Positions 1-64,000 of a stretch of 64,000 nucleotides of DNA are shown here, piece by piece. The position numbers and the translations under genes are program-made. Source of the DNA: Dehalococcoidia bacterium (GTDB lineage Bacteria; Chloroflexota; Dehalococcoidia; Lucifugimonadales; Australimonadaceae); assembly GCA_965220655.1 (NCBI GenBank), contig CBDCQO010000012.1, positions 234,441 through 298,440 on the forward strand. The letters run 5' to 3'. Every line of letters starts with the position of its first letter. Position 1 is the stretch's first letter. Below the pieces are notes generated by a model. The model made no database searches, was not told where the DNA came from, and worked only from the letters and a program-made list of their open reading frames with translations.

Positions 1-39
1 GAGCATCAGGTTCGGTGCCTTCTTGTAGTCAACCCACAT
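1..39 (-). CDS. Probable 5' end of NADH-quinone oxidoreductase subunit L gene (partial, runs off window)
   Basis: ATG at 39..37 lies 10 nt downstream of the nuoK stop (50..52), the slot occupied by nuoL in nuo operons. Only 13 codons (MWVDYKKAPNLML) are visible, so identity is positional inference. Confidence 0.3.
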   Translation of the reverse strand, partial: MWVDYKKAPNLML

Positions 40-49
40 ACGAGCCCCG

Positions 50-394
50 CTAACGCCGCAGCGTGCTCAGGTCTGAGATATGGATCGTGTCGCGCCGCCG
101 GGCCAGCGCGATGATGAGCGCGAGCCCCAGCGCGACCTCCGCCGCCGCCACCACGATGACGAACACCGCCAGCGTCTGCCCCTCCAGCACGAAACGCTCC
201 ACGTCCGTGCCCGCTCCGGGGAACCGCAACGCCGCCGGAACGGTGTAACGCGAGAATGCGACCAGCGCCACGTTCACCGCGTTGAACATGATCTCCACGG
301 ACATGATCACGGCGATGATGTGCCTGCGCGACAGCACCCCGTACAGCCCGATGCAGAACAGGACCGCCGAGATGATGAGCAACCGCTCAAGCAT
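50..394 (-). CDS. nuoK: NADH-quinone oxidoreductase subunit K
   Basis: Track ORF of 114 aa. Small hydrophobic protein with a NuoK-like core (RRHIIAVIMSVEIMFNAVNVALVAF ... AAAEVALGLALI). 8-nt overlap with the nuoJ end. Longer-than-usual loop PAALRFPGAGTDVERFVLEG. Confidence 0.85.
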   Translation of the reverse strand: MLERLLIISAVLFCIGLYGVLSRRHIIAVIMSVEIMFNAVNVALVAFSRYTVPAALRFPGAGTDVERFVLEGQTLAVFVIVVAAAEVALGLALIIALARRRDTIHISDLSTLRR

Positions 395-914
395 CGTGCC
401 GCTCCCGTACGAGCGAAAGCGCTCCGATGACCGCCGCGAGCAGCAGTACGCCCGCGACCTCGAACGCCAGCACGTAGTCGCTCAGCAGCAGCCGTCCCAG
501 CTGCGTCGGCGTCTCCACGAAGACGGTCGCTATCGGCCCCGGCAGCGAGTCCGGCAGCAGCGCCCACTCCGCCTGCACGATGCTGTACGCGAGCGCTCCG
601 AGCAGTGCGATGCCCATCATCAGCGCCACGGGCTGCACGGCGGTCGAGCGGTTCCCGGTGTCCACGTCGCGCGTCATCATCACCGCGAATATCACCAGCA
701 CTGCGATGCCGCCGCCGTACACCAGCACCTGCACGACCGCGAGGAACTCTGCGTTCACCATTGCGAAGATGCCCGCGATGCCCAGGAAACTCACCACCAG
801 CATGAGCGCCGCCCGGAAGATGCTGCGCAGGTGCACCACCAGTGCAGCCGACCCGATGGTGACCACCGCCAGAGCCCAGAACACGATCTCGGAGAAGAGG
901 TTGTCGAACGCCAC
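387..914 (-). CDS. nuoJ: NADH-quinone oxidoreductase subunit J
   Basis: GTG at 914..912, 2 nt after the nuoI stop. Hydrophobic NuoJ-like sequence (FWALAVVTIGSAALVV, VQVLVYGGGIAVLVIFAVMM). The first 151 aa of track ORF 387..1367 are Arg/Gly/Pro-rich and overlap nuoI, so they are rejected. Confidence 0.8.
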   Translation of the reverse strand: MAFDNLFSEIVFWALAVVTIGSAALVVHLRSIFRAALMLVVSFLGIAGIFAMVNAEFLAVVQVLVYGGGIAVLVIFAVMMTRDVDTGNRSTAVQPVALMMGIALLGALAYSIVQAEWALLPDSLPGPIATVFVETPTQLGRLLLSDYVLAFEVAGVLLLAAVIGALSLVRERHDA

Positions 915-916
915 GG

Positions 917-1510
917 CTAACGCTCGCCTCCGTAGTCGCCCGCGGCGCTGGACCGGTGGTCCATCTCTTCCGGCATCTGTCCGGGACGCTTGGGATGCCA
1001 GAGGAACGGCTCGCGCCCGACGTCCTGCCACTCCTGTGGCCCGTCGTGGTGCGGGTCTGCTTTCTCGCGTTCCAGCTGCGGCCGGAACCAGGTGCTCGGG
1101 TGCTTCTCCCGCTCCTTGAGCGTATCGATGTCGATGACGAGGTCTGCCCGGCGGTAGCGCGCCGCTTCGAAACCGGAGCCCATGTGCAGCGCGTCGTAGG
1201 GGCACGCCTCCACGCACAACCCGCAGTACATGCAGCGCGCCTGGTCGATGTCGAACACGTCCACCTTGTAGCTTCCGCCGTCCTGCTCGTTGCCCCCGTC
1301 CGGGTCGGTGACGATGCGGATGATGCCGAGCGGACAGTACTTCGCGCAGCTCGCGCAGCCCGTGCACCGCTGCTCGTACCAGGTGAACTCCTGTCCCCGG
1401 AAGCGGGGGTGCTGGGGGATGCGCGCCTCCGGGTACTGGACGGTGAACGGACGCCGCACGAGGTTACGGAGCGTCACGCCCAGCCCGCGCAGGATGCCTT
1501 CGCCGTACAT
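917..1510 (-). CDS. nuoI: NADH-quinone oxidoreductase subunit I (2x[4Fe-4S])
   Basis: ATG at 1510..1508 (ATGA overlap with the nuoH stop). Two ferredoxin motifs, CTGCASCAKYCP and CMYCGLCVEACP. About 55 aa of charged C-terminal extension. Confidence 0.9.
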   Translation of the reverse strand: MYGEGILRGLGVTLRNLVRRPFTVQYPEARIPQHPRFRGQEFTWYEQRCTGCASCAKYCPLGIIRIVTDPDGGNEQDGGSYKVDVFDIDQARCMYCGLCVEACPYDALHMGSGFEAARYRRADLVIDIDTLKEREKHPSTWFRPQLEREKADPHHDGPQEWQDVGREPFLWHPKRPGQMPEEMDHRSSAAGDYGGER

Positions 1511-2682
1511 CAGCGGCCCTCCGTCGAGAACGCCGCTGCTACCGGCGGCGCGGTGCGCAGCGACACGACCTTCGACCAGAGCACTGCCGCCGGTATCGTG
1601 ACCGCCCAGTTGATCGCCGCCATGATGCCCAGCTCCGCCGCGCCGGGCTCCGGCCACACGATGACCTCCGCCGCAAGCAGCAACACGTTGATCAGGCTCA
1701 GCGGGAAGAGGTACTTCCACGCGACCGCGAGTATCTGGTCGAGCCGGTATCGCGGCAATGTTGCCCGCACCCATATCGCGACGAACACGAACAATGCCAC
1801 CTTCACGAGGAACCAGACGTGGGACGGCAGGATCGGCCACTTCCAGCCCTGCAGGAACAGAACGGCGAAGATCGCTCCTGCCACGACGGTGTTCGTGAAC
1901 TCCGCCAGCATGAACACGCCGTACTTCATGCCGCTGTACTCGGTCATGTAGCCGGCGACCAGCTCCGACTCCGCCTCTGTCACGTCGAACGGCGCGCGGT
2001 TCAGCTCCGCCGATACGGCTGCGAGGAAGATCAGCGCTCCCAGCGGCGTCACGAGCAGGAACGGGAGCGCCTGCGCTTCGACGATTGAGACCAGCGACAT
2101 GGACTGCGCCAGCACCGTGACGCCGAGCAGCGCCATCACTAGCGGCACCTCGTAGCTCACCAGCATCGCCACTGCGCGCATGCTCCCGAACAGCGAGAAG
2201 CTGTTGGGCGACGCGTACCCCGCCATCATCACCGCGATTGTCGAGATGCCGCTCACCGCTGCGATGTACAGCACCGCGATGTTCAGGTCGGCCACCCACG
2301 AGCCCGCGCCGAACGGGATGACCGCCAGCACGAGCAGCGTCGGAGCGAGCATGACCACGGGCGCGAGCGTGAACACGATGCGGTCGGCGCCCAGCGCGAT
2401 GATGTCTTCTTTCGTGATGAGCTTGATCGCGTCGGCTATCGGCTGGAGCACGCCGAACGGCCCCGCTCGGTTCGGTCCGAGTCTTCCCTGGAAGCGCCCG
2501 AGCAGCCTGCGCTCGAACCACGTGTACAGCGTCCCGATAAGCATGACGGCGTTCGTGACCAGCAGGATGATGGCCATCCCCGCAGCCGCGTATGCGACCC
2601 ATGACCACTCTTCGCCCAGCAGCTCCTGCACGAACTCGTAGACGTTCCGGTAGATGACGTTCCCTGCGAGCGTCTCGCCCAT
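1510..2682 (-). CDS. nuoH: NADH-quinone oxidoreductase subunit H
   Basis: Track ORF of 390 aa, a polytopic membrane protein. ND1/NuoH signatures FERRLLGRFQGRLGPNRAGPFG and APFDVTEAESELVAGY. Confidence 0.93.
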   Translation of the reverse strand: MGETLAGNVIYRNVYEFVQELLGEEWSWVAYAAAGMAIILLVTNAVMLIGTLYTWFERRLLGRFQGRLGPNRAGPFGVLQPIADAIKLITKEDIIALGADRIVFTLAPVVMLAPTLLVLAVIPFGAGSWVADLNIAVLYIAAVSGISTIAVMMAGYASPNSFSLFGSMRAVAMLVSYEVPLVMALLGVTVLAQSMSLVSIVEAQALPFLLVTPLGALIFLAAVSAELNRAPFDVTEAESELVAGYMTEYSGMKYGVFMLAEFTNTVVAGAIFAVLFLQGWKWPILPSHVWFLVKVALFVFVAIWVRATLPRYRLDQILAVAWKYLFPLSLINVLLLAAEVIVWPEPGAAELGIMAAINWAVTIPAAVLWSKVVSLRTAPPVAAAFSTEGR

Positions 2683-3788
2683 CAGCGGTCAACCTCGCCC
2701 ATGTTGAAGTCGAGGCTGCCGAGCGTCACGATGGCGTCCGCCAGCTTCCATCCCACGAGCATCTCCCGGAACAGCGTGAGGCTCATGAAGGACGGGGAGC
2801 GCACGTGGCAGCGGTACGGCGCTATCGTGCCGTCGCTCACCAGGTAGAACCCCAGTTCGCCCTTGGGAGCCTCGATGGGCACGTACGACTCGCCCGGCGG
2901 TGGACGGAACAGCATCGCCATCGTCGTCCGCACCGGCCCCGGCTCGATCTGCTCGCAGCACTGCTCGATGATGCGGAGCGACTGCCGCACCTCCAGCATC
3001 CGCACCCAGAACCGGTCGTAGTTGTCGCCGCCCTCGCACGTCGGCACGTCGAACTCGACGCGGTCGTAGACGTCGTAGGGCGCCGCCTTGCGCCAGTCCC
3101 ACTCGACGCCGGACGCCCGCAGGATGGGGCCCGTGAACGACGCCGCAACGGCGTCCTCCGCTGAGACCGGCGCGACCCCTATCGCGCGGCTCCGCACGAT
3201 CTCGCTGTCGAAGACCAGCGCCTGCAGCTCGTCGGCATAGCCCGGCATGTCGTTCAGGAAGGAGCGCAGCGCGGGCCAGAACTCGTCCGGCGCGTCCTGC
3301 AGCACGCCCCCGATGCGCATGTAGGAGAGCGTGATGCGCGCACCGCACAGCATCTCGAACATGTCCAGGATGCGCTCGCGCTCACGGAACGCGTACATCA
3401 GCGCCGTTCCCCCGAACACGCCGAGTTCCTGCAGGAAGAACCCCACGCCGATGAGGTGGCTCGCGATGCGCTGCAGCTCCGCGGCGATGACGCGCAGGTA
3501 CATCCCGCGCTCGGGAGGATCGATGCCCACCAGACGCTCGCACGAGAGCACGTACGCCTGGTTGTTCGTCATCGACGCGACGTAGTCCAGCCGGTCGGTG
3601 AGCGTGATGACCTGTGTGTACTGCCGCTCCTCCGCCAGCTTCTCCGTGCCCCGGTGCAGGTAGCCGATGACCGGCTCGGCGTCGAGGATGTTCTCCCCGT
3701 CGAACGTCAGTTTCATGCGGAACACGCCGTGAGTGCTGGGGTGATGCGGCCCCACGTTGACGACGACCGGCTCGGTGCGCATCGTCAT
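2682..3788 (-). CDS. nuoD: NADH-quinone oxidoreductase subunit D
   Basis: ATG at 3788..3786, 2 nt after the nuoC stop. Signatures NVGPHHPSTHGVFR, YLHRGTEKLAE, RCHVRSPSF. The stop overlaps the nuoH start (ATGA at 2682), leaving no room for nuoEFG. Confidence 0.93.
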   Translation of the reverse strand: MTMRTEPVVVNVGPHHPSTHGVFRMKLTFDGENILDAEPVIGYLHRGTEKLAEERQYTQVITLTDRLDYVASMTNNQAYVLSCERLVGIDPPERGMYLRVIAAELQRIASHLIGVGFFLQELGVFGGTALMYAFRERERILDMFEMLCGARITLSYMRIGGVLQDAPDEFWPALRSFLNDMPGYADELQALVFDSEIVRSRAIGVAPVSAEDAVAASFTGPILRASGVEWDWRKAAPYDVYDRVEFDVPTCEGGDNYDRFWVRMLEVRQSLRIIEQCCEQIEPGPVRTTMAMLFRPPPGESYVPIEAPKGELGFYLVSDGTIAPYRCHVRSPSFMSLTLFREMLVGWKLADAIVTLGSLDFNMGEVDR

Positions 3789-3790
3789 CG

Positions 3791-4267
3791 CTAGCCCCCC
3801 TGCGGCCACGAGTACGGGAGCGGCGGCTCCAGGTAGTCCCGGCGCAGCGGGTGGCCCTGGAACCCTTCCCAGGTGAGGATCCTTCTCAGATTGGGGTGGC
3901 CGTCGAAACCCACGCCCATCAGGTCCCATGCTTCCCGCTCCTGGAGCGTCGCGCCGCGCCACACGCCCGTGACGCTTGGCAGCGAGACGTCGTCGCGCCC
4001 GTATACCCGCGCCTTCAGGATGGCGGTCGCGTTCCTGCTGATGGACGTGAGGTGGTAGACCACCTCGAAGTACTCGACGTAGTCCACAGCCGTGAGCGAA
4101 CCCAGCATCTTGTAATCGTGCTCGGAGTCGTCACGGAGGAACGCGCACACGTCCGCTATCGCGCTTGGCTCCACCCACACCGCGCTCTCGTCCGAGTCGA
4201 CGACGGCGTCCGGGAACCGGGAGCGCAGCGACTCGGCGAGAGCGTTGCCTGCCGTGGCGGTCGTCAT
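3791..4267 (-). CDS. nuoC: NADH-quinone oxidoreductase subunit C
   Basis: ATG at 4267..4265 (ATGA overlap with the nuoB stop). 30-kDa subunit pattern [29 protein letters not shown]. Confidence 0.88.
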
Positions 4268-4938
4268 GCGCGGTCCACTCCCGCGGCGTCTTGTCCGACG
4301 CTGTACCGCTTGATCTTCTCGTGCAACTGCATGATGCCGTAGAGCAGGGCGTCGGGACGGGGTGGGCAGCCCGGCACGTACACGTCCACCGGCACGATGT
4401 GGTTCACGCCCGGCACGACGCTGTAACCCTGGTAGTACGGGCCGCCGCTGGTCGCGCAGACGCCCATCGCGATGACCCACTTCGGCTCCGCCATCTGGTC
4501 GTAGATGCGGCGCACCGCGGGCGCCATCTTCCACGTGAGCGTTCCGGACACGATGAGCAGGTCGGCCTGGCGAGGCGTCGCGCGCATCGCCTCCATCCCG
4601 AACCGCGCGAGGTCGAAGCGCGACATCGCCGAGGCGATCATCTCGAACACGCAGCACGCGAGCCCGAATGCCACCGGCCACACTGCTGAGCGGCGGCCCC
4701 AGTTGAGCAGCGCGTCAACGGACGTGACGGCCACGTTGCGCGCGATATCTTCCGGTATCTGGATGGCGGGGTCGGGGAACGCTTCCTGCGCGTTCCACTT
4801 CAACTGCTCGACCGCTTCGCCCTCGATGCGGTCGATGTCCCAGCCGGGCATCGTCTGCCCGTAGACCGCGCTGGGCTCCTCCGCTCCGGTCAGGAGAGAA
4901 GGCATGGGCAGAGGGGCGTGCTCGTGCGGGTTGACCAT
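4264..4938 (-). CDS. nuoB: NADH-quinone oxidoreductase subunit B
   Basis: ATG at 4938..4936 preceded by GGAGGA (complement of 4955..4960). Cluster-N2 context [22 protein letters not shown]. Unusually long (~95 aa) region before GLACC. Confidence 0.9.
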
Positions 4939-5053
4939 GGCCTGCTCGGCTGATTCCTCCCCGGCGGGGTTTGGACCCCGCGGATTCAGGGGTGACCACG
5001 AGCGCGAGCATAGCACAGCAGGTGCGTAAGTGAAACGCTGCACAATCAGTCTC

Positions 5054-5080
5054 GTCGTTCCTGCGGAGGCAGGAACCTCG
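5054..5080. repeat. Short palindromic repeat, family B copy 1
   Basis: Perfect hairpin gttcctgc-ggag-gcaggaac within cgtcgttcctgcggaggcaggaacctcg. The same 27-mer, with one loop change, recurs at 25155..25181. Confidence 0.8.
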
Positions 5081-5112
5081 ATCCCGATCCCTCTTCTGCT
5101 AGGCTATGCCGC

Positions 5113-5760
5113 ATGGATGACGCAACCGGCAGCATGCAGTCCCGCATCGACGAGATAGCCGCCCGTTCACTCGACGAGTTTCGTGCCAAACACGAACGGC
5201 GTGAGCAGGCGATCAAGGTCTCTCGCGAGGTCGTGCGGACGTCGGCCAACGCCATACGTGCCATCCACCGCAATGAGCTTGACGAGGCGCGTGAACTCAT
5301 CGCGGCGGCTGGCGCTCTGGTGCGCGAGACCCAGCAGACCCTTGAGGGCCACGCGGACCTCTACTTCACCGGCTACACCCAGGACGCGCAAAAGGAGTAC
5401 GCGGAGGCGTGCGCCGTATTCGCGTTCATCGCCCGTACGGAACTGCCGCTCCCCGGGGACATCGGCGTCGAGACGCCCTCGTTTCTCAACGGGCTCGCCG
5501 AGGCCGCGAGCGAACTCCGGCGCTACATCCTCGACTCCCTCCGCCGCGACGACGACTCGCGCGCCGAGGAGTTGATGCGCTACATGGACGACGTCTACAA
5601 CATCCTCGTCGTCATGGACTTCCCGGACGCGCTCACCTCCGGCCTTCGACGCACCACCGACCAGCTCCGCGGCGTCCTCGAGCGCACCCGCGGCGACCTC
5701 ACCATGACCATGCGCCAGCGCCGCCTGGAGCGCCTGCTCAACAACCGCTCAGACGCGTGA
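5113..5760 (+). CDS. Translin-family-like protein (tentative)
   Basis: Track ORF of 215 aa that looks helical. FLNGLAEAASELRRYILDSL resembles the translin/TRAX GL.D..GEL.R segment, and YTQDAQKEYAEA the preceding helix. The family call is from memory of Pfam PF01997 and needs HMM confirmation. Confidence 0.6.
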   Translation: MDDATGSMQSRIDEIAARSLDEFRAKHERREQAIKVSREVVRTSANAIRAIHRNELDEARELIAAAGALVRETQQTLEGHADLYFTGYTQDAQKEYAEACAVFAFIARTELPLPGDIGVETPSFLNGLAEAASELRRYILDSLRRDDDSRAEELMRYMDDVYNILVVMDFPDALTSGLRRTTDQLRGVLERTRGDLTMTMRQRRLERLLNNRSDA

Positions 5761-5787
5761 GAGCACGGCGCGCGCCGTGTCGCCGGT

Positions 5788-5817
5788 TTGACCTGAAGGC
5801 GCTCTGGCGGAGACAAT
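5788..5817 (+). promoter_or_regulatory. Candidate hppA promoter
   Basis: TTGACC (5788..5793) - 18 nt - GACAAT (5812..5817), ~75 nt upstream of the hppA ATG. The same TTGACC -35 form recurs at 25663, at 50292..50297 (minus strand) and at 63890. Confidence 0.35.
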
Positions 5818-5892
5818 AGCCCACTGCCGGTATCCGGCGAGAATCACATGTGCGGGGCAGTGGTGGGCCGTGCCCATGCCCCCGGGAGGTAG

Positions 5893-7971
<2,079 letters not shown>

Positions 7972-7993
7972 GAGCGGAGAGTCTGCGAGGATC

Positions 7994-8030
7994 AACGGGG
8001 CGGTTGCGCGTGCAGCCGCCCCGTTCGTTT
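7994..8030 (+). terminator. Intrinsic-terminator-like hairpin after hppA
   Basis: aacggggcgg (7994..8003) / ccgccccgtt (8016..8025) form a perfect 10-bp stem with a 12-nt loop, followed by cgtttct. It lies 22 nt after the hppA stop. Confidence 0.6.
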
Positions 8031-8049
8031 CTGACCACGGAGGAGAGAT

Positions 8050-8850
8050 ATGGACCTCGGCATAACCGGCAAGCGAGCGCTCGTAACCGGCGGGACGCGC
8101 GGCATCGGCTACGCTATCGCCTGGGAACTGGCGCGCGAGGGCGCGGACGTGGCCCTCTGCGCCCGCGACGAGTCCGCAGCCCGCGACGTCGCCGCTGAGA
8201 TCGCAGCCGGGACCGGCGTGCGCGTCGTCGGCTTCCGAGCCGACACCGGCATCGCGGAAGACGTGATGCGGCTCGTGGCGGACACGGCGGACACGCTTGG
8301 CGGGCTGGACATCCTCGTGAACAATGCCGCGCGCGTCGGTTTCGCCGGCGGCCCGGACACCCTCACGCAGCTGAACGAGGAGATGCTGCGTGACGACTTC
8401 GACGTGAAGATCATGGGCTACCTGCGCTGCGCTCAGCAGGCTGCCCCCTACATGGAACGCGCTGAGTGGGGGCGCATCGTCAACATGGACGGCATGGCCG
8501 CGCGCAACGCCGCGGGCATCAGTGGCGGCCTGCGCAACGCCGCCGTCATGAACTTCACGAAGGTCATGTCCGAGGAGCTTGGCCCCAAGGGCATCACCGT
8601 CAACGCCGTTCACCCCGCCTTGAGCAGGACCGAGGCCTTGGTCGAGCGCCTCGAAGGCACCGCCGAACGCGAGGGCATCACGCTCGCGGAGGCGGAGCAG
8701 CGCATCGCCAGGAACAACGCCATCCGCCGCCTCGTCACCGTGGAAGAGATAGCGGCGGTCGTCGTCTTCCTCTGCTCTGAGCAGGCGGGCTGCATCACCG
8801 GCGAGGCCGTCGCACCCGCGGGTGGCAACTCCCGCGCCGTGTTCTACTAG
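8050..8850 (+). CDS. SDR-family protein, atypical active site
   Basis: Track ORF of 266 aa with SD GGAGGAGAG. Rossmann TGGTRGIG and NNAA motifs of classical SDRs. No YxxxK is found, and by-eye alignment puts G/G/N at the catalytic Ser/Tyr/Lys positions. Confidence 0.8.
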   Translation: MDLGITGKRALVTGGTRGIGYAIAWELAREGADVALCARDESAARDVAAEIAAGTGVRVVGFRADTGIAEDVMRLVADTADTLGGLDILVNNAARVGFAGGPDTLTQLNEEMLRDDFDVKIMGYLRCAQQAAPYMERAEWGRIVNMDGMAARNAAGISGGLRNAAVMNFTKVMSEELGPKGITVNAVHPALSRTEALVERLEGTAEREGITLAEAEQRIARNNAIRRLVTVEEIAAVVVFLCSEQAGCITGEAVAPAGGNSRAVFY

Positions 8851-8873
8851 CTGGCTCCTTGGCAAGTGCGGTG

Positions 8874-9911
8874 ATGCCGGGAACTCTCCACGAACAAGCG
8901 TTAGACACTCTCCAAAAGCGCATTGAAGGTGCGTTGGGGAAGGAACTGATTGCCCAGGTCAACTGTAAGGAGTACCACGAGACGCACTCTTTCGACCTGG
9001 TGCGCGATGTGGCGAGCGTGAGGCGGAACCTCACCCTGCCGGGGTGTCGACCGGACTTGGTACTCCTCAACGAAGAGGGAGAGGTACTGTCCCTCGTTGA
9101 GGTTGTTGTCTCGCACGCTCCGGAGCGAAATGTCCACCGCTATGCGATTGAGCATGGACTACAGATTGTTGAGTTCCACCTGCCGCCGCCTCAGGAGACG
9201 GACTACTGGGGCCGAAAGACCCGCAAAACTTCGGACGAGGCGGTTCTAATCAAGCGCGCCTTGGAGAACTTTCGGTCAGGCCCGCTGCTGGTGGACGACC
9301 ACAACTTGCTGTGTCAGCGTCCTCGGTGTGATTCCAACCATCCCCTGCCACTTCGGACAGTGCATGTTCAGGTAAAGGATTGCTGGAAGTGTGATAAGGC
9401 CTTGAAGGTAGCCGTGGGGATCAAGGACGAGGAGCATTTGTACCCAGACGATTTCACTCCTGACGAACGAGAGTTTGCACAGCAGAATGGAGTAATCCTT
9501 CAGACGAGGTTCAGTGCTACGGCACGACAGCGCTATCTGGCCAACGTGTGCGGGGAATGCGACCAGATACAAGGGCAGTTCTACCTCTTCATGGATCCAT
9601 ACCACGACGCGTATAGGTACGGGGTGGTTGAGCGCAAGGAGTACGGGCCTTGCGATGAGTGCGCTAAGAGATACTGTCAGATTCCTGACCACGGGGAGTA
9701 CATAGACCACGAAGACCGAGGCTGCCCCGTATGTCGCTATTTGGCGGAGTCGGTGATGTGCCATCATCGCCAAGATCGAGAGTGCTTCTATCCGGACACT
9801 TGCCAGGAGCAAGGTTGCTACTTCCAACGCCGAGAGGCATCCCAGCGTACAGCAGCCCTTGAGTACGAACAGGCGCGCCGAGCGGAAGAAGCACGTCGAC
9901 ATGAACAGTAG
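8874..9911 (+). CDS. Hypothetical protein: CoiA-like/PD-(D/E)xK-like N-domain + multi-zinc-ribbon C-half, on a low-GC island
   Basis: ATG at 8874 (the track ORF starts at TTG 8859). G+C is 30/60 at 9361..9420 versus 40/60 at 8701..8760. RPDLVLL...SLVEVVVSH fits a D...E(x3)S nuclease core. Cys pairs include CQRPRC, CWKC, CGEC, CDEC, CPVC and more. Charged C-terminal tail. Confidence 0.7.
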   Translation: MPGTLHEQALDTLQKRIEGALGKELIAQVNCKEYHETHSFDLVRDVASVRRNLTLPGCRPDLVLLNEEGEVLSLVEVVVSHAPERNVHRYAIEHGLQIVEFHLPPPQETDYWGRKTRKTSDEAVLIKRALENFRSGPLLVDDHNLLCQRPRCDSNHPLPLRTVHVQVKDCWKCDKALKVAVGIKDEEHLYPDDFTPDEREFAQQNGVILQTRFSATARQRYLANVCGECDQIQGQFYLFMDPYHDAYRYGVVERKEYGPCDECAKRYCQIPDHGEYIDHEDRGCPVCRYLAESVMCHHRQDRECFYPDTCQEQGCYFQRREASQRTAALEYEQARRAEEARRHEQ

Positions 9912-10016
9912 AGAACAGCAAGATAGAGAATGGGCAGAGTTCAATGAGTGGCTCAAAGCGAGTAGGAAAGACCCTGATGAGCGGGCATAGCCAAGAACGG
10001 CACGAGGGTTAGCGCC

Positions 10017-10403
10017 ATGCCCCGCACGAACGTCAGCGGCAACAGCCCCTACGAAGGCTCAATAGGCTTCTCCCGCGCTGTGCGGGTAGGGAACGCCGTC
10101 TACGTCTCCGGCACCGTCGCGACCGCAGCCGACGGCTCCGTGGCGGGCGTCGGCGACGCCTACGTGCAGGCCGTGCAGACGCTCCGCAACATCGAGGCCG
10201 CGCTGCAGAAGGCGGGAGCCTCGCTCGCCGACGTGGTGCGTACGCGGATGTACGTCACGGACATCGCCAACTGGGAGGCGGTAGCTCGCGCCCACGGCGA
10301 GTTCTTCCGCGACGTACGCCCCGCCTCCACGCTCGTCGAGGTGAGCCGCCTCATCGACCCCGCGATGCTCGTCGAGATCGAGGCCGACGCCCTCATGGAG
10401 TAA
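10017..10403 (+). CDS. RidA/YjgF-family protein
   Basis: Track ORF of 128 aa. Family pattern [27 protein letters not shown]. Confidence 0.85.
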
Positions 10404-10406
10404 TGC

Positions 10407-11435
10407 TCACTGCAACGGCAGCGGCGGCTGCAGCCATGCGCCTGTCGTGTTGACCTCTATCCGCGTTACCCACTTCACCCACTCGAAACCGCGCTTCCCC
10501 GGGACCACCAGCCGCACCGGCGCGCCGTGACCGTGCGACAGCCGCTCGCCGCCGACGTGAGTCGCGAGCAGCAGCCCCTCCGCGTGCTGGAGCCCGAAAC
10601 GCCGGTAGTACCCCGTCGCTGAGGTCACGGTGATGCTGGCCGCCGAGGTCTGTGGACGCGCCCGCGACAGCAACTCCTCGAGCCGCACGCCTCGCCACGT
10701 CTGCGTCGAGTGCCATCCGCCCGTGCAGTCGAGTACCACGGTCTCCTCTTCCGTCCCCGTCACGTCGTCGTAGCCCAGGGACTGCGGAGCGTCGACAGCG
10801 CCTTTGATCGTGAGCGTCCACGTCTCGCGGTCGATCGGTTCGAGCCTGTCGTTGAGCCACGACGTGGTCGGGAAGGCGTTGCCCGTGAAGTCGCCCGCCG
10901 CGTAGGAGCCGGTGAAACGCTTCGCCTGCGCGATGCCGGTCACACCGTCTATCCGCGCCCCGATCTGCCACAGCACCGTCCCCGCGAGCGCCAGCCCTCC
11001 CAGCCGCAGGACCGAGCGCCGCTCCGCCCAGTAGCGCGGACGCAGCAGTTTCCGGTAGCGCGCCAGGTGCCACACGATCATCGGCACGATGAGAAACACC
11101 AGCAGCGCGTGCCACGTCATGCCGGACGAGCCGAGGTAGGAGAACCGCCCGATGTGTGACCACGCCACGCCCAGCATGATGTCCGTCAGCAGCAGCGAGA
11201 GCGCCCCAACCGCCACCCAGTCCTGCCCCGTCCACCTGCCCCAGCGCCGCTTGAGCGGCCGGATCAGGTTCGGCACCTTCCACACCAGCACCGCCACCAC
11301 CGCCAGCCCGGCTGCGCGGTGTGCGCTCGTCTGCCACGCCTGCTCCGGCTCAGCCGCGACGAATGCGTAGTAGCCCGTCACGACCGAGCCCGTGGCGATC
11401 AGCAGGATGAACATGTTTGCCCACGGGTGCTTCAT
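10407..11435 (-). CDS. Membrane-anchored molybdopterin-dependent oxidoreductase (sulfite-oxidase/YedY-like fold)
   Basis: ATG at 11435..11433. The N-terminal ~190 aa carry several hydrophobic helices. C-terminal Moco-domain pattern VVLDCTGGWHSTQTWRGVRL, GAPVRLVVPGKRGFEWVKWV. The upstream part of track ORF 10407..11852 is rejected. Confidence 0.75.
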   Translation of the reverse strand: MKHPWANMFILLIATGSVVTGYYAFVAAEPEQAWQTSAHRAAGLAVVAVLVWKVPNLIRPLKRRWGRWTGQDWVAVGALSLLLTDIMLGVAWSHIGRFSYLGSSGMTWHALLVFLIVPMIVWHLARYRKLLRPRYWAERRSVLRLGGLALAGTVLWQIGARIDGVTGIAQAKRFTGSYAAGDFTGNAFPTTSWLNDRLEPIDRETWTLTIKGAVDAPQSLGYDDVTGTEEETVVLDCTGGWHSTQTWRGVRLEELLSRARPQTSAASITVTSATGYYRRFGLQHAEGLLLATHVGGERLSHGHGAPVRLVVPGKRGFEWVKWVTRIEVNTTGAWLQPPLPLQ

Positions 11436-11454
11436 CGCGCGCTCGCCTGCTCCT

Positions 11455-11485
11455 GTGACTATGGTACGCCCGCCGCTGCTAGAAT
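11455..11485 (+). promoter_or_regulatory. Candidate dcd promoter
   Basis: GTGACT (11455..11460) - 19 nt - TAGAAT (11480..11485), 23 nt before the dcd ATG, which carries a GGAGGAGAG SD. Confidence 0.35.
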
Positions 11486-11508
11486 GACGCGCCACGGAGG
11501 AGAGACAG

Positions 11509-12102
11509 ATGACGGTTCTGAGCGACCGGACGATACGTGAGGAGTTGAAGAGCGGGAACATCGTGATAGACCCGCTCATGGAGGGCTGCATCCAGCCCGC
11601 CAGCGTCGACCTCCACCTCGGACGCAGCTTCCTCGTGTTTCGCAACAACCACGTACCGTTCATAGACGTCCGCGCGATGAACGAGACGCTGACGGAGCAG
11701 GTCACCGTGGGCGATGACGTGCCCTTCATGCTCCACCCGGGCGAGTTCGTGCTCGGCAGCACCCTCGAACACGTAGAGGTGCCAGCCGACCTCGTCGCGC
11801 GGCTGGAGGGCAAGAGCTCACTCGGGCGCGTCGGGCTGCTGATCCACTCCACCGCGGGCTACGTCGACCCCGGGTGGAAGGGGCGTCTCACGCTGGAGCT
11901 GAGCAACGTCTCCAACCTCCCCATCACGCTCTACTACCGCATGAAGATTGGCCAGATATCGTTCCTGCGCCTCTCGACGCCTGCAGAGCACCTCTATGGC
12001 TCGGCGGAACTCGGCTCCAAGTACCAGGGCCAGCAGGAGCCCACACCCAGCCGCATCCAGATGGACTTCGACCCTCCTGCCGACGCCCCGCCGTCCTCCT
12101 GA
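11509..12102 (+). CDS. dcd: dCTP deaminase
   Basis: Track ORF of 197 aa. Signatures IQPASVDLHLG, GKSSLGRVGLLIH, GWKGRLTLEL. Confidence 0.92.
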   Translation: MTVLSDRTIREELKSGNIVIDPLMEGCIQPASVDLHLGRSFLVFRNNHVPFIDVRAMNETLTEQVTVGDDVPFMLHPGEFVLGSTLEHVEVPADLVARLEGKSSLGRVGLLIHSTAGYVDPGWKGRLTLELSNVSNLPITLYYRMKIGQISFLRLSTPAEHLYGSAELGSKYQGQQEPTPSRIQMDFDPPADAPPSS

Positions 12103-12165
12103 GACGCCCCGCTATACTTACCTCTGAGGCCCGAACGTACGGCAGCCTTCTGCGGAGCATCGCGC

Positions 12166-13254
12166 GTGACCACCACGGACCACATGCAGCGGGCTATCGA
12201 ACTCGCCCGCGAGGCGGTTGGAAGCACCAGCCCCAACCCGCCCGTTGGCGCGGTGCTCGTGCGCGACGGGCGCGTCGTCGGTGAGGGACGCACCCAACCG
12301 CCCGGTGGTCCCCATGCCGAGGCGGAGGCGCTCCGCATGGCAGGAGATGCCGCTCGCGGCGCCGACCTCTACGTCACGCTCGAGCCGTGCGCCCACTATG
12401 GCCGGACGCCCCCCTGCGCCGACGCTCTCGCCGAGGCGGGCGTTGCATCGGTGCGTATCGCCGTGATGGACCCCGCCCCGCACACCGCTGGCCGGGGCGT
12501 TGAACGCCTGCGCGAGGCGGGCATCCCCGTCACCGTCGACGACGGCCCGCCGGAGGCACGGCGGCTCGTGGAAGCCTTCGCGAAGCACGTCACCACCGGG
12601 TTGCCGTTCGTCGTCGCCAAGTTCGCCATGAGTCTGGACGGCAGGATAGCCGCCCGCTCCGGCGACTCCCGCTGGATATCGAACGAGACCTCGCGGCGGG
12701 AGGCGCATCGCCTGCGCGCCGAAGCCGACGCCGTCATGGTCGGCATCGGCACGGCGCTGGCGGACGACCCCCTCCTCACCGTACGCGACGCTCCGCTGCC
12801 TGCTCGTGGACAGCCGCTCCGCGTCGTCGTGGACAGTACAGGACGTCTCCCCGCGAGCGCCGCCATGCTCACTGCAGAAGGCACGACGCTCGTTGCGGTC
12901 ACTTCGTCGGAAGCGGCGCGAACCATTGAGGCGATTGGAGCCGAGACCATGGTGGCTCCCGGCGCGGACGGCCGTGTCGACCTGTCGCAACTGCTCGCCG
13001 GACTCGGCGCGCGCGACGTGACGTCGCTCCTCGTGGAAGGCGGCGCGGCGCTCCATGGTGCGTTCTTCGCAAGCGGACTCGTCGACAAGGTCGTCGCGTT
13101 CGTCGCGCCCGTCGTCATCGGCGGCGACGGCGTGCCCGGCCCGGTCGGCGGGGCAGGCGCCGAGCGCATGGCCGACGCGCTGCGCCTCCGCGATGTAACG
13201 TACACGGAGTTGGACGGCGATATGATGGTCGTCGGCTACCCCGTTCGGGAGTGA
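12166..13254 (+). CDS. ribD: Bifunctional riboflavin biosynthesis deaminase/reductase
   Basis: GTG at 12166. Deaminase zinc motif HAEAEAL...LEPCAHYGRTPPC plus a C-terminal reductase domain (KFAMSLDGRIA). Confidence 0.92.
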   Translation: MTTTDHMQRAIELAREAVGSTSPNPPVGAVLVRDGRVVGEGRTQPPGGPHAEAEALRMAGDAARGADLYVTLEPCAHYGRTPPCADALAEAGVASVRIAVMDPAPHTAGRGVERLREAGIPVTVDDGPPEARRLVEAFAKHVTTGLPFVVAKFAMSLDGRIAARSGDSRWISNETSRREAHRLRAEADAVMVGIGTALADDPLLTVRDAPLPARGQPLRVVVDSTGRLPASAAMLTAEGTTLVAVTSSEAARTIEAIGAETMVAPGADGRVDLSQLLAGLGARDVTSLLVEGGAALHGAFFASGLVDKVVAFVAPVVIGGDGVPGPVGGAGAERMADALRLRDVTYTELDGDMMVVGYPVRE

Positions 13255-13262
13255 GAGAGCGG

Positions 13263-13856
13263 ATGTTCACGGGCATCGTCGAAGAGGTTGGGGAGGTCGT
13301 GGAGGTCGCGCCGCACCGGCTGCGTATCGCGGGCGGCTCGGTCATGGACGCGCTCGCCGTGAGCGACTCCATCGCCGTCAACGGCGTCTGCCTCACCGTG
13401 ACGGAGCGCACGGACAGCGAGTTCGCCGTCGACGTCGTCGAGGAGACGCTCTCGCGCACCAACCTCGGCGACCTCGCGCCCGGTGGCATCGTCAATCTGG
13501 AGCGAGCGCTCACTCCCTCGTCGCGGATGGGCGGCCATGTCGTGCAGGGGCACGTGGACGGTACGGGGGAGGTGGTGTCGTTCGGCGGGACGCCGGAAGC
13601 GCGCGTGCTGCGCGTCGACCTCTCGCCGGAGTTGGGGCGCTACGTGGTCGAGAAGGGCTTCATCGCCTTGGACGGCATAAGCCTCACCGTGGCCTCGCAG
13701 GAAGGGGCCGGGTTCTCGGTCGCCGTGATACCGTATACGATGCAGCACACCGTGTTGAGGGTGAGAAACCCCGGCGACCGCGTTAACATTGAGGTTGATA
13801 TCCTCGCGAAGTATGTAGAGCGTCTCACGGCCTCCCAGGCGCTCGGCGGGAGATGA
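13263..13856 (+). CDS. ribE: Riboflavin synthase (alpha chain)
   Basis: ATG at 13263 gives the canonical N-terminus [12 protein letters not shown]. Two lumazine-binding repeats. Follows the ribD stop (13252..13254). Confidence 0.9.
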
Positions 13857-13860
13857 TTGC

Positions 13861-15079
13861 ATGCCGGTCATCAGTGTTGAACAGGCGATAGAGGACTTCC
13901 GCACCGGCAAACTCGTCATCATCGTGGACGACGAGGACCGGGAGAACGAGGGGGACTTCGCCATCGCCGCCACGTGGGTCACGCCCCGAGGCCATCAACC
14001 TCATGGCGACCCACGGACGCGGGCTCATCTGCGCACCGATGACCGGCGACCGCCTCCGCGAGCTCGACCTCGACATGATGGTCGCGAACAACACCTCCAA
14101 GCACACCACCGCCTTCACCGTCTCCGTGGACATCGACAACGGCGGTACGGGTATCTCCGTGCACGACCGCGCTGCCACCGTGAAGGCGCTCATCGAACCC
14201 GGCACGAAGCCGTCCGACCTCGCCCGCCCCGGCCATATCTTCCCGCTTCGCGCACAGCCGGGCGGCGTCCTCGTCCGGGCGGGCCAGACCGAGGCGAGCG
14301 TCGACCTCGCCCGGATGGCCGGACTGCCTGCGGGCGCGGTCGTCTGCGAGATCATGAACGCTGACGGGACGATGGCCCGCATGCCGCAGTTGGAGGAAGT
14401 CTCCAGGGAGCTCGGCATCGACATCGTCACCATCGCCGACATCATCGCCTATCGCCTCGAGCATGAGCGCCTCGTCGAGCGCGTTGCCGAGGCCAGGCTC
14501 CCGACCCAGTACGGCACGGCCCGCGCCTTCGCCTACCGCTCCTCTGTCGACTCCGCGGAGCACGTCGCGCTCGTGTTCGGCAACGTCCGCACCAAGGAGC
14601 CCGTCCTCGTTCGCGTGCACAGCGAGTGCCTCACCGGCGACGTGTTCGGCAGCCTGCGGTGCGACTGCGGTGTGCAGCGCGAGATGGCGATAAAGGCCAT
14701 CGCCGAAGCGGGCCGGGGCGTCTTCCTCTACATGCGCCAGGAAGGGCGCGGCATCGGCCTGCACAACAAGATCAAGGCCTATGCGCTGCAGGACAACGGG
14801 GCCGACACCGTGGAAGCGAACCGCCAGCTCGGCTTTCCGCCGGACCTCCGCCACTACGGCGTCGGCGCGCAGATCCTCGTGGACCTCGGCGTCCGGAACA
14901 TGCGGCTTATGACCAACAACCCCAAGAAGGTCGTTGGTCTGGAGAGCTACGGCCTCTCCATCGAGGAGCGCGTGCCCATCGTCGTGGAGGCCAACGAGGA
15001 GAACGCGTTCTATCTGCAGACCAAGCAGCAGCTCCTCGGCCACCTCCTCGACCCGCACAACGCCGAATCGGCGGAGTGA
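13861..15079 (+). pseudogene. ribBA: ribBA (DHBP synthase / GTP cyclohydrolase II) with an apparent +1 frameshift; may be a sequencing error
   Basis: Frame 1 (13861..13986) encodes the DHBP-synthase N-terminus ([23 protein letters not shown]). Frame 2 from 13988 continues [19 protein letters not shown] through the GCH-II domain (CDCG, RQEGRGIGL). Joining the two requires dropping one C of the C4 run at 13984..13987. Confidence 0.85.
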
Positions 15080-15122
15080 ACCAACCCCCCACGACGGACG
15101 CGCGGCAGGCTAGAATACCTGC

Positions 15123-15599
15123 ATGGCCTTGGAGATCAGTGGAAGTCTCGATGCGCAGGGGCTGCGGCTCGGCATCATTGTTGCGCAGTTCAACGAGGCG
15201 CTGACCTCCCGGCTGCTGCGCGGCGCTCGTGAGGCTGCCGCCCGCCACGGCGTGAAGGAAGACGCGCTCGCCATCGTCCACGTCCCCGGCTCGTTCGAGC
15301 TCCCTCAGGCCGCGGAGCGGATGGCGCGGAGCGGCGCATGGGACGCCCTCGTCGCCCTCGGCTGCGTCATACGCGGCGAGACCGCCCACTTCGATTTCGT
15401 CGCCGCCGAGGCCGCGCGAGGCATCGCGAAGGTCGCGCGCGAGACCGGCGTCCCCGTTGCCTTCGGCGTGCTCACGACCAACAACACCGACCAGGCCTTG
15501 GCCCGCTCCGGCGGCGCGCAGGGCAACCGGGGCTTCGACGCGGTCGAGGCCGCCATCAAGATGGCGAGCGTCCACCGCCAGCTGCAGAAGATAGGGTGA
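15123..15599 (+). CDS. ribH: 6,7-dimethyl-8-ribityllumazine synthase
   Basis: Track ORF of 158 aa. Pattern LRLGIIVAQFNE, VPGSFELP, GCVIRGETAHFDFV. Confidence 0.93.
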   Translation: MALEISGSLDAQGLRLGIIVAQFNEALTSRLLRGAREAAARHGVKEDALAIVHVPGSFELPQAAERMARSGAWDALVALGCVIRGETAHFDFVAAEAARGIAKVARETGVPVAFGVLTTNNTDQALARSGGAQGNRGFDAVEAAIKMASVHRQLQKIG

Positions 15600-15631
15600 G
15601 GGTACTGCGGGGCGGTGTGAGGTGTGGGATT

Positions 15632-15676
15632 GTCATGTTGAGCGAAGCCGGAGGCGGAGTCGAAACATCTCTCGGG
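15632..15676 (+). repeat. Dispersed repeat, family A copy 1
   Basis: gtcATGTTgagcgaagc...ggagtcgaAACATctctcggg. Shares its flanks and an internal 5-bp pairing with 24709..24751 and 44774..44806 (reverse orientation). Confidence 0.75.
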
Positions 15677-15735
15677 AATACGTTCGGTACTGCGGGGGAA
15701 GTGAAGCACCATAGGTTCAGTTAGGGTGAGGGTGT

Positions 15736-16188
15736 ATGTCCATCACAGAGCAACTCGTCGAAGACCTGAAGGCCGCCATGAAGGCGCAGGACGAGGTCAC
15801 GAAAGGCGCGATACGCCTGATCCGCGCCGCTGTCAAGAACGCCGAGATCGAGAAGGGCCGCGAGCTCGACGACGAGGCAGCACTGGACGTGCTCGCGCGC
15901 ATGGCAAAGCAGCACCGCGACAGCATCGCTGCCTACCGCCAGCACGGGCGCGAGGACCTCGCCGCGCAGGAGGAGGCGGAACTGGCCGTCGTCTCCCGCT
16001 ACCTGCCGGAGCAGATGGGCGAGGACGAGATACGCGCGCTCGCGCAGCAGGTCGTCACAGAGTTGGGCGCGTCCGGCCCCGGCGACAGGGGCAAGGTGAT
16101 GGGCAAACTGATGCCCCAGCTCAAGGGCCGCGCCGATGGCAATGCGGTCAACCGCATCGTCGGCGAACTGCTCGGGCAGGGGGCGTGA
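15736..16188 (+). CDS. GatB/YqeY-domain protein
   Basis: Track ORF of 150 aa. Pattern LKAAMKAQD...[14 protein letters not shown] and [18 protein letters not shown]. Confidence 0.85.
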
Positions 16189-16907
16189 TGACTGCTTCCT
16201 ACGGCGTCATCGTCTTTCCCGGCACCTGGTCCGACACCGACTGGCGCGACGCCATCGAGGGCGTCCTCGGCGCGCAGGCGGAGTACGTCTTCCACAAGGA
16301 GACCGACGTTTCGCGCTTCGACTGTCTCGTCGTGCCCGGCGGCTTCTCCTACGGCGACTACCTCCGCCCCGGCGCCATCGCCCGCTTCTCGCCCGTGATG
16401 CGGGCCCTCTCCGACTTCGCCGCGGCGGGTGGCCCTGTCATCGGCAGCTGCAACGGCTTCCAGGTGCTCTGCGAGTCCGGCCTGCTCCCCGGCGCGCTGA
16501 TGCGTAACGCCAGCCTGGAATTCCGCTGTCAACCGCAGCACCTGCGCGTCGAGCGCGTGGCCGCCCCGTTCACCTCGCTCGTGCGCGAGGGCGACGTCCT
16601 CGCCATCCCCGTCTCCCACGGCGACGGCAATTACTACGCAGACCCCGATACCCTCGCCCGGATGGAAGCGAACGGTCAGATCGCGTTCCGCTACTGCGAC
16701 GAGACCGGCGCGGTGACGCCCGAGGCCAACCCCAACGGCTCGCTCGACAACATCGCTGGCGTCACGAACGAGGCTGGTAACGTGCTGGGGCTCATGCCGC
16801 ACCCGGAGCGGGTGGTCGAGGAGGCGCTGGGCGGCACGGACGGACTGCGCATCCTGCGGTCGATCGACGAGGCGCTCCACGAGCGCTCCCGGAGCGTCAG
16901 CGCGTAG
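16188..16907 (+). CDS. purQ: Phosphoribosylformylglycinamidine synthase I (glutaminase subunit)
   Basis: ATG at 16188 overlaps the yqeY stop. Amidotransferase Cys (GSCNGFQVL) and MPHPER. The long N-terminal part of track ORF 15726..16907 overlaps yqeY and is rejected. Confidence 0.92.
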
Positions 16908-17351
16908 ATGGGACTCGGTATCCTGCTCGCCATCGTGGCCACGCTCGCCTGGGGTGCGGGCGACGTGTTCGTGCGCCGGGCGATGTTCACGATACCGGCT
17001 GAACTCGTGGTGGTCGTCGTGGTGGGGATGGTGGCGGCAGTGCTGGGCGTCGTGATCGTCTTGACCGAGGGGTTCGCCGCGTTCGGAGGCATCGAGTTGG
17101 CGTTTGTGGGGATCGTGGCGGTGATGGGGGCGCTGGTCTGGGTGACGGGCAACCTCTTCTACTTCCACGGGATGCGGCGCGTGGGTGTCACTCTCGCCGC
17201 GCCCATCCTGGGAGCGGGGCCGCTGTTTGCCATCGCGCTCGCCGTTCTCTTCGCTGGAGAGCGCCCGAATCTCGCTACGCTGGTGGGAGCGTTCGCAGTG
17301 GTGATCGGGATCGGCGTCATCCTGACGGACCGCAACCGGGTGCTGCGGTGA
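16908..17351 (+). CDS. Half-size (5-TM) EamA/DMT-superfamily membrane protein
   Basis: Track ORF of 147 aa. Five hydrophobic segments forming a single EamA-like repeat (ATLAWGAGDVFVRR...). The ATG directly abuts the purQ stop. Confidence 0.75.
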   Translation: MGLGILLAIVATLAWGAGDVFVRRAMFTIPAELVVVVVVGMVAAVLGVVIVLTEGFAAFGGIELAFVGIVAVMGALVWVTGNLFYFHGMRRVGVTLAAPILGAGPLFAIALAVLFAGERPNLATLVGAFAVVIGIGVILTDRNRVLR

Positions 17352-17812
17352 GCGCCATGGCCGGGAGCGCCGACACGCGCCGCATCACCATCGGCCTCGT
17401 GCTTGCGGTGCTCGCGATGCTCTCGTTCGTTACGGGTGGCCTGCTGGCGAACCACCTCGTGGACGGAGGTGCCTCTCCTCGGGTTGTCGCCTTCTACGAG
17501 GCGCTGTTCGGCCTCGCGTTTACCCTGGCGATCAGGCTGCGAGGGCTGCGTTCGGGCCCTTCCCTGGTTGCATCCGGGGTAGGATGGATGCTGGCGGCCG
17601 GCGTCCTCTTCGCGCTGGCAACCGGCAGCTTCTACACGGCGCTCGCTCGGCTGGACTACAGCGTTGCCGCCCCCATCGTCGGGGCCGTGCCGCTCGCCTC
17701 GTATCTCTTCGTGCTCATCGTGTTGCGAGGCTACGAGCGCCTGACGCCGCGTGTGGTGTTCGGCGCGGCGCTCGTGGTCGCTGGAGTAGGTCTCATAGGA
17801 GTCGCTAACTGA
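17348..17812 (+). CDS. Half-size (5-TM) EamA/DMT-superfamily membrane protein, partner of 16908..17351
   Basis: Track ORF of 154 aa. GTG at 17348 overlaps the upstream stop (GTGA), with an alternative ATG at 17357. Five hydrophobic segments. The stop overlaps the purL ATG. Confidence 0.72.
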   Translation: MSAMAGSADTRRITIGLVLAVLAMLSFVTGGLLANHLVDGGASPRVVAFYEALFGLAFTLAIRLRGLRSGPSLVASGVGWMLAAGVLFALATGSFYTALARLDYSVAAPIVGAVPLASYLFVLIVLRGYERLTPRVVFGAALVVAGVGLIGVAN

Positions 17813-20043
17813 TGCCCGTCTCACAGGAAACGCTGGACGAGATCGCCCTCACCCGTGAGGAGTACGACCTCATCGTCAGCAGGATCGAGCGCGAACCCAA
17901 CGGCGTCGAACTGGGGCTGTTCGGCGCGCTCTGGAGTGAGCACTGCGGCTACAAGCACTCCAAGCCCCTGCTGCGCGGCTTTCCCACCACCGGCGAGGCG
18001 GTGCGCGTGCAGGCAGGCGAGGAGAACGCGGGTGTCGTCGACATCGGCGGCGGGCTCGCCGTCGTCTTCAAGATCGAGTCGCACAACCATCCCTCCGCCG
18101 TCGAGCCCTACCAGGGCGCCGCGACGGGCGTCGGCGGCATCGTCCGTGACATCCTTGCGATGGGCGCGCGCCCTATAGCGCTCCTGAACTCGCTGCGCTT
18201 CGGCCCGCTTGACACCGCGCGCAACCGCTACCTCTTTCAGGGTGTTGTCGCCGGCATCTCCGGCTACGGCAACTGCATCGGCGTGCCGGACGTGGGCGGC
18301 GAGACGATGTTCGCCCCTACCTACAGCGGCAACCCCCTCGTCAACGCGATGTGCGTTGGCCTGCTGCCGCACGGAGGACTCATGCGGGCCGCCGCTGCGA
18401 ACCCCGGCTCCCTCTTCCTCCTTGCGGGCTCCGCTACAGGCAGGGACGGTATCCATGGCGCGTCTGGACTCGCCTCCCGGACATTCGAAGAGGAGCGCGA
18501 GATGCGCCCGACCGTGCAGGTCGGCGACCCGTTCCTGGAGAAGGTGCTCATCGAGGCCTGTCTCGAAGCCGCCGCGAGCGGGCTGTTGGACGGCATGCAG
18601 GACCTCGGCGCGGCGGGACTCACGAGCTCCGTGATGGAGTGCGCCGCGCGGGGCGGCACCGGCGTCGAGATAGACGTTGCGCTCGTCCCCCGCCGCGAGG
18701 ACGGCATGACCCCCTACGAGGTCATGCTCTCCGAGTCCCAGGAGCGCATGCTCCTCATCGTCAAACCGGAGAACGAGGACGCCGTCCGTGGCATCTTCGA
18801 CCGGTGGGACGTGCCGCTCACCGCCATCGGCGTCGTCACCGGCGACGGCGTGGCGCGGGTGTACGACGGCCCCGAGCTCGCCGCCGAGGTCAACGTCGCG
18901 ACGCTCGTCGAGGCGCCGCAGTACCGCCCGGGCGGGACGCGCCCCGCGTACCTCGACGCCCTGCACGCCGCTCCGATGCCCCCGCCACCCGACCCCGCGC
19001 AGGCGGGGCGCATCCTCCGTGCGCTACTCGCCTCTCCCAACGTCGCGAGCAAGCGCGCCGTCTACCGCCGCTACGACCACGAGGTGCAGACGCGCACGAT
19101 GGTCAAGCCCGGTGCAGGCGATGCCGCCGTGCTCCGCCTGCGCGAGTTCCCGAAGGCGCTCGCCCTGGCCGTCGACGGCAATGGACGCCTCGCCTGGCTC
19201 GACCCGTACACGGGCGGGGCGATGGCCGTCGCCGAGGCGTGCCGCAACGTCGCCGCATCCGGTGCGACGCCGCTCGCCGTCACCGACTGCCTCAACTTCG
19301 GCAACCCACAGAAGCCGGAGGTCTACTACCAGTTGGAGGAGTGCGTCCGCGGCATGGCAGACGCCTGCCGCGCCCTCGGCGTCCCCGTCGTGAGCGGGAA
19401 CGTCTCGCTCTACAACGAGACCCAGGGCGAGGCTGTCTACCCCACGCCCGTCGTTGGGGCCGTCGGCCTGCTCGACGACGCCCGCAACGCGCTCGGCGCC
19501 GCGTTCGCCAGCGACGGCGACGCCGTCCTCCTGTTGGGTGCATCGTCCGCTGACGACGGCGTGCTCGCCGGCAGCGAGTACCTCGCGCTCGAACATGGCA
19601 CGGTCGCGGGCAGACCTGCCATCGACCTCGACGCCGAGGTCCGCCTGCAGCGGCTCCTCGTCACTCTCGCGCAGGAGCGTCTGCTCTCCTCCGCCCACGA
19701 CTGCTCCGACGGCGGACTCGCCGTCGCCTTGGCCGAGAGCGCCCTCCTCGGCAACGTCGGTTTCATCGGCACAGGGGACTGGTTACAAGGGCGCTGGGAC
19801 GCCGCACTGTTCGGCGAGACCCCCTCGCGGGCTGTCGTCAGTTGTGCGGAAGCGAACGCTGACCGCGTCGAAGCCGCCGCTCAAGCGGCAGGCGTCCCCT
19901 GCGTGCGCTTGGGCGTCGCAGGCGGTGAACGATTCACCATCCCCCGCACCTCCTCCAGCCTGCCCATTCTGCTGGTCGACGAGCTGCTCACGGACCTTGC
20001 CGACGCCTTCTTCGGCGGCTTGGAGCGCGCCCTGAACGCCTGA
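17812..20043 (+). CDS. purL: Phosphoribosylformylglycinamidine synthase II
   Basis: Track ORF of 743 aa. Signatures GALWSEHCGYKHSK, ESHNHPSAVEPYQGAATGVGG, CLNFGNP. Confidence 0.95.
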   Translation: MPVSQETLDEIALTREEYDLIVSRIEREPNGVELGLFGALWSEHCGYKHSKPLLRGFPTTGEAVRVQAGEENAGVVDIGGGLAVVFKIESHNHPSAVEPYQGAATGVGGIVRDILAMGARPIALLNSLRFGPLDTARNRYLFQGVVAGISGYGNCIGVPDVGGETMFAPTYSGNPLVNAMCVGLLPHGGLMRAAAANPGSLFLLAGSATGRDGIHGASGLASRTFEEEREMRPTVQVGDPFLEKVLIEACLEAAASGLLDGMQDLGAAGLTSSVMECAARGGTGVEIDVALVPRREDGMTPYEVMLSESQERMLLIVKPENEDAVRGIFDRWDVPLTAIGVVTGDGVARVYDGPELAAEVNVATLVEAPQYRPGGTRPAYLDALHAAPMPPPPDPAQAGRILRALLASPNVASKRAVYRRYDHEVQTRTMVKPGAGDAAVLRLREFPKALALAVDGNGRLAWLDPYTGGAMAVAEACRNVAASGATPLAVTDCLNFGNPQKPEVYYQLEECVRGMADACRALGVPVVSGNVSLYNETQGEAVYPTPVVGAVGLLDDARNALGAAFASDGDAVLLLGASSADDGVLAGSEYLALEHGTVAGRPAIDLDAEVRLQRLLVTLAQERLLSSAHDCSDGGLAVALAESALLGNVGFIGTGDWLQGRWDAALFGETPSRAVVSCAEANADRVEAAAQAAGVPCVRLGVAGGERFTIPRTSSSLPILLVDELLTDLADAFFGGLERALNA

Positions 20044-20082
20044 TCCCCTCTCCCTACAAGGGGAGAGGGAGAGGGAGAGGGT
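20044..20082 (+). repeat. Dispersed repeat, family C copy 1 (also a terminator-like hairpin after purL)
   Basis: ccctctccc (20046..20054) / gggagaggg (20061..20069) form a 9-bp stem followed by a (gggaga)n run. Related elements lie at 25195..25232 and 25590..25631. Confidence 0.7.
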
Positions 20083-20264
20083 ACTCCGGGGGCGCGGGGG
20101 TGTCCCCCACAACAGCATCCCCGCAAAACGCAAGCGGTGCGTTCACCGGAATTCGCCGGACTCCGCGCGTGGGGCCGCCCGCCCCGCTGTGCCACAATCC
20201 CCCGCGGCGCGGATAGTGACACCAGCCCCTTGTGCGATGAGCACGCGGAGGAGCAGCCTGTCGG

Positions 20265-20273
20265 TGGTATGAT
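20265..20273 (+). promoter_or_regulatory. Extended -10-like element upstream of rplI
   Basis: TGGTATGAT (TGnTAtgAT) lies 36 nt before the rplI ATG. No convincing -35. Confidence 0.3.
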
Positions 20274-20308
20274 GTCCTTTCATACCCCACAGTGCGAGGG
20301 ATTACGAG

Positions 20309-20923
20309 ATGAAGGTCATCTTTCTCGAAGATGTGGCCGGCGCCGCTGATGCCGGCGAGGTCAAAGACGTCAAGAACGGGTTCGCCCGCAACTTCCTGCT
20401 GCCCCGCGGGCTTGCCGCCCCGGCGACCCCCGGACAGCTCCAGCGCATACGCGCTATCGAAGCCGCGGCGAAGCAGAAGCGCCTCCAGTACTCCGAGGAG
20501 TGGGGGCAGGTCGCCGCGCTGATTCAGGGCATGGAGGTGCCCGTAGAGGTGCGCGTGGGCCCGAACGGGCGCCTCTTCGGCTCCGTCACCGGACGCCATA
20601 TCGCCGACCGGCTCTCCGCTGCAACCGGCCGCACGATTGACCACCGGCAGGTGCTCCTCGGCGCCGCCATCCATGAACCCGGTGACTACCCAGTCAACAT
20701 CCGCCTCTACCGCGAAGTGACTGCTGAGATAACGGTCTCGGTCGTTCCTGAAGGTTACGAGGCTGCCCAGGCTGCGGATGCCGGATCCGAGGACGACGCG
20801 GCCGGGTCCGAAGAGAGCACCTGGGAAGAGTACGAAGACGAAGACCAGTCCCCCGACGACGACTACGACGAAGACGAAGATGAGCCCGGGGACGGCATAA
20901 CCGGAGAAGAAGAGGAGCCGTAG
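20309..20923 (+). CDS. rplI: 50S ribosomal protein L9 with long acidic C-terminal tail
   Basis: Track ORF of 204 aa. L9 N-terminus MKVIFLEDV...GEVKDVKNGFARNFLLPRGLA. The last ~55 aa are Asp/Glu-rich (EYEDEDQSPDDDYDEDEDEPGDGITGEEEEP). Confidence 0.92.
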   Translation: MKVIFLEDVAGAADAGEVKDVKNGFARNFLLPRGLAAPATPGQLQRIRAIEAAAKQKRLQYSEEWGQVAALIQGMEVPVEVRVGPNGRLFGSVTGRHIADRLSAATGRTIDHRQVLLGAAIHEPGDYPVNIRLYREVTAEITVSVVPEGYEAAQAADAGSEDDAAGSEESTWEEYEDEDQSPDDDYDEDEDEPGDGITGEEEEP

Positions 20924-20935
20924 GAACGAGGCAGG

Positions 20936-22300
20936 ATGTATGCGGAGAAGCTCCCACCACATGACGCGGATGCGGAAGAAGCGGTCATTGGCTCCCTCCT
21001 CATAGATGGGGAGGTGATCAACCGCATCGCGCCGCTCGTAGCGGTAGACGACTTCTACCGCGAGCGTAACCGGTGGTGCTACCAGGCCTGTCAGTCCCTC
21101 TACCAGCGCGGCGAGCCCATAGACCAGATCAGCGTTGCCCGTGAGCTTTCGCTCAGGGAGCGGCTTGAAGAGGTCGGCGGCCCCGGCTACCTCAGCCACG
21201 TCATCGCGGCGGTGCCCACGTCTGTCCACGCGGAGCACTTCGCCCGCATCGTCAACCGCACCGCAACCATGCGCAGGCTCATACAGGCCGCGGGCGACAT
21301 CGCAACTATCGGCTACGAGGACTCCCCCGATACGGAGCAGGCCCTCGAACGTGCGGAGGACATCCTCTTCCGCGTCCGCAACACCCACGTCACGCGCGAC
21401 TTCGTCACGATACGGGAAGTGCTGGACCAGTACCTCGAGGAGGCGTCCGATACCGCGCCGCTCGATCACGGCGTCGCGCCCATCCCCACCGGTTTCATCG
21501 ACCTCGACAACGCCCTCGGCCGCCTGCAGCGCGGCGACCTCTTCATCCTCGCGGCCCGTCCCGCGCTCGGCAAGTCGACCCTCGCCATGAACATCGCCCG
21601 CAACGCGGCGGGGCAGGGCGCCGTCGCCGCCGTCGTCAGCCTGGAGATGAGCCGCGAGCAGCTCGCGCTCCGCCTCCTCTCCGCCGAGGCGGAGGTCGAC
21701 AGCCACCTCCTGCGTATCGGCCTCCTCGGCGATACCGCACAGGCGCGCGTCATACACGGCATCGGCGCTCTCTCTGACCTCGCCATCTACATGGACGACT
21801 CGCCCGCCCAGACCGTCCTGGAGATGCGCTCCAAGCTCCGTCGGCTGCACACTGGAAGGAGCATCGACCTCGTCATCGTCGACTACCTTCAGCTCATCTC
21901 GGGAAGGGAGAATCGGGGCGAGAACCGCGTGCAGGAGTTGAGCGACATCACCCGCCAGTTGAAGGCCATCGCACGCGACCTCAACGTGCCGGTCATCGCC
22001 ATCTCCCAGCTCTCCCGCGCCATTGAGCAGCGCCCCGACCACCATCCGCAGCTCTCCGACCTCCGCGAGTCCGGCAGCATCGAGCAGGACGCTGACGTCG
22101 TTGCCTTCATCCATCGCGATGACAAGTACATGAGCCCGGAACAATGGGAGCAGCGCCACCCGACTGACCCCTATCCGGAGAACCTCGCGCAACTGGTCAT
22201 CGCCAAGAACCGCCACGGCCCCACGCGCTCCATCCACCTCTTCTTCGACGGCAAGTACTCGCGCTTCCTGAACTTGGCGACCGAACCGGCGACCCTATGA
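20936..22300 (+). CDS. dnaB: Replicative DNA helicase
   Basis: Track ORF of 454 aa. N-terminus PPHDADAEEAVIGSLL, Walker A ARPALGKST, IVDYLQLI, SQLSR. Confidence 0.95.
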   Translation: MYAEKLPPHDADAEEAVIGSLLIDGEVINRIAPLVAVDDFYRERNRWCYQACQSLYQRGEPIDQISVARELSLRERLEEVGGPGYLSHVIAAVPTSVHAEHFARIVNRTATMRRLIQAAGDIATIGYEDSPDTEQALERAEDILFRVRNTHVTRDFVTIREVLDQYLEEASDTAPLDHGVAPIPTGFIDLDNALGRLQRGDLFILAARPALGKSTLAMNIARNAAGQGAVAAVVSLEMSREQLALRLLSAEAEVDSHLLRIGLLGDTAQARVIHGIGALSDLAIYMDDSPAQTVLEMRSKLRRLHTGRSIDLVIVDYLQLISGRENRGENRVQELSDITRQLKAIARDLNVPVIAISQLSRAIEQRPDHHPQLSDLRESGSIEQDADVVAFIHRDDKYMSPEQWEQRHPTDPYPENLAQLVIAKNRHGPTRSIHLFFDGKYSRFLNLATEPATL

Positions 22301-22950
22301 CCGAGTCGACGTTCCCCGGGTTCGGGGCTGCTGTGAAGCGGTTGCCTGTCCCTGCGCCACTGCTCGCATCCCTCCTGGCCGACATCGCCGACTGCGCCGA
22401 GTTGAAGTGCACGCTGCGCTTCCTCTGGTACGAGGCCCAGCAGAGCGGCGCGCCGAAGCGCGTTCCGGCCTCGGCCCTGCGGACTGACGGCGTTCTGCTG
22501 GAAGCCCTCGGCTCCGAGGATGAGATCGAGCGCGGCATCGCGCTGGCGGTCGAGCGCGGTGCCCTCATTGAAGCGGGAGACTGGCTCCTGCTCCGCACGC
22601 CTCAGAACGAGCGCGCCGCTGGACGGTTCGGCCCCGCTCCGGCGCAGACGGCGGTCGGTCAACCGTCAGAACGCCCCAACGTCTTTCAGTTGTACGAAGA
22701 GAACATTGGTATGCTGACGCCGATGGTCGCCGACGAGTTGCGTGCCGCTGAGGAGGAATACCCCTCCGGGTGGGTGGAGGCGGCCATACGCGAGGCGACT
22801 GCGGGTAGCGTCCGCAGTTGGCGCTACATCGAAGCCATACTGGAACGCTGGAAACGCGAAGGGAGAGGAGCAAGGCCGAGTGGAAAGCCTGGGAGACATT
22901 CTGAGGCGCTTACAGCAGCGGAACTTCTCGAACGTCGCCGCCGTTCCTGA
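22297..22950 (+). CDS. DnaD-domain (replication initiation/helicase-loading accessory) protein
   Basis: Track ORF of 217 aa. The ATG overlaps the dnaB stop (ATGA). The C-terminal NVFQLYEENIGMLTPMVADELRAAEEEYPSGWVEAAIREA...RSWRYIEAILERWKRE matches the DnaD/DnaB_2 repeat as I recall it. Confidence 0.75.
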   Translation: MTESTFPGFGAAVKRLPVPAPLLASLLADIADCAELKCTLRFLWYEAQQSGAPKRVPASALRTDGVLLEALGSEDEIERGIALAVERGALIEAGDWLLLRTPQNERAAGRFGPAPAQTAVGQPSERPNVFQLYEENIGMLTPMVADELRAAEEEYPSGWVEAAIREATAGSVRSWRYIEAILERWKREGRGARPSGKPGRHSEALTAAELLERRRRS

Positions 22951-24274
22951 CTGGGTACAGCGACTCGACGCCGAGACCGCCAGTATTGACTCCTGCCCCA
23001 CCTGCGGCGGCCAGGGCTGGGTGCGCCGCGACGTGCCCGTCGACGACCCGGACTTCGGCCGCGCCTTCCCGTGCCTCTGCCAGGTGCAGCGAATCGAGTC
23101 GGACCGCCTCGCGCGACTACAGCGCTACAGTAGACTTGGCGTTCTGTATCACGTCACTTTCGGGAATTTGCCTCCGAGCGGTCCTGGCGTTGGGCCTGAG
23201 GCGAACGCTCGGTACGATGCCGCTCTCCGTGCTACACGAGCATTCGCCGAGACGCCCGTCGGCTCCCTGTTGCTCACCGGCGGCTACGGCACGGGCAAGA
23301 CCTGTCTCGCCGCCGCCGCTGCCAACCGTCTCATCCAGCAGGGACACCCCGTCCTCTTCACCTTCGTCCCTGACCTGCTCGACCAGCTCCGGGGCGGCTA
23401 TGCGGACGACGCGGAACTCTCCCACGACGAGGTGTTCGAGCAGGTCAAGAACGTCCCCGTGCTCGTCCTGGACGACATCGGCGCGCATAACGGCACTCCG
23501 TGGGCTGAGGAGAAGCTCTTCCAGGTCGTCAACCACCGCTACCTCAACGGCCTGCCCACCATCCTTACCTCGGCCATTCCCCTCGAGCGGCTGGACGGAC
23601 GCCTCCAGAGCAAGCTTACAGACCCTCGCAACGCGCTCGTCATCGACATGGGCGGGGCTACCGGTGCGAGGACCATGAGCCTCGGGGGCATCCCTCATGC
23701 CATGCTCAGCGGCATGACCTTCGACTCCTTTGAACCCCAGGGCCGGTCCCGCACGAGAGAGGACAGGGAGACGCTCGCTGCTGCTCTGTATGCCTCGCGA
23801 GCCTTCGCTGGAGAGCCGGACGGCTGGCTCGTCCTGGTGGGCGGCCCCGGCTGCGGCAAGACCCACCTCGCCGTCGCCGTTGCCAACCGGCAACTCGCGC
23901 AAGGTGGCGACGTCTTCTTCGCCTTCGTGCCCGACCTGCTTGATCACCTCCGCTACACTTTCAGTCCGGACAGCCGCGTCACCTACGACGAACTGTTCGA
24001 CCGCATCAAGCAGGCGCCGCTGCTCATCATGGACGACCTGGGCTCCGAGAGTTCCACGTCCTGGGCGGACGAGAAGCTCTACCAGATCATCGTCCACCGG
24101 CATAACGCCCGCCTCCCCACCGTCATCACCATGCGCACCCTTCCATCCGGCCCGGCCGATCCCGTCGCCTCGCGCCTCAACGATGCCCGTATGGTGACAG
24201 AGGTCCCTATCACTGCGCCGGACTACCGTCAGACGGGGCGCGTTCGGCAGGAGCCCCGCCGCGATGTCTCGTAG
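22880..24274 (+). CDS. DnaC/DnaI-like helicase loader with two tandem AAA+ modules
   Basis: The start is inferred as GTG 22880 (SD GGGAGAGGAG at 22861..22870), giving a 71-nt overlap with the dnaD-like gene. CPTCGGQGW...FPCLC zinc-ribbon-like N-terminus. Module 1 has GGYGTGKT (23279..23302) and VLVLDDIG. Module 2 has GGPGCGKT (23840..23863) and LLIMDDLG. Confidence 0.8.
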   Translation: MESLGDILRRLQQRNFSNVAAVPDWVQRLDAETASIDSCPTCGGQGWVRRDVPVDDPDFGRAFPCLCQVQRIESDRLARLQRYSRLGVLYHVTFGNLPPSGPGVGPEANARYDAALRATRAFAETPVGSLLLTGGYGTGKTCLAAAAANRLIQQGHPVLFTFVPDLLDQLRGGYADDAELSHDEVFEQVKNVPVLVLDDIGAHNGTPWAEEKLFQVVNHRYLNGLPTILTSAIPLERLDGRLQSKLTDPRNALVIDMGGATGARTMSLGGIPHAMLSGMTFDSFEPQGRSRTREDRETLAAALYASRAFAGEPDGWLVLVGGPGCGKTHLAVAVANRQLAQGGDVFFAFVPDLLDHLRYTFSPDSRVTYDELFDRIKQAPLLIMDDLGSESSTSWADEKLYQIIVHRHNARLPTVITMRTLPSGPADPVASRLNDARMVTEVPITAPDYRQTGRVRQEPRRDVS

Positions 24275-24701
24275 CGTCCCTTCGGGCGGCTCGGGTGAGT
24301 GCGCGTTCTGCGGCATCGCATCCGGCGCGCTCCCACGCCGCATCCGCTACCAGGACGACGAACTCGTCGCCTTCGACAATGCACTCGATTGGGCGCCGCT
24401 CATGTACCTCGTTGCGCCGGTCGTCCACATGAGCCAGCAGGAGTTCTGGCAGTCGCCGCTCTTCTCCCGCGCTGCGCAACTCGCCGTCGAGCTCGGCGGG
24501 TCCGACGCGCCCGGCGGCTTCCGCATCGTCTCCAACTTCGGCGCCGACGCGATGCAGTCCCAGCCACACGGTCACCTGCACGTACTCGGCGGAGCGCACC
24601 TCGGCCTCTACATGGACTTCCCCGGCAAGAGTGACTTCTGGCTCCGCTTCTACGGCAGCGAACAGCACGACCCCCTCACCTTCCGGAAGCGCCATCCGTG
24701 A
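24264..24701 (+). CDS. HIT-family hydrolase
   Basis: Track ORF of 145 aa. Histidine triad QPHGHLHVLGG. 11-nt overlap with the upstream gene. Confidence 0.85.
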   Translation: MSRSVPSGGSGECAFCGIASGALPRRIRYQDDELVAFDNALDWAPLMYLVAPVVHMSQQEFWQSPLFSRAAQLAVELGGSDAPGGFRIVSNFGADAMQSQPHGHLHVLGGAHLGLYMDFPGKSDFWLRFYGSEQHDPLTFRKRHP

Positions 24702-24708
24702 GCGCCTT

Positions 24709-24751
24709 GTCATTTCGAGCGGAGCGCAGCGGAGTCGAGAAATCTCTCGGG
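24709..24751 (+). repeat. Dispersed repeat, family A copy 2
   Basis: gtcATTTCgagcggagc...ggagtcgaGAAATctctcgggg, ending 14 nt before the crcB ATG. Confidence 0.75.
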
Positions 24752-24765
24752 GTCTGGCATAACCC

Positions 24766-25143
24766 ATGACTGACCTCCTCCTCGTCGGTATGGGCGGCTT
24801 CATCGGCGCGGCGTCGCGTTACGGCGTCATCCTCGGCGTATCCCGCCTGCTCGGCCAGCCGACCTTCCCGTGGGGAGTGCTCGCCGTCAACGTCCTCGGC
24901 TCCCTGCTCATCGGCGTGCTCGCGGGCCTCGCCGAGACGCGCAACCTCTTCGGGCCGGGCGCCCGTCTCTTCCTCTTCGTCGGCGTGCTCGGCGGGTTCA
25001 CCACCTTCTCCGCCATAACCAACGACACCCTTGCGCTCCTGCGCAGCGCCGCATACCTCTCCGCTGCCGCGAACGTCCTCCTCACCGTGGCCCTCGGCCT
25101 CGCCGCCGTCGCTGTAGGCTACGCCGCCGCCCGCGCCCTCTAG
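24766..25143 (+). CDS. crcB: Fluoride ion channel CrcB/FluC
   Basis: Track ORF of 125 aa with 4 hydrophobic helices. Pattern GGFIGAASRY...NVLGSLLIG...GGFTTFS. Confidence 0.9.
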   Translation: MTDLLLVGMGGFIGAASRYGVILGVSRLLGQPTFPWGVLAVNVLGSLLIGVLAGLAETRNLFGPGARLFLFVGVLGGFTTFSAITNDTLALLRSAAYLSAAANVLLTVALGLAAVAVGYAAARAL

Positions 25144-25154
25144 CACCTTGCCCC

Positions 25155-25181
25155 CGTCGTTCCTGCGCAGGCAGGAACCTC
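25155..25181. repeat. Short palindromic repeat, family B copy 2
   Basis: cgtcgttcctgcgcaggcaggaacctcg. The stem gttcctgc/gcaggaac is identical to 5058..5077. It lies 12 nt after the crcB stop. Confidence 0.8.
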
Positions 25182-25194
25182 GTCTGGGCGCCTG

Positions 25195-25232
25195 CTCCCC
25201 TTTCCCTCCGGGAGAGGGCTGGAGGTGAGGGT
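25195..25232 (+). repeat. Dispersed repeat, family C copy 2
   Basis: ctcccctttccctccgggagagggctggaggtgagggt, directly following the family B copy. Confidence 0.7.
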
Positions 25233-25263
25233 TGCCATGCTGTTTCTCTGACACACGCCCGTT

Positions 25264-25283
25264 GCGCGGACAACGCGCTTTTT
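25264..25283 (+). terminator. Weak terminator-like hairpin + T5
   Basis: gcgcg-gacaa-cgcgc followed by ttttt. The stem is only 5 bp. Confidence 0.3.
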
Positions 25284-25531
25284 CCTACGATGGCTGCATG
25301 ACCCACCTAACCCACTGCCGCGCCCGAACGGCCCCATGCCTCGTCGCTCCCGCAGCGGACCGTGATGAGTCAGGATGCAACACGATGAAACACCCTCCCC
25401 GCCCGCAGAAAGTGTGAATCGATGAAATCTTGTTGCCTTGTTCACAGGAAGCAGGCCGTGGCCTTGGAAACACCCCTGGACAAGGAGATCAAGGCACTCA
25501 TATTGCAGGCCCCGTTTACTCCTGAGACGTT

Positions 25532-25572
25532 GAACAAGATTCCAGGAATCGCGGCCCGTTGGAATCTTGTTC
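25532..25572. repeat. 12-bp perfect inverted repeat with 17-nt spacer
   Basis: gaacaagattcc (25532..25543) / ggaatcttgttc (25561..25572). A 9-nt partial direct copy, aatcttgtt, lies at 25426..25434. Confidence 0.7.
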
Positions 25573-25589
25573 GCTCCCGCGCTCTGGCA

Positions 25590-25631
25590 CTCCCTCTCCC
25601 GATGAGCGGGAGAAGGGCCAGAGGTGCGGGT
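25590..25631 (+). repeat. Dispersed repeat, family C copy 3
   Basis: ctccctctcccgatgagcgggagaagggccagaggtgcgggt. Confidence 0.65.
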
Positions 25632-25662
25632 TGGAGGAGGCCGGGCGTGACGCTCCCCGCGC

Positions 25663-25691
25663 TTGACCGTCGTGCCGTAGGGGAACATACT
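25663..25691 (+). promoter_or_regulatory. Candidate promoter of amidohydrolase gene
   Basis: TTGACC (25663..25668) - 17 nt - CATACT (25686..25691). The ATG at 25736 is preceded by GAGGAGGG. Confidence 0.5.
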
Positions 25692-25735
25692 CTGCCCGTT
25701 AGCCATACATTCGAGGGAGACTGAGGAGGGCCAGC

Positions 25736-26848
25736 ATGGGACGCGTAGTAGACGTAGACACGCACATCGCCGAACCGCCGGAGATGTGGGATTTCCTGGA
25801 CCCGGACTGGCACAAGCGTCGGCCCGTCGTCGTGCAGGTGCCCGACGACACCCTCTATGGCCGTGTGGACCACATGTGGCTCATCGACGGCCAGATCTAT
25901 CCTCGTCCGGCAGGTCGAGGGGGCAACTTCCTCGTCACTCCAACCGCGCAGGCCAACGTGCGTGACCGCGTTGACAGGAAGGCGCGCGAGTTGCTCGACC
26001 TCCCGATGCGCTTCGAGGACATGCAGGCCACGAACGTGGACACGCAGGTCGTCTACCCCACACTCTTCCTCGCCTACCTCACCCACGACGCCGCCTACGA
26101 GGTCGAGTTGTGCAAGGCGTACAACCGCTTCCTCGCCGATGTCTGGGCGAAGGCGGAAGACCGCATCCGCTACGTCGTCATTCCCCCGCTGCGCAACATC
26201 GACGCTTCCATCAGTGAGCTTCGCTTCGGCAAGGAGCACGGTGCGTGCGGCGTCTTCTTCCGGGGCATCGAGGGCGACAAGACCTTGGACGACCCCTACT
26301 TCTTCCCGGTCTACGAGGAGGCCCAGTCGCTCGGCCTGCCCATCTGCATCCACCAGGGACAGGGCGCGCCTGCGCTCAACTACCTGATCGACGTCAGCCG
26401 CAGCCACACCTTCACCCACGGACGCATCCCCCCTGTCGTCGCCTTCCGCAACCTCGTCTCGAACAAGGTGCCGGAGCTCTTCCCTGACCTGCGGTGGGGC
26501 TTCATCGAGACCGGCGCTACCTGGGTCCCGTTCGCCATGTACCAGCTGCGCGGCACGCTCCGCGCCGACCGGGATTTCTGGGGCCCCCGCCTCTTCGATG
26601 AGTACAACATGTGGGTCTCCTACGAGGTCGAGGAAGACCTGCCCTACCTGATGCAGTACGTCGGCGAGGACCACCTCGTCGTCGGCACCGACTATGGGCA
26701 TCACACTCCCGGGACGACCGATCGCCTCGCCGCCGACCCGTCGGCGCAGGTGCACTGCGTCAACCAGATGCGCTCACGGGACGACATCTCCTCGGCAACC
26801 GCGGAGAAGATCCTGACGGACAACGCCACGGCGCTGTACGGCGTGTAA
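25736..26848 (+). CDS. Amidohydrolase-2 (ACMSD-like metal-dependent hydrolase) family protein
   Basis: Track ORF of 370 aa. N-terminal VVDVDTHI metal-binding pattern, VGTDYGH near the C-terminus. Confidence 0.75.
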   Translation: MGRVVDVDTHIAEPPEMWDFLDPDWHKRRPVVVQVPDDTLYGRVDHMWLIDGQIYPRPAGRGGNFLVTPTAQANVRDRVDRKARELLDLPMRFEDMQATNVDTQVVYPTLFLAYLTHDAAYEVELCKAYNRFLADVWAKAEDRIRYVVIPPLRNIDASISELRFGKEHGACGVFFRGIEGDKTLDDPYFFPVYEEAQSLGLPICIHQGQGAPALNYLIDVSRSHTFTHGRIPPVVAFRNLVSNKVPELFPDLRWGFIETGATWVPFAMYQLRGTLRADRDFWGPRLFDEYNMWVSYEVEEDLPYLMQYVGEDHLVVGTDYGHHTPGTTDRLAADPSAQVHCVNQMRSRDDISSATAEKILTDNATALYGV

Positions 26849-26868
26849 CCGAGAGCAGTTCCGGACTC

Positions 26869-27861
26869 ATGCGGCGTCGGATGAGACGGCCATCGGGGCC
26901 GGGCAGGCGTTCGCGCCGTCTGCTGGTGCTCGTCATAGCGCTTGCGGCGCTGGCGCTCGTGGCCGGGCCGCTCATCGGCTTCTTCCTCGTCTACACTGCA
27001 CCGAGCCAGCAGTGGTTCGCCCGCGTCAACGGCGTCGAGATCCCGCGTGCCACGCTGGTGGACGTGCTCCGTGCCAACCAGATAGACGCGCTGCTCCAGC
27101 GGCAGCGGTTCGACCCCGGCACACAGGCGTTCGATACCGCCGGGCTGCTCATCGACAACGAGGTGCTGCGCCAGACAGCGGCCACGCTCGGCGTCGCCGT
27201 GAGCGAGTCGGAGATTGAGCGCGAACTCGCGGCGCAGCTCACCCCGCGGTTGGACGCCGCGGACCTCGACGCTTCGGCCCAGGCCGAGCTCGCCGAGGTG
27301 AAGCGGCAGTACGCCGACCTGCGGCGTCTCGATGTCGCCGAACTGGAGAAGCTGGCTGAGGGGGAGCTGCTCCGCCGGAAGGTCACGGAGTCGCTCGGAC
27401 ACTCTATCGTCGACCCGCAGCCGCAGGTACGCCTGCACTCGATCGTGGTCGCCGATGTGGAGACCGCAACGCGCATCCAGGGTGAGGCCGTGCAGGGAGT
27501 GCCGTTCGAGGAGCTGGCGCGCCGCTATTCGCTCGACCCCGCCTCCGGCGACCTCGGCTGGCTGCCCTACGCGGCGCTTCCGCCTGCCGCCGCGGACCTC
27601 CTGTGGAACCTCCCCGCGTCGGAGCTCTCACCGCCGTTCCAGCGCGGCGACGGCGCGATCGTCGTCTACGTCATCAGTGGACGCGATCCCTCTCTCACGC
27701 TCGACTCGGTCGCGAGGCAGTTGCTGGAGGAAGCGGAGTTCGAGTCATGGCTCGGGCAGACGCGAGCGGCACAGGACATCGAACTCCGGCTGGACTCGGA
27801 GACGTTGGAGTGGGTGGCCGATCAGCTCGAACAGACGAGGAGTGTTGCTCCGCAGGGCTGA
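26869..27861 (+). CDS. Membrane-anchored parvulin/SurA-like peptidyl-prolyl isomerase
   Basis: ATG at 26869. Arg-rich N-terminus plus one TM (LLVLVIALAALALVAGPLIGFFLV). SurA-like helical region and a PpiC-type domain (VRLHSIVV...GDLGWLP). Confidence 0.7.
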   Translation: MRRRMRRPSGPGRRSRRLLVLVIALAALALVAGPLIGFFLVYTAPSQQWFARVNGVEIPRATLVDVLRANQIDALLQRQRFDPGTQAFDTAGLLIDNEVLRQTAATLGVAVSESEIERELAAQLTPRLDAADLDASAQAELAEVKRQYADLRRLDVAELEKLAEGELLRRKVTESLGHSIVDPQPQVRLHSIVVADVETATRIQGEAVQGVPFEELARRYSLDPASGDLGWLPYAALPPAAADLLWNLPASELSPPFQRGDGAIVVYVISGRDPSLTLDSVARQLLEEAEFESWLGQTRAAQDIELRLDSETLEWVADQLEQTRSVAPQG

Positions 27862-27869
27862 CGCAGGGC

Positions 27870-27895
27870 GCAGGCGCTTATCGCAGGCGCTTATC
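27870..27895. repeat. Perfect 13-bp tandem duplication
   Basis: gcaggcgcttatc x2 (27870..27882, 27883..27895) in the convergent junction of the PPIase and tyrA genes. The second copy covers the tyrA stop. Confidence 0.85.
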
Positions 27896-28832
27896 GCTGG
27901 CGGTTAGCGCGTCGCCCCAACCAGTCGCCCAGTAGGAGCGACGAGAAGCTCTGGCGCTCTATGACTGGAGTATGCGCTGGGGGAGCCTCGCGCAGTCGGT
28001 CCACTCGCGCCTCGATCAGTTCAGCAAGTCGTTTCGCTGCCTCAGCGGCGTCCGGCTTCGCGAGTGCGGCCTCCCACAGGCCCCTCGTGGCTCCTGTGAG
28101 CCGGTCGAGCCAGGAGCCGAACGTCTCCGGCGCACACTCCAGCACGATGGCAAGCTCCTCGGGGTCGAGCTCGGCAGCCGTGCGCATGGCTTGGGAGAAC
28201 GCGTCGCCCTGCAGACGGCGCACGTCGCGCCAGACAGGGCTTGCGGAGACGGCGTCCACTGCCGCGCCGGCGGCGATGCGTGGTAGGTACTCCGTGGCGA
28301 TGACGAAGCTGTCGTGCTCCGCCGCGTCGAGGAAGAATGGGCTCGCGCCGACGGCCTTGGCGAGCCCGGTCACAGCCTCGACAGCATCCCCCGATGCGGT
28401 CGTCGATGGGATGATGGCGTAGTCCGTGCCCTCGAACGATGCTTCCGCGCCTTCGCTGAGCGTACGAGGCACGGGACGTCCGCCGACGAAGTGCATCCCG
28501 TCCGGCAGGCGCTCTTCCGCCCAGCGCAGCAGCGGGGCCTTCAAAGGGCACGTGTCCGTGACGACACACCCGGATGGCGCGAACTCGCCGATGATGCGCA
28601 ACGCGTCGCCTGCGGACGTCATTGGCGAGGAGAGGACGACGAGTTTCGCGCCTGCCAGCGCTGCTGCTGCGCTCCTCGGCGCATCGTCCACCGCGCCGGT
28701 CTCGATCGCACGTCTTCCTGTCCCAGAGTTGGGGTCGAAGCCTGCTATGGAGATGCCTTGCACACCGGACCTGACTGCACGTCCGAGCGCGATGCCCAGA
28801 GGGCTGAGGCCGATGATGGCGATGTCCGGCAT
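27891..28832 (-). CDS. tyrA: Prephenate/arogenate dehydrogenase family protein
   Basis: ATG at 28832..28830 (MPDIAIIGLSPLGIALG, a Rossmann-like start). HFVGGRPV and a dimerisation-domain-like C-terminal half. The upstream 35 aa of the track ORF are rejected. Confidence 0.7.
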   Translation of the reverse strand: MPDIAIIGLSPLGIALGRAVRSGVQGISIAGFDPNSGTGRRAIETGAVDDAPRSAAAALAGAKLVVLSSPMTSAGDALRIIGEFAPSGCVVTDTCPLKAPLLRWAEERLPDGMHFVGGRPVPRTLSEGAEASFEGTDYAIIPSTTASGDAVEAVTGLAKAVGASPFFLDAAEHDSFVIATEYLPRIAAGAAVDAVSASPVWRDVRRLQGDAFSQAMRTAAELDPEELAIVLECAPETFGSWLDRLTGATRGLWEAALAKPDAAEAAKRLAELIEARVDRLREAPPAHTPVIERQSFSSLLLGDWLGRRANRQR

Positions 28833-28848
28833 GAGGTGCGCTGGTGGC

Positions 28849-29781
28849 CTACGACCCGGAGCGGTAGCCGCCGCCGGTGCCGCGCATGCGGGGGTCGAGC
28901 AGGTCGCGGAGTGCGTCGCCGAGCACGTTCCAGCCAAAGACGGTGAGGCTCAGGAAGACACCTGGCCAGATGGCAAGCCACGGCGCTATCTCCATGTACG
29001 TCCGCGACTCTGAACTGAGCATCCGCCCCCAGGACGGGAACGGCGGCGGGACGCCGTAGCCGAGGAAGCTGAGCGATGCCTCGATGAGGATCACCTGCCC
29101 CAGGCGCAGGCTCGCCAGGATGATGATGGGCACCATCACGTTTGGCAGGACGTGCCGTATCAGGATGCGCAGAGTGGTCGCGCCATTGACGCGCGCCGCC
29201 TCCACGAACGGCTGCTCTTTGAGCGCCAGCACCGCGCCACGCAGTACACGGCTCTCGCGTATGGCGACGAGCCCCAGCACGAGGGTCACGTTCAGCGTGC
29301 TCGGTCCCAGGATGGACATCACGAACAACAGCAGGAGCAGGGGCGGCACGCTCATCCACGCATCGACGAGGCGCTGCACCAGCGTGTCGAACTTCCCACC
29401 CATGTAGCCGCTCGTGATGCCGATCAGGGCCGCGAGTACGCTGCCGAGCGCGACCGAACCGAGCGCCACGACGATAGAGACCCGGGCGCCGTGCACGAGC
29501 CTGCTGAACAGGTCTCGCCCGATGAAGTCTGTCCCCAGGAAGTAGCTGAAACTCGACCCCTGCAATGAGTCGGAGAAGTGTGGCTCGTCGTAAGGGTAGG
29601 GCGCTATCCAGTTGGCGAATACGGCCATGAGCAACATGATCATGACGATGACTGCGCCGACTGCCCCCAGCGGCTTCTCGGTGAACAGCCTCGTCACCAG
29701 CCCGATGAAGCCTCCGCTCGCGCGGCGTGGCAGCCTCGCCGCAGCAGGTGCTCCTTGTGGTCTTGTGCTCTCGACAGCCAT
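28849..29781 (-). CDS. Peptide/nickel-type ABC transporter permease (DppC/OppC-like)
   Basis: Track ORF of 310 aa. Typical N-terminal PYDP-like segment (APYPYDE) and an EAA-loop region FVEAARVNGATTLRILIRHVLPN. Confidence 0.88.
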   Translation of the reverse strand: MAVESTRPQGAPAAARLPRRASGGFIGLVTRLFTEKPLGAVGAVIVMIMLLMAVFANWIAPYPYDEPHFSDSLQGSSFSYFLGTDFIGRDLFSRLVHGARVSIVVALGSVALGSVLAALIGITSGYMGGKFDTLVQRLVDAWMSVPPLLLLLFVMSILGPSTLNVTLVLGLVAIRESRVLRGAVLALKEQPFVEAARVNGATTLRILIRHVLPNVMVPIIILASLRLGQVILIEASLSFLGYGVPPPFPSWGRMLSSESRTYMEIAPWLAIWPGVFLSLTVFGWNVLGDALRDLLDPRMRGTGGGYRSGS

Positions 29782-29784
29782 GAC

Positions 29785-30729
29785 TTACGTGTACTTTATC
29801 CGTGGGTCGAGGACGCCGTAGAGGAGGTCCACGATGAGGTTGATGAGGACGGTGGCCGCTGCAAAGGTGAGGATGATGGTCTGTGCGGGGACATAGTCCC
29901 GGTTCTGGAGTGATTGCAGCATGTAGATGCCCATACCGGGCAGGTTGAATATCTGTTCGATGATTACCGTGCCGCCGAGCAGGAACGGGATCTGCAGGCC
30001 GATCAGCGACAGCACGGGGATGAGCGCGTTCCGCACCGCGTGTCGGTACCAGATGGTTTGTGGCTGCAGGCCCTTCGCCCATGCGGTGCGGATGTAGTCT
30101 TGGCGCACTACTTCCAGCAGCATGGCGCGGGTCATCCGGATCGTGCCGCCCATCAGTGGTATGCCCACGATGACTCCCGGCAGCACCATCACGCTGAGGT
30201 TCTTGATGGGGTCCTCCGTGAACGGCACGTAGCTCAGTGGCGGAGCCCAACCGAAGAACAGCGCTGGAAGCGTTACGACGATGGTGCCTATCCAGAGGAT
30301 GGGCACTGCCACCAGCCCGATGGAGACGGAGCGCAGTGCGTAGTCTATCCACGTGTCCTGCCGGACGGCGGTGATGATGCCGATGGGGATGGAGAGCACC
30401 GTGCTGACGACCAGCGCGATGAGCGAGAGTTCCAGTGTCACGGGGTAGCGCCGCCCAAGCTCGTGCGTGACGGTGTTCCCTGTCCAGAGTGACTGCCCCA
30501 AGTCACCTACGAACAATCCGCCGAACCACTCGCCGAACTGGACGTAGAACGGCCTGTGCAACCCCAGCTCTCGCAGGATCGCGTCCCGGTCTGCTGCATA
30601 GCCGAAATCGGAAAGCATCAGGTCAACGATGTCGCCGGGGATCAGGCGCAGCATGAAGAACGTGAGCACGCTCACGACGAGCATCGTGAGCGCGGCGAGC
30701 ATCAGACGGCGTATGACGAAGCGGTACAC
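29785..30729 (-). CDS. Peptide/nickel-type ABC transporter permease (DppB/OppB-like)
   Basis: Track ORF of 314 aa. MYRFVIRRLMLAALTMLVVSVLTFF N-terminus and YIRTAWAKGL EAA loop. Confidence 0.88.
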   Translation of the reverse strand: MYRFVIRRLMLAALTMLVVSVLTFFMLRLIPGDIVDLMLSDFGYAADRDAILRELGLHRPFYVQFGEWFGGLFVGDLGQSLWTGNTVTHELGRRYPVTLELSLIALVVSTVLSIPIGIITAVRQDTWIDYALRSVSIGLVAVPILWIGTIVVTLPALFFGWAPPLSYVPFTEDPIKNLSVMVLPGVIVGIPLMGGTIRMTRAMLLEVVRQDYIRTAWAKGLQPQTIWYRHAVRNALIPVLSLIGLQIPFLLGGTVIIEQIFNLPGMGIYMLQSLQNRDYVPAQTIILTFAAATVLINLIVDLLYGVLDPRIKYT

Positions 30730-30891
30730 GGCGGTTCGGGCTCCAGCATGCCTCCGGACACGCTGGAGCGAGTCTACGGCGCAGCGTAACCGGAATCAAA
30801 TCCGGTAGGCTCTACGGACGCGATTCACTATCCTCAAGGGTTGAACCGCGACAGCAGACCTCTATGGAGAACAGGCAGATTGGCTGACCGG

Positions 30892-31845
30892 ATGATTGAG
30901 GTTGAAGGACTCACAAAGTTCTACGGCGATTTCCTCGCCGTGAGCGGCGTCTCCTTTGCCGTGGACAGGGGCGAGACGGTTGGCCTGCTCGGCACAAACG
31001 GCTCCGGAAAGACCACGACCATGCGCGTGCTCACCGGCTACATGCCGCCTACGTCAGGGACGGTCCGCATCGCAGGTCACGACCTCGCCGCCGACTCACT
31101 AGAAGCGCGGCGGCACATCGGCTATCTGCCTGAATCGGTGCCGCTGTACAGTGATATGACCGTCGCTGCCTCGCTGCGGTTCTTCGGACGTGTCCACTCG
31201 ATGGACACCGCAAGCCTTGTTTCCTCGATCGACCGCGTCCTCCATGCGTTCGACTTGGTCGACTACCGCGACACGATCGTAGGCAAACTATCCAAGGGGT
31301 ATCGCCAGCGACTGGGGCTCGCCCTTGCGGTGCTCCATGAGCCGGAGGTCCTCGTACTTGACGAACCGACCGTGAGCATAGACCCGGTACAGGTCGTGGG
31401 AGCTCGCGACATCATACGGCGCCTCGGCAAGGAACATACGGTGCTCCTGAGTACGCATCAACTCGCTGAAGCCTCCACCCTCTGTGAGCGCGTCATTATT
31501 CTGCATGACGGGGTTCTCGTCGCGGAAGGTCATCCGGATGAGATAGCGGAGCGTCTCCAGGGGGCGCGGCGCATCAGGGTAGAGGCGCGTGGTCCTGCCG
31601 AACAGACGGGTGCCGCTCTCGCCGCCGTGCCGGGCGTCCGTTCCGTTGGAACGGCCACACGCATTGAAGAGGGCGTCTATGCGTTCGAAGTCACTGCTCC
31701 GTTGCGCTCGGACTTGCGGGAAGCTATTGCCCAGGCGATGAGCGCTGCGGGGGTCGGGCTGCGCGGTCTTGCCCGCTCCTCTGTGGACCTGGAGGAGGTT
31801 TTCCTGGAGATCACACGAGGCGAACGGGGGGACCCCGATGCGTAA
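30892..31845 (+). CDS. ABC transporter ATP-binding protein (ABC-2/GldA-like)
   Basis: ATG at 30892 (MIEVEGLTKFYG). Walker A GTNGSGKTT, signature LSKGYRQR, Walker B LVLDEP. Confidence 0.9.
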   Translation: MIEVEGLTKFYGDFLAVSGVSFAVDRGETVGLLGTNGSGKTTTMRVLTGYMPPTSGTVRIAGHDLAADSLEARRHIGYLPESVPLYSDMTVAASLRFFGRVHSMDTASLVSSIDRVLHAFDLVDYRDTIVGKLSKGYRQRLGLALAVLHEPEVLVLDEPTVSIDPVQVVGARDIIRRLGKEHTVLLSTHQLAEASTLCERVIILHDGVLVAEGHPDEIAERLQGARRIRVEARGPAEQTGAALAAVPGVRSVGTATRIEEGVYAFEVTAPLRSDLREAIAQAMSAAGVGLRGLARSSVDLEEVFLEITRGERGDPDA

Positions 31846-32551
31846 CGTCTTACTCCTCGCGTGGAAGGAGACTCGCTCCTACTACGGTTCACCGATGGCC
31901 TACGTCGTAAGCGCTGCATTCCTTGCGCTCACGGGCCAGTTCTTCGTGTCCGGTGTCTCGGAACTGCTGCCGGAAGCCTCGCTCCGTGCTGTCTTCACGC
32001 CCATGACGTTCGCGCTCATCCTCTGGGCTCCCATCGCGAGCATGCGGCTCTTGGCGGAGGAACAGAAACTCGGCACGCTGGAGCTGCTGCTCACCGCTCC
32101 GCTGCGCGATTGGGAGATCGTGATAGGAAAGTTCTGCGCGCTCGTCGCGATGCTCCTTGGCATCGTCGCCCCGACGCTCGCCTACGTGGTGCTGCTCTGC
32201 TGGTACGCCTCGCCGGACGGTGGACCGCTGCTTACCGGATATCTTGGCCTGCTCCTGTACGGCTCTGCCGCCGCAGCGCTGGGATTGTTCACATCCTCGC
32301 TCACTGGCAACCAGATCGTGGCCGGAGTCACGGCAGCCGTCGCGTTGCTCTTTCTCACGCTCGCGAGCGAGGCCTCTGGCCTCGTATCCGGCTTGCCGTC
32401 TGCACTGCTTGCCGGCGTTTCCTTGCCAGCCCACTACACCGCATTCGTCGCGGGTGTCATCGAACTGCGGAACGCCGTCTACTTCATCACTTTCATCGCG
32501 CTCTTCCTCTTCCTGACAACGCTGAGCCTGGAGTCCCGGCGATGGCGGTGA
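31838..32551 (+). CDS. ABC-2 type permease (GldF-like)
   Basis: ATG at 31838, 8-nt overlap with the ATPase gene. LAWKETRSYYGSPMAYVV N-terminus and 6 hydrophobic segments. Confidence 0.85.
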   Translation: MRNVLLLAWKETRSYYGSPMAYVVSAAFLALTGQFFVSGVSELLPEASLRAVFTPMTFALILWAPIASMRLLAEEQKLGTLELLLTAPLRDWEIVIGKFCALVAMLLGIVAPTLAYVVLLCWYASPDGGPLLTGYLGLLLYGSAAAALGLFTSSLTGNQIVAGVTAAVALLFLTLASEASGLVSGLPSALLAGVSLPAHYTAFVAGVIELRNAVYFITFIALFLFLTTLSLESRRWR

Positions 32552-34203
32552 ACGGACGACCATCGTCCGGGAGCGGGATCGCGGAACGGCTGAGAGGCTG
32601 GAGCCTGCTCCTTGCGGCACTTGGAGGCATTGGCGCACTCGGAGGGCTGCTACTCGTCGTGTGGGCCCCCGAACTCCGCCCGTTCGCCCTACCGACACTC
32701 ATCGCTGCAGGCGTGTTGCTGGCGCTCGCTACCGTCGGTTCGATGGGCTACCTCGTCGGTGCAGTCACCGGTCGCAGAGGCCGTCTCTCCTGGATAAGCC
32801 TTGGCAGTGCTGCCGCTGCGCTGGCGATCGTGGTCGTACTGAACGTCATCGCCTCGGCAACTGACGCATCCTGGGACCTCACTGCGACGCGCCAATTCGA
32901 GATAGCTCCGCAGACCGTGCAAGCGCTGGCTGAGCTCCCCGCGGATGTGGACGTGACCGGATTCGTCGTGACGGATGAGGACGGCCTGCACTACCAGGGG
33001 ACGGCGGAAGGTTACCTGCGGCAGTTCGCCAAGCATGCTGGCGACAGACTCTCCTACAGATTCGTCGATCCTGAACTGGAACCTGCCACCGCGCGTGAGT
33101 TTGGCGTAGTCAACGCTCCACTGCTGCTCTTCACTGCACCTGCTACAGGTCTCCGTGCCTCTGTAGACGCTGGCGAGCTCTCAGAGCAGCAGTTGCTCAC
33201 TGCCATCCTCACGGTTACCGGGGCTCAACAGCACGTTATCTACTTCCTCACCGGCCACGGCGAGCGAAGCATCACCGACCTTCGCTCAGGCGGCTCCGGG
33301 TTGGGGCTGGCCGCCGCTGGACTCCGAGCCGACGGCTACCGCGTCGAGTCACTCATGCTGACGGACACCGGAAACGTGCCGGACGACGCTTCACTGCTCG
33401 TGATTGCCGCGCCACGCCAGCCGATCCCGGATGTCGAGGAGCAGGCGGTTATCCGCTGGCTGGCAGACGGAGGGCGAGCGCTGTTCATGCTCGATACATC
33501 CTCCGAGACACGGGACGCCATGGCAGACCTGCTCTTGGCGTGGGGCCTCGAGACAGTGCCGGGCACGCTGTTTGACCGCGAGCGCTCCGCTGCCGGAGAT
33601 GCGCGCACACTCGCGGTGCAGCGTGACCAATACCTGGGACAGACCTCGGTCACCGAGGGGGGTGCTATCGTTGAACCGCTTGACGAAACGCTCTTCCCGG
33701 GCGCCATTGCGTTCCGTCCGGGGGGTGCCGTCGCGGCACGTATCGAACGGGGCGATTCCGTGCCCGTGCGGTTCGAGCCGCTGGTGACCACGTCCGGCGA
33801 CTCCTGGGCCGTGGAGGGAACGGGGGAAGCCCCTGTTGCTGGCCGGGATGTCCCCGGCCCCCATACGCCACATCTCATTGTCCAGGCGTCCGCTCTCGCT
33901 ACGGATGCTCCCTCGGAAGCGTTCGATGCCGCATCCGTCAGTACCACACTTACCGTTCTTGGCGATGCCGACTTTGCCAGCAATCGCCACTTCGGCGACG
34001 TGAGCAATGCGGATTTCTTCCTGAACACGGTGAACTGGCTGCTGGAGGACAGGTCGCTCATCGCTGTGCGTCCGAAGCAAGAGGTCTTCCGCCCTCTCGT
34101 GCTTACGGTGCCGGAGTACAACCTCGTGCGTTACATCAGCTGGTTCCTGTTGCCTGCGTTGATCGCCGCCGCAGGCGTCATCGTGTGGTGGCGGCGGCGT
34201 TAG
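32542..34203 (+). CDS. GldG-like ABC-transporter auxiliary protein
   Basis: ATG at 32542, 10-nt overlap with the permease. N- and C-terminal TM anchors flank a large extracytoplasmic domain (SWDLTATRQFEIAPQT...). The N-terminal part of track ORF 31861..34203 is rejected. Confidence 0.78.
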   Translation: MAVNGRPSSGSGIAERLRGWSLLLAALGGIGALGGLLLVVWAPELRPFALPTLIAAGVLLALATVGSMGYLVGAVTGRRGRLSWISLGSAAAALAIVVVLNVIASATDASWDLTATRQFEIAPQTVQALAELPADVDVTGFVVTDEDGLHYQGTAEGYLRQFAKHAGDRLSYRFVDPELEPATAREFGVVNAPLLLFTAPATGLRASVDAGELSEQQLLTAILTVTGAQQHVIYFLTGHGERSITDLRSGGSGLGLAAAGLRADGYRVESLMLTDTGNVPDDASLLVIAAPRQPIPDVEEQAVIRWLADGGRALFMLDTSSETRDAMADLLLAWGLETVPGTLFDRERSAAGDARTLAVQRDQYLGQTSVTEGGAIVEPLDETLFPGAIAFRPGGAVAARIERGDSVPVRFEPLVTTSGDSWAVEGTGEAPVAGRDVPGPHTPHLIVQASALATDAPSEAFDAASVSTTLTVLGDADFASNRHFGDVSNADFFLNTVNWLLEDRSLIAVRPKQEVFRPLVLTVPEYNLVRYISWFLLPALIAAAGVIVWWRRR

Positions 34204-34219
34204 AAGAGGGCGCACCGGG

Positions 34220-35203
34220 ATGAAGAGCGCAGTTGTCAGGTTTGTATTGCTGCTGATCGTTGCGTCTGCGGCTGTTGCTGGGTGGGTGTTGGTGTCGGGT
34301 GGCGACGACGAACCGGAAGCAGCGCTGCTCCGCGCGCGTCTCTACACTGTAGCTCAGGACGACATTGCGAACGTCACCGTGCAGACGGAGACGGGCACCG
34401 TCATGTTCGAACGGCGAGAAGATGGCTGGTATTTTGCCGAATCTCCGGTGCCTGTGAACCTGGACCGTTGGGGCGGTGTCGTGTTGCTGCTCTCGGGCCC
34501 TGAAGTAGAGCGCCAACTGGCTGCACCGAGTGTGCTGTCGGAGTTCGGATTGGACGAACCGGATATCGTCAGCGTCGGCCTTACAGAGGGAAGTCGCGTT
34601 GAGGTTCGACTCGGCGCTCAGACACCGGATGGACGCAACGTCTACACGCAACGGGAAGGTAAATCCGAGGTGGCGCTCGTCAACGAACCGTGGGCGCGGG
34701 TACTGCGCCGCCTCGCCGCCGAACCGCCGCTGCCGTACTGGTACTACCGCGTCGATCCGGCGCTTGTGCGGCTCTTCGAGATCGAGAGCATAGGCAGCAT
34801 TGCGACGTTCCTGCTTGGTCTGCCCGGGGCCGATGGTGGATTGCCGGACAGGGTGGTGCGGGGTGACGCGGCGTCAGATCTGACGGATGCTCAGCGCGGC
34901 GCGGTACTGAGCGTTGCAGGCGGGCCTCCCGGCTTTGACATGGCAGTCTGGCCGGAGGACCTGACACTGGAAAGCGCGGGCCTGCAATCGCCCCGCGCCG
35001 TCATTCGGGTTACCTACGAGTTAGCGGTTCCGTTGGAGGACAAGAGCGCCGTGAGCGCGGTGTTTGCGGTCGGAGGTCGGAGGTCGGAGGGCGATGGTTA
35101 CTACGCGGCAACGCCGGACTCGCCGCTGCTCCTCACATTCGATGCGGCCTGGGTGGAAGAAGTGCTGTCGCTGGTGAGGCGAGAGTTCGCCGGAGGAGGC
35201 TGA
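34220..35203 (+). CDS. DUF4340-like protein (usual partner of GldG-like genes)
   Basis: Track ORF of 327 aa. Signal-anchor N-terminus. The family assignment rests on position after the GldG-like gene and on the overall pattern, so it is tentative. Confidence 0.6.
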   Translation: MKSAVVRFVLLLIVASAAVAGWVLVSGGDDEPEAALLRARLYTVAQDDIANVTVQTETGTVMFERREDGWYFAESPVPVNLDRWGGVVLLLSGPEVERQLAAPSVLSEFGLDEPDIVSVGLTEGSRVEVRLGAQTPDGRNVYTQREGKSEVALVNEPWARVLRRLAAEPPLPYWYYRVDPALVRLFEIESIGSIATFLLGLPGADGGLPDRVVRGDAASDLTDAQRGAVLSVAGGPPGFDMAVWPEDLTLESAGLQSPRAVIRVTYELAVPLEDKSAVSAVFAVGGRRSEGDGYYAATPDSPLLLTFDAAWVEEVLSLVRREFAGGG

Positions 35204-35241
35204 GGAGGGTCCCTTCGTGGAGGAAAGCGCGGGAGACAACG

Positions 35242-35269
35242 ATAGGCGGGTCAGACTTGACCCGCCTAT
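35242..35269. terminator. Bidirectional terminator hairpin between convergent genes
   Basis: ataggcgggtca (35242..35253) - gact - tgacccgcctat (35258..35269), a perfect 12-bp stem. It lies between the DUF4340 stop (35203) and the ferredoxin stop (35297). Confidence 0.7.
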
Positions 35270-35296
35270 GCCTGTTTCCTCGATAGCACCCGGGGG

Positions 35297-35533
35297 TTAG
35301 GGTTCGCTGCGATCCTTGTTGATCTCGATGAAACGGGTCTGGTCGGCAGGAAGCGCGTCTTCAGCGAAGATTGCGGCGACGGGACAGACCGGCTCGCACG
35401 CTGCGCAGTCGATGCACTCATCGGGCTCGATGTAGAACATGCGGTCGCCCTCGTAGATGCAGTCCACGGGGCAGACGTCCACGCACGAGGCATCTTTCAC
35501 GTCCACGCAGGGTTCGGTGATTATGTAGGCCAT
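35297..35533 (-). CDS. Ferredoxin (7Fe/2-cluster type)
   Basis: Track ORF of 78 aa. [14 protein letters not shown] and [12 protein letters not shown] motifs. SD AAAGGGAGGGG. Confidence 0.9.
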
Positions 35534-35599
35534 CTTGGAAGTGCCCCTCCCTTTGATCTAGGCCCGTCCGGGCCCCCTCCCTCCCAGGAAGGTGAGTGC

Positions 35600-35629
35600 A
35601 TTCTAGCAGACGTATTCAGGGGGTGTGAA
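35600..35629 (-). promoter_or_regulatory. Candidate ferredoxin promoter
   Basis: On the minus strand: TTCACA (35629..35624) - 18 nt - TAGAAT (35605..35600). Confidence 0.45.
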
Positions 35630-35636
35630 CACGTTA

Positions 35637-36098
35637 TCAACTCTCGTCCTGGGGGATGAAATCTCCTACGTTCTTCTTGATCGATAGGTTGATGAACGTC
35701 TCCGTCTGCCTGACGCCCGTGATCTCGCCAACCCGGTTCCTGAGGAAATCGGAGAGTTCAAGCGGAGAGCCGAGACTTACGCGGCAGAAGACGTCGAACG
35801 CACCGGTCGTAACCGCCGCGTAGTGCACCTCTTCCATCTTCGCCAACTCCTCCGCTGCCGACTGCACATGGGCAGGGTCTACCTTCAGGCCGACGAGCGC
35901 GGACATGCGTCGTCCCAGCTTGGAGGTGTCCGGGATGGCGACCACGCGGATGACTTCTTCCTGGACGAGGTTGCGGAAACGCCGCCGGATCGTTCCTTCG
36001 CTCACGCCGGTCTTGCGCGCCAGTTCGATGTTGGAGGCGCGTCCATCGCGCTGCAGCAGCTCTATGAGCTTCGTGTCGAGCTCGTCAAGGGGAGCCAT
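35637..36098 (-). CDS. Lrp/AsnC-family transcriptional regulator
   Basis: Track ORF of 153 aa. HTH LDELDTKLIELLQRDGRASNIELARKTGVSEGTIRRR plus an ACT-like C-domain. Confidence 0.9.
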   Translation of the reverse strand: MAPLDELDTKLIELLQRDGRASNIELARKTGVSEGTIRRRFRNLVQEEVIRVVAIPDTSKLGRRMSALVGLKVDPAHVQSAAEELAKMEEVHYAAVTTGAFDVFCRVSLGSPLELSDFLRNRVGEITGVRQTETFINLSIKKNVGDFIPQDES

Positions 36099-36199
36099 GG
36101 CTACCTCCTCGTGAAAATTCGCACAATAGGGTTATGGTACGACCTGCATACCCGCGCTGGCAAGGCATGCAGGCGTGTCCGGTGTGCACTGATCGGTAT

Positions 36200-36388
36200 C
36201 TAGGCTGACAGGAACTGCGCGGGGTCGTCCGCGAACGCAGTGCGGCATCCGGGAGCGCAGAAGTAGTACGTTTCCCCTTCGTGGTCGGCAGTCCCACCCG
36301 GAGGGTCGGCTTTCGGCACCACCATCTTGCAGACGGGGTCTATGGCAGTATCACCTGGTTTCCCAAAGATCACGTCAAGCCGGTTCAT
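36200..36388 (-). CDS. YHS-domain protein
   Basis: Track ORF of 62 aa. DPVCKM...GETYYFCAPGC...F matches the YHS/TRASH pattern. It lies 44 nt downstream of copA. Confidence 0.8.
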   Translation of the reverse strand: MNRLDVIFGKPGDTAIDPVCKMVVPKADPPGGTADHEGETYYFCAPGCRTAFADDPAQFLSA

Positions 36389-36432
36389 GCACTACTTCCC
36401 CTGTGTGTCGGAGGTCAACGGGCACTGACATT

Positions 36433-38934
36433 CTAAGGCATCCACCTCTTGAGGCGCAGGCTGTTCGTCACGACAGACACGGAGCTGAACGCCATCGCAA
36501 GAGCGGCGAGCATGGGATTCAGGAAGCCGTGCTCGCCGAGTGCCCAGCGCCACGCCTCCGGCACGCCACCGTTCCCGAATACGATGTGGAGAACGCCCGC
36601 TGCGACCGGAATCAGCAGGAGGTTGTAGCCGAACGCCCAGCCGAGGTTCTGCCGGATGGTGCGCATCGTGGAACGGGAGAGGTGCACGGCGGCGCCCGTG
36701 AGCCGAACGTCCGCTGTCATGAGCGCAACGTCGGCTGCTTCCAGTGCCGCGTCCGTACCGGAACCGATAGCGATACCCACGTCTGCCTGGGTCAGCGCGG
36801 GAGCATCATTCACGCCGTCCCCCACCATCCCCACACGCTTTCCTTCCCTCTGGAGGCGCTCGATCTCGGCAGCCTTGGCGCTCGGGAGCACCTCTGCCAT
36901 AACCCGCTGAATGCCGAGTTGGGCCGCGATGCTCTCAGCGACGGGCCGCACGTCGCCGGAGAGTATCGCCACTTCCAGTCCCATCGCCTTGAGCGCTGCA
37001 ACGGCTTCCGCCGATTCTTCTCGCACGATGTCTGCGACGCCCAGGATGCCGATGACAAGGTCGTTCCGCAGCACGACGAGAGGTGTCCTGCCGCGCTCTG
37101 CCAGTACACGGACCGCCGATTCCGCCGTTCCACCGAGAGCGATGTCTGCGCTCCGCACCAGCCCAAGCCCGCCGACGGTGATGGCATCCACGTCCACGGT
37201 TGCGCGCACACCGAGTCCAGGCGCCGACTGGAAGTCCGAGGCACGAGGGAGATTGAGTCCCCTGTCCTTCGCTGCCCGTACGACGGCGGCTGCGATGGGA
37301 TGCTCGCTCTGCTGCTCCACTGCAGCAGCGAAAGAGAGCAGTTCGTTTTCGGAGATGCCGCGCGGGAGTACGTCTGTGACCTGGGGTTCTCCCTTCGTCA
37401 GGGTTCCTGTCTTGTCAAAGACGACAACCTCCAGCTTGTGGGCTTGTTCCAACGCCTCGGCTCCGCGTATGAGCACGCCGTGCCGGGCGCCCGAGCCTGC
37501 ACCGACCATGATGGCGGTCGGCGTGGCAAGTCCGAGTGCGCAGGGGCACGCGATGATGAGCACGGCGATGGCGTTGAGCATCGCCGTATCCAGCGCGGGC
37601 TGCGGACCGAGTTGCCACCATGCGAGGAAGGTAAGTGCGGCGATAGTGAGCACACCCGGAACGAAGTAAGCCGCCACGGTGTCGGCGAGCCGCTGCACGG
37701 GTGCGCGGGAACCTTGCGCCTCTTGCACCATCCTGATGATCTGCGCGATGGCCGTTGCGCTTCCGACTTTGGTCGCTTCGATGGAGATGCCCCCCGACGT
37801 GTTCACGGAACCTCCGAACACCACGTCGCCCGCCTGCTTTTCGACGGGGATGCTCTCGCCGGTGAGCATGGACTCGTCGACGGCGGTCGTTCCTTCGGTC
37901 ACGACGCCATCCACGGGGATGCGCTCGCCAGGACGTATCGTGACGGCGTCGCCGGGGATGACGTCACTTGCGGATACGTCCCGCTCCTCGCCGTTCCGCG
38001 TGACGCGGGCGGTCTGCGGCTGCATGCCGATGAGCGTTCGGATGGCGTCCGACGCGCTGCCCTTCGCTCTGGCCTCCAGCAGCCTGCCGAAGAGGACGAG
38101 AGCGATGATGACGGTAGAGGTGTCGAAGTATGTCTCGCCGTTCCCGATGGTGCTCCCTGAAAGAGTCACGGCCGCGCTGTAGAAGTAGGCAGTAGAGGAG
38201 CCCAGCGCGATGAGCGTGTTCATGTTGGAGGTGCGGTGCTGCAGGGCGCTCCACGCGCTCGCGTATATCTGCCGTGCGGCCCGGAACTGCACCGGTGTCG
38301 CGACCACGAGAGCGATGGCATTGACCCACGGCATGCCCACCCCACGCTCGATGGTAGGAATGAGCATGAGCAGCATGATCGCGGCCGCGCTCGCCATACT
38401 GAACACTGCGCGGTTCCTGAGGTCGCGTATCTCTACCCGTCGTGACAGCCGCTCCAACTCAGCGCCCATAGCGTCTGCGCCGGTCACATAGGCGCCGCTG
38501 AAGCCTGCGGCCGCGGTGGTATCCCGCAGCACAGCGGGAGAGACCGTCCCGGGGACGATAGTGAGCGTGATCTGTTCGGCGGCGGGATTCGCGGCCGTGC
38601 GGAGTACGCCGTCAATGCTCTTGAGCCGTGCTTCGAGCGTCTTGGCTGAGTCTGCGTCAGCCAGACCGGGAACGGTGAGCACGGCGCTCTCCTCCGCCAT
38701 GCCATAGCCCACCGACCGCACAGCGTCCCGCATCGCTGCGATGCGCTGCCCGGCTGGCGCGAACGTCACCGCTGCCGTCTCTGACGCGAGGTTCACAACC
38801 ACCCCGGACACGCCGTCGACGCGGGCGATGGCATTCGTCACCGTGCTCACGCACGCGGCGCATGTCATGCCCTCGATGGGCAGGACGATGTTTCGTTGGT
38901 GATGCTGCTGGTGCTGCCCGGTTGCTGTGGACAT
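36433..38934 (-). CDS. copA: Copper-translocating P1B-type ATPase
   Basis: Track ORF of 833 aa. N-terminal [11 protein letters not shown], transmembrane CPC (IACPCALG), [17 protein letters not shown]. The second HMA-like repeat lacks CxxC (GLADADSA). Confidence 0.95.
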
Positions 38935-39013
38935 GGCTTGACGGACGTTAGGGGAAGGTTAATGGCGGATACGGAGATAGTACCATCGGTGCGCCAGCCC
39001 TATACTTGCGCGG

Positions 39014-39217
39014 ATGAATGGCATGATGGCGACAGGGGTCATTCTCATAATCGGGCTGGGGGCGCTGGCGGCGCTCGTGGTGCTGCTCGCGCTGCTCACA
39101 CCGCTGCCGTGGTGGGGGGCGCTGATCCTGCTCCCGGTGCTCGATGCGGCGCTCATCCTCTGGGCGCGCCGCAGGCTGAAGCGCCCGGCGAGCACAGCCG
39201 GTGACGCCGGGGCCTAG
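39014..39217 (+). CDS. Small two-TM membrane protein (hypothetical)
   Basis: Track ORF of 67 aa. Two hydrophobic helices and a basic tail, with GC-rich third codon positions like the neighbouring genes. TATACT lies 7 nt upstream of the ATG with no SD. Confidence 0.5.
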   Translation: MNGMMATGVILIIGLGALAALVVLLALLTPLPWWGALILLPVLDAALILWARRRLKRPASTAGDAGA

Positions 39218-39780
39218 AGGGGCATCCCCCAGATGGGGTACCACTCCTTGATGGCGCGCGAGGTGGGGATGTCCTTCCTCGATGCCTGCTCCATCCGCAG
39301 TTCCAGCGGATGGTCGCGGGTCTCCGGCTCGCCGCCCGTCGCCGGGGCGAACGGCGTGAACGCCCTGATGCGCGGCTGGTAGATCCAGTAGATCTCCTGC
39401 TCCTTCCATCTGAACGCATAGACCGCCGCGAGCACCCGCGGACCGATGCCCATCGACACGAGCGTTTCCCCGATGATACGGGTCGAGTTTGCCAGCGCGG
39501 GCAGCCCGGAATCCCGCACGATGATCCATGGATGGGGGTGCTCGGAATCGTCCAGCACCACATCCCACCGAGCCTCCGAGGACTTCAGGTGCGCCAGGGC
39601 ACGCTCCAACTCTGCCTTGGCCTGGACCGCATCCTGGTCCTCAGAGGGACGGACGAGCACGCCGGCCTTGCCGGTGGTGAAGGTGTCGAGCACCTCCTCG
39701 AACACCTGCGCGGCGCTGGCCATCGCCTCGTTCGCCTCGCTCCATTCTGCGCTACGCGGTCGGGAGAGGAACTTGCACAT
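39214..39780 (-). CDS. Hypothetical protein co-oriented 5 nt downstream of htpX
   Basis: Track ORF of 188 aa. I recognise no motif. Trp/Tyr-rich C-half (FRWKEQEIYWIYQP, KEWYPIWGMPL). An alternative start is M20. Confidence 0.6.
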   Translation of the reverse strand: MCKFLSRPRSAEWSEANEAMASAAQVFEEVLDTFTTGKAGVLVRPSEDQDAVQAKAELERALAHLKSSEARWDVVLDDSEHPHPWIIVRDSGLPALANSTRIIGETLVSMGIGPRVLAAVYAFRWKEQEIYWIYQPRIRAFTPFAPATGGEPETRDHPLELRMEQASRKDIPTSRAIKEWYPIWGMPL

Positions 39781-39785
39781 GGGGA

Positions 39786-40700
39786 CTACCCGGTCAGCAT
39801 CCCTGTCCGCTCCAGCTCGAGCAGGCGCTCGATCCGGCGGGCCATGGGAGGGTGTGTGGAGAAGAGGCTGGCGAAGCCGTCGCCGATCGCAGGCATGATG
39901 AAGAACGCGTTGAGCGTCTCGGCGCGGCGCAGGTCGTTCTGGGGAAGGCCGGTGATGGAGCCGCCGATGCGCTGGAGTGCGTTCGCGAGGTCGCGGGGGC
40001 GGTTGGTGAGGATGGCGGCGCCCCGGTCAGCCGCGTACTCCCGGTAGCGCGAGAGCGCGGCGATGAGCACCTGGCTGATGACCCAGACGAGGATGGTGAC
40101 GAGGTAGGCAATCAGGATGTAGCTGCCCGCACTCCCGCTCCTGCTGCGCCCGAAGCCTCCGCCGAAGAGCGCCGACCAGAAGAAGAGTGACATGAGCGTG
40201 GAAGCCACGACGGAGAGGAAGCTGGCGTAGGTCATCACCTGCACGTCGCGCGATGCGATGTGGCTTATCTCGTGGGCGAGCACGCCCTCAAGTTCCCGCT
40301 CATTGAGGATGCGCAGCAAACCAGTGGTGACGGCCACTGCTGCGTGCTTCTGGCTGCGTCCTGTAGCGAACGCGTTCGGGACACTCATGTCCGCGACGGC
40401 GACCTTCGGCTTGGGTATCCCCGCCGACATCGCGAGGCGGTCAATCATCGCATGCAACTCCGGCGCTTCCTCCGGCGTCACGACCTTCGCGCGCATCGAA
40501 GTGAGCACGAGCTTGTCGGAGAGGAAGAACTGCACGAGCACGAGCACGACGGCGAAGCCGAGCATGACGGTCGCGCCCGCAACGGATATGAGGAACCAGA
40601 GGAAGAGACCGTACACGAGGCCGAGCAGCAGCATCGTGAAGAGCATGCGCGCTCGGAGCTGGTTGTCCCGGCCTACGCGGCGCGGTTGGAACATCGTCAT
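39786..40700 (-). CDS. htpX: M48-family zinc metalloprotease HtpX
   Basis: Track ORF of 304 aa. Four TM segments, HEISHIASRD (HExxH) and the downstream EYAADRGA. Confidence 0.92.
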   Translation of the reverse strand: MTMFQPRRVGRDNQLRARMLFTMLLLGLVYGLFLWFLISVAGATVMLGFAVVLVLVQFFLSDKLVLTSMRAKVVTPEEAPELHAMIDRLAMSAGIPKPKVAVADMSVPNAFATGRSQKHAAVAVTTGLLRILNERELEGVLAHEISHIASRDVQVMTYASFLSVVASTLMSLFFWSALFGGGFGRSRSGSAGSYILIAYLVTILVWVISQVLIAALSRYREYAADRGAAILTNRPRDLANALQRIGGSITGLPQNDLRRAETLNAFFIMPAIGDGFASLFSTHPPMARRIERLLELERTGMLTG

Positions 40701-40786
40701 CCTTCCATCCCCCTCTTCATTCCAGGGACGTCGGTCCCATGATAGCGCGTCCGTCTGCGGGTTGCCTCTCTCAGGCGGCAGTCTCG

Positions 40787-41980
40787 CTACGCTGTACCCA
40801 GCTTGTTGATGGCTGCGCGGAAGCCGGGTGCCGCGCCTTCCAGCGCGGACTGGTGGACGCAGTAGGAGATGCGGAAGTAGCCCGGCATGCCGAACCCGCG
40901 CCCGGGCACGACGAGCACGCCCTCCTCCTGCAGCGCCTGGATGAGCAGCATCTCATCTTCCACCGGCGACTGCGGGAAGAGGTAGAACGCACCCTCGGGC
41001 TTGCGAACGTTGTAGCCCGCCGACGTGAGCACGTCACAGAGGTAGTCGCGCTTGGCCTGGTAGTCGCTGACGTCTACCGTCACGCGCTGCAGTCCGCGCA
41101 CCAGGTGCTGCATGATGGCCGGGGCGTTCACGAACCCCAGCACGCGATTGCAGAAGGTGAACGCGTCCATCAGTTCGCCCGCCTCCTCGCAGCCGGGGTG
41201 TACGGCCAGGTAACCGATGCGGTCGCCCGGGAGCGCGAGGTCCTTGGCATGCGATGTTGCGGTGATGGTGCGCTCGTACCCGAGCTGCGGGAACGGGTAG
41301 GTGAGGCCGTCGTAGATGATGCGGCGGTACGGCTCGTCGCTCACGAGGTAGATAGCCGTGCCGTGCTCGTCGCTCTTGCGCCGCAGCAGGCTGGCAAGGT
41401 CGGCGATGAACGACTGCGGGTAGATGACGCCGGACGGGTTGTTCGGCGAGTTGAGGATGACGACCTTCGAGCGCGGAGTGAGCTTGCGTTCCAGTTCGTC
41501 GAGATCCGGCGTGAAGTTCTCGTCGCAGCCGACGACGACAGGCGTCGCGCCGTGGTTGTACGCGTAGAAGAGGTATTCGGCGAAGTAGGGCGCCAGGATG
41601 ACAACCTCGTCTCCGGGGTCGCAGAGGGAGCGGATGGCGATGTTGAGGGCGGCTGCCGCGCCGCACGTCATCAGCACGTGCTGGGCTCCGTAGGGAAGGC
41701 CGGACTCCCCGGCGAGCGTGTCGGCGACGGCCTGGCGCGTCTCCGGGTAGCCGGCGTTGGGCATGTAGCGGTGCGCGCCGGGCGCCGGGGTGTCGGCCAG
41801 GCTGCGCAGCGCTTCGAAGAACTCGGACGGCGGCTCGACGACGGGGTTGCCGAGCGAGAGGTCGAAGACGTTCTCCTCACCGCGCTCGCGCTTGAGGGCG
41901 ATGCCGAGCTCGAACATGCGCCGTATCCACGAGCTGTTCTCCATGTGCTGCCTGACGTTCGACGCTATGGCCACGCTCAT
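40787..41980 (-). CDS. Class I/II pyridoxal-phosphate-dependent aminotransferase
   Basis: Track ORF of 397 aa. LGNP, NSPNNPSG, and the SHAKDLALPGDRIGY Lys region. Confidence 0.9.
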   Translation of the reverse strand: MSVAIASNVRQHMENSSWIRRMFELGIALKRERGEENVFDLSLGNPVVEPPSEFFEALRSLADTPAPGAHRYMPNAGYPETRQAVADTLAGESGLPYGAQHVLMTCGAAAALNIAIRSLCDPGDEVVILAPYFAEYLFYAYNHGATPVVVGCDENFTPDLDELERKLTPRSKVVILNSPNNPSGVIYPQSFIADLASLLRRKSDEHGTAIYLVSDEPYRRIIYDGLTYPFPQLGYERTITATSHAKDLALPGDRIGYLAVHPGCEEAGELMDAFTFCNRVLGFVNAPAIMQHLVRGLQRVTVDVSDYQAKRDYLCDVLTSAGYNVRKPEGAFYLFPQSPVEDEMLLIQALQEEGVLVVPGRGFGMPGYFRISYCVHQSALEGAAPGFRAAINKLGTA

Positions 41981-42071
41981 CTCCTCGCGTTCGCGGGCTA
42001 CGGCCGGATGCGGCGCGCCTGCCCGCCTCTGCTAACATTGCCTCGTTAACCCTACGATACCGGAGGGACGG

Positions 42072-42323
42072 ATGGCTGCGGAGACCGGCAAGCGTCTGGA
42101 GTGCGCCGACCTGGGCGCGCAGTACATGATCACGAAGGGGGGGGGCGGGGAGTTGTCCTGCGTGTCCGCCGCCGACGGCGAGGCGGACCAGCTGGGCAAA
42201 CGCTACCAGGACGAGGCGACGGGCATCATGGTGCTGTGCACGAAGGCGGGCTCGTCCCGCATCCACTGCGACGGGCGTCCGATGGCGATGCTGGAGGCGC
42301 GCAAGCTGCCGTCGTCCGACTAG
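42072..42323 (+). CDS. Small protein with two degenerate zinc-ribbon-like repeats (hypothetical)
   Basis: Track ORF of 83 aa with SD GGAGGGA. Internal repeat GKRLECADLGAQYMITKGGGGELSC / GKRYQDEATGIMVLCTKAGSSRIHCDGRPM. Confidence 0.6.
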   Translation: MAAETGKRLECADLGAQYMITKGGGGELSCVSAADGEADQLGKRYQDEATGIMVLCTKAGSSRIHCDGRPMAMLEARKLPSSD

Positions 42324-42772
42324 TCCTTCAGCCACTCGTAGAGGTGGTAGTGCTCGCGGGTCATTCCGAGGGCCTCGTAGACGCGCTGGGCGGGCTCGTT
42401 CCGTTTGTCGACGTAGAGGCGGAGCCCGACGAGTTCATCGGAGCGCTCGACCTGCTCGCGGAGGTGGGTGTAGAGCGTCGAGTAGACGCCACGGCGGCGC
42501 GCCTCCGGCATGACGTAAACCGAGTGGATCCAGAGCACGACGCCGTTCCGCCAGTCGCTCCACTCGGTGACGGTCATCAGCATACCGACGGGAGCCTCGT
42601 CCTCCTCGGCGAGCCAGTACTCCGCGTGGACGCGGTCCTCCAGCACGGCGCGCACGCCGTCCGTGAGCGTTGCGAGGTCGAGCTCGGCCCCCTCGCTCTC
42701 GACGGCCATCGCCATCTGCGCGTCGACGATGAACCGCAGGTCGTCGCGGTTGGCGCGGCGGACGACGATCAT
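42320..42772 (-). CDS. GNAT-family N-acetyltransferase
   Basis: Track ORF of 150 aa. Acetyl-CoA motif VYVMPEARRRGVYSTLY. Confidence 0.88.
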   Translation of the reverse strand: MIVVRRANRDDLRFIVDAQMAMAVESEGAELDLATLTDGVRAVLEDRVHAEYWLAEEDEAPVGMLMTVTEWSDWRNGVVLWIHSVYVMPEARRRGVYSTLYTHLREQVERSDELVGLRLYVDKRNEPAQRVYEALGMTREHYHLYEWLKD

Positions 42773-42779
42773 GGCGCTG

Positions 42780-43427
42780 CTACGCTGCGACCTTGCGCAT
42801 GACGGCGACGACCTTGCCGTGCACCTGGACGCTGTCGGCGGGAACGATGATGGGCTCCATCGCCGGGTTCGCGGGCATGAGGCGCACGTTCTCGCCCTCT
42901 AGGTAGAAGTGCTTGAGCGTCGCCTCCTCCTGCATCGGGAGCCATGCCGCGACCATGTCGCCGTTGCGGGCGTCGCGCGTATGGCGTAGCACCACGATGT
43001 CGCCGTCGGTCACGAACGCGTCGATCATCGAGTAGCCCTTCACGCGCAGGGCGTAGAGGTTGTCCGGGTCGCGGGGCGTCAACTCGGGCGGGAGGGCGAA
43101 CGAGTCGTGGTCGCCGTCCGCATAGGCGCCGGCCTCGGGAACGGGGATCGGTTCGCCCGCGGCGATCGCGCCGAGCACCGGGATGCGCGACACCTCGACA
43201 AGGTCCGCCTCCGACTCGCCGACGAGTTCGATGGCGCGGGAGATGTCGGGGGAGCGGCGGATGTAGCCGTCGCGCTCGAGCAGGCGGAGGTTGTAGTCAA
43301 CGACGGACGTGGAGCTGATGCCGCACGCGAGCTGTATCTCGCGGATGGACGGCATGTAGCTGCGGTCGGTGTGGTACTCGCGCAGGAAGTCGAGGATCTC
43401 CTGCTGGCGCGTCGAGATGGCTGGCAT
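42780..43427 (-). CDS. lexA: LexA repressor
   Basis: Track ORF of 215 aa. wHTH N-terminus (TRQQEILDFL...PSIREI), cleavage-site AAG (GAIAAGEP), and S24 Ser/Lys (VKGYSM ... TLKHF). Confidence 0.93.
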   Translation of the reverse strand: MPAISTRQQEILDFLREYHTDRSYMPSIREIQLACGISSTSVVDYNLRLLERDGYIRRSPDISRAIELVGESEADLVEVSRIPVLGAIAAGEPIPVPEAGAYADGDHDSFALPPELTPRDPDNLYALRVKGYSMIDAFVTDGDIVVLRHTRDARNGDMVAAWLPMQEEATLKHFYLEGENVRLMPANPAMEPIIVPADSVQVHGKVVAVMRKVAA

Positions 43428-43449
43428 AAGGCGGCCTCCGTGCGTAATC

Positions 43450-43463
43450 AGAACGTGCGTTCT
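43450..43463. promoter_or_regulatory. LexA operator (Cheo-type SOS box)
   Basis: AGAACGTGCGTTCT, a perfect AGAAC-N4-GTTCT palindrome. It lies 23 nt upstream of the lexA ATG and immediately downstream of the -10 element. Confidence 0.85.
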
Positions 43464-43493
43464 AGGCTAGAAGGCCGCGCGTACACCTGTCAA
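43464..43493 (-). promoter_or_regulatory. lexA promoter
   Basis: On the minus strand: TTGACA (43493..43488) - 18 nt - TAGCCT (43469..43464), abutting the SOS box. Confidence 0.6.
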
Positions 43494-43537
43494 CGGGGTC
43501 GTGTCGCAGTTTGCGCGGATGTGCCGGAAGAGGCGCG

Positions 43538-43792
43538 TTACTCGGCGGAGGCGGCGTTGAGCCGCTTGGTGAGGCGGGACTTGCTCCGCGCGGCGGCGTT
43601 GCGGTGGACGATGCCCTTGGAGACGGCGCGGTCGAGCCTGCTGACCGCCGTGAGGACGCTGGCGCCTGCCGCTTCGCTGTTGGTGTTGAGCGCTCGGACG
43701 GCCTTCTTGACCGCCGTGCGGGTGCTGGAGCGGACGCGCCGGTTGACGATGCGGCGGCGCTCCTGGACTCGTGCTGCTTTCTTCGCTGGCAT
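43538..43792 (-). CDS. rpsT: 30S ribosomal protein S20
   Basis: Track ORF of 84 aa. Basic, with the pattern KKAARVQERRRIVNRRVRS...IVHRNAAARSKSRL. SD GGAG. Confidence 0.92.
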   Translation of the reverse strand: MPAKKAARVQERRRIVNRRVRSSTRTAVKKAVRALNTNSEAAGASVLTAVSRLDRAVSKGIVHRNAAARSKSRLTKRLNAASAE

Positions 43793-43883
43793 TGATGCTC
43801 CGTGGGACCTGTTCTTGTCGCTGACGGCCTATTATCGCTCACCGGGGCCTCGTTTGGCCAGAGGCGAAGTGGTTGCCGGACTC

Positions 43884-44111
43884 GACCAAGGCGCTCAACC
43901 GGCATCGAATTCTGATCCCCTTGGTCTGAGATTACGAGTAAAGCCAAGGCCTAATCTGATCCCCTTGGTCGCCTTGGTCGGAGGCTTCCGCCAGGCCGTG
44001 GCCTGCTTCCCGCGACCAAGAGACCAAGGCGTTCATCGATTTCAAAGTTCTGCGTTACGGCCATAGACTCCGTTGATGGCTGAAGCCATGGGCTATAAAC
44101 GCAGTCTATGG
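43884..44111. other. Structured, repeat-bearing non-coding region (function unknown)
   Basis: 16-nt direct repeat tctgatccccttggtc (43911..43926, 43955..43970). Pairings: gaccaagg (43884) with ccttggtc (43919); cgccttggtc (43970..43979) with gaccaaggcg (44022..44031); ccatagact (44061) with agtctatgg (44103). No plausible ORF. Confidence 0.6.
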
Positions 44112-44187
44112 GTGCTGCCAGCGCGACGGTCATGTCACCAGCGTACGCGGAGGCGGGGCGTTCGCGAAAGGGGCGCGTGTCACATCC

Positions 44188-44742
44188 TCAATCTGCTGGC
44201 ACCTGCAGCGTGCCGTCATAGCCGACGAGGAGTTGCCCGAAGGGGGTTTCAATGCGCACGGAGACGTCCATCGCACCGGGGACGCTCGCTGAGCGGCGTT
44301 CCGTGCCCCACGTGTGGATCGAGAGCCAGCGCGGGATGGGCCAGCGGCGTCCGAGGGCGCGCAGCAGCATGCGGTCCGACCAGTGGGTGAGCGACTCGCT
44401 GTCCGAGGTGACGGTCATGGGGAAGTCCAGCGAGCCGTAACGTTCAATCAGCAGGCCGTCCTCGGCCCACTGCTCGGTGGGGAAGCGCCAGTCGCCGATG
44501 CGCCGGTCCCAGTGCTCCTGCCTGCTCTCACGGCGCACGTGCAATTCCACCGCCACGCGCCCCTCAGTTCGAGGCATCCGGAGCGCCCACCGCACGAGTC
44601 CGGCCCCGACGAAGCGTCCGAGCGTCACGTCCATCCAACCGCTGGCGGCGAACTGCGTGTCCGTTCCGTGCACCTGCTTGAGCACGTCCGGCAAGCCGTG
44701 CCAGGCGTCGCCGAGGAGGCGGTGGTAGAGGGCGGGGGTCAT
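44188..44742 (-). CDS. DUF4166-like protein
   Basis: Track ORF of 184 aa. The N-terminus LYHRLLGDAWHGLPDVLKQVH matches the DUF4166 start as I recall it. No neighbouring saccharopine-dehydrogenase-like partner. Confidence 0.6.
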   Translation of the reverse strand: MTPALYHRLLGDAWHGLPDVLKQVHGTDTQFAASGWMDVTLGRFVGAGLVRWALRMPRTEGRVAVELHVRRESRQEHWDRRIGDWRFPTEQWAEDGLLIERYGSLDFPMTVTSDSESLTHWSDRMLLRALGRRWPIPRWLSIHTWGTERRSASVPGAMDVSVRIETPFGQLLVGYDGTLQVPAD

Positions 44743-44773
44743 GGGGCAATGGTAGCGGATGGGGGTAAGGTTA

Positions 44774-44806
44774 CCCGAGAGATGCCTCGGCTACGCTCGG
44801 CATGAC
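44774..44806 (-). repeat. Dispersed repeat, family A copy 3 (short form, reverse orientation)
   Basis: The reverse complement reads gtcATGCCgagcgtagccgaGGCATctctcggg. Confidence 0.7.
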
Positions 44807-44853
44807 AGTCCGCCACCACAGCCCCTCGCCCGGCTCTCTGCGCCCGCGTCTGG

Positions 44854-44873
44854 ATTCCCGCCTGCGCGGGAAT
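44854..44873. repeat. Short palindromic repeat related to family B
   Basis: attcccgc-ctgc-gcgggaat, a perfect 8-bp stem with the same architecture as family B but a covarying stem sequence. Confidence 0.6.
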
Positions 44874-44884
44874 GACGAAATTCC

Positions 44885-45610
44885 CTACCGCACCAGCAGC
44901 GAGATGGCCGCGGCGACGATGACGATCTCGACGATGTAGACGAATGCCTTGTCGGAGACGCGGTTGGTGATGGCGCCGCCGACGTACGCGCCCGCGACCA
45001 TGACGAGGCCAAGCGAGAGGGCGAGGAGCAGGGCGCTCGTGTCGACCAGGGCGAACGAGCCGTAGATGCCTATCTTGACGACGTTGATGATGGTCATGCC
45101 TGAGGCCATGGTGCCGACGAACGCGCCGCGCCGGAGGCCGTAGGCGAGGAAGAACGATGCGCCGAACGGCCCCGCGCCGCCGAAGAGCGAGGAGAGGAAA
45201 CCCTGTCCCGCGCCAACGCCGACGAACGCCCGGGGGCTCATCCCCGCTCCTCTGGACGCCAGCGGGGTGTGCCGGAACACGACGATGAGCAGCAGGAAGA
45301 CGGCGAACGCCTTCTGCAGGATGTCTGCGGGGAGGTTGGCGAACGCCGTCGCGCCGACGATGGAGGTCGGAAGGGCGCCGATGAAGAACCACTTGACCAC
45401 GCTGCGGTCGATGAGGTGGCGGTTCACCCATATGCGCGACCAGGTCTGCATCATGACGGCGATGGTGGCGATGGGGACGGCCTCGCGGATGCCGACGGCG
45501 AACGTGAGCACGGGGATCATGATGATGGCGGAGCCGAGTCCCGCGAGCCCGCCGATGACCGCGGAGAAGAACGCGACGACGCCGAGCCCTACGAGGACGA
45601 CCGGGTCCAT
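44885..45610 (-). CDS. TauE/SafE-family anion exporter
   Basis: ATG at 45610..45608. 241 aa, ~8 hydrophobic segments, with the GGLAGLGSAIIMIPVL and GGAGPFGASFF repeats typical of the family. The upstream part of track ORF 44885..46120 is rejected. Confidence 0.82.
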   Translation of the reverse strand: MDPVVLVGLGVVAFFSAVIGGLAGLGSAIIMIPVLTFAVGIREAVPIATIAVMMQTWSRIWVNRHLIDRSVVKWFFIGALPTSIVGATAFANLPADILQKAFAVFLLLIVVFRHTPLASRGAGMSPRAFVGVGAGQGFLSSLFGGAGPFGASFFLAYGLRRGAFVGTMASGMTIINVVKIGIYGSFALVDTSALLLALSLGLVMVAGAYVGGAITNRVSDKAFVYIVEIVIVAAAISLLVR

Positions 45611-45612
45611 CG

Positions 45613-46353
45613 CTATCCCGTCGCCAAGAGCAGGAGGCCGGAGACGACCATGAAGAACTCCACGGCGTAGATGAAGAGGCGTTCCGGCACGTGCTTGACG
45701 ATGTGGGCGCCGGCGTACGCGCCCACGGCCATTATGAGGCCGATGCCGACGGCGATGAGGAACGTCTCCATCGTGAAGAGCGAGAAACCGCCGTAGACCA
45801 CCGTCTTGACGATGCTGACGAGGAACGTGCCGACAGCGACGGTGCCGACGAAGGCGTTCTTCGTGAGGCCGTAGGCCATGAAGAAGTGCGCGCCGAATGG
45901 CCCTGCGCCGCCGAAGAGAGCGGAGAAGAAGCCCTGGCCGATGCCGACGGGCAGAAAGGCGCGGAGGGGCATCGCGCGCCCCGCAACGAGGGGTATGTGG
46001 CGGTAGACGACGAGCGCGAGCAGGAAGACGCCGAGCCCTCGCGCAAGCCAGTCGGTGGGGATGTTCGCGAAGACGACGCCCCCGAGCGCGGCGGCGGGCA
46101 CCGCGCCGAGGCTGTACCAACGGGCGACGCGCCAGTCCACGTAGTCGCGGTTCGCGACGGAGCGCGAGAGCGTGTTGAGCAGCATCGCTACGGTGACGAT
46201 GGGGACGGCGAGGCGGATGCCGAACGCGAAGATGAGGATGGGGATGGCGATGATGCCGGTGCTCATGCCGGTGACGCCGCCGATGAGCGCGGCTATCAGC
46301 GATGTCGCGACGACCGCCGCGGCGACCGGCGCGCTGATATCCACATCCAGCAT
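45613..46353 (-). CDS. TauE/SafE-family anion exporter (tandem paralogue)
   Basis: Track ORF of 246 aa. GGVTGMSTGIIAIPIL and GGAGPFGAHFF. It stops 2 nt before the downstream paralogue's ATG. Confidence 0.82.
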   Translation of the reverse strand: MLDVDISAPVAAAVVATSLIAALIGGVTGMSTGIIAIPILIFAFGIRLAVPIVTVAMLLNTLSRSVANRDYVDWRVARWYSLGAVPAAALGGVVFANIPTDWLARGLGVFLLALVVYRHIPLVAGRAMPLRAFLPVGIGQGFFSALFGGAGPFGAHFFMAYGLTKNAFVGTVAVGTFLVSIVKTVVYGGFSLFTMETFLIAVGIGLIMAVGAYAGAHIVKHVPERLFIYAVEFFMVVSGLLLLATG

Positions 46354-46362
46354 CCGCGCGGC

Positions 46363-47463
46363 CTACAGCCGCTCGAGGATCATGTCGGTCATGTGCTGGG
46401 TGGTGGAGAACTCCGCGCCGGGAGGGGCGAGGTCAGCCGTGCGGTGGCCGTCGTTCAGGGCGCTCTCGACCGCGGCGTTGACGGCGGCGGCTTCCTCGGC
46501 GAGCCCGAACGAGTACTGCAGCATGAAGGCGGCGCTGAGGATGGAGCCAACGGGATTGGCCTTGCCCTGGCCCGCGATGTCAGGCGCGCTGCCGTGGCTG
46601 GGCTCGTAGAGGCCCTTCACCTTTCGCGTCCTGCCTTTCGCGTCCTTGCCGGGGAGTCCGGCGAGGCTGGCGGACGGCAGCATGCCGAGCGAGGCTGAGA
46701 GGACGGCGGCCTCGTCCGAGATGATGTCGCCGAACATGTTCTCCATGACCATGACGTCGAAGCTCGTGGGGCGGGTGATGAGGACCATCGCGCAGGAGTC
46801 GACCAGCTGGTGCTCCAGCTCGACGTCCGGGTAGTCCTTCGAGACCTCGATGGCTATCTCGCGCCAGAGGCGGGATGACTGGAGGACGTTCGCCTTGTCG
46901 ACCGAGGTGAGCTTCTTGCGGCGGGAGCGTGCGAGCTCGAAGCCGACGCGCAGGATGCGCTCGATCTCCTTCTCGGTGTAGAGGAGCGTGTCGACGCCCT
47001 TGCGCCCGGCCTTCGTCTCCCAGCGCTTCTTGGGCGGGGCATAATAGAGGCCCCCGGTGAGCTCGCGCAGGATGACCATGTCCGCGCCGCGCACGCGGTC
47101 GTCCTTGAGCGGGCTCGCGCCCTCCATGCCAGGGAAGACCTTCACGGGGCGGATGTTGGCGTAGAGGCCGAGCGCCTTGCGGAGGCCGAGGATGGCGGCC
47201 TCCGGGCGGACCGGTTCGTTGTCCCACTTGGGACCGCCGACCGCGCCGAAGAGGACGGCATTCGAGCGTCTGGCGGCCCGAACGGTCTCGTCGCGCAGGG
47301 GCGTGCCGTAGGCGTCGATCGCGCCCCCGCCCACCGTGTCGGTCTGGTAGCGGAAGTTGTGCTTCCATCGCGCCGCGACGGCGTCCAGCACCTGCTGCGA
47401 CGCTCCGGTGACCTCCGGGCCGATGCCGTCGCCCGGCAGAACCATGATGTCGAAAGTGGCCAT
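46363..47463 (-). CDS. leuB: 3-isopropylmalate dehydrogenase
   Basis: Track ORF of 366 aa. ILREL.GG.YY-type motif (MVILRELTGGLYY), NMFGDIISDEAA, GSAPDIAGQGKANP. Confidence 0.95.
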   Translation of the reverse strand: MATFDIMVLPGDGIGPEVTGASQQVLDAVAARWKHNFRYQTDTVGGGAIDAYGTPLRDETVRAARRSNAVLFGAVGGPKWDNEPVRPEAAILGLRKALGLYANIRPVKVFPGMEGASPLKDDRVRGADMVILRELTGGLYYAPPKKRWETKAGRKGVDTLLYTEKEIERILRVGFELARSRRKKLTSVDKANVLQSSRLWREIAIEVSKDYPDVELEHQLVDSCAMVLITRPTSFDVMVMENMFGDIISDEAAVLSASLGMLPSASLAGLPGKDAKGRTRKVKGLYEPSHGSAPDIAGQGKANPVGSILSAAFMLQYSFGLAEEAAAVNAAVESALNDGHRTADLAPPGAEFSTTQHMTDMILERL

Positions 47464-47511
47464 GTGCGTACCTCAGGGGTGCCGGCGTATCCGCGGCGGA
47501 ATGGGGACGGG

Positions 47512-48099
47512 TCAGGAGTGGGTGCTCTCGAAGGCGTCTATCGCAGCCTCGTTCTGGAGCGTCAGGCCGATGTCGTCCAGCCCCTGCACGAGGTTCTCCT
47601 TGCGGAAGGGGTCGATGTCGAACGACGCGGCCAGACCGTGGCCGTCGGTGACCTGCTGCGCCTCCAGGTCGACGGTCAGTTCGTAGCCCTGGATCTCCTG
47701 GGCGCGGGCGATGATGGTGTCGACCTCGGCGGCGTCGAGCATGACGGGGAGCAGGCCGTTCTGGTAGCAGTTGTTCCGGAAGATGTCGCCGAAACTCGGC
47801 GCGATGACGACGCGGAAGCCGTACTGCTGTATCGCCCACGGCGCGTGCTCACGCGAGGAGCCGATGCCGAACTGCGGCCCGCTCACGAGGACGGTGCCGC
47901 CGGCGTACTGCGGCTGGTTCAGGATGAAGCCGGGCTTGGGGGAGCCGTCCTCCTCGTAGCGCAGCTCGTAGAAGAGCAGTTCGCCGAATCCGACGCGGTC
48001 GATCTTCTTGAGGAAGCGCGCCGGGATGATCTGGTCGGTGTCGACGTTCGGCATGTCGTAGGGAACGACCTTGCCGGTGTGTTTCGTGAAAGCGTCCAT
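47512..48099 (-). CDS. leuD: 3-isopropylmalate dehydratase small subunit
   Basis: Track ORF of 195 aa. NVDTDQIIPARFL, GPQFGIGSSREHAPWA. Confidence 0.93.
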   Translation of the reverse strand: MDAFTKHTGKVVPYDMPNVDTDQIIPARFLKKIDRVGFGELLFYELRYEEDGSPKPGFILNQPQYAGGTVLVSGPQFGIGSSREHAPWAIQQYGFRVVIAPSFGDIFRNNCYQNGLLPVMLDAAEVDTIIARAQEIQGYELTVDLEAQQVTDGHGLAASFDIDPFRKENLVQGLDDIGLTLQNEAAIDAFESTHS

Positions 48100-48135
48100 C
48101 CGTCTACTCCTGGGCCGGAACCGCGTCCGGTCTCG

Positions 48136-49539
48136 TTAGTTCAGTTCCCGCACGTCCACGAAGTGCCCAGCGATAGCGGCTGCGGCTGCCATCGGCGGGC
48201 TGACGAGGTGCGTGCGCCCGCCCGGGCCCTGCCGCCCCTCGAAGTTGCGGTTGGAGGTCGAGGCGCTGCGCTCGCCGGGGGCGAGCCGGTCGGGGTTCAT
48301 GGCGAGGCACATGGAGCATCCAGCGTCACGCCACTCGAACCCGGCTTCGGTGAAGACCTGATCGAGTCCCTCCTCCTCCGCCTGCTGCTTCACAGCCCAT
48401 GAGCCGGGGACGACGAGCGCCCGGACCCTGTCAGCCTTCTGCTTACCCTTCGCGACCGCGGCGGCGGCGCGGAGGTCCTCGATGCGGGAGTTGGTGCAGG
48501 AGCCGATGAAGACCGTGTCAACTGCGATGTCCTGGATGCGCTCGCCGCCGTTCAGGCCCATGTACGCGAGCGCCTTCTCCACGGCGCCCTGCTCCTGCGA
48601 CGACTCGAACTCGTCCGGCTTCGGGACGCGCCCTCCAACGGGAAGCACCTGCGCGGGGTTCGTGCCCCACGTTACCTGGGGTTGGATGTCGGCGGCGTTC
48701 AGCGTGACGACGGTGTCGAACGTCGCGCCGGGGTCGGTGCGGAGGGCCGTCCAGTGCTCGACGGCCGCGTCCCAGTCCTCGCCCTTCGGGGCGTACTCGC
48801 GCCCCTTCAGGTAGGCGAACGTCGTCTCGTCGGGCGCGACCATGCCGGTGCGCGCGCCCGCCTCGATGGACATGTTGCAGACCGTCATGCGGCCTTCCAT
48901 GGACATCTCGCGGAAGACGGAGCCGGTGTACTCGATGGCGTGGCCGATGCCGCCGGACGTACCGATCTTGCCGATGATGGCGAGTATGACGTCCTTGGGC
49001 GTCACGCCGAAGCCGAGCGTGCCGTCCACGCGGACCTCCATCGTCTTCGGCTTCGCCTGCCAGATGCACTGCGTCGCCAGGACGTGCTCGACCTCCGACG
49101 TGCCGATGCCGAACGCCATCGCGCCGACCGCGCCGTGCGTCGCGGTGTGGCTGTCGCCGCAGACGATGATCATGCCGGGCTGCGTGCGCCCCTGCTCCGG
49201 CCCGATGACGTGGACGATGCCCTGCTTCTCGCTGAACATGTCGTGGTACTCGAGGCCGAACTCATCCGCGTTGCGCTGCATGGCTTCGAGTTGCGCCTTC
49301 GAGACCTCGTCCGTGAGGGGCTTGTCGCGGTCGTTGGTGGGGACGTTGTGGTCGGCGACGGCGACGGTCTTGTCGAGCCTGCGGATGCGGCGGTTGTTGA
49401 GGCGCAGGCCGTCGAACGCCTGGGGCGACGTGACCTCGTGGACGAGGTGCAGGTCGACGTAGAGCAGGGAGGGCTTGCCCTCCTCCTCCTGCACGACGTG
49501 CGCGTCCCATATCTTCTCGAACATCGTCTTGGGGGCCAT
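48136..49539 (-). CDS. leuC: 3-isopropylmalate dehydratase large subunit
   Basis: Track ORF of 467 aa. Aconitase-family motifs [31 protein letters not shown]. Confidence 0.95.
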
Positions 49540-49557
49540 CTGATCCTCCGCTTCTCT

Positions 49558-49704
49558 TCAGACGGCGAAATCGTCCAGGACCAGGCAGGGGAGGTTGCAG
49601 TTCCTGGCGAATGCGCGGTCGTTGCCGGTGATGACGTCGCAGCGGTCAGCCGCGGCGGTCGCTGCGATGATAGCACTCGACGCCTTCAAGTTGGTGGAGG
49701 AGCC
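49558..49704 (-). pseudogene. C-terminal PIN-domain (VapC-like) fragment, in frame directly after the TAA of 49705..50229
   Basis: My own translation gives GSSTNLKASSAIIAATAAADRCDVITGNDRAFARNCNLPCLVLDDFAV*. It resembles the D.lIAAtA...lvT.D..F end of PIN toxins, with Ser at the Asp position. No start codon of its own. Confidence 0.55.
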
Positions 49705-50229
49705 TTACGAGGCGGCCTTGAGCGAAGCCGCGATCTCGCCGTCCAGGCGGTAGCGCTCCGGCTCCTCGTCCTGCGCCGGGATGCGCCGCACCCAGCGGCT
49801 GGCAGTGAGCCTCTCCAGCGTTTGGGTCAGGTCGGTCGGGTGGCCGTTCTCGGGGATGAGCCACGCCAGGTCCGGGAAGGTGGCCACGTAGTACGGGCAG
49901 TCCATAAGCGTGTCGGCGACTGCCCGCACGCCGCTGTCCGTGGCGTACAGGTCTTCGAACCGCTTGCGCCACTCGCGCGGGTCAGTTTCGCCGGGGAGTC
50001 CGGACGCAGGCTCTGTCCTACTCTGGCGCCGGAGAAGGCTCTCTTCGGTGTCAGCTTCCGGCCTGCCACGCCGGAGATACTGCATCCAGTCCTCCGGCTC
50101 CTTCATCAGCACGATGTCTCCGTCCACGACGGCTGCCGCCAATCTGTCCCCATGGTTGATGCCCACCTCCCGAAGGATGGCGACGGGTATGGTGACCTGG
50201 TTCTTGCTGCTGACGGTTATCGTGCGCAT
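49705..50229 (-). CDS. AbrB/SpoVT-type (VapB-like) antitoxin domain fused to a degenerate PIN-like N-terminal half
   Basis: Track ORF of 174 aa. KNQVTIPVAILREVGINHGDRL is a swapped-hairpin AbrB motif. Residues ~90-174 (LYATDSGV...RIPAQDEEPERYRLDGEIAASL) align by eye with the first two-thirds of a PIN domain. Confidence 0.65.
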   Translation of the reverse strand: MRTITVSSKNQVTIPVAILREVGINHGDRLAAAVVDGDIVLMKEPEDWMQYLRRGRPEADTEESLLRRQSRTEPASGLPGETDPREWRKRFEDLYATDSGVRAVADTLMDCPYYVATFPDLAWLIPENGHPTDLTQTLERLTASRWVRRIPAQDEEPERYRLDGEIAASLKAAS

Positions 50230-50244
50230 GGCGAACCTCGGATA

Positions 50245-50285
50245 CTTGGTATTTCTTACTTACCAGATAAGTAAAGTATACCAAG
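50245..50285. promoter_or_regulatory. AT-rich 41-bp imperfect palindrome (candidate antitoxin operator) overlapping a TTGACC promoter
   Basis: cttggtat-ttc-ttactta-ccaga-taagtaa-agt-ataccaag. G+C is 21/60 at 50241..50300. On the minus strand: TTGACC (50297..50292) - 16 nt - TTTACT (50275..50270). Confidence 0.55.
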
Positions 50286-50302
50286 CAAACTGGTCAACTC
50301 CT

Positions 50303-50339
50303 CATACAAAGAGGCAGAGGAGATAGCCCCTCTGCCTCT
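50303..50339 (-). terminator. Intrinsic terminator-like hairpin downstream of leuA
   Basis: Minus strand: AGAGGCAGAGG-GGCTATCT-CCTCTGCCTCT (perfect 11-bp stem) followed by TTTGTAT. It lies 30 nt after the leuA stop. Confidence 0.6.
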
Positions 50340-50368
50340 TCGCCATGCTCCCGGTGAGGCTGCTACCG

Positions 50369-51919
50369 TTAGACGGCGCCTGCCGCCTCCGGTGAGCGGG
50401 TGGTGTCGCCCATCGCGAGCAGGCGGTTGAGCGCGTTCATGTAGGCCTGGGCGCACGCGACGATGATGTCCGTATCCGCGCCGCGTCCGATGTACGGCTT
50501 GCCGTCCTGTTCGATGCGGATGCTCACCTCGCCGATGGCGTCGATGCCCTCCGTGACCGAGTTGACGCTGAACTCCGTCAGCTCGTTCGGCACGCCGACG
50601 ATGCGGTTGATGGCCTGGTAGACGGCGTCCACCGGCCCGGTGCCTGTCGCCGCATCAGTGCGGACCGTCCCGTCTTCGAGGGACAGTTGGACGGTTGCGG
50701 TCGGAATCTCGCCGGTGCCGCAGGTCACCTGCACGTGCTCCAGCGAGTACGTCTCCTCGATGGCCGTGCGCTCGTTGCCCATGAGCGCGATGAGGTCGCG
50801 GTCGGTCACCTCGCGCTTCTTGTCCGCGAGCTCCTTGAAGGACTCGTGCACCTTGTCGAGCTCCTCGTTGGTGAGCGCGTAGCCCAGCTCTTCGAGCCGT
50901 GAGCGCAGGCCGTGGCGTCCGCTCAGTTTGCCGAGCACGAGTTCGCTCCGGGGCACCCCCACGTCCAGCGGGTTCAGGATCTCGTAGGTGGTGCGCTCCT
51001 TCAGCACGCCGTCCTGGTGGATGCCGGAGGCGTGCCGGAACGCGTTGCGCCCGATGACGGCCTTGTTGGGCTGCACCGGGAAGCCGCTCACCTGGCTCAC
51101 GAGGCGGCTGGTGTTGTACAGCTGCTTCGTGTCGATCTCGGTGTCGACGCCGAAGTAGTCGCCGCGCGTGCGGAGCGCCATGATGACTTCCTCGACGGCG
51201 GTGTTGCCCGCGCGCTCGCCGATGCCGTTGATGCAGCCCTCAACCTGGCGGGCCCCCGCCTTCACCGCCGAGAGGCTGTTGGCGACCGACATGCCCAGGT
51301 CGTCGTGGCAGTGCACGGAGATGCGGACGCTGTCGCCCAGCTCCGGCACCTCGGCACGCAGGTAGGTGATGAGGCCGCCGAACTCCTCCGGCACCGCGTA
51401 GCCGACCGTGTCCGGGATGTTGATGGTCGTTGCGCCCGCGTCGACGGCCGCCCGCACCATGTGCGCGAGGAACTCGCGCTCCGTGCGGCTGGAGTCCATG
51501 GGGGAGAACTCCACGTCGTCGGTGTACTCGCGCGCCCGCGAGACGGCTTTCACCGCGATCTCCACCACCTCTTCCCTGTTCTTGCGCAGCTGATGCTGGA
51601 TGTGCTGGTCCGAGGAAGAGATGAAGATGTGGATGCGCGGGTGCGCCGCGTCCTTCAGCGCCTCGCCGGCTCTGTCCACCGCAGCCTCGTTCGCATGCGC
51701 GAGCGCCGCGATGATCGGCTTCCGCACCTCGCGCGCGATTGTCTGCACCGCCTCGAAGTCGCCGGGCGAACTGACGGGGAAGCCCGCCTCGATGATGTCG
51801 ACGTTCAGCCGCTCGAGCTGCCTGGCGATCTCCACCTTCTCGTCCACTGTCATCCCCGCCCCGGCGGACTGCTCTCCGTCCCGGAGCGTGGTGTCGAAGA
51901 TGAGCACTCGGTCTTCCAT
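50369..51919 (-). CDS. leuA: 2-isopropylmalate synthase
   Basis: ATG at 51919..51917 with GGAGGA 5 nt upstream (the track ORF starts at TTG 51934). IFDTTLRDGEQ, HCHDDLGM, and a C-terminal LeuA regulatory domain. Confidence 0.95.
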   Translation of the reverse strand: MEDRVLIFDTTLRDGEQSAGAGMTVDEKVEIARQLERLNVDIIEAGFPVSSPGDFEAVQTIAREVRKPIIAALAHANEAAVDRAGEALKDAAHPRIHIFISSSDQHIQHQLRKNREEVVEIAVKAVSRAREYTDDVEFSPMDSSRTEREFLAHMVRAAVDAGATTINIPDTVGYAVPEEFGGLITYLRAEVPELGDSVRISVHCHDDLGMSVANSLSAVKAGARQVEGCINGIGERAGNTAVEEVIMALRTRGDYFGVDTEIDTKQLYNTSRLVSQVSGFPVQPNKAVIGRNAFRHASGIHQDGVLKERTTYEILNPLDVGVPRSELVLGKLSGRHGLRSRLEELGYALTNEELDKVHESFKELADKKREVTDRDLIALMGNERTAIEETYSLEHVQVTCGTGEIPTATVQLSLEDGTVRTDAATGTGPVDAVYQAINRIVGVPNELTEFSVNSVTEGIDAIGEVSIRIEQDGKPYIGRGADTDIIVACAQAYMNALNRLLAMGDTTRSPEAAGAV

Positions 51920-51967
51920 GTCATTCCTCCGCAAACAGGCCGCTCACGGCCTCCGCTGTGCCGGCGG

Positions 51968-52963
51968 TTACTTCTTCCCCAGGAACGTCATCATCCCCCG
52001 GAGCTCCGCTCCGACGGTCTCGATCTCGTGACCGGCAGCCGCCTCCCGCATCGCCTTGAAGCGCGGCTGTCCTTCGTGGTTCTCGGCTATCCACTCGCGG
52101 GCGAACGAGCCGTCCTGTATCTCCTGGAGCACACGCTTCATCTCGGCGCGGGCGTGCTGGTCCACCACCCGGGAGCCGCGGCTGTAGTCGCCGTACTCCG
52201 CGGTGTCGCTCACTGAGTAGCGCATGTACTTCATGCCGCCCTCGTAGAGCAGGTCAACGATGAGCTTCAACTCGTGCATCACCTCGAAGTAGGCGATCTC
52301 CGGCTGGTACCCTGCCTCCACGAGCACCTCGAAGGCGTTCGTGATGAGGCTGGTGACGCCGCCGCAGAGCACGGTCTGCTCGCCGAAGAGGTCGGTCTCC
52401 GTCTCTTCCTTGAACGTTGTCTCCACGATGCCTGCGCGGTCCGAGCCGATGCCTGCGCCGTAGGCCAGCGCGTTCGCAAGCGCGTCGCCCGAGGCGTCCT
52501 GGTGGATCGCCACGAGCGACGGTACCCCCTGGCCATCGACGAACACCTCACGTACCCGGTGGCCGGGCGCCTTCGGAGCAATCATCGAAACGTCCACGTC
52601 GGCGGGAGGGTTTATCTCCCCGAAGTGGATGTTGAAGCCGTGCGCGAACATCAGCGTCTTGGAGTTGTCCAGGTTCGGCTCGATGGACTCCGTGTAGATA
52701 CTGCGCTGCGCGGTGTCCGGCGCCAGCACCATGATGAAGTCGCTCTCCTTCGTGGCCTCCGCCGGAGTGGCGACCCGCAGGCCCTCGGCCTCAGCCTTCG
52801 CGCGGCTGGCGCTGGTCGGCAGCAAGCCCACCGTCACGTCGACACCGTTGTCGCGCAGGTTGAGCGCGTGCGCATGCCCCTGACTGCCGTAGCCGATGAC
52901 ACCGACGCGCTTGCCGTTCAGCCGGCCGATGTCGGCATCTTCCTTGTAGTACACCTTCGCCAT
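51968..52963 (-). CDS. ilvC: Ketol-acid reductoisomerase
   Basis: Track ORF of 331 aa. [39 protein letters not shown]. Confidence 0.95.
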
Positions 52964-53019
52964 ATCGCAGTCTCCTCCTCGTGTTCCGGTTCGTTGTGCG
53001 TCCTTCCGTGGACGCGTTC

Positions 53020-53589
53020 TCAGGGGACGACTTCCGTATCCGGCGCGCTCCGCGCGGCGGGGACAGCCGTCTGCTTCGTACCCGCAGCCACGCCGCCACG
53101 GGTCATCGCTACCCGTCCTGTACGCATCGTCTCGCGGACGCCGAAGGGCTGAAGGAGCTTGATGAGCGCGTCTATCTTCCCCTCGTCGCCTGTCACCTCG
53201 ACGATGACCGTGTCGTTGCCCACATCCACGATGCCTGCGCGGAAGATGTCCACTATCTGCATGATCTCCGCGCGGTTGTCCTTGTTGGACTTCACCTTGA
53301 GCAGGGCCATCTCGCGCACGACGCTGCTCTCCGACGAGATGTTCGTGACCCGCACGACGTCTATGAGCTTGTAGAGCTGCTTCGTCACCTGCTCCACCAC
53401 CCAGTCCCCGCCCTCCACGACGAACGTCATGCGGGAGAGCCCCGCCGTCTCGCTGTGACCGACCGCCAGGCTGGAGATGTTGAACCCGCGCCGCGAGAAC
53501 AGTCCCGCGACGCGCGCCAGCACCCCCGGCTTGTCGTGGACCAGCGCCGTAATGGTGTGGACGTGCCCGTTCAGGCTTACGTCAGCCAT
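53020..53589 (-). CDS. ilvN: Acetolactate synthase small (regulatory) subunit
   Basis: ATG at 53589..53587 (13-nt overlap with the ilvB end). ACT domain [34 protein letters not shown]. Confidence 0.92.
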
Positions 53590-55277
53590 GGCAACACTTC
53601 CTGCCCCGCGGGCGATTCGATCATCTCGAACACGCTCTCTCCTGCGGGAACGTGCGGGTACACGTTCTCCTCCGGTTCCACGTGAAAATCGATGATGGCC
53701 GGCCCGTCCACAGCGGCAGCCTCTTCGAGGGCTGACCGCACCTGCGGCTCGTCCGTCACGTGCTTCGCCCAGATGCCATAGGCCTCGGCGATCTTTACGA
53801 AGTCCGGGTTGCCGGTGTAGCCGGACGCCACGCGCGAGCCTCCGTAGAACAGGTCCTGCAGCTGCCGCACGAGGCCGAGGTTGTTGTTGTTCAGGACGGC
53901 GAACTTCACCGGCACGTTGTGCTCCACGATGGTCGCCAGTTCGGACATCGTCATCTGGAAGCCGCCGTCTCCGGCGATGCTCCACACCTGCCGGTTGGGC
54001 TGCGCGAAAGCCGCGCCCATCGCCGCGGGTACCTCGAATCCCATCGTCCCCAGCCCGCCGGACGTTATCCAGGAGCCGGGCTCCTTGAACACGTAGTGCT
54101 GGGCAGCCCACATCTGGTGCTGCCCCACGCCCGTCACCACGATCGCGCGCCCGTCCGTGACCTCGCACAGTTCGCGCACGACCTGCTGCGGACGGAGCCC
54201 GCTGCCCTCGCCGGAACTCAGGGGATGCTCGGCACGCAGCGCGTCTACCTCCGACATCCATTCGGGACGCGAGACCTGATCCACCTGCTTGGCGAGCGCG
54301 TGCAGCACACGCTTCGCGTCGCCGACGATGGGTACCGTGACGCGCACGTTCTTGCCGACCTCGGCGGGGTCGATATCGATGTGGATGACCTTGGCGTTCG
54401 GCGCGAACGCACTCAGCCTGCCCGTGACCCGGTCGTCGAACCGCATCCCGACCCCGATGATGAGGTCTGCGCGGTCTATGGCCCAGTTGTTGTACGCCTG
54501 CCCGTGCATCCCGGGCATGCCCATGCTCAGGACGTGCTCGCCGGAGAAGCTGCCGATGCCGAGCAGCGTCGTGATGACGGGTATCTGCGCCTTCTCCGCA
54601 ATCTCCCGCACCTCTGCGAACGCGCCGGAGATGATCGCGCCGTGCCCCACCATCAGCAGGGGGCGCTGCGAGTCCGCGATGAGTTGCGCGGCACGCTTGA
54701 TCATCTGCCCGTGCCCCTCCATCGTCGGTTTGTAGGAGGGGAGGTCGACGTGCTCCGGGTAGTCGAAGTCGTCGCTCTCGGTGAGGATGTCGCGCGGCAG
54801 GTCGATGAGCACGGGGCCGGGGCGTCCCGTGCGTGCGATGTGGAACGCCTCGCTCATGATGCGCGGGATGTCCGCCGTGTCCATGACCAGGTAGTTGTGC
54901 TTGGTGATAGGCAGCGTGATGCCGGTGGTGTCGGTCTCCTGGAACGCGTCCCGTCCGATAGCGGCGCGCGGCACCTGCCCCGTGATCGCCACGACAGGCA
55001 CGGAGTCCATCATCGCGGTCGCGAGCGGCGTGACGAGGTTCGTCGCCCCGGGCCCCGAGGTCGCGACGGCGACGCCCACCTTGCCGGACGCGCGTGCATA
55101 GCCGTCCGCTGCATGGCCGGCGTTCTGTTCGTGCCGAACGAGGATGTGCCGCAGCTGCGGGTACTCGGGCAACGTCTGGTAGAGCGGCAGTATCGCGCCG
55201 CCGGGGAGGCCGAACATGATGTCCGTCCCCTCCCGCACCAAGCTCTCACAAACCATCTGCGCGCCTGTCAAACGCAA
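53577..55277 (-). CDS. ilvB: Acetolactate synthase large subunit
   Basis: Track ORF of 566 aa. TTG start at 55277 with AGGTGA 7 nt upstream. ThDP enzyme motifs [16 protein letters not shown]...N. Confidence 0.94.
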
Positions 55278-55339
55278 GGTCGACTCACCTTTCCCTCTCG
55301 TTGTCCGTCATTCCGTAACCGGAGCGCCCTTCCGAAGGT

Positions 55340-55595
55340 AAAAAAAGACCCGCCCCATGAAGGGACGGGCCGTTAACCCGCGGTACCACCCTACTTCCCC
55401 GGCTCACGAAGGGCCGAGGCAGCTTTGCCTGCGCGGTAACGGCGCGCTCCGCTGGCCCTACTGTTGCTGTTCAGGCCAGCCGCTCGGGGACGAGTTCAGG
55501 GGGGCTTGTCCATCGCCAGTCTCGCACCAGAACGACCGGCTCTCTGAGATGCGCTTGCCCCGTACTACTTCCCTTCTCAGCGGAACGGATGTAAT
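55340..55595 (-). promoter_or_regulatory. T-box riboswitch leader (Leu, specifier CUC) with intrinsic terminator
   Basis: The minus strand reads UGAGA...AGUAGUA...AGAGAG...GGUGCGAG...GAA-CUC-G (codon 55494..55492), then the F-box CCGUUA and the T-box GUAGGGUGGUACCGCGG (55379..55395). The terminator is GGCCCGUCCC-UUCAU-GGGGCGGGUC followed by U7 (55340..55370). Confidence 0.85.
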
Positions 55596-55605
55596 AAGCG
55601 CGTAC

Positions 55606-55635
55606 ATTCTAGTACAACGTCTCACGTCGAGTCAA
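55606..55635 (-). promoter_or_regulatory. ilvB-operon promoter
   Basis: On the minus strand: TTGACT (55635..55630) - 18 nt - TAGAAT (55611..55606), just upstream of the T-box leader. Confidence 0.6.
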
Positions 55636-55697
55636 CTTTCAGGCGTGAGCGGTGCACAAGGGCGCATCGCGGCTCTGAACACGCTAGACTGTCCGCC

Positions 55698-56492
55698 ATG
55701 TTAGACCGCCTGGAAAGCGCCCTGGCGCGTGCACGGGACCAAGGACGCACCGCCCTGGTACCGTACGTCACGATAGGCTTCCCCTCGTTGGACGATACGT
55801 TCGCCATCGTTCCGGCTATCGAACAGGCGGGAGCGGACGCTCTCGAACTCGGGGTGCCGTACAGCGACCCGCTTGCGGACGGCCCCACGGTACAGGCCGC
55901 GAGCTACCGTGCGCTGACCGGCGGCGTGGACACCCACGTCTGCCTGGAAACTGCGCGCCGTCTCCGGGACGCCGGAGTGAGCCTGCCGTTCATCTTCATG
56001 GGCTACTACAACCCCATCCTGCGCTACGGCATCGCCGCATACGCCGCGGACTGTGCGGATGCGGGGGTGGACGCGCTCATCATCCCCGACCTGCCGCCGG
56101 ACGAGGCGGGCGAACTGCGTGAGGCGTTGGAGCAGCACGGCCTGGGCATCGTGAGTATGCTCGCGCCCACCAGCACCGAGGAACGCATCGTGCTCGGCTG
56201 TGAGCATGCGCGAGGGTTCGTCTACTGCGTCAGCGTCACCGGTGTGACGGGCGCTCGGAGCGACCTGCCGGACGACTTCCCGGAGTTCGTGACGCGGGTG
56301 CGGCGGCATACGGAGCTGCCCGTAGGGGTCGGCTTCGGCATCTCCGAGCGGCGGCACGTGGAGCGCGTGGGGAAGGTCGCGGACGTTGCGGTCGTTGGAA
56401 GCGCGCTCATCAACGTGATAGATTCCGCCCCGCCCGGCGAGGCGGCCTCCCGGGCTGGCGCGTTCGTACGGGAGCTTGCTGCGGCGCAGTGA
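55698..56492 (+). CDS. trpA: Tryptophan synthase alpha chain
   Basis: Track ORF of 264 aa. ELGVPYSDPLADGPTVQ, GFGIS. TAGACT lies 7 nt upstream of the ATG with no SD. Confidence 0.93.
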   Translation: MLDRLESALARARDQGRTALVPYVTIGFPSLDDTFAIVPAIEQAGADALELGVPYSDPLADGPTVQAASYRALTGGVDTHVCLETARRLRDAGVSLPFIFMGYYNPILRYGIAAYAADCADAGVDALIIPDLPPDEAGELREALEQHGLGIVSMLAPTSTEERIVLGCEHARGFVYCVSVTGVTGARSDLPDDFPEFVTRVRRHTELPVGVGFGISERRHVERVGKVADVAVVGSALINVIDSAPPGEAASRAGAFVRELAAAQ

Positions 56493-56553
56493 CGCTGGCG
56501 CAGATGCGTGCAGCCGTGTCGTTCCCGTCCGTGGAGTGAGTGGAGAGAACACC

Positions 56554-56919
56554 ATGCCGACCCTTGGACTGCGCGGCGCAACGACAGCCGACGCCAACAC
56601 GCCCGAGGCGATCCTCGACGCCACCGAGGAGCTGTTGCGCGAACTCGCGACAGCCAATGACCTTGTCGAGGAGGACGTAGGCGCGGTATTCTTTACCGTA
56701 ACCGCAGACCTCACCGCGGAGTTTCCGGCCAAAGCGGCGCGCTTGCGGCTGGGATGGGAGCAGACGGCGCTGATGGATAGCTGCGAGATTCCGGTGCCGG
56801 GTGCGCCGGAGTCCGTTATCCGGGTGCTTCTGCTCCTGAATACCGAGAAGCGGAAAGAGGACCTGCGGTACGTCTACCTGAAGGGCGCCCGTGACCTGCG
56901 GTCGCCCAGCAGCGGATGA
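56554..56919 (+). CDS. aroH: AroH-class (monofunctional) chorismate mutase
   Basis: ATG at 56554 with SD GGAGAG. LRGATTADANTPEAILDATEELL...DLTAEFPAKAAR...IRVLLL mirrors B. subtilis AroH as I recall it. Confidence 0.85.
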   Translation: MPTLGLRGATTADANTPEAILDATEELLRELATANDLVEEDVGAVFFTVTADLTAEFPAKAARLRLGWEQTALMDSCEIPVPGAPESVIRVLLLLNTEKRKEDLRYVYLKGARDLRSPSSG

Positions 56920-57105
56920 ACCGGCGGAGGGAGATGCGCACAACGCTCGCAACCGAGCCTCGCATCCGTGGCGTCCGGGCCCTCGACTGGACCCGGCGGT
57001 TCTTCCTGTTTACGCGGCGGGGCAGCGCCAGCTACAGCTATCGCTAGGCTCCGCGTTCGTTCTTCCGCCTTCCGCATCGTCAGAGTAAAGAAAGGGGATT
57101 GCGTC

Positions 57106-58167
57106 ATGGCGCGTTCCGTTAGCGACCTGCATATCAAATCGATAGAACCGCTCGCTCCGCCGGAGGAGCTCCAGCGCAGACTGCCACTCACGCCCGCGAT
57201 GGCCCAGACCGTCGCCGAAGGGCGGGACCAGGTGGAGCGCATCCTGACCGGCGAGGACTCCCGCCTGCTCGTCATCGCGGGCCCGTGCTCCATCCACGAC
57301 GAGAAGGCCGCGCTCGAGTACGCCGGCAGACTGGGCGAGCTCGCTGCGCGGATGAACGACTCGCTCTTCATCATCATGCGCGTCTATTTCGAGAAGCCGC
57401 GCACCAGCCTTGGCTGGAAGGGCCTCATCAACGACCCGAACCTCGACGGCTCATTCGACATCTCCAGCGGCCTCTACCGCGCCCGAAGGCTGCTCATGCA
57501 GCTGGCCGAGATGGGCGTACTGGCCGGGACCGAGTTCCTGGACCCCATCACACCCCAGTACCTCGCCGACCTGGTGTCGTGGGCCGCCATCGGTGCGCGC
57601 ACGACCGAGAGCCAGACGCACCGGGAGATGGCCAGCGGACTCAGCATGCCCGTCGGCTTCAAGAACGGCACGGACGGCAATTCCCAGATCGCCATCGACG
57701 CGATGAAGACGTCCCGCGCTCCGCATTCTTTTCTCGGGATAGACCGGCAGGGACGCACTTGCATCGTCAACACGAACGGCAACCCCTACGGTCACCTGAT
57801 CCTGCGAGGCGGCTCCGGCGGCCCCAACTACGCCGAAGCCAGCGTGCGGGACGTGCAGGCGAAACTGGAGACCGCAGGGTTGCCCCCGCGCATCATGGTC
57901 GACTGCTCTCACGCCAACTCGGAAAAAGACCATAACCGGCAGTCCATCGCCTTCCGGGACGTGGTCCGGCAGCGCCGCGCCGGCAACGACCTCATCGTCG
58001 GCCTCATGGCGGAGAGCCATCTCTTCGGCGGAAGGCAGGACCTCGGCGACGACCCGTCGCACCTCCAGTACGGCGTCTCGATCACGGACGCCTGCATGGA
58101 CTGGGAGGAGACCGCTGCGATGCTTATCGAGGCGCACGAGGCACTCGCTGTCGAGCCCGTCGCCTGA
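57106..58167 (+). CDS. Class I 3-deoxy-7-phosphoheptulonate (DAHP) synthase
   Basis: ATG at 57106 with SD AAAGGGGA. GPCSIHD, KPRTSLGWKGLINDP, GARTTESQTHREMASG, DCSHANS. Confidence 0.93.
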   Translation: MARSVSDLHIKSIEPLAPPEELQRRLPLTPAMAQTVAEGRDQVERILTGEDSRLLVIAGPCSIHDEKAALEYAGRLGELAARMNDSLFIIMRVYFEKPRTSLGWKGLINDPNLDGSFDISSGLYRARRLLMQLAEMGVLAGTEFLDPITPQYLADLVSWAAIGARTTESQTHREMASGLSMPVGFKNGTDGNSQIAIDAMKTSRAPHSFLGIDRQGRTCIVNTNGNPYGHLILRGGSGGPNYAEASVRDVQAKLETAGLPPRIMVDCSHANSEKDHNRQSIAFRDVVRQRRAGNDLIVGLMAESHLFGGRQDLGDDPSHLQYGVSITDACMDWEETAAMLIEAHEALAVEPVA

Positions 58168-58188
58168 CCCTCGGCATGGAGCGCCTTC

Positions 58189-59133
58189 GTGCCCGACCTC
58201 TGTGAGGAGCTGACTGCATACCGGCCTGACCGGCCGGCGGCTGTCGCGTTCGGCGTGTTCGACGGCGTGCACCTGGGGCATCAGCATGTGCTCGCCACGC
58301 TGGTCAGAGCGGCGGAGGAACGAGGGCTTGCGCCCGTGGCCGTCACGCTCTCGAACCATCCGCTCTCCGTGTTGCGCCCGGACGTTCAACTGCGGATGCT
58401 CACGCCGCTGGACGAGCGGATAAGGCTCCTCGCAGACTCGGGCGTCGAGGCAGTCGTTCCTGTCACGTTCACCAAGGAAGTGTCGCTGCTCACGCCGCGC
58501 GAGTTCATGACGACGCTGCGGGACTGCCTCGGCATGACTCACTTCGCCGCCGGGCCGGACGTGACGCTTGGCCACAACCGGGAGGGGACGCTCCCCGTGC
58601 TCACCGTGCTGGGGGACGAACTCGGCTACACGATGGAGTGCGTCGAGCAGTTCACGCTCGATGGGGAGCCCGCTCGCAGCACCGCAGTACGGCAGGCGCT
58701 GGAAACGGGCAACGTCGCCGACGCCGCGCGGATGCTGGGGCGTCCGTTCGCGCTGGAAGGCCCGGTCGTCGAGGGCGAGCACAGAGGCGGCGGGATGCTC
58801 GGCTACCCGACGGCCAACGTCGGCGTGGGGCCGCAGCAGGCGGTTCCTGCGGACGGCATCTACGCGGGATGGCTGCTGTATGGCACGGACCGGTTGCCCG
58901 CGGCCGTGAGCATCGGCCACAAGCCAACCTTCCACGAGGGTGGGCCGAGCGTCGTCGAGGCGTTCGTCCTCGATTTCGACGGTAACCTCTACGGCGAGCA
59001 GGTGAAGCTGGAGTTCGTCGAACACCTGCGCGGGCAGGAGAAGTTCGACGGCGCCGATGCGCTCATCGCCGCCATGCGCGATGACGTAGCCCGCACGAGG
59101 CATATCCTTGCACTCCCGCAGGAGGCGTCCTGA
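58189..59133 (+). CDS. ribF: Bifunctional riboflavin kinase / FAD synthetase
   Basis: GTG at 58189. GVFDGVHLGHQ, and the kinase domain GRPFALEGPVVEGEHRGG...GYPTAN...GIYA. Confidence 0.92.
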   Translation: MPDLCEELTAYRPDRPAAVAFGVFDGVHLGHQHVLATLVRAAEERGLAPVAVTLSNHPLSVLRPDVQLRMLTPLDERIRLLADSGVEAVVPVTFTKEVSLLTPREFMTTLRDCLGMTHFAAGPDVTLGHNREGTLPVLTVLGDELGYTMECVEQFTLDGEPARSTAVRQALETGNVADAARMLGRPFALEGPVVEGEHRGGGMLGYPTANVGVGPQQAVPADGIYAGWLLYGTDRLPAAVSIGHKPTFHEGGPSVVEAFVLDFDGNLYGEQVKLEFVEHLRGQEKFDGADALIAAMRDDVARTRHILALPQEAS

Positions 59134-59134
59134 T

Positions 59135-60370
59135 ATGCCCGCACTCGATCAGCAGACCATCGACCGCATCACGAAGCGCGGTGTCGCACAGATCATCCCG
59201 GAGGACGAGTTCATCCGCCGTCTGCAGGAGGGGAAGCCGCTCCGTCTCAAGATGGGGTTCGACCCCAGCAGACCGGACCTGCACCTCGGCCACTACGTCG
59301 GCCTCCGGAAACTGCGGCAACTGCAGGACCTCGGCCACGAGCTCGTCCTCATCGTTGGCGACTGGACGGCGCAGATCGGCGACCCGTCCGGCCAGTCCGA
59401 CACGCGCACGATGCTCAGCGCCGAGGACGTGCGCGAGAACGCCGAGACGTACATGCGCCAGTTCTTCAAGGTCGTGGACCCGGACAGGACGCGTGCCGTC
59501 TACCAGAGCGAATGGTTCGGGAAGTTCACCCTGACCGACGTCATACGGCTCACCGCGCACTTCACCGTCAACCAGTTCCTGCACCGCGACGACTTTGCCA
59601 CACGGTACGCCGGGCAGAGGCCCATCGCGGTCACCGAGATGCTCTACCCGTTGTTGCAGGCGTACGACTCCGTCGCCATCGAGTCCGACGTGGAGTTCGG
59701 CGGCACCGACCAGCTGTTCAACCTGCTCGTCGGGCGCGAACTGCAGGAGAAAGTGGGGCAGCGGCCCCAGCTCGTCTTCACGATGCCCATCCTTCCCGGC
59801 ACGGACGGCGTCCGGCGCATGGGCAAATCGCTCGGCAACTACATCGCTCTCGAGGACACCCCACGCGACATGTTCGGCAAGATCATGTCGCTGCCCGACG
59901 ACGTCATCGCGCTCTACTTCGAACTGCTGACCGACGTTCCCAACGAGGAACTCGACGCTATCCGCGCCGCGATGAACGGGCAGGGCAGCGCAAGCCCCAT
60001 GGACGTCAAGAAGCGCCTCGGGGAGGAGCTCACTGCGGTCTTCCATTCGCCCGGGGAAGCCACCGCCGCGCGCGAGGAGTTCGAGCGCGTCTTCCAGCGC
60101 CGCGAGACGCCCGAGGACATCCCGGAGGTCGCCGTCGACCTGACCGGGCCTGCCGTCGCCTCCCACGACGCCGACGGGTTCGAGGCCGACCTTTCGCACC
60201 TGCTGCCCGCGCTCAACATGGCCGCGAGCCGCAGCGAGGCCCGGCGACTGCTGCAACAGAACGCGGTGCAGATAGACGGCGAACGCCCCGGCGGGGAGCG
60301 CGTCCGGGTTCCCTACGGCGCGCTTATCCGGGTCGGCAGCCGGCGCTTCGCCCGGGTCGTGCGCGGCTAG
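59135..60370 (+). CDS. tyrS: Tyrosine--tRNA ligase
   Basis: ATG at 59135 with SD GGAGG, 1 nt after the ribF stop. HIGH-type HLGH, KMSKS-type RMGKS, C-terminal S4 domain. Confidence 0.93.
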   Translation: MPALDQQTIDRITKRGVAQIIPEDEFIRRLQEGKPLRLKMGFDPSRPDLHLGHYVGLRKLRQLQDLGHELVLIVGDWTAQIGDPSGQSDTRTMLSAEDVRENAETYMRQFFKVVDPDRTRAVYQSEWFGKFTLTDVIRLTAHFTVNQFLHRDDFATRYAGQRPIAVTEMLYPLLQAYDSVAIESDVEFGGTDQLFNLLVGRELQEKVGQRPQLVFTMPILPGTDGVRRMGKSLGNYIALEDTPRDMFGKIMSLPDDVIALYFELLTDVPNEELDAIRAAMNGQGSASPMDVKKRLGEELTAVFHSPGEATAAREEFERVFQRRETPEDIPEVAVDLTGPAVASHDADGFEADLSHLLPALNMAASRSEARRLLQQNAVQIDGERPGGERVRVPYGALIRVGSRRFARVVRG

Positions 60371-60386
60371 CCTGTGTCCGCTGTTC

Positions 60387-61124
60387 CTACTGCGCTCTGG
60401 CCATCGCTGAGAGCGCCATCTCTTTCCCACCGATGACGTGCGGCAGGACAACCTCGTCGGCACCCGCGCGGCGCAGCTTCTCCGCCGCGTCGGGACGGGA
60501 GGCCCGCGCCACGATGTACAGGTCAGGGTTGAGCCCTCGCGCCGTCAGCACCACGTAGACGTTCTGGCCGTCGTCGCCCGTGGCCGCGACAAGGCCGCGC
60601 GCGTCCCTGACGTGAGCGGCCAGCAGGTTCTCGTCCTCTGCCGAATCGCCGTGCACCCACAGCATGCCGAGTTCCTCGGCTACGGTCAGCGCCTCCGCAT
60701 TCCTGTCGACCACGATAAGCCCCGCCGACTGCTCCTGGAGCGTGGCGGCTACCGCCCTGCCGACGCGTCCGAAGCCGCACACGATGTAATGGCCGTTGAG
60801 TTTCTCCATACGCCTTCTCATTCTGCGCCTCCACACCAGGCTTCGCAGCAGTTCCTGCGACACGATCAGGTGTACGGCGCTCGTCAGGATGTAGAGCATG
60901 ACGCCGACGCCGGCAACCATGAGGAACATGGTGAAGACACGCCCGGTAGTCGAGAGCGGGTGCACTTCCTCGTAACCGACGGTCGTGAAGGTGATGACGG
61001 TCATGTAGGCAGCGTCGAGGAGCGACCATCCCTCGAGCACCATGTACCCCGCGATGGCGATCCCCACGAGGACTGCCAGCGCGAGCAGGCTCCTGGCCAA
61101 CTGCGTCTCGAACAGGCGCAACAC
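60387..61124 (-). CDS. 2-TM potassium-channel-like protein with RCK/TrkA-N domain; variant filter TVGYE
   Basis: Track ORF of 245 aa with a GTG start. Pore-helix and filter sequence AAYMTVITFTTVGYEEV; I checked the codons tac gag gaa at 60974..60966 on the DNA. Rossmann GHYIVCGFGRVG. Confidence 0.85.
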   Translation of the reverse strand: MLRLFETQLARSLLALAVLVGIAIAGYMVLEGWSLLDAAYMTVITFTTVGYEEVHPLSTTGRVFTMFLMVAGVGVMLYILTSAVHLIVSQELLRSLVWRRRMRRRMEKLNGHYIVCGFGRVGRAVAATLQEQSAGLIVVDRNAEALTVAEELGMLWVHGDSAEDENLLAAHVRDARGLVAATGDDGQNVYVVLTARGLNPDLYIVARASRPDAAEKLRRAGADEVVLPHVIGGKEMALSAMARAQ

Positions 61125-61152
61125 CTTCAGCTACCTCGGGTGAAACATACCG

Positions 61153-63783
61153 CTACAGCGGGCCGAACCGCCGCACGACCAGCTTCCCGGTGATGGTCGT
61201 CACGGCGAAGCCCACCAGCAGCCCCGCCAGCAGGATACCCCACTGTTCCAGACCCAACGGCACCGTGTCGAACGCCGCGCTGCCTATGGGCGTGTAGAGG
61301 ATGACGGCCTGCATGAGCAGGCTCACGCTTACCGCCGCCCACAGCCACTTGTTCGTGCAGATGGGCATCCCCTCCTGGACGCGGATGACCAACAACCGCA
61401 GGTACTCCTGCACGACGAAGCCGGTGAAGGTCATCGTCCGGGCTGTCTCCAGGTCCCACAGGCGCAGCCCGACGAAGAACGTGGCGATGAGGATGATCGT
61501 CATGACCACGCCGACACTGCCCACGAGCGCGGCCATCGAGCGCCCCAGCACCGCGCCGTGACGCGGCGGCTCGCGCATCGCTCCCTGCGGCGCCGGGTCG
61601 GACGCCAGCGCTACCGCAGGCCCGGAGTCCGTCACGAGGTTGATCCACAGGATCTGCACGGCGGTCACCGGCAGGTAGCCGAACACGGTGGCCACCAGGA
61701 TGACAAGCACCTCGGCGAGGTTGCCCGTGAGCATGTAGTTCACGAACTTCTTGATGTTCCGGAATATCCGGCGTCCTTCCTCGACGGCGGCGACGATGGT
61801 CGCGAGGTTGTCGTCGAGGAGGACCATGTCCGACGTGTCGCGGGCGACGTCCGTGCCCTTGATGCCCATCGCGACCCCTACGTCCGCGTTGTGCAGGGCA
61901 GGGGCGTCGTTCACGCCGTCGCCCGTCATCAGCACGACGTCGTGGTCTTCCTTGAGGGTCCGCAGGATCAGCACCTTGTGGCGAGGCTCCGCTCTTGCGA
62001 AGATGCTCGTCTCGCCGATGACGCGCTTGAGCTCCGCGTCGTCCAGCCCGTCGAGCTCCTTCGCTTCGATGGCCTCTCCGTCCAGCCCCACTTCCCGGCC
62101 TATCGCCGCCGCGGTGAGGCTGTTGTCGCCCGTGATCATCACGACGCGGATACCGGCCCGGTGCGCCGCCTCGATGGCGTGCGTGGCCTCCGGCCTCGGC
62201 GGGTCGCTCATCGCTCCCAGCGCCGCGAACGTCAGCCCCTCCTCGGCCATCGGGGCGTTGGCGGGCTGCTCCTTGTACGCGAGCGCCAGCACCCGCAGCG
62301 CCTGTCCCGCCAGCCCGACGTTCTGCTCCAGCAGCGCGTTGCGCTCCTCCTCGCTCAGCGGCGACACGCCGTCCGGCGTCCGGATGCTCGTGCAGAGCGG
62401 GAGCACCGCCTCCAGCGCGCCCTTCGTCAGCAGCAGACCGTCGGCTGCTATGGGGTGCTGGACGGCCACCGACATCATCCGCCGTTCAGACGTGAACGGG
62501 ACCTCGCCTGTCCGCTCGTACTCCTCCAGCGGCGCTCCCGCGCGCTCAGCGAACTCCAGCAGCGCCGTCTCCGTAGGGTCTCCCACGTAGCCGTACTCGG
62601 GGTGCCGGTGCGCGTTGTTGCACAGGCCCGCGATCAGCAGCGACACCGCCAGTGGTTCTCGGTGCGTACCGGGGGTGACGTCGTACGCGTCCACCTCCTC
62701 GGTAAGCGTCGCCACGCGCCGCATCGTCATGCGGCCTTCCGTGACGGTGCCCGTCTTGTCGGTGCAGATGACCTCCGCCGCGCCGACGATCTCCACGACC
62801 GGCAGCGAGCGCACGAGCGCCTTGCGCTCCAGCATCCGCCGCGTGCCGAACGCGAGCGCGAGCGTGAGGACGACCGGCAGTCCCTCCGGCACAGCCGCGA
62901 CCGCAAGGGCGACTGCGGTGATGAACGTTTCGAGCAGGCTCAGGTCCCCGGTCACCAGTTGCAGCACCACGACGATGCCGATGAGCACCGCGACGGCCCA
63001 GCCGATCCGCGCCGCGAGGCGGCTGATCTCGCGCTGGAAGACGGTCGGCTCGCTCTCCGTCGTCTGCACCTCCGCCGCGATGCCGCCGACCTCCGTCTGC
63101 ATGCCGGTACGGGTTATCAGCATCCGCCCCCGTCCGCGCATCACGACCGTGCCGCTGTACGCCATGCAGAACCGCTCGGCCAGCGACGCGTCGGCGGAGA
63201 CCGGCTGCGTGCTCTTGCGAACGGGCAGACTCTCGCCGGTGAGCGCCGCTTCGTCGACGCTCAGGTCGATGCTGCTGATGACCCGTCCGTCTGCGGGGAT
63301 GCGCGAACCTTCTTCCAGCAGCACGATGTCTCCCGGAACGAGCACCTTGGCGTCCATCTGCTCCGCGACGCCGTCGCGGAGCACCGTCGCGGAAGGAGCG
63401 GCCAGGCGGTTCAGTGCCTCGATACCCCGGCTCGCGCGGTAGTTCTGCGTGAAGCCGAGGCAGGCATTCAGCACCACGATGAGCGCGATGAGCCCGGCGT
63501 CTATGTAGTGGTCGGACTCCTCCGCGATGAGCGCGACGCCTACCAGCACTGCCGCCGCGCCGATCAGCACCAGCACGAGCGGACTGCGGAACTCATCCAG
63601 CAGCAGCTTGAGCGCGGAGACGGGGGGAGCGCCGATCAGCTGGTTCGGCCCGTACGTGACGAGGCGTGTGGCTGCCTCGGCGGAGGACAGCCCGGAGACC
63701 GACGATGAAAGGTCTTCGAGGGCATCTTCGACGGACGAACTGTGCCAGGATGCCGGGGTCGTGTCCTCGACGGGAGCCTGCAT
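61153..63783 (-). CDS. P2-type cation-transporting ATPase (Ca2+/Mg2+-type)
   Basis: Track ORF of 876 aa. [26 protein letters not shown], 10-TM layout. TATACT lies 7 nt upstream of the ATG with no SD. Confidence 0.92.
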   Translation of the reverse strand: MQAPVEDTTPASWHSSSVEDALEDLSSSVSGLSSAEAATRLVTYGPNQLIGAPPVSALKLLLDEFRSPLVLVLIGAAAVLVGVALIAEESDHYIDAGLIALIVVLNACLGFTQNYRASRGIEALNRLAAPSATVLRDGVAEQMDAKVLVPGDIVLLEEGSRIPADGRVISSIDLSVDEAALTGESLPVRKSTQPVSADASLAERFCMAYSGTVVMRGRGRMLITRTGMQTEVGGIAAEVQTTESEPTVFQREISRLAARIGWAVAVLIGIVVVLQLVTGDLSLLETFITAVALAVAAVPEGLPVVLTLALAFGTRRMLERKALVRSLPVVEIVGAAEVICTDKTGTVTEGRMTMRRVATLTEEVDAYDVTPGTHREPLAVSLLIAGLCNNAHRHPEYGYVGDPTETALLEFAERAGAPLEEYERTGEVPFTSERRMMSVAVQHPIAADGLLLTKGALEAVLPLCTSIRTPDGVSPLSEEERNALLEQNVGLAGQALRVLALAYKEQPANAPMAEEGLTFAALGAMSDPPRPEATHAIEAAHRAGIRVVMITGDNSLTAAAIGREVGLDGEAIEAKELDGLDDAELKRVIGETSIFARAEPRHKVLILRTLKEDHDVVLMTGDGVNDAPALHNADVGVAMGIKGTDVARDTSDMVLLDDNLATIVAAVEEGRRIFRNIKKFVNYMLTGNLAEVLVILVATVFGYLPVTAVQILWINLVTDSGPAVALASDPAPQGAMREPPRHGAVLGRSMAALVGSVGVVMTIILIATFFVGLRLWDLETARTMTFTGFVVQEYLRLLVIRVQEGMPICTNKWLWAAVSVSLLMQAVILYTPIGSAAFDTVPLGLEQWGILLAGLLVGFAVTTITGKLVVRRFGPL

Positions 63784-63941
63784 GCAGGGGAGTATAACCG
63801 TGCGCCGTGGGGTAGTGTTGACGGCTCATTAACGCGTGCACCGAAGTGCCTCCGGAACGCCGGACGACGCGGCGTGGTCGCGCGGTCGGTTGACCTGCCG
63901 CCCGGCGCTTGGCACACTCGCGGCTGCCCGGCAACACGGCC

Positions 63942-64000
63942 ATGGAGGGATCCTTGCGTATCGGCGTGCCCGACCTCGTCTCGAACTCGTACTTCCCCGC
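63942..64000 (+). CDS. 5' end of an unidentified gene (partial)
   Basis: The ATG at 63942 opens MEGSLRIGVPDLVSNSYFP, which runs off the window. TTGACC (63890) - 17 nt - CACACT lies upstream. Too short to name. Confidence 0.35.
   Translation, partial: MEGSLRIGVPDLVSNSYFP

What the first reader, a model, noticed from the sequence alone, without database searches (positions are those of the whole stretch)
22297..24274. dnaB is followed by a DnaD-domain gene and a DnaC/DnaI-like loader containing two complete AAA+ modules in one polypeptide
Seen: the ORF at 22297..22950 overlaps the dnaB stop (ATGA) and ends with a DnaD-type repeat (...RSWRYIEAILERWKRE). The next ORF is about 464 aa from GTG 22880, with a 71-nt overlap. 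It begins with CPTCGGQGW...FPCLC. Module 1 is (V)TFGNL...GGYGTGKT...VLVLDDIG...LQSKL. A second full copy follows: MTFDSFEP...GGPGCGKTHLAVAVAN...LLIMDDLG...VASRLND...DYR. Both Walker A/B pairs look intact, but the SRL-type arginine is kept only in module 2 (SKL in module 1). Known: DnaC/DnaI/IstB loaders have one AAA+ domain and oligomerise on DnaB. Inference: this is a covalent loader dimer, possibly with one catalytic and one regulatory or degenerate site, working with a DnaD-like adaptor. I do not recognise this loader architecture as described.
Basis: partly seen in the sequence, partly recalled or inferred. Interest (0 to 1): 0.7.

Follow-up and report, generated by a model that had tools for sequence, protein, structure and literature searches.

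The report
Tandem-AAA+ helicase loader of Chloroflexota
The gene after dnaB and a DnaD-like gene encodes a DnaC/DnaI-type helicase loader with two ATPase modules in one chain; this layout is conserved across the phylum Chloroflexota, I found no description of it, and it suggests these bacteria load their replicative helicase with pre-joined loader dimers.

Summary
dnaB (20936-22300), a DnaD-domain gene (22297-22950) and a 464-aa ORF from GTG 22880 to 24274 are present as described. The long ORF has a DnaI-like N-terminal helix and Cys4 zinc motif, followed by two IstB/DnaC-type AAA+ modules that are 46% identical (E 8e-44).

It is not an assembly artefact. At least 505 species-level Chloroflexota genomes encode it (Dehalococcoidia, Anaerolineae, Ardenticatenia, Chloroflexia). 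All but a few of the 80 loci whose contigs reach far enough upstream show dnaB-dnaD-loader.

Both Walker A lysines are invariant in 199 homologues. Both Walker B motifs and both ssDNA-binding tetrads are conserved.

In the window's lineage module 1 is catalytically degenerate: no sensor I Asn, no sensor II, and Lys in place of the Arg finger. Module 2 keeps the Arg finger and sensor II. In Anaerolineae module 1 is fully canonical, so the asymmetry is lineage-specific.

No tandem form turned up in the phage, plasmid, IMG/VR, BFVD or PDB searches. Seven literature searches found no description; Brézellec 2016 only lists one resident dna[CI] gene in Chloroflexi.

Most likely this is the chromosomal DnaB loader, acting as a covalent AAA+ dimer with the DnaD-like partner. 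Stoichiometry and site roles are inferred, not shown. Rare 3- and 4-module variants exist.

The parts
20936..22300 (+). dnaB, replicative DNA helicase (454 aa), preceded by rplI at 20309-20923
   Evidence: TIGR00665 481.5 bits (cut-off 385); Pfam DnaB and DnaB_C.
22297..22950 (+). DnaD-domain protein (217 aa). The C-terminal half is a DDBH2/DnaD domain with YxxxIxxxW. The fold of the N-terminal half is unassigned. It has a basic C-terminal tail.
   Evidence: PF07261 1e-9 and TIGR01446. PHROG 186 'DnaD-like helicase loader'. The family profile matches B. subtilis DnaD 8ojj at E 2.3e-8, co-linear, profile positions 118-219 to chain 106-208. Found upstream of the loader in nearly all 80 loci.
22861..22870 (+). 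Shine-Dalgarno-like GGAGAGGAG, 9 nt upstream of the loader's GTG start and inside dnaD
   Evidence: Direct reading of the sequence.
22880..22950 (+). 71-nt out-of-frame overlap of the dnaD 3' end with the loader 5' end
   Evidence: An overlap is present in 73 of 75 Chloroflexota loci, median 80 nt.
22880..24274 (+). Tandem-AAA+ DnaI/DnaC-type helicase loader (464 aa)
22880..22927 (+). Conserved N-terminal helix MESLGDILRRLQQRNF (residues 1-16)
   Evidence: Conserved across classes as ME.(L/I)..(I/L)LK(R/K). AF2 predicts helix 4-16, though with low pLDDT.
22994..23080 (+). Zinc-binding-type motif CPTC...(D56)...CLC (residues 39-67), DnaI N-domain-like
   Evidence: The HMMER alignment to B. subtilis DnaI (4m4w) pairs C39 with C67, C42 with C70, position 56 with H84, and C65 with C101. 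The Cys residues are conserved wherever the region is present. Position 56 is His in 138 of 199 sequences and Asp in the window.
23135..23647 (+). AAA+ module 1 (residues 86-256). Walker A G134-T141; Walker B V194-D199; ssDNA tetrad R171, Y174, T206, W208; Box VII R241 and K245; sensor I position A232; no sensor II.
23648..23695 (+). Inter-module linker (residues 257-272)
   Evidence: pLDDT is below 50 at residues 260-266. Sequence is variable between homologues.
23696..24235 (+). AAA+ module 2 (residues 273-452). Walker A G321-T328; Walker B L381-D386; tetrad R358, F361, T393, W395; Arg finger R432; P428 at the coupler position; R419 at the sensor I position; sensor II D448-Y449-R450.
24264..24701 (+). 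HIT-family gene overlapping the loader stop by 11 nt (probably the same operon; role in the system unknown)
   Evidence: PF01230 and PF11969. Downstream of the loader in 11 of the 80 loci and in L081/L082.

Best explanation
This is the resident chromosomal helicase-loading module of a Chloroflexota bacterium: dnaB, a DnaD-like adaptor, and a DnaI/DnaC-type loader.

The loader chain has one helicase-binding N-domain (a conserved helix plus a DnaI-type zinc motif) and two concatenated initiator-clade AAA+ modules.

**Shown by sequence**
- Both modules keep the P-loop, Walker B, the two-helix insertion typical of initiator-clade AAA+ proteins, and the DnaC ssDNA-binding tetrad.
- The gene is single-copy in the window.
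- It is vertically conserved with dnaB and dnaD throughout the phylum.

**Inferred**
- The two modules pack head-to-tail like neighbouring DnaC protomers. Each chain would then be a pre-formed loader dimer.
- Three chains would supply the six AAA+ modules that sit on a DnaB hexamer. This echoes the 'three DnaI dimers per hexamer' seen for Bacillus.
- There would be two kinds of ATP site, one within a chain and one between chains.
- In the window's lineage the module-1 site lacks sensor I and sensor II. It probably binds ATP but hydrolyses it poorly, acting as a structural site.
- The module-2 site has sensor II R450 in cis, and K245 plus the coupler R241 from a module 1 in trans. It is the better candidate for the regulated, ssDNA-coupled hydrolysis that releases the loader.
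- The DnaD-like protein, translationally coupled through a conserved overlap of about 80 nt, would recruit the complex to DnaA/oriC as in Firmicutes.
For: - **Two AAA+ hits** in three profile libraries. Internal repeat at E 8e-44.
- **More than 120 full-length homologues** at 48-93% identity.
- **At least 505 species-level genomes** in all major Chloroflexota classes.
- **rplI-dnaB-dnaD-loader synteny** in nearly all 80 loci, with housekeeping neighbours and no transposase.
- **Conserved residues**. Walker A Lys is 199/199 in both modules. Walker B first Asp is 198/199 in both. The tetrad is conserved in both. The Arg finger is R/K in 192/199 for module 1 and R in 196 for module 2.
- **N-domain** aligns to the DnaI zinc ligands C67, C70, H84 and C101.
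- **AF2** gives two confident AAA+ folds, each with a two-helix insertion between strands 2 and 3.
- **Best structural matches** are Aquifex DnaC 3ecc (TM 0.77), DnaI 2w58, IstB and E. coli DnaC 6qem.
- **Brézellec 2016** supplementary table lists exactly one dna[CI] gene and no dciA in 14 of 15 Chloroflexi genomes.
- **Liu 2013** reports that a DnaB hexamer binds three non-equivalent DnaI dimers.
- **Puri 2021** defines the roles of K112, E170, N203, R216, R220, R237 and the tetrad that are mapped here.
- **Motif census by class**.
Against: - No experiment exists on any member of this family.
- AF2 does not fix the relative orientation of the modules (pTM 0.47, linker pLDDT below 50). Head-to-tail packing and the assignment of within-chain versus between-chain sites are therefore untested.
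- Neither module in the window has the canonical sensor I Asn (A232 and R419). In E. coli DnaC the N203A change abolishes ATPase activity. Both sites may be poor hydrolases.
- Rare relatives have 3 modules (L083) or 4 modules (P0122). The 4-module form does not fit a strict 'six modules per hexamer' count.
- I could not scan this organism's whole genome for a second loader or a DciA.
- A bioRxiv survey reports DciA homologues assigned to Chloroflexi.
Confidence: 0.72

Rival explanations
1. Only one module works as a loader ATPase. The other is a pseudo-ATPase spacer or scaffold that does not join the loader spiral. Six chains bind each DnaB hexamer as in E. coli, and the extra module hangs off, for example to contact DnaD, DnaA or DNA.
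For: In the window module 1 lacks sensor I and sensor II and has Lys in place of the Arg finger. There is only one helicase-binding N-domain per chain, and DnaB offers six binding sites. AF2 gives no confident inter-module packing. The 4-module variant does not divide six.
Against: Both P-loops and both ssDNA tetrads are invariant or nearly so across 199 sequences. The two modules evolve at the same rate: 51% versus 52% mean identity between genomes. In Anaerolineae module 1 is fully canonical. A mere spacer would not keep Walker A, Walker B, the tetrad and Box VII.
Confidence: 0.2
2. It is not the replication-initiation loader. It is an IstB-like transposition helper, a prophage replication protein, or a restart-specific factor that happens to sit next to dnaB.
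For: The best Pfam family is IstB_IS21. DnaD-like plus DnaC-like gene pairs are typical phage replication modules. Single-module viral relatives reach 38-43% identity.
Against: There is no transposase or phage gene within about 10 kb in syntenic relatives, and the neighbours are housekeeping genes such as rib, purL, rplI and crcB. The gene is conserved vertically with dnaB across a whole phylum. It is the only dna[CI] gene listed for Chloroflexi genomes, which have no dciA. No tandem form was found in the phage, plasmid, IMG/VR or BFVD searches.
Confidence: 0.06
3. The long ORF is an artefact: two adjacent loader genes fused by a sequencing or assembly error near 23650-23720.
For: Nothing beyond the a priori possibility. 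One close homologue, P0065, is called as 296 aa.
Against: The uninterrupted ORF is found in more than 120 protein clusters and at least 505 genomes from independent assemblies, including closed chromosomes. P0065 ends inside the start of module 2, so it is the truncated one.
Confidence: 0.01

Closest known systems
Bacillus subtilis / Geobacillus DnaI with DnaD and DnaB(Bsu) (PDB 4m4w, 2w58, 8ojj)
   Same: N-terminal zinc-binding helicase-interaction domain, with ligands aligning to C67, C70, H84 and C101. DD-type Walker B. A DnaD-domain partner gene next to the loader. The loader is seen on the helicase as three non-equivalent dimers.
   Different: DnaI has one AAA+ domain per chain. The Firmicute system uses two DnaD-family proteins (DnaD and DnaB), whereas only one is seen in this operon. 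AAA+ identity is only about 26-32%. The conserved N-terminal helix upstream of the zinc motif looks more like the E. coli DnaC N-terminus; that comparison is from memory, not tested.
Escherichia coli DnaC (PDB 6qel, 6qem)
   Same: Initiator-clade AAA+ fold. The ssDNA tetrad K143/F146/S177/Y179 maps to R171/Y174/T206/W208 and R358/F361/T393/W395. The Arg-coupler plus Arg-finger pair (RxxxR) is kept in module 1. The sensor II 'SYR' maps to 'DYR' in module 2.
   Different: DnaC has a single AAA+ domain and works as six separate chains. It has no zinc motif and no DnaD partner. Its sensor I Asn is essential, whereas that residue is absent from both modules here.
IstB of IS21/IS5376 (PDB 5bq5, 8q3w) and Pfam PF01695
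   Same: Best Pfam model. Same AAA+ clade. TM about 0.6-0.7 per module.
   Different: IstB is encoded next to the IstA transposase inside an insertion sequence and has one AAA+ domain. Here there is no transposase, and the context is a housekeeping dnaB operon.
Phage DnaC-like loaders (PHROG 50; NCBIfam PRK08116)
   Same: Highest-scoring profiles. Often paired with a DnaD-like gene. Probably the evolutionary source of resident dna[CI] genes according to Brézellec 2016.
   Different: None of the phage, plasmid, IMG/VR and BFVD relatives that I could inspect has more than one AAA+ module.
Type II AAA+ proteins with two modules per chain (p97/VCP, NSF, ClpB)
   Same: Two AAA+ modules in one polypeptide, often with one hydrolytic and one mainly structural site. 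They come first by Foldseek E-value because both modules align.
   Different: They belong to a different AAA+ clade, have full lid domains, and form stacked planar double rings. TM is only 0.21-0.31 with rmsd 14-18 Å. The initiator-clade insertion seen here favours open spirals, not stacked rings; that is established knowledge, not tested here.

Membership tests
DnaC/DnaI-type AAA+ helicase loader | Initiator-clade AAA+ domain with Walker A and Walker B | tested here: met
   Two IstB_IS21/AAA stretches. GKT and hhhhDD are present in both modules and invariant or nearly so in 199 homologues.
DnaC/DnaI-type AAA+ helicase loader | Two-helix insertion (initiator-specific motif) between strands 2 and 3 | tested here: met
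   AF2 secondary structure gives E158-162, H163-172, H182-191, E194-198 in module 1 and E346-349, H350-360, H366-378, E382-387 in module 2. This was judged from secondary structure only.
DnaC/DnaI-type AAA+ helicase loader | N-terminal helicase-binding domain (DnaI type: zinc-binding) | tested here: met
   CxxC...(H/D)...CxC aligns to the DnaI zinc ligands and is conserved. Binding to DnaB itself is not testable here.
DnaC/DnaI-type AAA+ helicase loader | ssDNA-binding tetrad (E. coli K143, F146, S177, Y179) | tested here: met
   R171/Y174/T206/W208 and R358/F361/T393/W395, conserved in both modules.
DnaC/DnaI-type AAA+ helicase loader | Full catalytic set: sensor I Asn, Arg finger, sensor II Arg | tested here: not met
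   In the window, module 1 has A232, K245 and no sensor II. Module 2 has R419 at the sensor I position, R432 and R450. The full set is met in module 1 of Anaerolineae relatives.
DnaC/DnaI-type AAA+ helicase loader | One AAA+ module per polypeptide (all characterised members) | tested here: not met
   Two modules here. Relatives have 2 as the norm, rarely 3 or 4. This is the point of departure from the known family.
DnaC/DnaI-type AAA+ helicase loader | Resident chromosomal gene associated with replication genes; loads DnaB | tested here: inconclusive
   The genomic association is met. Loading activity is not testable with these tools.
IstB (IS21 transposition helper) | Adjacent IstA transposase within an insertion sequence | tested here: not met
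   No transposase among the called genes within about 10 kb in the syntenic loci L081 and L082. No other DnaC-like ORF in the window.
DnaD / DnaB(Bsu) family (DDBH2, PF07261) | DDBH2 domain with the YxxxIxxxW motif | tested here: met
   PF07261 38.4 bits against a cut-off of 22. Y177, I181 and W185 are present, with W175, Y177, L182 and W185 invariant in 18 homologues. Matches 2zc2, 8ojj and 2i5u.
DnaD / DnaB(Bsu) family (DDBH2, PF07261) | N-terminal winged-helix DDBH1 oligomerisation domain | tested here: inconclusive
   Neither Pfam nor a family profile against PDB sequences matches residues 1-117. No structure prediction was made.
Type II (double-ring) AAA+ such as p97, NSF, ClpB | Classic-clade modules with lid domains stacked as two rings | tested here: not met
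   TM 0.21-0.31 with rmsd 14-18 Å. Each module matches DnaC, DnaI or IstB at TM 0.6-0.77 instead.

The most novel reading that the evidence does not exclude
Chloroflexota load DnaB with concatenated loader protomers. The AAA+ spiral would be built from three two-module chains, or from fewer chains with more modules.

ATP sites within a chain and between chains would have separate jobs: a permanent 'glue' site and a regulated, ssDNA-coupled release site. Which module degenerates differs between classes.

The system would be a natural covalently linked AAA+ dimer. It would show that a bacterial helicase loader needs only three helicase-binding domains per hexamer, and that the number of protomers per chain can evolve (2 to 4). 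Its expression would be tied to a DnaD-like adaptor through a phylum-wide dual-coding overlap.
Probability: 0.35. Interest if true: 0.75.

Novelty: new variant of a known kind. Interest (0 to 1): 0.62.

Why it matters
All mechanistic work on bacterial AAA+ helicase loaders (E. coli DnaC, Bacillus DnaI, Aquifex DnaC) concerns proteins with one AAA+ domain that assemble six at a time.

A phylum-wide loader with two modules in one chain is a natural experiment on three open questions:
- how many helicase-binding domains are needed to crack a DnaB ring;
- whether all ATP sites in the loader spiral are equivalent;
- how hydrolysis at particular interfaces triggers release.

Each chain contains one fixed and one free interface, so single point mutations would hit only one class of site. 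That needs engineered concatemers in E. coli.

It also extends the DnaD-dependent (Firmicute-type) loading pathway to Chloroflexota. And it corrects routine annotation, in two ways. The gene is named only 'ATP-binding protein' or 'DnaC'. In some relatives the called start lies downstream of the dnaD stop, so the called protein lacks the conserved N-terminal helix.

Tried and rejected
- **AlphaFold database search.** Foldseek against afdb50 would have shown UniProt organisms with the same two-module fold. The library was not installed.
- **Exact-sequence lookup of the window protein.** It is not on record. I used the 89%-identical P0002 for annotated context instead.
- **Module orientation.** I hoped AF2 would give it.
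- **Dating the duplication.**
  - A neighbour-joining tree with DnaC and DnaI outgroups gave modules 1+2 as monophyletic, but neither module alone.
  - No position distinguishes module 1 from module 2 at 85% or more across the phylum.
  - HMMs trained on Dehalococcoidia misclassify 22 of 136 modules from other lineages.
  - Nearest neighbours are same-class in 154 of 160 cases.
  - Single old duplication, gene conversion and parallel duplications remain unresolved.
- **HMMER offset at Box VII.** The HMMER alignment placed the module-1 'SRL/SKL' residue opposite DnaC R216. I rejected that end-of-alignment offset because of the RxxxR spacing and the distance to the following strand in the AF2 model (7 residues in both modules against 6 in DnaC).
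- **K245 and R419.** I tested whether K245 co-occurs with Arg at M2 position 419. It does not: 18 with, 22 without.
- **Literature.** Seven full-text searches for tandem or two-domain loaders, or for DnaC/DnaD in Chloroflexi, found no description.
- **DnaD N-terminal domain.** It could not be assigned by sequence.


Full report
**What is in the sequence.** The window (66.5% G+C) carries rplI (20309-20923), dnaB (20936-22300; TIGR00665 481 bits), a 217-aa ORF (22297-22950) and a long ORF ending at 24274, all on the + strand.
- The 217-aa ORF overlaps the dnaB stop through ATGA.
- Its residues 130-189 match the DnaD/DnaB_2 domain (PF07261 38.4 bits, TIGR01446, PHROG 186). They also match solved DnaD domains, including B. 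subtilis DnaD, co-linearly. The YxxxIxxxW motif is present.
- In the long ORF the possible in-frame starts are 22742, 22880, 23021 and 23033.
- Only GTG 22880 has a Shine-Dalgarno sequence (GGGAGAGGAG, 9 nt upstream). Only it keeps the zinc motif and gives the N-terminus M/V-ESLGDILKRL that distant homologues share.
- The loader is therefore 464 aa and overlaps dnaD by 71 nt.

**Two modules.** Pfam IstB_IS21, NCBIfam PRK08116 (223 bits) and PHROG 50 each report two separate matches. Residues 87-230 and 274-417 align at 46% identity, E 8e-44. An AlphaFold2 model built on 32 homologues gives two confident AAA+ folds. Each has a two-helix insertion between strands 2 and 3. A low-confidence linker (residues 257-272) joins them, and the relative orientation is not fixed (pLDDT 78.9, pTM 0.47). 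Per module, the best structural matches are:
- Aquifex DnaC 3ecc (TM 0.77);
- DnaI 2w58;
- IstB;
- E. coli DnaC 6qel/6qem.

p97-type double-ring proteins align over both modules, but only at TM 0.21-0.31.

**N-terminal domain.** Residues 1-16 form a conserved helix. Residues 39-67 carry CxxC...CxC. In the HMMER alignment to B. subtilis DnaI these residues pair with the published zinc ligands C67, C70 and C101. Position 56 pairs with H84; it is His in 138 of 199 homologues and Asp in the window. There is one such domain per chain.

**It is real and phylum-wide.**
- The protein search returned more than 120 full-length relatives at 48-93% identity. Where named, they are called only 'ATP-binding protein' or 'DnaC' from Chloroflexota.
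The 80 loci fetched span Dehalococcoidia, Anaerolineae, Ardenticatenia and Chloroflexia, including Anaerolinea thermophila and Dehalogenimonas.
- The closest is a Dehalococcoidia MAG at 91% identity.
- Nearly every locus whose contig reaches far enough upstream shows dnaB-dnaD-loader, most also with rplI upstream.
- In an 89%-identical relative on a 2.9-Mb contig the neighbours are housekeeping genes: riboflavin synthesis, purL, crcB. There is no transposase or phage gene.
- The window has no other DnaC-like ORF.
- Brézellec et al. 2016 list one domesticated dna[CI] gene and no dciA in 14 of 15 Chloroflexi genomes. Neither the main text nor the searchable supplements mention a tandem layout.

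**Residue-level reading.** I mapped the functional residues of E. coli DnaC defined by Puri et al. 2021 onto both modules, using the HMMER alignment and the model's secondary structure. Across 199 homologues:
- both Walker A lysines are invariant;
- both Walker B aspartates are at least 96% conserved;
- both ssDNA tetrads are conserved (R171/Y174/T206/W208 and R358/F361/T393/W395).

The remaining catalytic residues differ between the two modules:

| Element | Module 1 | Module 2 |
|---|---|---|
| Arg coupler position | R241 (180/199) | 428: Pro in 118, Arg in 58 (Pro in the window) |
| Arg finger | position 245: R in 152, K in 40 (K in the window's clade) | R432 (196) |
| Sensor II | none in the window | D-Y-R448-450, R in 182 |
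| Sensor I position | A232 in the window | R419 in the window |

Neither module in the window has the canonical sensor I Asn.

**The asymmetry is lineage-specific**.
- In 23 Anaerolineae, module 1 is fully canonical: sensor I Asn 23/23, coupler 23/23, finger 23/23, and a D[YF]R tail in 22/23. Module 2 never has the sensor I Asn.
- In 37 Dehalococcoidia, module 1 has lost sensor II (0/37) and almost always the Asn (2/37). Module 2 keeps sensor II (33/37) and the finger (37/37).
- The ancestral fusion therefore probably had two complete modules, and different lineages degraded different sites.

**Mechanism (inferred).**
- One chain carries one helicase-binding domain and two spiral-forming AAA+ modules. 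The simplest model is a covalent loader dimer.
- Three chains would give the six modules that cover a DnaB hexamer.
- Liu et al. 2013 saw the Bacillus loader on the helicase as three dimers with non-equivalent monomers. That is the arrangement a fusion would fix.
- If modules alternate in the spiral, module 1's site is completed by R432 of a module 2. Module 2's site is completed by R241 and K245 of a module 1.
- In this window the first site lacks two of the five residues that are individually essential for E. coli DnaC ATPase. It probably only binds ATP.
- The second site keeps sensor II and the coupler that gates hydrolysis on ssDNA binding.
- Which site lies within a chain could not be determined.
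- The DnaD-like protein is expected to bridge to DnaA/oriC as in Firmicutes.

**Is the layout found elsewhere?**
- In 50,697 phage records and 72,556 plasmids, every listed hit spans a single module.
- The best 80 of 515 IMG/VR relatives are also single-module, at up to 38-43% identity.
- So are the best BFVD structures.
- No solved structure has two DnaC-type modules in one chain.
- Within Chloroflexota, rare longer forms exist.
  - A 690-aa protein with three modules sits in the same rplI-dnaB-dnaD context (L083).
  - An 827-aa protein has four modules that are 40-67% identical. Each module has Walker A, Walker B, RxxSR and a sensor II-like motif (P0122).
- These variants show that the number of modules per chain is plastic. 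They argue against a rigid 'exactly six' rule.

**Evolution.**
- Modules 1 and 2 together are monophyletic against DnaC and DnaI outgroups, but neither module is monophyletic alone.
- Within classes, a module's nearest neighbour is the same module from another genome in 154 of 160 cases.
- Between Dehalococcoidia and Anaerolineae, module 1-to-1 identity (48.5%) equals module 1-to-2 identity (49.1%).
- Within-protein identity ranges from 35% to 72%.
- The age of the duplication, and any role for gene conversion, stay open.

**Verdict.** The protein belongs to the DnaC/DnaI loader family by fold, motifs and context. It departs from every characterised member in having two (rarely more) AAA+ modules per chain. 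I rate it a new variant of a known kind. It is of real interest to replication specialists, but the mechanism is still inferred.

Noticed in passing
window 22880-22950; loci L001-L080: The out-of-frame dnaD/loader overlap is conserved across the phylum: 73 of 75 loci overlap, median 80 nt. Both frames carry conserved peptides. One is the loader's N-terminal helix ME.(L/I)..(I/L)LK(R/K). The other is a DnaD C-terminal motif, for example DPDKYIKGKYGHMVQR in Dehalococcoidia and RRRYIEGEYADFIEH in Anaerolineae and Chloroflexia. The window's clade has a different tail (GKPGRHSEALTAAELLERRRRS). A dual-coding stretch this long and this conserved is unusual.
   Followed up: partly
L083 5656-7728; proteins P0112, P0122, P0127, P0132: Relatives with more than two modules exist. 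L083 encodes a 690-aa loader with three AAA+ modules in the same rplI-dnaB-dnaD context. P0122 (827 aa) has four complete modules at 40-67% identity. P0127 and P0132 contain near-identical repeated modules, which could be very recent duplications, gene conversion or assembly errors.
   Followed up: partly
L081 10001-11317 and L082 6102-7418, against window 22880: Automatic gene calls in close relatives start the loader just after the dnaD stop (438 aa, MQQLD...). This cuts off the conserved N-terminal helix. The window has no start codon at that position, which supports the upstream GTG. Many database entries of 417-440 aa are probably N-terminally truncated calls.
   Followed up: partly
loader residues 419 and 428 (window 24134-24136 and 24161-24163): In module 2, Arg at the sensor I position (419) and Arg at the coupler position (428) almost never occur together. 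Of 199 sequences, 1 has both, 158 have exactly one and 40 have neither. This may be one or two clade-level events rather than compensation. Phylogenetic independence was not assessed.
   Followed up: no
L021 2349-5126, L071 873-3506, L074 1282-5157: Some Chloroflexota dnaB reading frames are 880-1290 codons long instead of about 450. These are probably intein-containing DnaB genes.
   Followed up: no
window 24264-24701: A HIT-family gene overlaps the loader stop by 11 nt. It follows the loader in 11 of the 80 loci, and crcB lies further downstream. The link to replication is unknown.
   Followed up: no
L084 5001-5774, L085 802-1458 (IMG/VR contigs): Viral contigs encode single-module relatives at 38-43% identity. 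L084 also matches the loader's N-terminal region (query residues 9-451 within a stretch of about 258 aa). They are candidates for the phage lineage from which the Chloroflexota loader was domesticated.
   Followed up: no
L014 and L037: Two loci with the full Chloroflexota-type operon come from MAGs labelled Proteobacteria and Acidimicrobiia. Mis-binning or mislabelling is more likely than real occurrence outside the phylum.
   Followed up: no

What the first reader, a model, noticed from the sequence alone, without database searches (positions are those of the whole stretch)
43840..44187. About 350 bp of ORF-free, highly self-complementary sequence between the DUF4166 gene and rpsT
Seen: there is no plausible ORF. 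A 16-nt direct repeat tctgatccccttggtc occurs at 43911 and 43955. The 8-mer gaccaagg/ccttggtc occurs seven times in alternating orientation, allowing one 8-bp hairpin (43884/43919) and one long ~15-bp interrupted hairpin (43963..43979 with 44014..44029). That long hairpin encloses the palindrome aggccgtggcct. The perfect 10-bp pairing cgccttggtc (43970..43979) with gaccaaggcg (44022..44031) is an alternative, overlapping register of the same arms, so it is not additive. Further along, ccatagact (44061) pairs with agtctatgg (44103) around an inner atggc-tgaa-gccat hairpin. The mutually exclusive alternative ctgcgtt (44050) with aacgcag (44098) also exists. A plausible rpsT promoter (minus strand GATAAT at 43836..43831) lies downstream of all this, so the region is not simply the rpsT leader. 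Inference: this may be an unannotated structured RNA, a cluster of protein-binding sites for the CCTTGGTC motif, or nested MITE remnants.
Basis: seen in the sequence. Interest (0 to 1): 0.6.

Follow-up and report, generated by a model that had tools for sequence, protein, structure and literature searches.

The report
Gene-less remnant of a helicase cassette
The hairpin-rich spacer upstream of rpsT is a leftover of a small gene cassette whose helicase-like gene has been deleted. What remains is its promoter-like head and an array of six repeated 14-bp sites, most likely the protein's binding sites or replication origin rather than an rpsT regulator.

Summary
CCTTGGTC occurs 5 times exactly, plus one one-mismatch copy, within 146 bp (chance about 1.4 in all 64 kb). 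The 16-nt direct repeat and every hairpin named are present. The long hairpin folds better than all 200 shuffles.

The spacer is one copy of a roughly 330-nt non-coding element from uncultured Dehalococcoidia. A second copy lies at window 25247-25583. Nothing matches it in Rfam, phages, plasmids or IMG/VR.

In a related genome (L126) the orthologue of the second copy is complete. There the conserved head abuts the start codon of a 581-aa AAA_25 (RecA/DnaB-like) ATPase gene. The hairpin region begins at that gene's stop codon. Both window copies are therefore internal-deletion derivatives.

The hairpins consist of six 14-bp sites (nnnCAAGrnnnCcA) with fixed spacing and orientation. Sites that cannot pair with each other are as alike as pairing partners, and far more alike than sites of other elements (0/2000 permutations). 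My best reading is an iteron-type binding-site array or origin, as found just downstream of rep in SaPI islands. This part is inference. A structured RNA is not excluded. The element is independent of rpsT.

The parts
44111..44185 (-). Block A, the conserved head (ATGTGACACGCGCCCCTTTCGCGAACGCCCC..CGCGTACGCTGGTGACATGACCGTC..GCAGCAC). It is homologous to the 5' flank and start codon of the 581-aa AAA_25 gene of L126.
   Evidence: Conserved from this exact point in all relatives whatever gene lies upstream. Aligns with L126 12335-12400 and with window copy 2 (A6).
44140..44145 (-). -10-like hexamer TACGCT, 6 nt upstream of the conserved ATG. This is a leaderless layout. TACNNT sits at the same distance in every copy.
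   Evidence: Sequence. It was not flagged by the consensus promoter scan, so its promoter role is inferred.
44131..44133 (-). Remnant start codon (the ATG of CATGACC) of the deleted helicase-like ORF.
   Evidence: The same ATG opens the 581-aa ORF in L126 and L129. In the window the downstream frame is not conserved.
44050..44114 (-). Block B version 1: the hairpin ccatagact...agtctatgg around atggc-tgaa-gccat. It is a lineage-specific replacement of the ORF's 3' remnant (version 2 in L001, L003-L005, L052 and copy 2).
   Evidence: (I1). Found only at this locus in window, L002, L006, L007 and L010.
43957..44035 (-). Long interrupted hairpin H2. It holds sites 1-2 (44035-44012) and sites 3-4 (43980-43957) in opposite orientation around a sequence-conserved centre, CGCGGGAAGCAGGCCACGGCCTGGCGGAAGCC (44011-43981).
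   Evidence: z = -4.2. Ten of 18 outer pairs show changes on both sides. Six-site table.
43927..43956 (-). Linker, the most A+T-rich stretch of the spacer. It contains the conserved TTTACTCGTAAT (43942..43931).
43884..43926 (-). Hairpin H3. It holds site 5 (43926-43913, a direct repeat of site 4) and site 6 (43897-43884, inverted).
   Evidence: D1, I5; z = -2.6. L052 has a deletion between sites 4 and 5.
25247..25583 (+). Second, paralogous gene-less copy of the element, between crcB and an amidohydrolase gene. Here the site core is CTTGTTC/GAACAAG.
   Evidence: nhmmer E = 5e-68; covariance model, 148 bits. Its orthologue in L126/L127 carries the complete gene.
43831..43860 (-). rpsT promoter (TGGCCA-18-GATAAT). 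It is adjacent to the element but not part of it.
   Evidence: In L121-L125 it stays with rpsT while the element lies about 350 nt further upstream, beyond a 70-aa ORF. L049 and L051 lack the element but keep the -10 box.

Best explanation
The spacer is a gene-less internal-deletion derivative of a cassette of about 2 kb that survives complete in related Dehalococcoidia genomes.

The complete cassette has three parts:
- a conserved promoter-like head, whose -10-like TACNNT lies 6 nt before the start codon;
- a 581-aa gene for a RecA/DnaB-like (AAA_25) P-loop ATPase, with a Cys/His-rich N-terminus and an HTH-like C-terminus;
- starting at its stop codon, an array of about 190 bp holding six 14-bp sites (nnnCAAGrnnnCcA). 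The layout is two sites, a conserved centre, two inverted sites, an A+T-rich linker, one more site and one inverted site.

In the window the gene is gone. Only its ATG remains here, and in other copies also its last ~60 nt. The head and the site array remain.

I read the array as the cognate binding-site (iteron) array, and probably the origin, of the helicase-like protein. On this reading the hairpins follow from sites placed in inverted orientation. The lineage-specific site sequence reflects the specificity of the protein. Whole site modules have been exchanged between lineages.

Without its protein in cis, the window copy is either inert or depends on a protein supplied from elsewhere.

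Shown: the homology and deletion relationship, the six-site architecture, the concerted site sequences, and independence from rpsT. Inferred: protein binding, origin function, and promoter activity of the head.

The confidence of 0.5 is for the whole statement. I put about 0.85 on the deletion-derivative relationship and about 0.45 on the iteron/origin function.
For: (1) Block A of both window copies aligns with the 5' flank and start codon of the L126 ORF. Block B version 2 aligns with the ORF's last ~60 nt and its stop codon.

(2) The L126 element lies at the orthologous position of window copy 2, upstream of the same amidohydrolase gene.

(3) The protein matches AAA_25 at 1e-13, with weak DnaB_C, KaiC and phage DnaB-like helicase hits.

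(4) In L126 the octamer TTCAAGAT occurs 5 times within 145 nt starting at the stop codon (chance 0.16 per 20 kb). It has the same six-site spacing and orientation as CCTTGGTC in the window.

(5) Within an element, same-orientation sites, which cannot pair, are as alike as pairing partners: 0.72 against 0.76 overall, and 0.60 against 0.67 at variable positions. Sites of different elements reach only 0.42. No permutation out of 2000 reaches the observed value.

(6) The spacer is A+T-richer than its surroundings, GC 0.55 against 0.65-0.70.

(7) The site module has a different history from its flanks. L001 against the window is 0.96 identical in the flanks but 0.48/0.43 in the arms. L001 against L121 is 0.91 in the flanks and 0.70/0.80 in the arms.

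(8) There is a decay series. Truncated alleles of 413 and 308 aa exist, and a palindromic repeat sits inside the 'complete' ORF.

(9) SaPI islands provide a precedent: the origin lies immediately downstream of rep, holds 6-12 iterons in both orientations around an A+T-rich centre, and is bound by the C-terminal domain of Rep (PMC9371898).
Against: No binding or replication experiment exists.

Only one sequence type of the protein was recovered, so co-variation between its C-terminal domain and the site sequence could not be tested.

The protein is annotated only through its P-loop domain. The HTH (Pfam HTH_8, E = 0.24) and the zinc-finger-like N-terminus are not significant. No integrase or other mobility gene lies nearby.

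The centre of the inverted site pairs is G+C-rich, not A+T-rich.

Gene-less copies keep well-paired hairpins with compensatory changes, which a dead relic need not do.

Block A is no better conserved than third codon positions of lexA, so selection on the remnant is not demonstrated.

Concerted site evolution could also come from gene conversion or template switching between repeats.
Confidence: 0.5

Rival explanations
1. The element is a structured RNA. The retained head acts as a promoter and drives a non-coding transcript of about 250 nt on the rpsT-sense strand. In complete cassettes this would be the 3' UTR of the helicase-like mRNA. Hairpins H2 and H3 would act at the RNA level, for example as a 3' stabiliser, a U-tract-less terminator, or a regulatory or antisense-target RNA.
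For: Covariation on the covariance-model alignment is clear: 93.6% of cells are paired against 86.5% in shuffles. Sixteen pairs change on both sides against 9.6 +/- 1.5 (0/500), and slid controls give 8 or fewer.

Loops and linker are more conserved than the stems.

Both window copies point the same way as their flanking genes.

H2 folds at z = -4.2.

There is a slight excess of G-U over A-C mismatches on the sense strand, about 12 against 8 events. L005 has five, all G-U.

A -10-like TACNNT lies at a fixed distance from the ATG.
Against: There is no Rfam match even at E < 10.

The G-U/A-C bias is not significant, and several lineages fold better on the other strand.

RNA pairing does not require H2 and H3 to share one sequence, yet non-pairable sites are as alike as partners.

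In the complete L126 copy the octamers are exact while H2 pairs poorly (z = -2.0). In window copy 2, H2 has z = -0.5.

The linker and the H2-centre motif (two tandem hairpin-plus-linker units in L039) lie on the opposite strand relative to Block A in L039, and the linker does so in L013.

No terminator-like site is present.
Confidence: 0.25
2. The element is selfish mosaic repetitive DNA, like REP/BIME, BOX or a MITE, with no function for host or parent. The hairpins would be maintained only by template switching or gene conversion between inverted and direct repeats.
For: At least two copies occur per genome.

The build is modular, with two unalignable versions of block B, opposite-strand and duplicated modules in L013 and L039, and a repeat-mediated deletion in L052.

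The same spacers are crowded with other short palindromic repeats.

Conservation of Block A is about neutral.
Against: Copy number is low: 2 in 64 kb, and none extra in roughly 400 kb of related loci.

The motif is not dispersed.

There are no terminal inverted repeats, no target duplications, and no conserved GTAG or CGTC tag (PMC3733652).

The parent encodes a helicase-like ATPase, not a transposase.

The six-site layout and spacing are conserved across loci and lineages.
Confidence: 0.15
3. The spacer is an rpsT regulatory region: a long leader, an upstream activating region, or an operator array for S20 autoregulation or for LexA.
For: It lies directly upstream of rpsT in the window and in about ten relatives. 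lexA is the next gene downstream.
Against: It lies upstream of the only promoter-like site.

In L121-L125 a 70-aa ORF with its own TTGACA promoter separates it from the rpsT promoter.

L049 and L051 have rpsT without it.

A paralogue sits in front of an unrelated gene.

No GAAC-N4-GTTC LexA box is present (sequence).
Confidence: 0.03

Closest known systems
Rep-ori modules of staphylococcal pathogenicity islands (SaPI/PICI): self-loading initiator-helicases with an iteron origin (PMC9371898)
   Same: The array starts immediately downstream of the ATPase/helicase-like ORF. It holds six short repeated sites, with at least two on each side pointing in opposite directions. Site sequence is specific to each element. 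The region is A+T-richer than its surroundings. The protein has a putative DNA-binding C-terminus.
   Different: The host phylum differs. No sequence similarity was detected beyond the Walker A region, and no SaPI Rep was among the PDB sequence matches. Sites are 14 bp with a 9-nt tandem period rather than 5-6 nt. The centre between the inverted pairs is G+C-rich. No integrase, primase or packaging genes lie nearby. The window copies have lost the gene.
Phage P4 alpha protein (primase-helicase) with octamer type I iterons in ori and crr (from my own knowledge; not checked against a paper here)
   Same: A single multidomain protein carries a C-terminal DNA-binding domain. An octamer core is repeated in direct and inverted orientation in a region of 100-200 bp. 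A second cis region holds the same iterons.
   Different: No primase catalytic domain was detected. No sequence similarity appeared in the phage collection beyond the P-loop. The layout is chromosomal and relic-like.
MITEs and other non-autonomous deletion derivatives of mobile elements
   Same: The window copies keep only the cis-acting ends of a larger coding unit. Two independent deletions have different junctions.
   Different: There are no terminal inverted repeats and no target-site duplication. The parent gene is not a transposase. There are only two copies in 64 kb.
REP/BIME and pneumococcal BOX mosaic repeats (PMC3733652 for REPs; BOX from my own knowledge)
   Same: They are intergenic, modular, palindromic, of variable module content, and lie downstream of genes.
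   Different: REPs are 20-40 bp, carry a GTAG or CGTC tag and occur in tens to thousands of copies. This is a roughly 330-nt composite with a fixed six-site layout, low copy number and a coding parent.

Membership tests
Any Rfam 15 RNA family | Covariance-model score at or above the family gathering threshold | tested here: not met
   The best matches have E of about 1-3 and lie far below threshold, for both copies. The whole window at gathering threshold yields only a T-box at 55358-55587.
Iteron-type origin next to an initiator-helicase gene (SaPI/P4-like) | The array lies immediately downstream of, or adjacent to, the initiator gene | tested here: met
   In L126 the first site overlaps the stop codon of the 581-aa AAA_25 ORF. 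In the window the gene is deleted but its start and stop contexts remain.
Iteron-type origin next to an initiator-helicase gene (SaPI/P4-like) | Six or more short repeats, with at least two on each side in opposite orientation | tested here: met
   Six 14-bp sites occur in the order a a - centre - a' a' - linker - a' - a. Spacing is conserved between the window (8, 42, 9, 44, 35) and L126.
Iteron-type origin next to an initiator-helicase gene (SaPI/P4-like) | Repeat sequence is element-specific and shared by all repeats of one element | tested here: met
   At variable positions, within-element identity of non-pairable sites is 0.60 against 0.42 between elements, with 0/2000 permutations reaching it.
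Iteron-type origin next to an initiator-helicase gene (SaPI/P4-like) | A+T-rich unwinding region between the iteron sets | tested here: inconclusive
   The spacer has GC 0.55 against 0.65-0.70 in the flanks. By my count from the sequence, the linker 43927-43956 is about 40% G+C. The centre of H2, however, is G+C-rich.
Iteron-type origin next to an initiator-helicase gene (SaPI/P4-like) | The initiator binds the repeats through a dedicated DNA-binding domain, and the array supports replication | not testable with these tools
   There is only a weak HTH_8-like match (E = 0.24).
MITE | Terminal inverted repeats and target-site duplication; parent encodes a transposase | tested here: not met
   No inverted repeat joins the two ends of the complete unit. 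The flanks show no duplication. The parent gene is AAA_25.
REP/BIME (RAYT-associated) | Palindromes of 20-40 bp with a GTAG or CGTC tag, in high dispersed copy number | tested here: not met
   The motif occurs twice elsewhere in 64 kb, against a chance value of 1.4. The linker reads CGTAA, CGTAG or CCTGA and is not conserved as a tag. Criteria are from PMC3733652.
Intrinsic terminator | G+C-rich hairpin followed by a T tract | tested here: not met
   No terminator-like site on either strand of 43700-44300.
Ribosomal-protein (S20) leader or operator | Lies within the rpsT transcript and is linked to rpsT wherever it occurs | tested here: not met
   It lies upstream of the promoter, is separated from it by a gene in L121-L125, and has a paralogue at an unrelated gene.

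The most novel reading that the evidence does not exclude
The gene-less copies may not be dead relics. They could be maintained 'origin-only' or decoy elements, a replicon analogue of a MITE. Their six-site array would be recognised in trans by a helicase-like initiator encoded elsewhere, or would titrate it. The retained leaderless promoter would make a structured non-coding RNA. The site 'specificity module' would be under diversifying selection and would be swapped between lineages.
Probability: 0.15. Interest if true: 0.7.

Novelty: new variant of a known kind. Interest (0 to 1): 0.45.

Why it matters
Mobile and replicating elements of the uncultured Dehalococcoidia are almost unknown. This element family and its 581-aa ATPase have no match in Rfam or NCBIfam, and only P-loop (Walker A) matches in PHROGs, plasmid, phage and solved-structure collections (none in IMG/VR).

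If the six-site array is the protein's origin, it defines a new initiator-origin pair. That pair could seed a genetic tool, a replicon, for a phylum that has none.

It would also explain a class of hairpin-rich 'orphan' spacers in these genomes. For annotation, it warns that such a spacer upstream of a ribosomal-protein gene need be neither a leader nor a riboswitch.

Tried and rejected
- **Rfam.** I searched both copies permissively and the whole window at gathering threshold. Nothing matched.
- **JGI metagenomes.** Two DNA-pattern scans, one for Block A and one for the rpsT promoter, both gave 0 hits. The clade is absent there.
- **IMG/VR.** A scan with the H2-centre motif gave 63 hits. All were chance seed matches by nhmmer. 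A protein-based viral scan found nothing.
- **Plasmid and phage BLAST.** The element gave no match. The protein matched only at its Walker A region.
- **Coding hypothesis.** Rejected, because the ORF from the conserved ATG is not conserved in length or frame.
- **Strand assignment.** G-U against A-C counts and sense/antisense folding energies were inconclusive.
- **Promoters in Block A.** I inspected Block A by eye for sigma-54, ECF and LexA-box motifs and rejected them. The standard scan found no sigma-70 consensus promoter there.
- **attC-like R'/R'' cores.** Checked by eye and not conserved.
- **Orthologues of copy 2.** The window's CrcB and DUF4166 proteins are not on record. The best amidohydrolase homologue, P0096, is non-syntenic. 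L131 lacks the locus.
- **'CGCCTCTGGCC' as the element's 3' tail.** Rejected. It belongs to the rpsT promoter, and in copy 2 it belongs to a neighbouring repeat.

Full report
**Observation**

CCTTGGTC/GACCAAGG occurs five times exactly within 43884-44029. One one-mismatch copy lies at 44014-44021. Only two copies occur in the remaining 63.8 kb. Chance for the whole window is 1.38 +/- 1.2.

The 16-nt direct repeat and every hairpin named are present.

The spacer as a whole is not unusually foldable, with z = -1.4 on either strand. The long hairpin is: -46.2 kcal/mol, z = -4.2, 0/200 shuffles. The short one gives z = -2.6.

Rfam has nothing at E < 1.

**Source and relatives**

S20 of the window is identical to that of several metagenome-assembled contigs. 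The genome collection names them as uncultured Dehalococcoidia. Over the rpsT region these relatives are 83-94% identical to the window in DNA.

In ten or more of them the same spacer of about 320 nt is present. Similarity starts abruptly at (A/G)TGTGACACGCGCC, whatever lies upstream. The upstream neighbours include DUF4166 with or without a 140-aa ORF, GmrSD, DUF6615, other genes, or nothing.

Two relatives (L049, L051) have rpsT without the element.

In L121-L125 a 70-aa ORF with its own TTGACA promoter lies between the element and the rpsT promoter. The promoter (TGGCCA-18-GATAAT) therefore belongs to rpsT. The element is not an rpsT leader or operator.

**Anatomy (rpsT-sense, the window's minus strand)**

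- Block A (44185-44111) is conserved in sequence.
- Block B comes in two unalignable versions. The window has the ccatagact...agtctatgg hairpin.
- Hairpin H2 (44035-43957) has a sequence-conserved centre, GGAAGCAGGCCRYGGCC.
- An A+T-rich linker carries TTTACTCGTAAT.
- Hairpin H3 spans 43926-43884.

No ORF is conserved. From the one conserved ATG the frame runs 13-96 aa in different relatives.

**A second copy and family searches**

The H2-centre motif hit a second place in the window. A paralogous copy with the same architecture lies at 25247-25583 (+), between crcB and an amidohydrolase gene. Its site core is CTTGTTC.

A profile HMM and a covariance model of H2-linker-H3 (R1) found no further copies. 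They were run over the window, roughly 400 kb of related loci and 0.6 Mb of viral loci. Plasmid, phage and JGI metagenome collections have nothing.

**The complete form**

A CrcB homologue led to contigs L126/L127. There the orthologue of copy 2 sits in front of the same amidohydrolase, but it is complete.

- Block A (L126, about 12335-12385) is followed directly by a 581-aa ORF (12386-14131). Its start codon is the conserved ATG of CATGAC.
- The ORF's last ~60 nt are block B version 2.
- Its stop codon overlaps the first site of H2.

The two window copies are therefore independent internal-deletion derivatives. The rpsT copy keeps about 10 nt after the ATG. Copy 2 keeps about 60 nt.

The protein matches Pfam AAA_25 (1e-13), with weak DnaB_C, KaiC and phage DnaB-like helicase hits. 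It has no NCBIfam match. In the PDB it matches only the RecA P-loop. It has no PADLOC match of note, and only Walker A matches in plasmids and phages (none in IMG/VR). NCBI calls it 'AAA family ATPase'.

Its Cys/His-rich N-terminus and its HTH-like C-terminus (LGISRTSLHRA) are my reading of the sequence. They are not significant matches.

The gene itself is decaying. Cluster members are truncated to 413 and 308 aa. A palindromic repeat that occurs four more times in the neighbouring spacer sits in frame inside the ORF.

A -10-like TACNNT lies exactly 6 nt before the ATG in all copies. This suggests a leaderless promoter. That is inference, because the consensus scan does not flag it.

**The six sites**

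Written in one orientation, every element has six 14-mers with the family consensus nnnCAAGrnnnCcA. Their order and spacing are conserved: two sites, centre, two inverted sites, linker, one site, one inverted site.

The variable positions are lineage-specific:
- GACCAAGGsGnTCA in the window;
- kGCCAAGAGTGCCA in L001 and L121;
- GTTCAAGATnyyCA in L126, where TTCAAGAT occurs 5 times in 145 nt against 0.16 expected in 20 kb.

On the covariance-model alignment the helices show real covariation. Cells are 93.6% paired against 86.5% in shuffles. Sixteen pairs change on both sides against 9.6 +/- 1.5 (0/500). Slid controls give 8 or fewer.

The constraint, however, is not only on pairing. Sites of the same orientation cannot pair with each other. 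Yet they are as alike as pairing partners: 0.72 against 0.76 overall, and 0.60 against 0.67 at variable positions. They are far more alike than sites of other elements (0.42; 0/2000 permutations).

Mismatch types give no clear strand. There are about 12 G-U against 8 A-C events on the sense strand. Folding energies favour different strands in different lineages.

In L039, the linker and the H2-centre motif (two tandem hairpin-plus-linker units) lie on the strand opposite to Block A; in L013 the linker does. L052 has lost the stretch between the direct repeats formed by sites 4 and 5.

The site module also has a different history from its flanks. L001 is 0.96 identical to the window in rpsT+lexA but only 0.48/0.43 in the arms. 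It shares its variant with the more distant L121: flanks 0.91, arms 0.70/0.80.

Block A is about as conserved as lexA third codon positions. Purifying selection on the remnant is therefore not demonstrated.

**Interpretation**

The facts to explain are these:
- six element-specific sites, in both orientations;
- an array that starts at the stop codon of a RecA/DnaB-like ATPase gene;
- a region A+T-richer than the genome.

The best fit is a binding-site (iteron) array, probably an origin, for that protein. SaPI islands show this layout. Their origin lies immediately downstream of rep, holds 6-12 iterons with at least two on each side in opposite orientation, and is bound by Rep's C-terminal domain (PMC9371898). 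Phage P4 alpha with its octamer iterons is similar, from my own knowledge.

I put about 0.85 on the deletion-derivative relationship. I put about 0.45 on the iteron/origin function.

The rivals are:
- a structured RNA, either a 3' UTR or a promoter-driven non-coding RNA (0.25);
- selfish mosaic repeat DNA kept palindromic by template switching (0.15);
- an rpsT regulator (0.03).

It is not a member of any Rfam family, nor of the REP/BIME or MITE classes. Their defining features were tested and not met.

**Novelty**

The element and its protein are unmatched in the libraries searched. The kind of thing is known: an initiator-helicase with an adjacent iteron array, and gene-less derivatives of it. 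I rate it a new variant of a known kind. Interest is moderate, because the window copy has lost its gene and no function is shown.

Noticed in passing
window 25247-25583 (+): A second, paralogous gene-less copy of the element lies between crcB (24766-25143) and an Amidohydro_2 gene (25736-26848). Its site core is CTTGTTC instead of CCTTGGTC.
   Followed up: yes
window 55358-55587 (-): A T-box leader scores above the Rfam gathering threshold (101.7 bits, E = 2.8e-21). It is the only Rfam hit in the window.
   Followed up: no
window 25195-25240 and 25590-25640; also L012, L013, L049, L052, L126 14350-14385: A short palindromic repeat family (CCCTCTCCC-nnnn-GGGAGAGGG followed by GGTGAGGGTTG) flanks copy 2 on both sides. 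It recurs in the rpsT spacers of relatives.
   Followed up: partly
window 44852-44872 (-); L126 10542, 10816, 11934, 12188, 13745: A REP-like palindrome, TTCCCG-n6-CGGGAATCC(AG), translates as 'VIP..GIQ' when it falls inside an ORF. Five copies occur in 20 kb of L126, one of them in frame inside the 581-aa ATPase gene. One copy lies between DUF4166 and TauE in the window.
   Followed up: partly
relatives L001-L010, L052, L121-L125: between the second TauE gene and Block A (window about 44190-44880): This is a variable-gene hotspot. Different relatives carry DUF4166 alone, DUF4166 plus a 140-144-aa ORF, GmrSD (type IV restriction) plus these, DUF6615, other small ORFs, or only repeats. The crcB-amidohydrolase gap is similarly variable in L126 (MCP-like_PDC_1 gene, repeats) and L131 (collagen-like gene, a tRNA).
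   Followed up: partly
L121-L125 about 9708-9920; L051 76-330: A conserved ORF of 70-84 aa (coiled-coil plus a hydrophobic tail, no Pfam match) has its own TTGACA promoter. It lies directly upstream of the rpsT promoter in some relatives and is absent from the window.
   Followed up: no
L052 1788-1937: This copy of the element has lost the linker and the 5' arm of H3, a deletion between the direct repeats formed by sites 4 and 5.
   Followed up: yes
L013 2700-2990; L039 2466-2990: These are divergent versions at the rpsT locus. L013 keeps Block A but its repeated motif is ATGAGCC/GGCTCAT. L039 has two tandem hairpin-plus-linker units. In both, CACTCGTAA lies on the strand opposite to Block A.
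   Followed up: partly
L123 about 9379-9480, compared with L122 and L124: Block B version 1 is almost wholly deleted in L123, between its own CCCATAG...CCTATGG arms. This is another repeat-mediated deletion.
   Followed up: no

Follow-up and report, generated by a model that had tools for sequence, protein, structure and literature searches.

VapBC toxin–antitoxin systems with an AbrB-type VapB, described in enteric bacteria and Rickettsia, place an AbrB/SpoVT antitoxin gene upstream of an overlapping PIN toxin gene and carry a palindromic operator over the promoter. Among antitoxins with a wider role, VapB14 of Sulfolobus is a bifunctional antitoxin and transcription factor (PMC10127717). The locus analysed here, part of a 64-kb stretch of DNA referred to below as the window, was built on the VapBC gene order, with an operator that is putative and known from its sequence. 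The 150-aa PIN products of intact relatives matched PF01850 at 52–58 bits and the solved VapC structure 7by2. Literature searches turned up neither a vapBC cassette inside a leu operon nor an antitoxin that joins an AbrB domain to a winged-helix domain.

A vapBC-type cassette at a fixed site upstream of leuC

All features described below lie on the minus strand of the window. The upstream flank of the cassette is the leuA ORF (2-isopropylmalate synthase; 50369..51934), with 95–99% identity to the leuA of main-clade relatives, whose products carry HMGL-like and LeuA_dimer Pfam domains. The downstream flank is leuC (48136..49539), followed by leuD, leuB, and tauE, and no terminator was found between the genes of this run. 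As the first-pass annotation had stated, leuC starts 18 nt past the TGA of the toxin remnant and has its own ribosome-binding site, GGAGGA, at 49544-49549, supported by the sequence and the aligned loci. The annotation had also described a vapBC-type cassette (an AbrB antitoxin and a PIN toxin) between leuA and leuC, with a dead toxin and with its own promoter and palindrome, and this description was borne out by the comparison with relatives.

An intact, overlapping 150-aa PIN gene directly followed the antitoxin gene in 17 of the 25 compared loci. The order leuA, cassette with intact PIN gene, leuC was found in L001, L002, L005, L010, L012-16, L018-21, L023-24, and L088, and the cassette stood immediately upstream of leuC at every locus whose contig extended far enough (those of L091-L093 end before leuC). 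In L025 and L026, the cassette and leuCDB were present with no leuA upstream, and the cassette is therefore the sole nearby upstream promoter there. An empty site, which had been proposed as a check, was identified in L089, where leuA is followed by 86 nt and then leuC. In at least 19 species-level genomes, the cassette occupies a single chromosomal position within the ilv-leu operon. The segment is a type II toxin–antitoxin cassette of the vapBC type that is fixed on the chromosome in a clade of Dehalococcoidia/SAR202 genomes, and its ancestral order is a promoter (TTGACC-N17-TACnAT) overlapped by a nested palindrome, a three-part antitoxin gene, a 150-aa PIN gene, and leuC ~20 nt later. In PADLOC and NCBIfam searches, apart from the AbrB domain, neither the antitoxin nor the intact PIN protein matched a defence system or a named family. 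In an Rfam scan of 49300-50500 (E ≤ 10), the only matches were to miRNAs and snoRNAs at chance level, and no T-box, leader, or riboswitch was found.

The AT-rich region of the cassette contains the promoter-like TTGACC-16-TTTACT and the 41-bp imperfect palindrome that had been noted at first reading. The −35 box TTGACC (50292-50297) is conserved in relatives: almost every aligned locus reads TTGAC(C/A/T), as do the distant members L091 and L092. The −10 region (50268..50275) can be read as TTTACT at 50270-50275 with a 16-nt spacer or as TACTTA with an 18-nt spacer; relatives have TAC(C/T/A)AT at a spacer of 17 nt. The −10 of the window is poorer than that of its relatives, and a strict sigma-70 scan of the window gave no promoter call because of a 3-nt deletion that the window shares with L006, L007, and L022. 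The promoter assignment in the window is based on comparative conservation and on the promoters of L010 and L012, which were called sigma-70-like (TTGACC-17-TACCAT/TACTAT). The palindrome, a putative AbrB operator, spans 50245-50285 and overlaps the −10 region. Its 18-nt arms are 83% complementary (outer arms CTTGG..CCAAG, inner arms CTTTAC..GTAAG), and the 64-kb window contains no second copy (0 matches expected by chance). The promoter and the palindrome arms were conserved across the main-clade loci, the toxin-less ones included, and L091 and L092 carried the unit GCTTGG-N4-CTTTAC in the form of direct repeats, together with the promoter. From the gene order, it is plausible that these signals act on leuCDB, as the annotation had suggested.

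A hairpin after leuA (50309..50340) had been regarded as the leuA terminator. The hairpin itself was confirmed, with a perfect 12-bp stem (50309-50320 / 50329-50340), an 8-nt loop, and a tail reading TTGTATG, and its folding energy was −37.5 kcal/mol (z = −3.6 vs shuffles). This terminator-like element has a weak U-tract as its tail, and a terminator scan flagged a short inner version only. It lies inside a ~45-nt lineage-specific insertion that was found in the window, L006, and L020 only (3/25 loci) and was absent from 22/25. No further copies that would mark it as a dispersed repeat were found within the window.

Domain structure of the antitoxin and deletion of the toxin gene

The 174-aa ORF (ORF174) and its TAA occupy 49705..50229. 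Its ribosome-binding site CCGAGG (50236..50241) is conserved in most aligned loci as CCGAGG or TCGAGG, 6–7 nt before the ATG, with L005, L025, and L026 as divergent outliers. The search for homologues yielded 22 proteins at 45–98% identity, nearly all full length. Full-length members of the family measured 174–188 aa (one 245 aa), with identity down to ~32% and a single architecture. ORF174 is an intact member of this small Dehalococcoidia/SAR202 family, which consists of an AbrB domain, a disordered linker, and a winged-helix-like C-terminal domain. The homologues, the alignment, and the purifying selection in toxin-less lineages described below identify it as an intact orphan antitoxin gene.

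The AbrB/SpoVT domain that had been recognised at the N terminus was verified: residues 5-48 (50086..50217) matched PF04014 at 29.4 bits (cut-off 24.7) and, by Foldseek, the AbrB N-domain 1yfb with an rmsd of 1.8 over 43 columns, as expected of an AbrB/MazE/SpoVT swapped-hairpin DNA-binding domain. For TIGR01439, the window antitoxin scored 23.6, below the cut-off of 28.3, and that of L010 scored 28.6, just above it. The linker, residues 49-82 (49984..50085), is degraded in the window by a 21-nt deletion and many substitutions, and in the AF2 model (mean pLDDT 72) residues 53-81 had pLDDT values below 50. In PIN-bearing loci, distant ones included, this segment carries the conserved motif W-V-x-Y-F-x-G-S-M-K-G-x-Y-G...D-R-Y-V..E-R..S-W. 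The C-terminal domain, residues 83-174 (49708..49983), was assigned as winged-helix-like from the topology of the AF2 model and from Foldseek, which matched ArsR/SmtB/MarR/HxlR regulators with probability 1.0, target-normalised TM scores up to 0.73, and modest E values of ~6e-3.

The C-terminal half had been aligned by eye to the first two-thirds of a PIN domain, and this assignment failed. No Pfam family matched it at E ≤ 10, winged-helix families included, so that its winged-helix resemblance is at the fold level only, and BLASTP against an intact PIN protein gave E = 6.4 over 3 residues. By its predicted fold, this half is winged-helix-like, and it forms a conserved domain of the antitoxin. 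Its family comprises only 6 sequence clusters among 1.84 billion representatives and was found only in this cassette.

The real lesion at the cassette, as read from alignments and length comparison, is one deletion of ~302 nt with its junction at 49701..49712. It removed PIN codons 1 to ~102, and the junction gained an extra Ser codon and a TAA. In all PIN-bearing relatives, the ATG of the PIN gene overlaps the antitoxin stop (TGATG or TAATG), and this overlap was destroyed by the deletion. What is left of the VapC-type toxin gene is its last 48 codons and the TGA (49558..49704), identified by homology to intact PIN genes. The remnant showed 83% identity to residues 103-150 of the intact 150-aa PIN protein of a relative (tblastn E = 3e-14), and its Pfam PIN match had E = 0.03-0.05 and 14.8-15.3 bits against a cut-off of 23.6. 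The annotation had correctly placed the TAA (49705-49707), the PIN C terminus in the next 48 in-frame codons, and a Ser in the position of a conserved Asp: the window has KASSAII where intact genes have KAPDAII (Asp112 to Ser). Of the four acidic catalytic PIN residues, two (the N-terminal Asp and the Glu) are deleted and a third, Asp112, is now Ser. No PIN toxin gene retaining all four conserved acidic residues, nor any PIN paralogue beyond these last 48 codons, was found within the 64-kb window.

Loss of the toxin was observed in eight independent assemblies (the window and seven others), with at least two junction types. The junction of the window is common to L006, L007, L008, L009, L011, and L017, and that of L022 differs. 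The leuC neighbour-joining tree was star-like, with toxin-less lineages scattered over it, and the alleles were mosaic, L009 being a recombinant. The deletion events are therefore not countable from the tree, and the two junction types alone are firm.

Selection on the antitoxin and on the toxin remnant after toxin loss

The L009 recombinant and the mosaic alleles make some pairwise comparisons unclean as post-deletion paths, and the cleanest pairs were window–L007 and L007–L008. For window–L007, which share the deletion, the dN/dS values were 0.04 for the AbrB domain, 0.71 for the linker, and 0.16 for the C-terminal domain; the linker differed from the rest (Fisher p = 3e-4), a contrast that was absent from PIN-bearing pairs. 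The AbrB domain had dN/dS values of 0.04-0.16 within the window clade, and the C-terminal domain had values of 0.07-0.19 without the toxin. The linker value was 0.10 with PIN and 0.71-0.78 without it. A disrupted antitoxin ORF was found in none of the toxin-less assemblies. The antitoxin shows no decay: purifying selection persists on the AbrB and C-terminal domains, and the linker alone is relaxed. This relaxation after toxin loss suggests that the linker is the toxin-binding segment, and it was probably the part that formerly neutralised the toxin.

The remnant (~147 nt), which is non-coding in several lineages, evolved 2–4 times more slowly than neighbouring synonymous sites. Its divergence among toxin-less lineages was 5–13%, compared with 16–33% at flanking four-fold sites, and was lower in every toxin-less pair (p = 9e-4 to 6e-11). 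In intact PIN genes, the four-fold divergence of codons 126-150 was 0.088, compared with 0.25 for leuA and leuC, which is the 0.5th percentile of 25-codon windows. A structured RNA was considered as the cause of this constraint and was dropped, since the remnant and leuC leader gave no RNA-structure signal (minimum free energy vs shuffles, z = −0.2) and no Rfam match.

Within the remnant, invariance singled out an extended −10-like motif, TGCTATCAT (49667..49675), as a candidate internal leuCDB promoter. The sequence GCTATCAT was invariant over the aligned loci and L088, and the preceding GAT was retained in all PIN-bearing loci. The motif is made of the rare codons GAT and GCT, each of which accounts for ~6% of its own codon family in neighbouring genes. 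No recognisable −35 was found for this candidate, and from its sequence TGCTATCAT may function as a promoter.

Retention of the cassette and its relation to described systems

Taken together, we consider it fairly probable that the orphan antitoxin was retained as a regulator after the PIN deletion and that the remnant contains a cis element serving leuCDB. In this scheme, the AbrB-winged-helix protein ORF174 would still bind the palindrome at 50245-50285 and would repress its own promoter; judging from the gene order, it would thereby set the transcription that continues into leuCDB-tauE. The 3′ end of the toxin gene may have been kept as a cis element needed for leuC expression, for which the best candidate would be the internal extended −10 promoter TGCTATCAT with its 5′ UTR. 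A required cis element would account for the two independent deletions both ending upstream of the 3′ remnant. A broader proposal, possible but put forward tentatively, is that the cassette was co-opted in this Dehalococcoidia/SAR202 clade as a promoter and regulator module of leuCDB-tauE, the 3′ third of the toxin gene doubling as a leuC cis element (internal promoter or 5′ UTR). The AbrB-winged-helix protein would then serve as a regulator specific to the second half of leucine synthesis, its C-terminal domain possibly sensing a metabolite. Such regulatory entanglement would explain why the cassette was kept at this site and why the independent deletions all left the antitoxin gene and the final ~150 nt of the toxin gene in place.

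Other explanations were weighed against retention as a regulator, and two of them concern the coding capacity of the remnant. The first-pass annotation had proposed that vapB lost its stop and was fused to vapC, the fusion being interrupted by the TAA and perhaps read through to a ~222-aa protein. The remnant is indeed in frame with ORF174 past the TAA, and profile analysis of the conceptual read-through protein gave the expected PIN hit in part: a weak match covering residues 170-210 only, with none in the C-terminal half of ORF174. However, the relatives have a full-length antitoxin of equal architecture, followed by a separate, overlapping, and intact PIN gene, so that the 174-aa protein belongs to a conserved family, an outcome that the annotation itself had named as speaking against its reading and that applies to the fusion, and its C-terminal half has a predicted winged helix in place of PIN similarity. 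Some of the antitoxin genes end in TAA and others in TGA. Frameshifts disrupt the remnant in L009 and L011, and L017 lacks a further 37-41 nt of it, which makes a conserved read-through product unlikely as well. The fusion reading has next to no probability left and is refuted: ORF174 is a complete antitoxin. Translation of the remnant as a small protein of ~43-48 aa (e.g. from the TTG at 49689) could account for its conservation; the frame is open in the window, L006, L007, and L008, and pN/pS was 0.26-0.38 in pairs containing L007. We nevertheless judge it highly improbable, because pN/pS was ~1 for window–L008 and L006–L008, the same frameshifts and deletion break the frame in other lineages, no ribosome-binding site precedes the TTG, and a 48-residue PIN fragment would be without the fold core.

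The remaining two explanations concern the antitoxin. Orphan antitoxins with an anti-addiction role have been described in the toxin–antitoxin literature, and ORF174 could likewise have been kept to cross-neutralise a paralogous PIN toxin encoded at another genomic locus or on mobile elements, not as a leu regulator; the inspected sequence covers 64 kb of the genome. This is unlikely, as the part that decayed is precisely the linker conserved in toxin-bearing loci (7-aa deletion, dN/dS ~0.7-0.8), the window holds no PIN paralogue, and the C-terminal domain family is confined to this cassette. It is also quite improbable that no function is left and that antitoxin and remnant are decaying leftovers, conserved because the deletion is young or because they hitch-hike with the leu genes, which are essential. 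Recombination moves the deletion allele, as the L009 mosaic shows, so that some copies may be young, and the ~10% remnant divergence resembles that of a constrained coding region. Against this, the window and L007 have the toxin deletion and that of the linker in common at an antitoxin dS of 0.34-0.69 and a flanking four-fold divergence of 27%, and their folded domains still have dN/dS values of 0.04-0.16, with the remnant differing by 9.9% only. The antitoxin ORF, moreover, is undisrupted in every toxin-less assembly.

These results correct the annotation of the locus: the 174-aa gene is an intact two-domain regulator/antitoxin, followed by a 147-nt fragment of a toxin pseudogene, and there is no frameshifted fusion. 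The locus also offers a natural experiment on a type II antitoxin after toxin loss, in which the DNA-binding and C-terminal domains stay constrained and a linker of ~30 residues is relaxed, a pattern from which the toxin-binding site can be predicted with no need for a structure. It appears that a selfish module has become part of how an essential biosynthetic operon is expressed. If signals for leuC expression do reside in the toxin fragment, this would be a concrete mechanism that makes toxin–antitoxin cassettes hard to excise from chromosomes.

In comparison with VapBC systems, whose antitoxins measure ~70–90 aa, the antitoxins of this family are 174–188 aa long (one 245 aa) and have an extra winged-helix-like domain after the probable toxin-binding linker; the cassette is moreover tied to its single operon site, and its toxin is deleted in the window. 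The predicted fold of residues 84-173 is shared with ArsR/SmtB, MarR, and HxlR regulators (SqrR 6o8l, BigR 3pqj, CzrA 1r1u; target-normalised TM 0.6-0.73), comprising helices, a short strand, a recognition helix, and a beta wing. Unlike these regulators, the C-terminal domain matches no Pfam winged-helix profile and is fused behind an AbrB domain, and no metal or redox ligand residues were identified in it. As in VapB14-like domesticated antitoxins, the DNA-binding role may matter beyond toxin neutralisation; in contrast to VapB14, the role suggested here comes from selection and gene order, the proposed target is leuCDB-tauE in cis, and the cognate toxin is gone.

Toxin deletion in a cassette between leuA and leuC

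On the minus strand of the window, ilvB, ilvN and ilvC lie 5' of leuA (50369-51934), which is followed by a 139-nt spacer, a 174-aa ORF ending in TAA (49705-50229), an in-frame stretch of 147 nt ending in TGA (49558-49704), an 18-nt gap with GGAGGA, and leuC (48136-49539); leuD, leuB and tauE come next. A tandem pair of TauE/SafE-type membrane protein genes, members of a sulfite/anion exporter family, lies 3' of leuB (~44885-46353, minus strand), as in most relatives whose locus reaches there, and may share a transcript with leuCDB.

The first-pass annotation had described the region as a degenerate vapBC fusion whose TAA might be read through. As it proposed, residues 5-48 of the ORF matched the AbrB/MazE domain (PF04014, 29.4 bits against a cut-off of 24.7), and the 48 codons after the TAA gave a weak match to the PIN C terminus (E = 0.03-0.05, at positions 87-117 of a 120-position profile). 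The other part assigned to PIN, the C-terminal half of the ORF, had no Pfam match at E <= 10 and no BLASTP similarity to an intact PIN protein (E = 6.4). A search of 5.8 billion proteins returned 22 homologues of the ORF (45-98% identity), nearly all full length (174-187 aa) and from Chloroflexota/Dehalococcoidia assemblies, which aligned end to end, the N-terminal domain and the C-terminal half each containing invariant residues. Rather than a fusion, the ORF is a complete gene that is conserved.

In three related loci (L001, L002, and L005), an antitoxin homologue lies between leuA and leuC, and a distinct 150-aa PIN gene comes next; the PIN ATG overlaps the stop codon of the antitoxin, and leuC begins ~20 nt past the PIN gene. 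In a scan of one genome per species, 19 further Dehalococcoidia/SAR202 genomes had a full-length antitoxin gene, in every case directly 5' of leuC, and 14 of them had an intact PIN gene. In its intact form the toxin is a genuine PIN protein (PF01850, 52-58 bits) that matches the solved VapC 7by2. The 48-codon tail in the window was 83% identical to PIN residues 103-150, with KASSAII in place of KAPDAII. The distance to leuC is 171 nt in the window versus 473 nt in intact loci, so ~302 nt are missing; DNA alignments placed the junction at ~49701-49712. The window thus carries a vapBC-type cassette whose toxin was lost by this deletion, which removed PIN codons 1 to ~102 and, with them, two catalytic residues, the N-terminal Asp and Glu. 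The remnant is in frame with the antitoxin by chance of the deletion, which explains how the fusion idea arose; the full-length antitoxin homologues and the separate PIN gene in relatives refute the fusion, and the broken remnant frames in L009, L011, and L017 make a conserved read-through product unlikely.

The junction type of the window, with an extra Ser codon ahead of the stop, is common to six loci (L006, L007, L008, L009, L011, and L017), among which antitoxin identity to the window was 98% in L006 and 84% in L007, a TARA Oceans scaffold. In L022 the junction differs: the original stop is kept, and the PIN gene is retained from ~codon 96. Toxin-less genomes were scattered among toxin-bearing ones in the leuC tree. 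The L009 antitoxin (3001-3546) was mosaic, with 92-94% nucleotide identity to PIN-bearing alleles (L012 and L020) in codons 1-82 and 97.8% identity to toxin-less L008 in codons 83-174. This pattern indicates homologous recombination between alleles of different species, by which the deletion allele moves. The toxin deletion is real and recurrent; since the allele recombines, only a minimum of two events can be stated. In L006, the closest relative, gene calling split leuC (3691-5092) into three ORFs (217, 75, and 179 aa); the most likely cause is frameshift errors due to low assembly coverage (11x), rather than a true pseudogene.

The cassette is an old, fixed insertion. It was present in L088 (leuC 87% identical), where the antitoxin has 245 aa and the PIN protein 152 aa, and no trace of it was found in L089 (leuC 85% identical), where an 86-nt C-rich spacer separates leuA from leuC. 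In L025 (1-3000) and L026 the cassette and leuCDB have no leuA 5' of them but follow a UbiD-like decarboxylase ORF and a periplasmic solute-binding protein ORF; it is thus to leuCDB that the cassette is stably linked, and this linkage outlasts splitting of the ilv-leu operon. In a JGI contig (sample 3300072015, leuC 80% identical), 328 nt separate leuA from leuC, with a 37-aa ORF as the only one there; this gap may be either a cassette remnant in a later stage of decay or an unrelated spacer.

Fold and selection of the antitoxin

AlphaFold2 on the homologue alignment (mean pLDDT 72) predicted three parts: an AbrB-like N-domain, a disordered segment (residues 53-81), and a compact C-domain ordered helix-helix-strand-helix-helix-strand-strand-helix. 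In Foldseek searches against the PDB, the N-domain matched AbrB 1yfb, and the C-domain matched ArsR/SmtB, MarR, and HxlR winged-helix regulators (E ~6e-3, probability 1.0), including SqrR 6o8l (target-normalised TM 0.73, rmsd 1.9) and BigR 3pqj. The C-domain sequence is near-unique to the cassette, matching only 6 clusters among 1.84 billion representatives, the full-length members of which have the same three-part architecture.

To assess selection after toxin loss, dN/dS was calculated by the Nei-Gojobori method for the AbrB domain, linker, and C-domain. The values were 0.11, 0.10, and 0.25 in PIN-bearing pairs; 0.15, 0.78, and 0.19 in toxin-less pairs; and 0.04, 0.71, and 0.16 between the window and L007. 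A 21-nt linker deletion accompanies the toxin deletion in these two, whose divergence is therefore entirely later than toxin loss. Their non-synonymous to synonymous differences were 24.5:10.5 in the linker, compared with 14:33 for the rest of the gene (Fisher p = 3e-4), and four PIN-bearing pairs had no such contrast. The linker motif W-V-x-Y-F-x-G-S-M-K-G-x-Y-G ... D-R-Y-V ... E-R ... S-W was kept even in members with a C-domain just 36-50% identical, and was degraded in the window clade and in L022, an independent toxin deletion. The antitoxin is intact and selected; this codon-level pattern suggests that the linker is the toxin-neutralising segment and that the AbrB domain and C-domain have a toxin-independent function. 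In the distant 245-aa member P0024 (L088, 2289-3026), the linker has an insertion of ~65 residues, apparently a repeat of part of the linker (..AEERASWEASPP.. and ..AEEGTAWETTP..), which fits a modular, disordered toxin-binding segment.

Conserved promoter region and toxin remnant

The promoter-like TTGACC-16-TTTACT sequence and the 41-bp imperfect palindrome (50245-50285) described previously were confirmed, the latter as a single copy in the 64-kb window, where chance predicts none. Alignment of leuA-antitoxin spacers from 25 loci showed that the main clade shares one plan: TTGAC(C/A), CTGCTTGG, 4 variable bases, CTTTAC, a variable centre, GTAAG, a few variable bases, ACCAAGCAG, the ribosome-binding site CCGAGG, and ATG. 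A consensus scan called TTGACC-17-TACCAT in L010 and TTGACC-17-TACTAT in L012. Two more distant members carry TTGACC-17-TACAAT (L091) and TTGACT-17-TACTAT (L092), and these have the GCTTGG-N4-CTTTAC unit as direct repeats. A 3-nt deletion spoiled the TACnAT hexamer in the window, L006, L007, and L022, and the strict scan made no call at the window site, which still has TTTACT at 16 nt as well as a TGGTATACT motif. The perfect hairpin 3' of leuA was also present (12-bp stem, 50309-50340); it lies in a ~45-nt insertion found only in the window, L006, and L020 and is therefore outside the conserved design.

The antitoxin 5' spacer was otherwise variable. In L010 and L016 the -35 box is duplicated in tandem (GGGCTTGACTATAAGGGCTTGACC, ~2905-2935), L011 (2803-3000) contains two tandem copies of CAGGCTTGACGATGCT along with a poly-C run, and in the 517-nt spacer of L022 (2480-3000) the promoter and left operator arm recur as an additional, incomplete copy. 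In two short metagenome contigs, L003 (554-616) and L004 (1-60), the last ~21 leuA codons are duplicated between leuA and the antitoxin promoter; L002 has the same antitoxin protein as these without the duplication.

The 3' toxin fragment is conserved along with the promoter and palindrome. In intact PIN genes, four-fold-site divergence was 0.25-0.33 over codons 1-75 and dropped to 0.088 over codons 126-150, a value that ranks at the 0.5th percentile among 189 windows of 25 codons slid across leuA and leuC, where four-fold-site divergence was 0.25. In toxin-less lineages, the 120-162 aligned nt 5' of the leuC start codon differed by 5-13% and flanking four-fold sites by 16-33%; the remnant was significantly slower in 21 of 21 toxin-less pairs (p = 9e-4 to 6e-11). 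Between the window and L007, the remnant region differed by 9.9% versus 27.3% at four-fold sites, with an antitoxin dS of 0.34-0.69. GCTATCAT was invariant in the aligned loci and L088; the GAT ahead of it was kept in all PIN-bearing loci and is AGT or GGT in several toxin-less ones. The GAT and GCT codons that make up the motif each account for only ~6% of their codon family in neighbouring genes.

The remnant is not conserved as an ORF, being broken by a 1-nt deletion in L009, a 1-nt insertion in L011, and a further ~40-nt deletion in L017. Coding constraint is a poor alternative given these three broken frames and an inconsistent pN/pS (0.26 to 1.2), and the frameshifts likewise disfavour a small protein encoded by the remnant. 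In mRNA-strand orientation the invariant motif is TGCTATCAT (49667-49675), which resembles an extended -10 motif. With no -35 found for it and neither an Rfam match nor excess RNA structure for the remnant, 49667-49675 is put forward as a hypothetical candidate promoter.

Proposed regulation of leuCDB and comparison with VapBC systems

We propose that the AbrB-winged-helix protein would bind the palindrome and autoregulate the promoter, with transcripts running on into leuCDB-tauE; no terminator lies between the cassette and leuC, which starts 18-20 nt after it. The retained toxin fragment would act as a cis signal for leuC expression. The alternative that antitoxin and remnant are a neutral leftover is disfavoured by the dN/dS values and the slow remnant divergence. 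Retention of the antitoxin as an anti-addiction factor against a paralogous toxin is left some room by a paralogue check spanning only 64 kb, but is disfavoured because the linker has decayed.

Compared with described VapBC systems, the antitoxin of this cassette is three-part, with a winged-helix-like C-domain, and the cassette is fixed at a conserved site within a biosynthetic operon; our literature search found neither feature described. The module would function like a type II VapBC system, from which it derives; the copy in the window lacks the PIN toxin that defines the class. The most fitting description of this copy is a toxin-deleted derivative that retains an orphan antitoxin, a tidy evolutionary case and not a new system.
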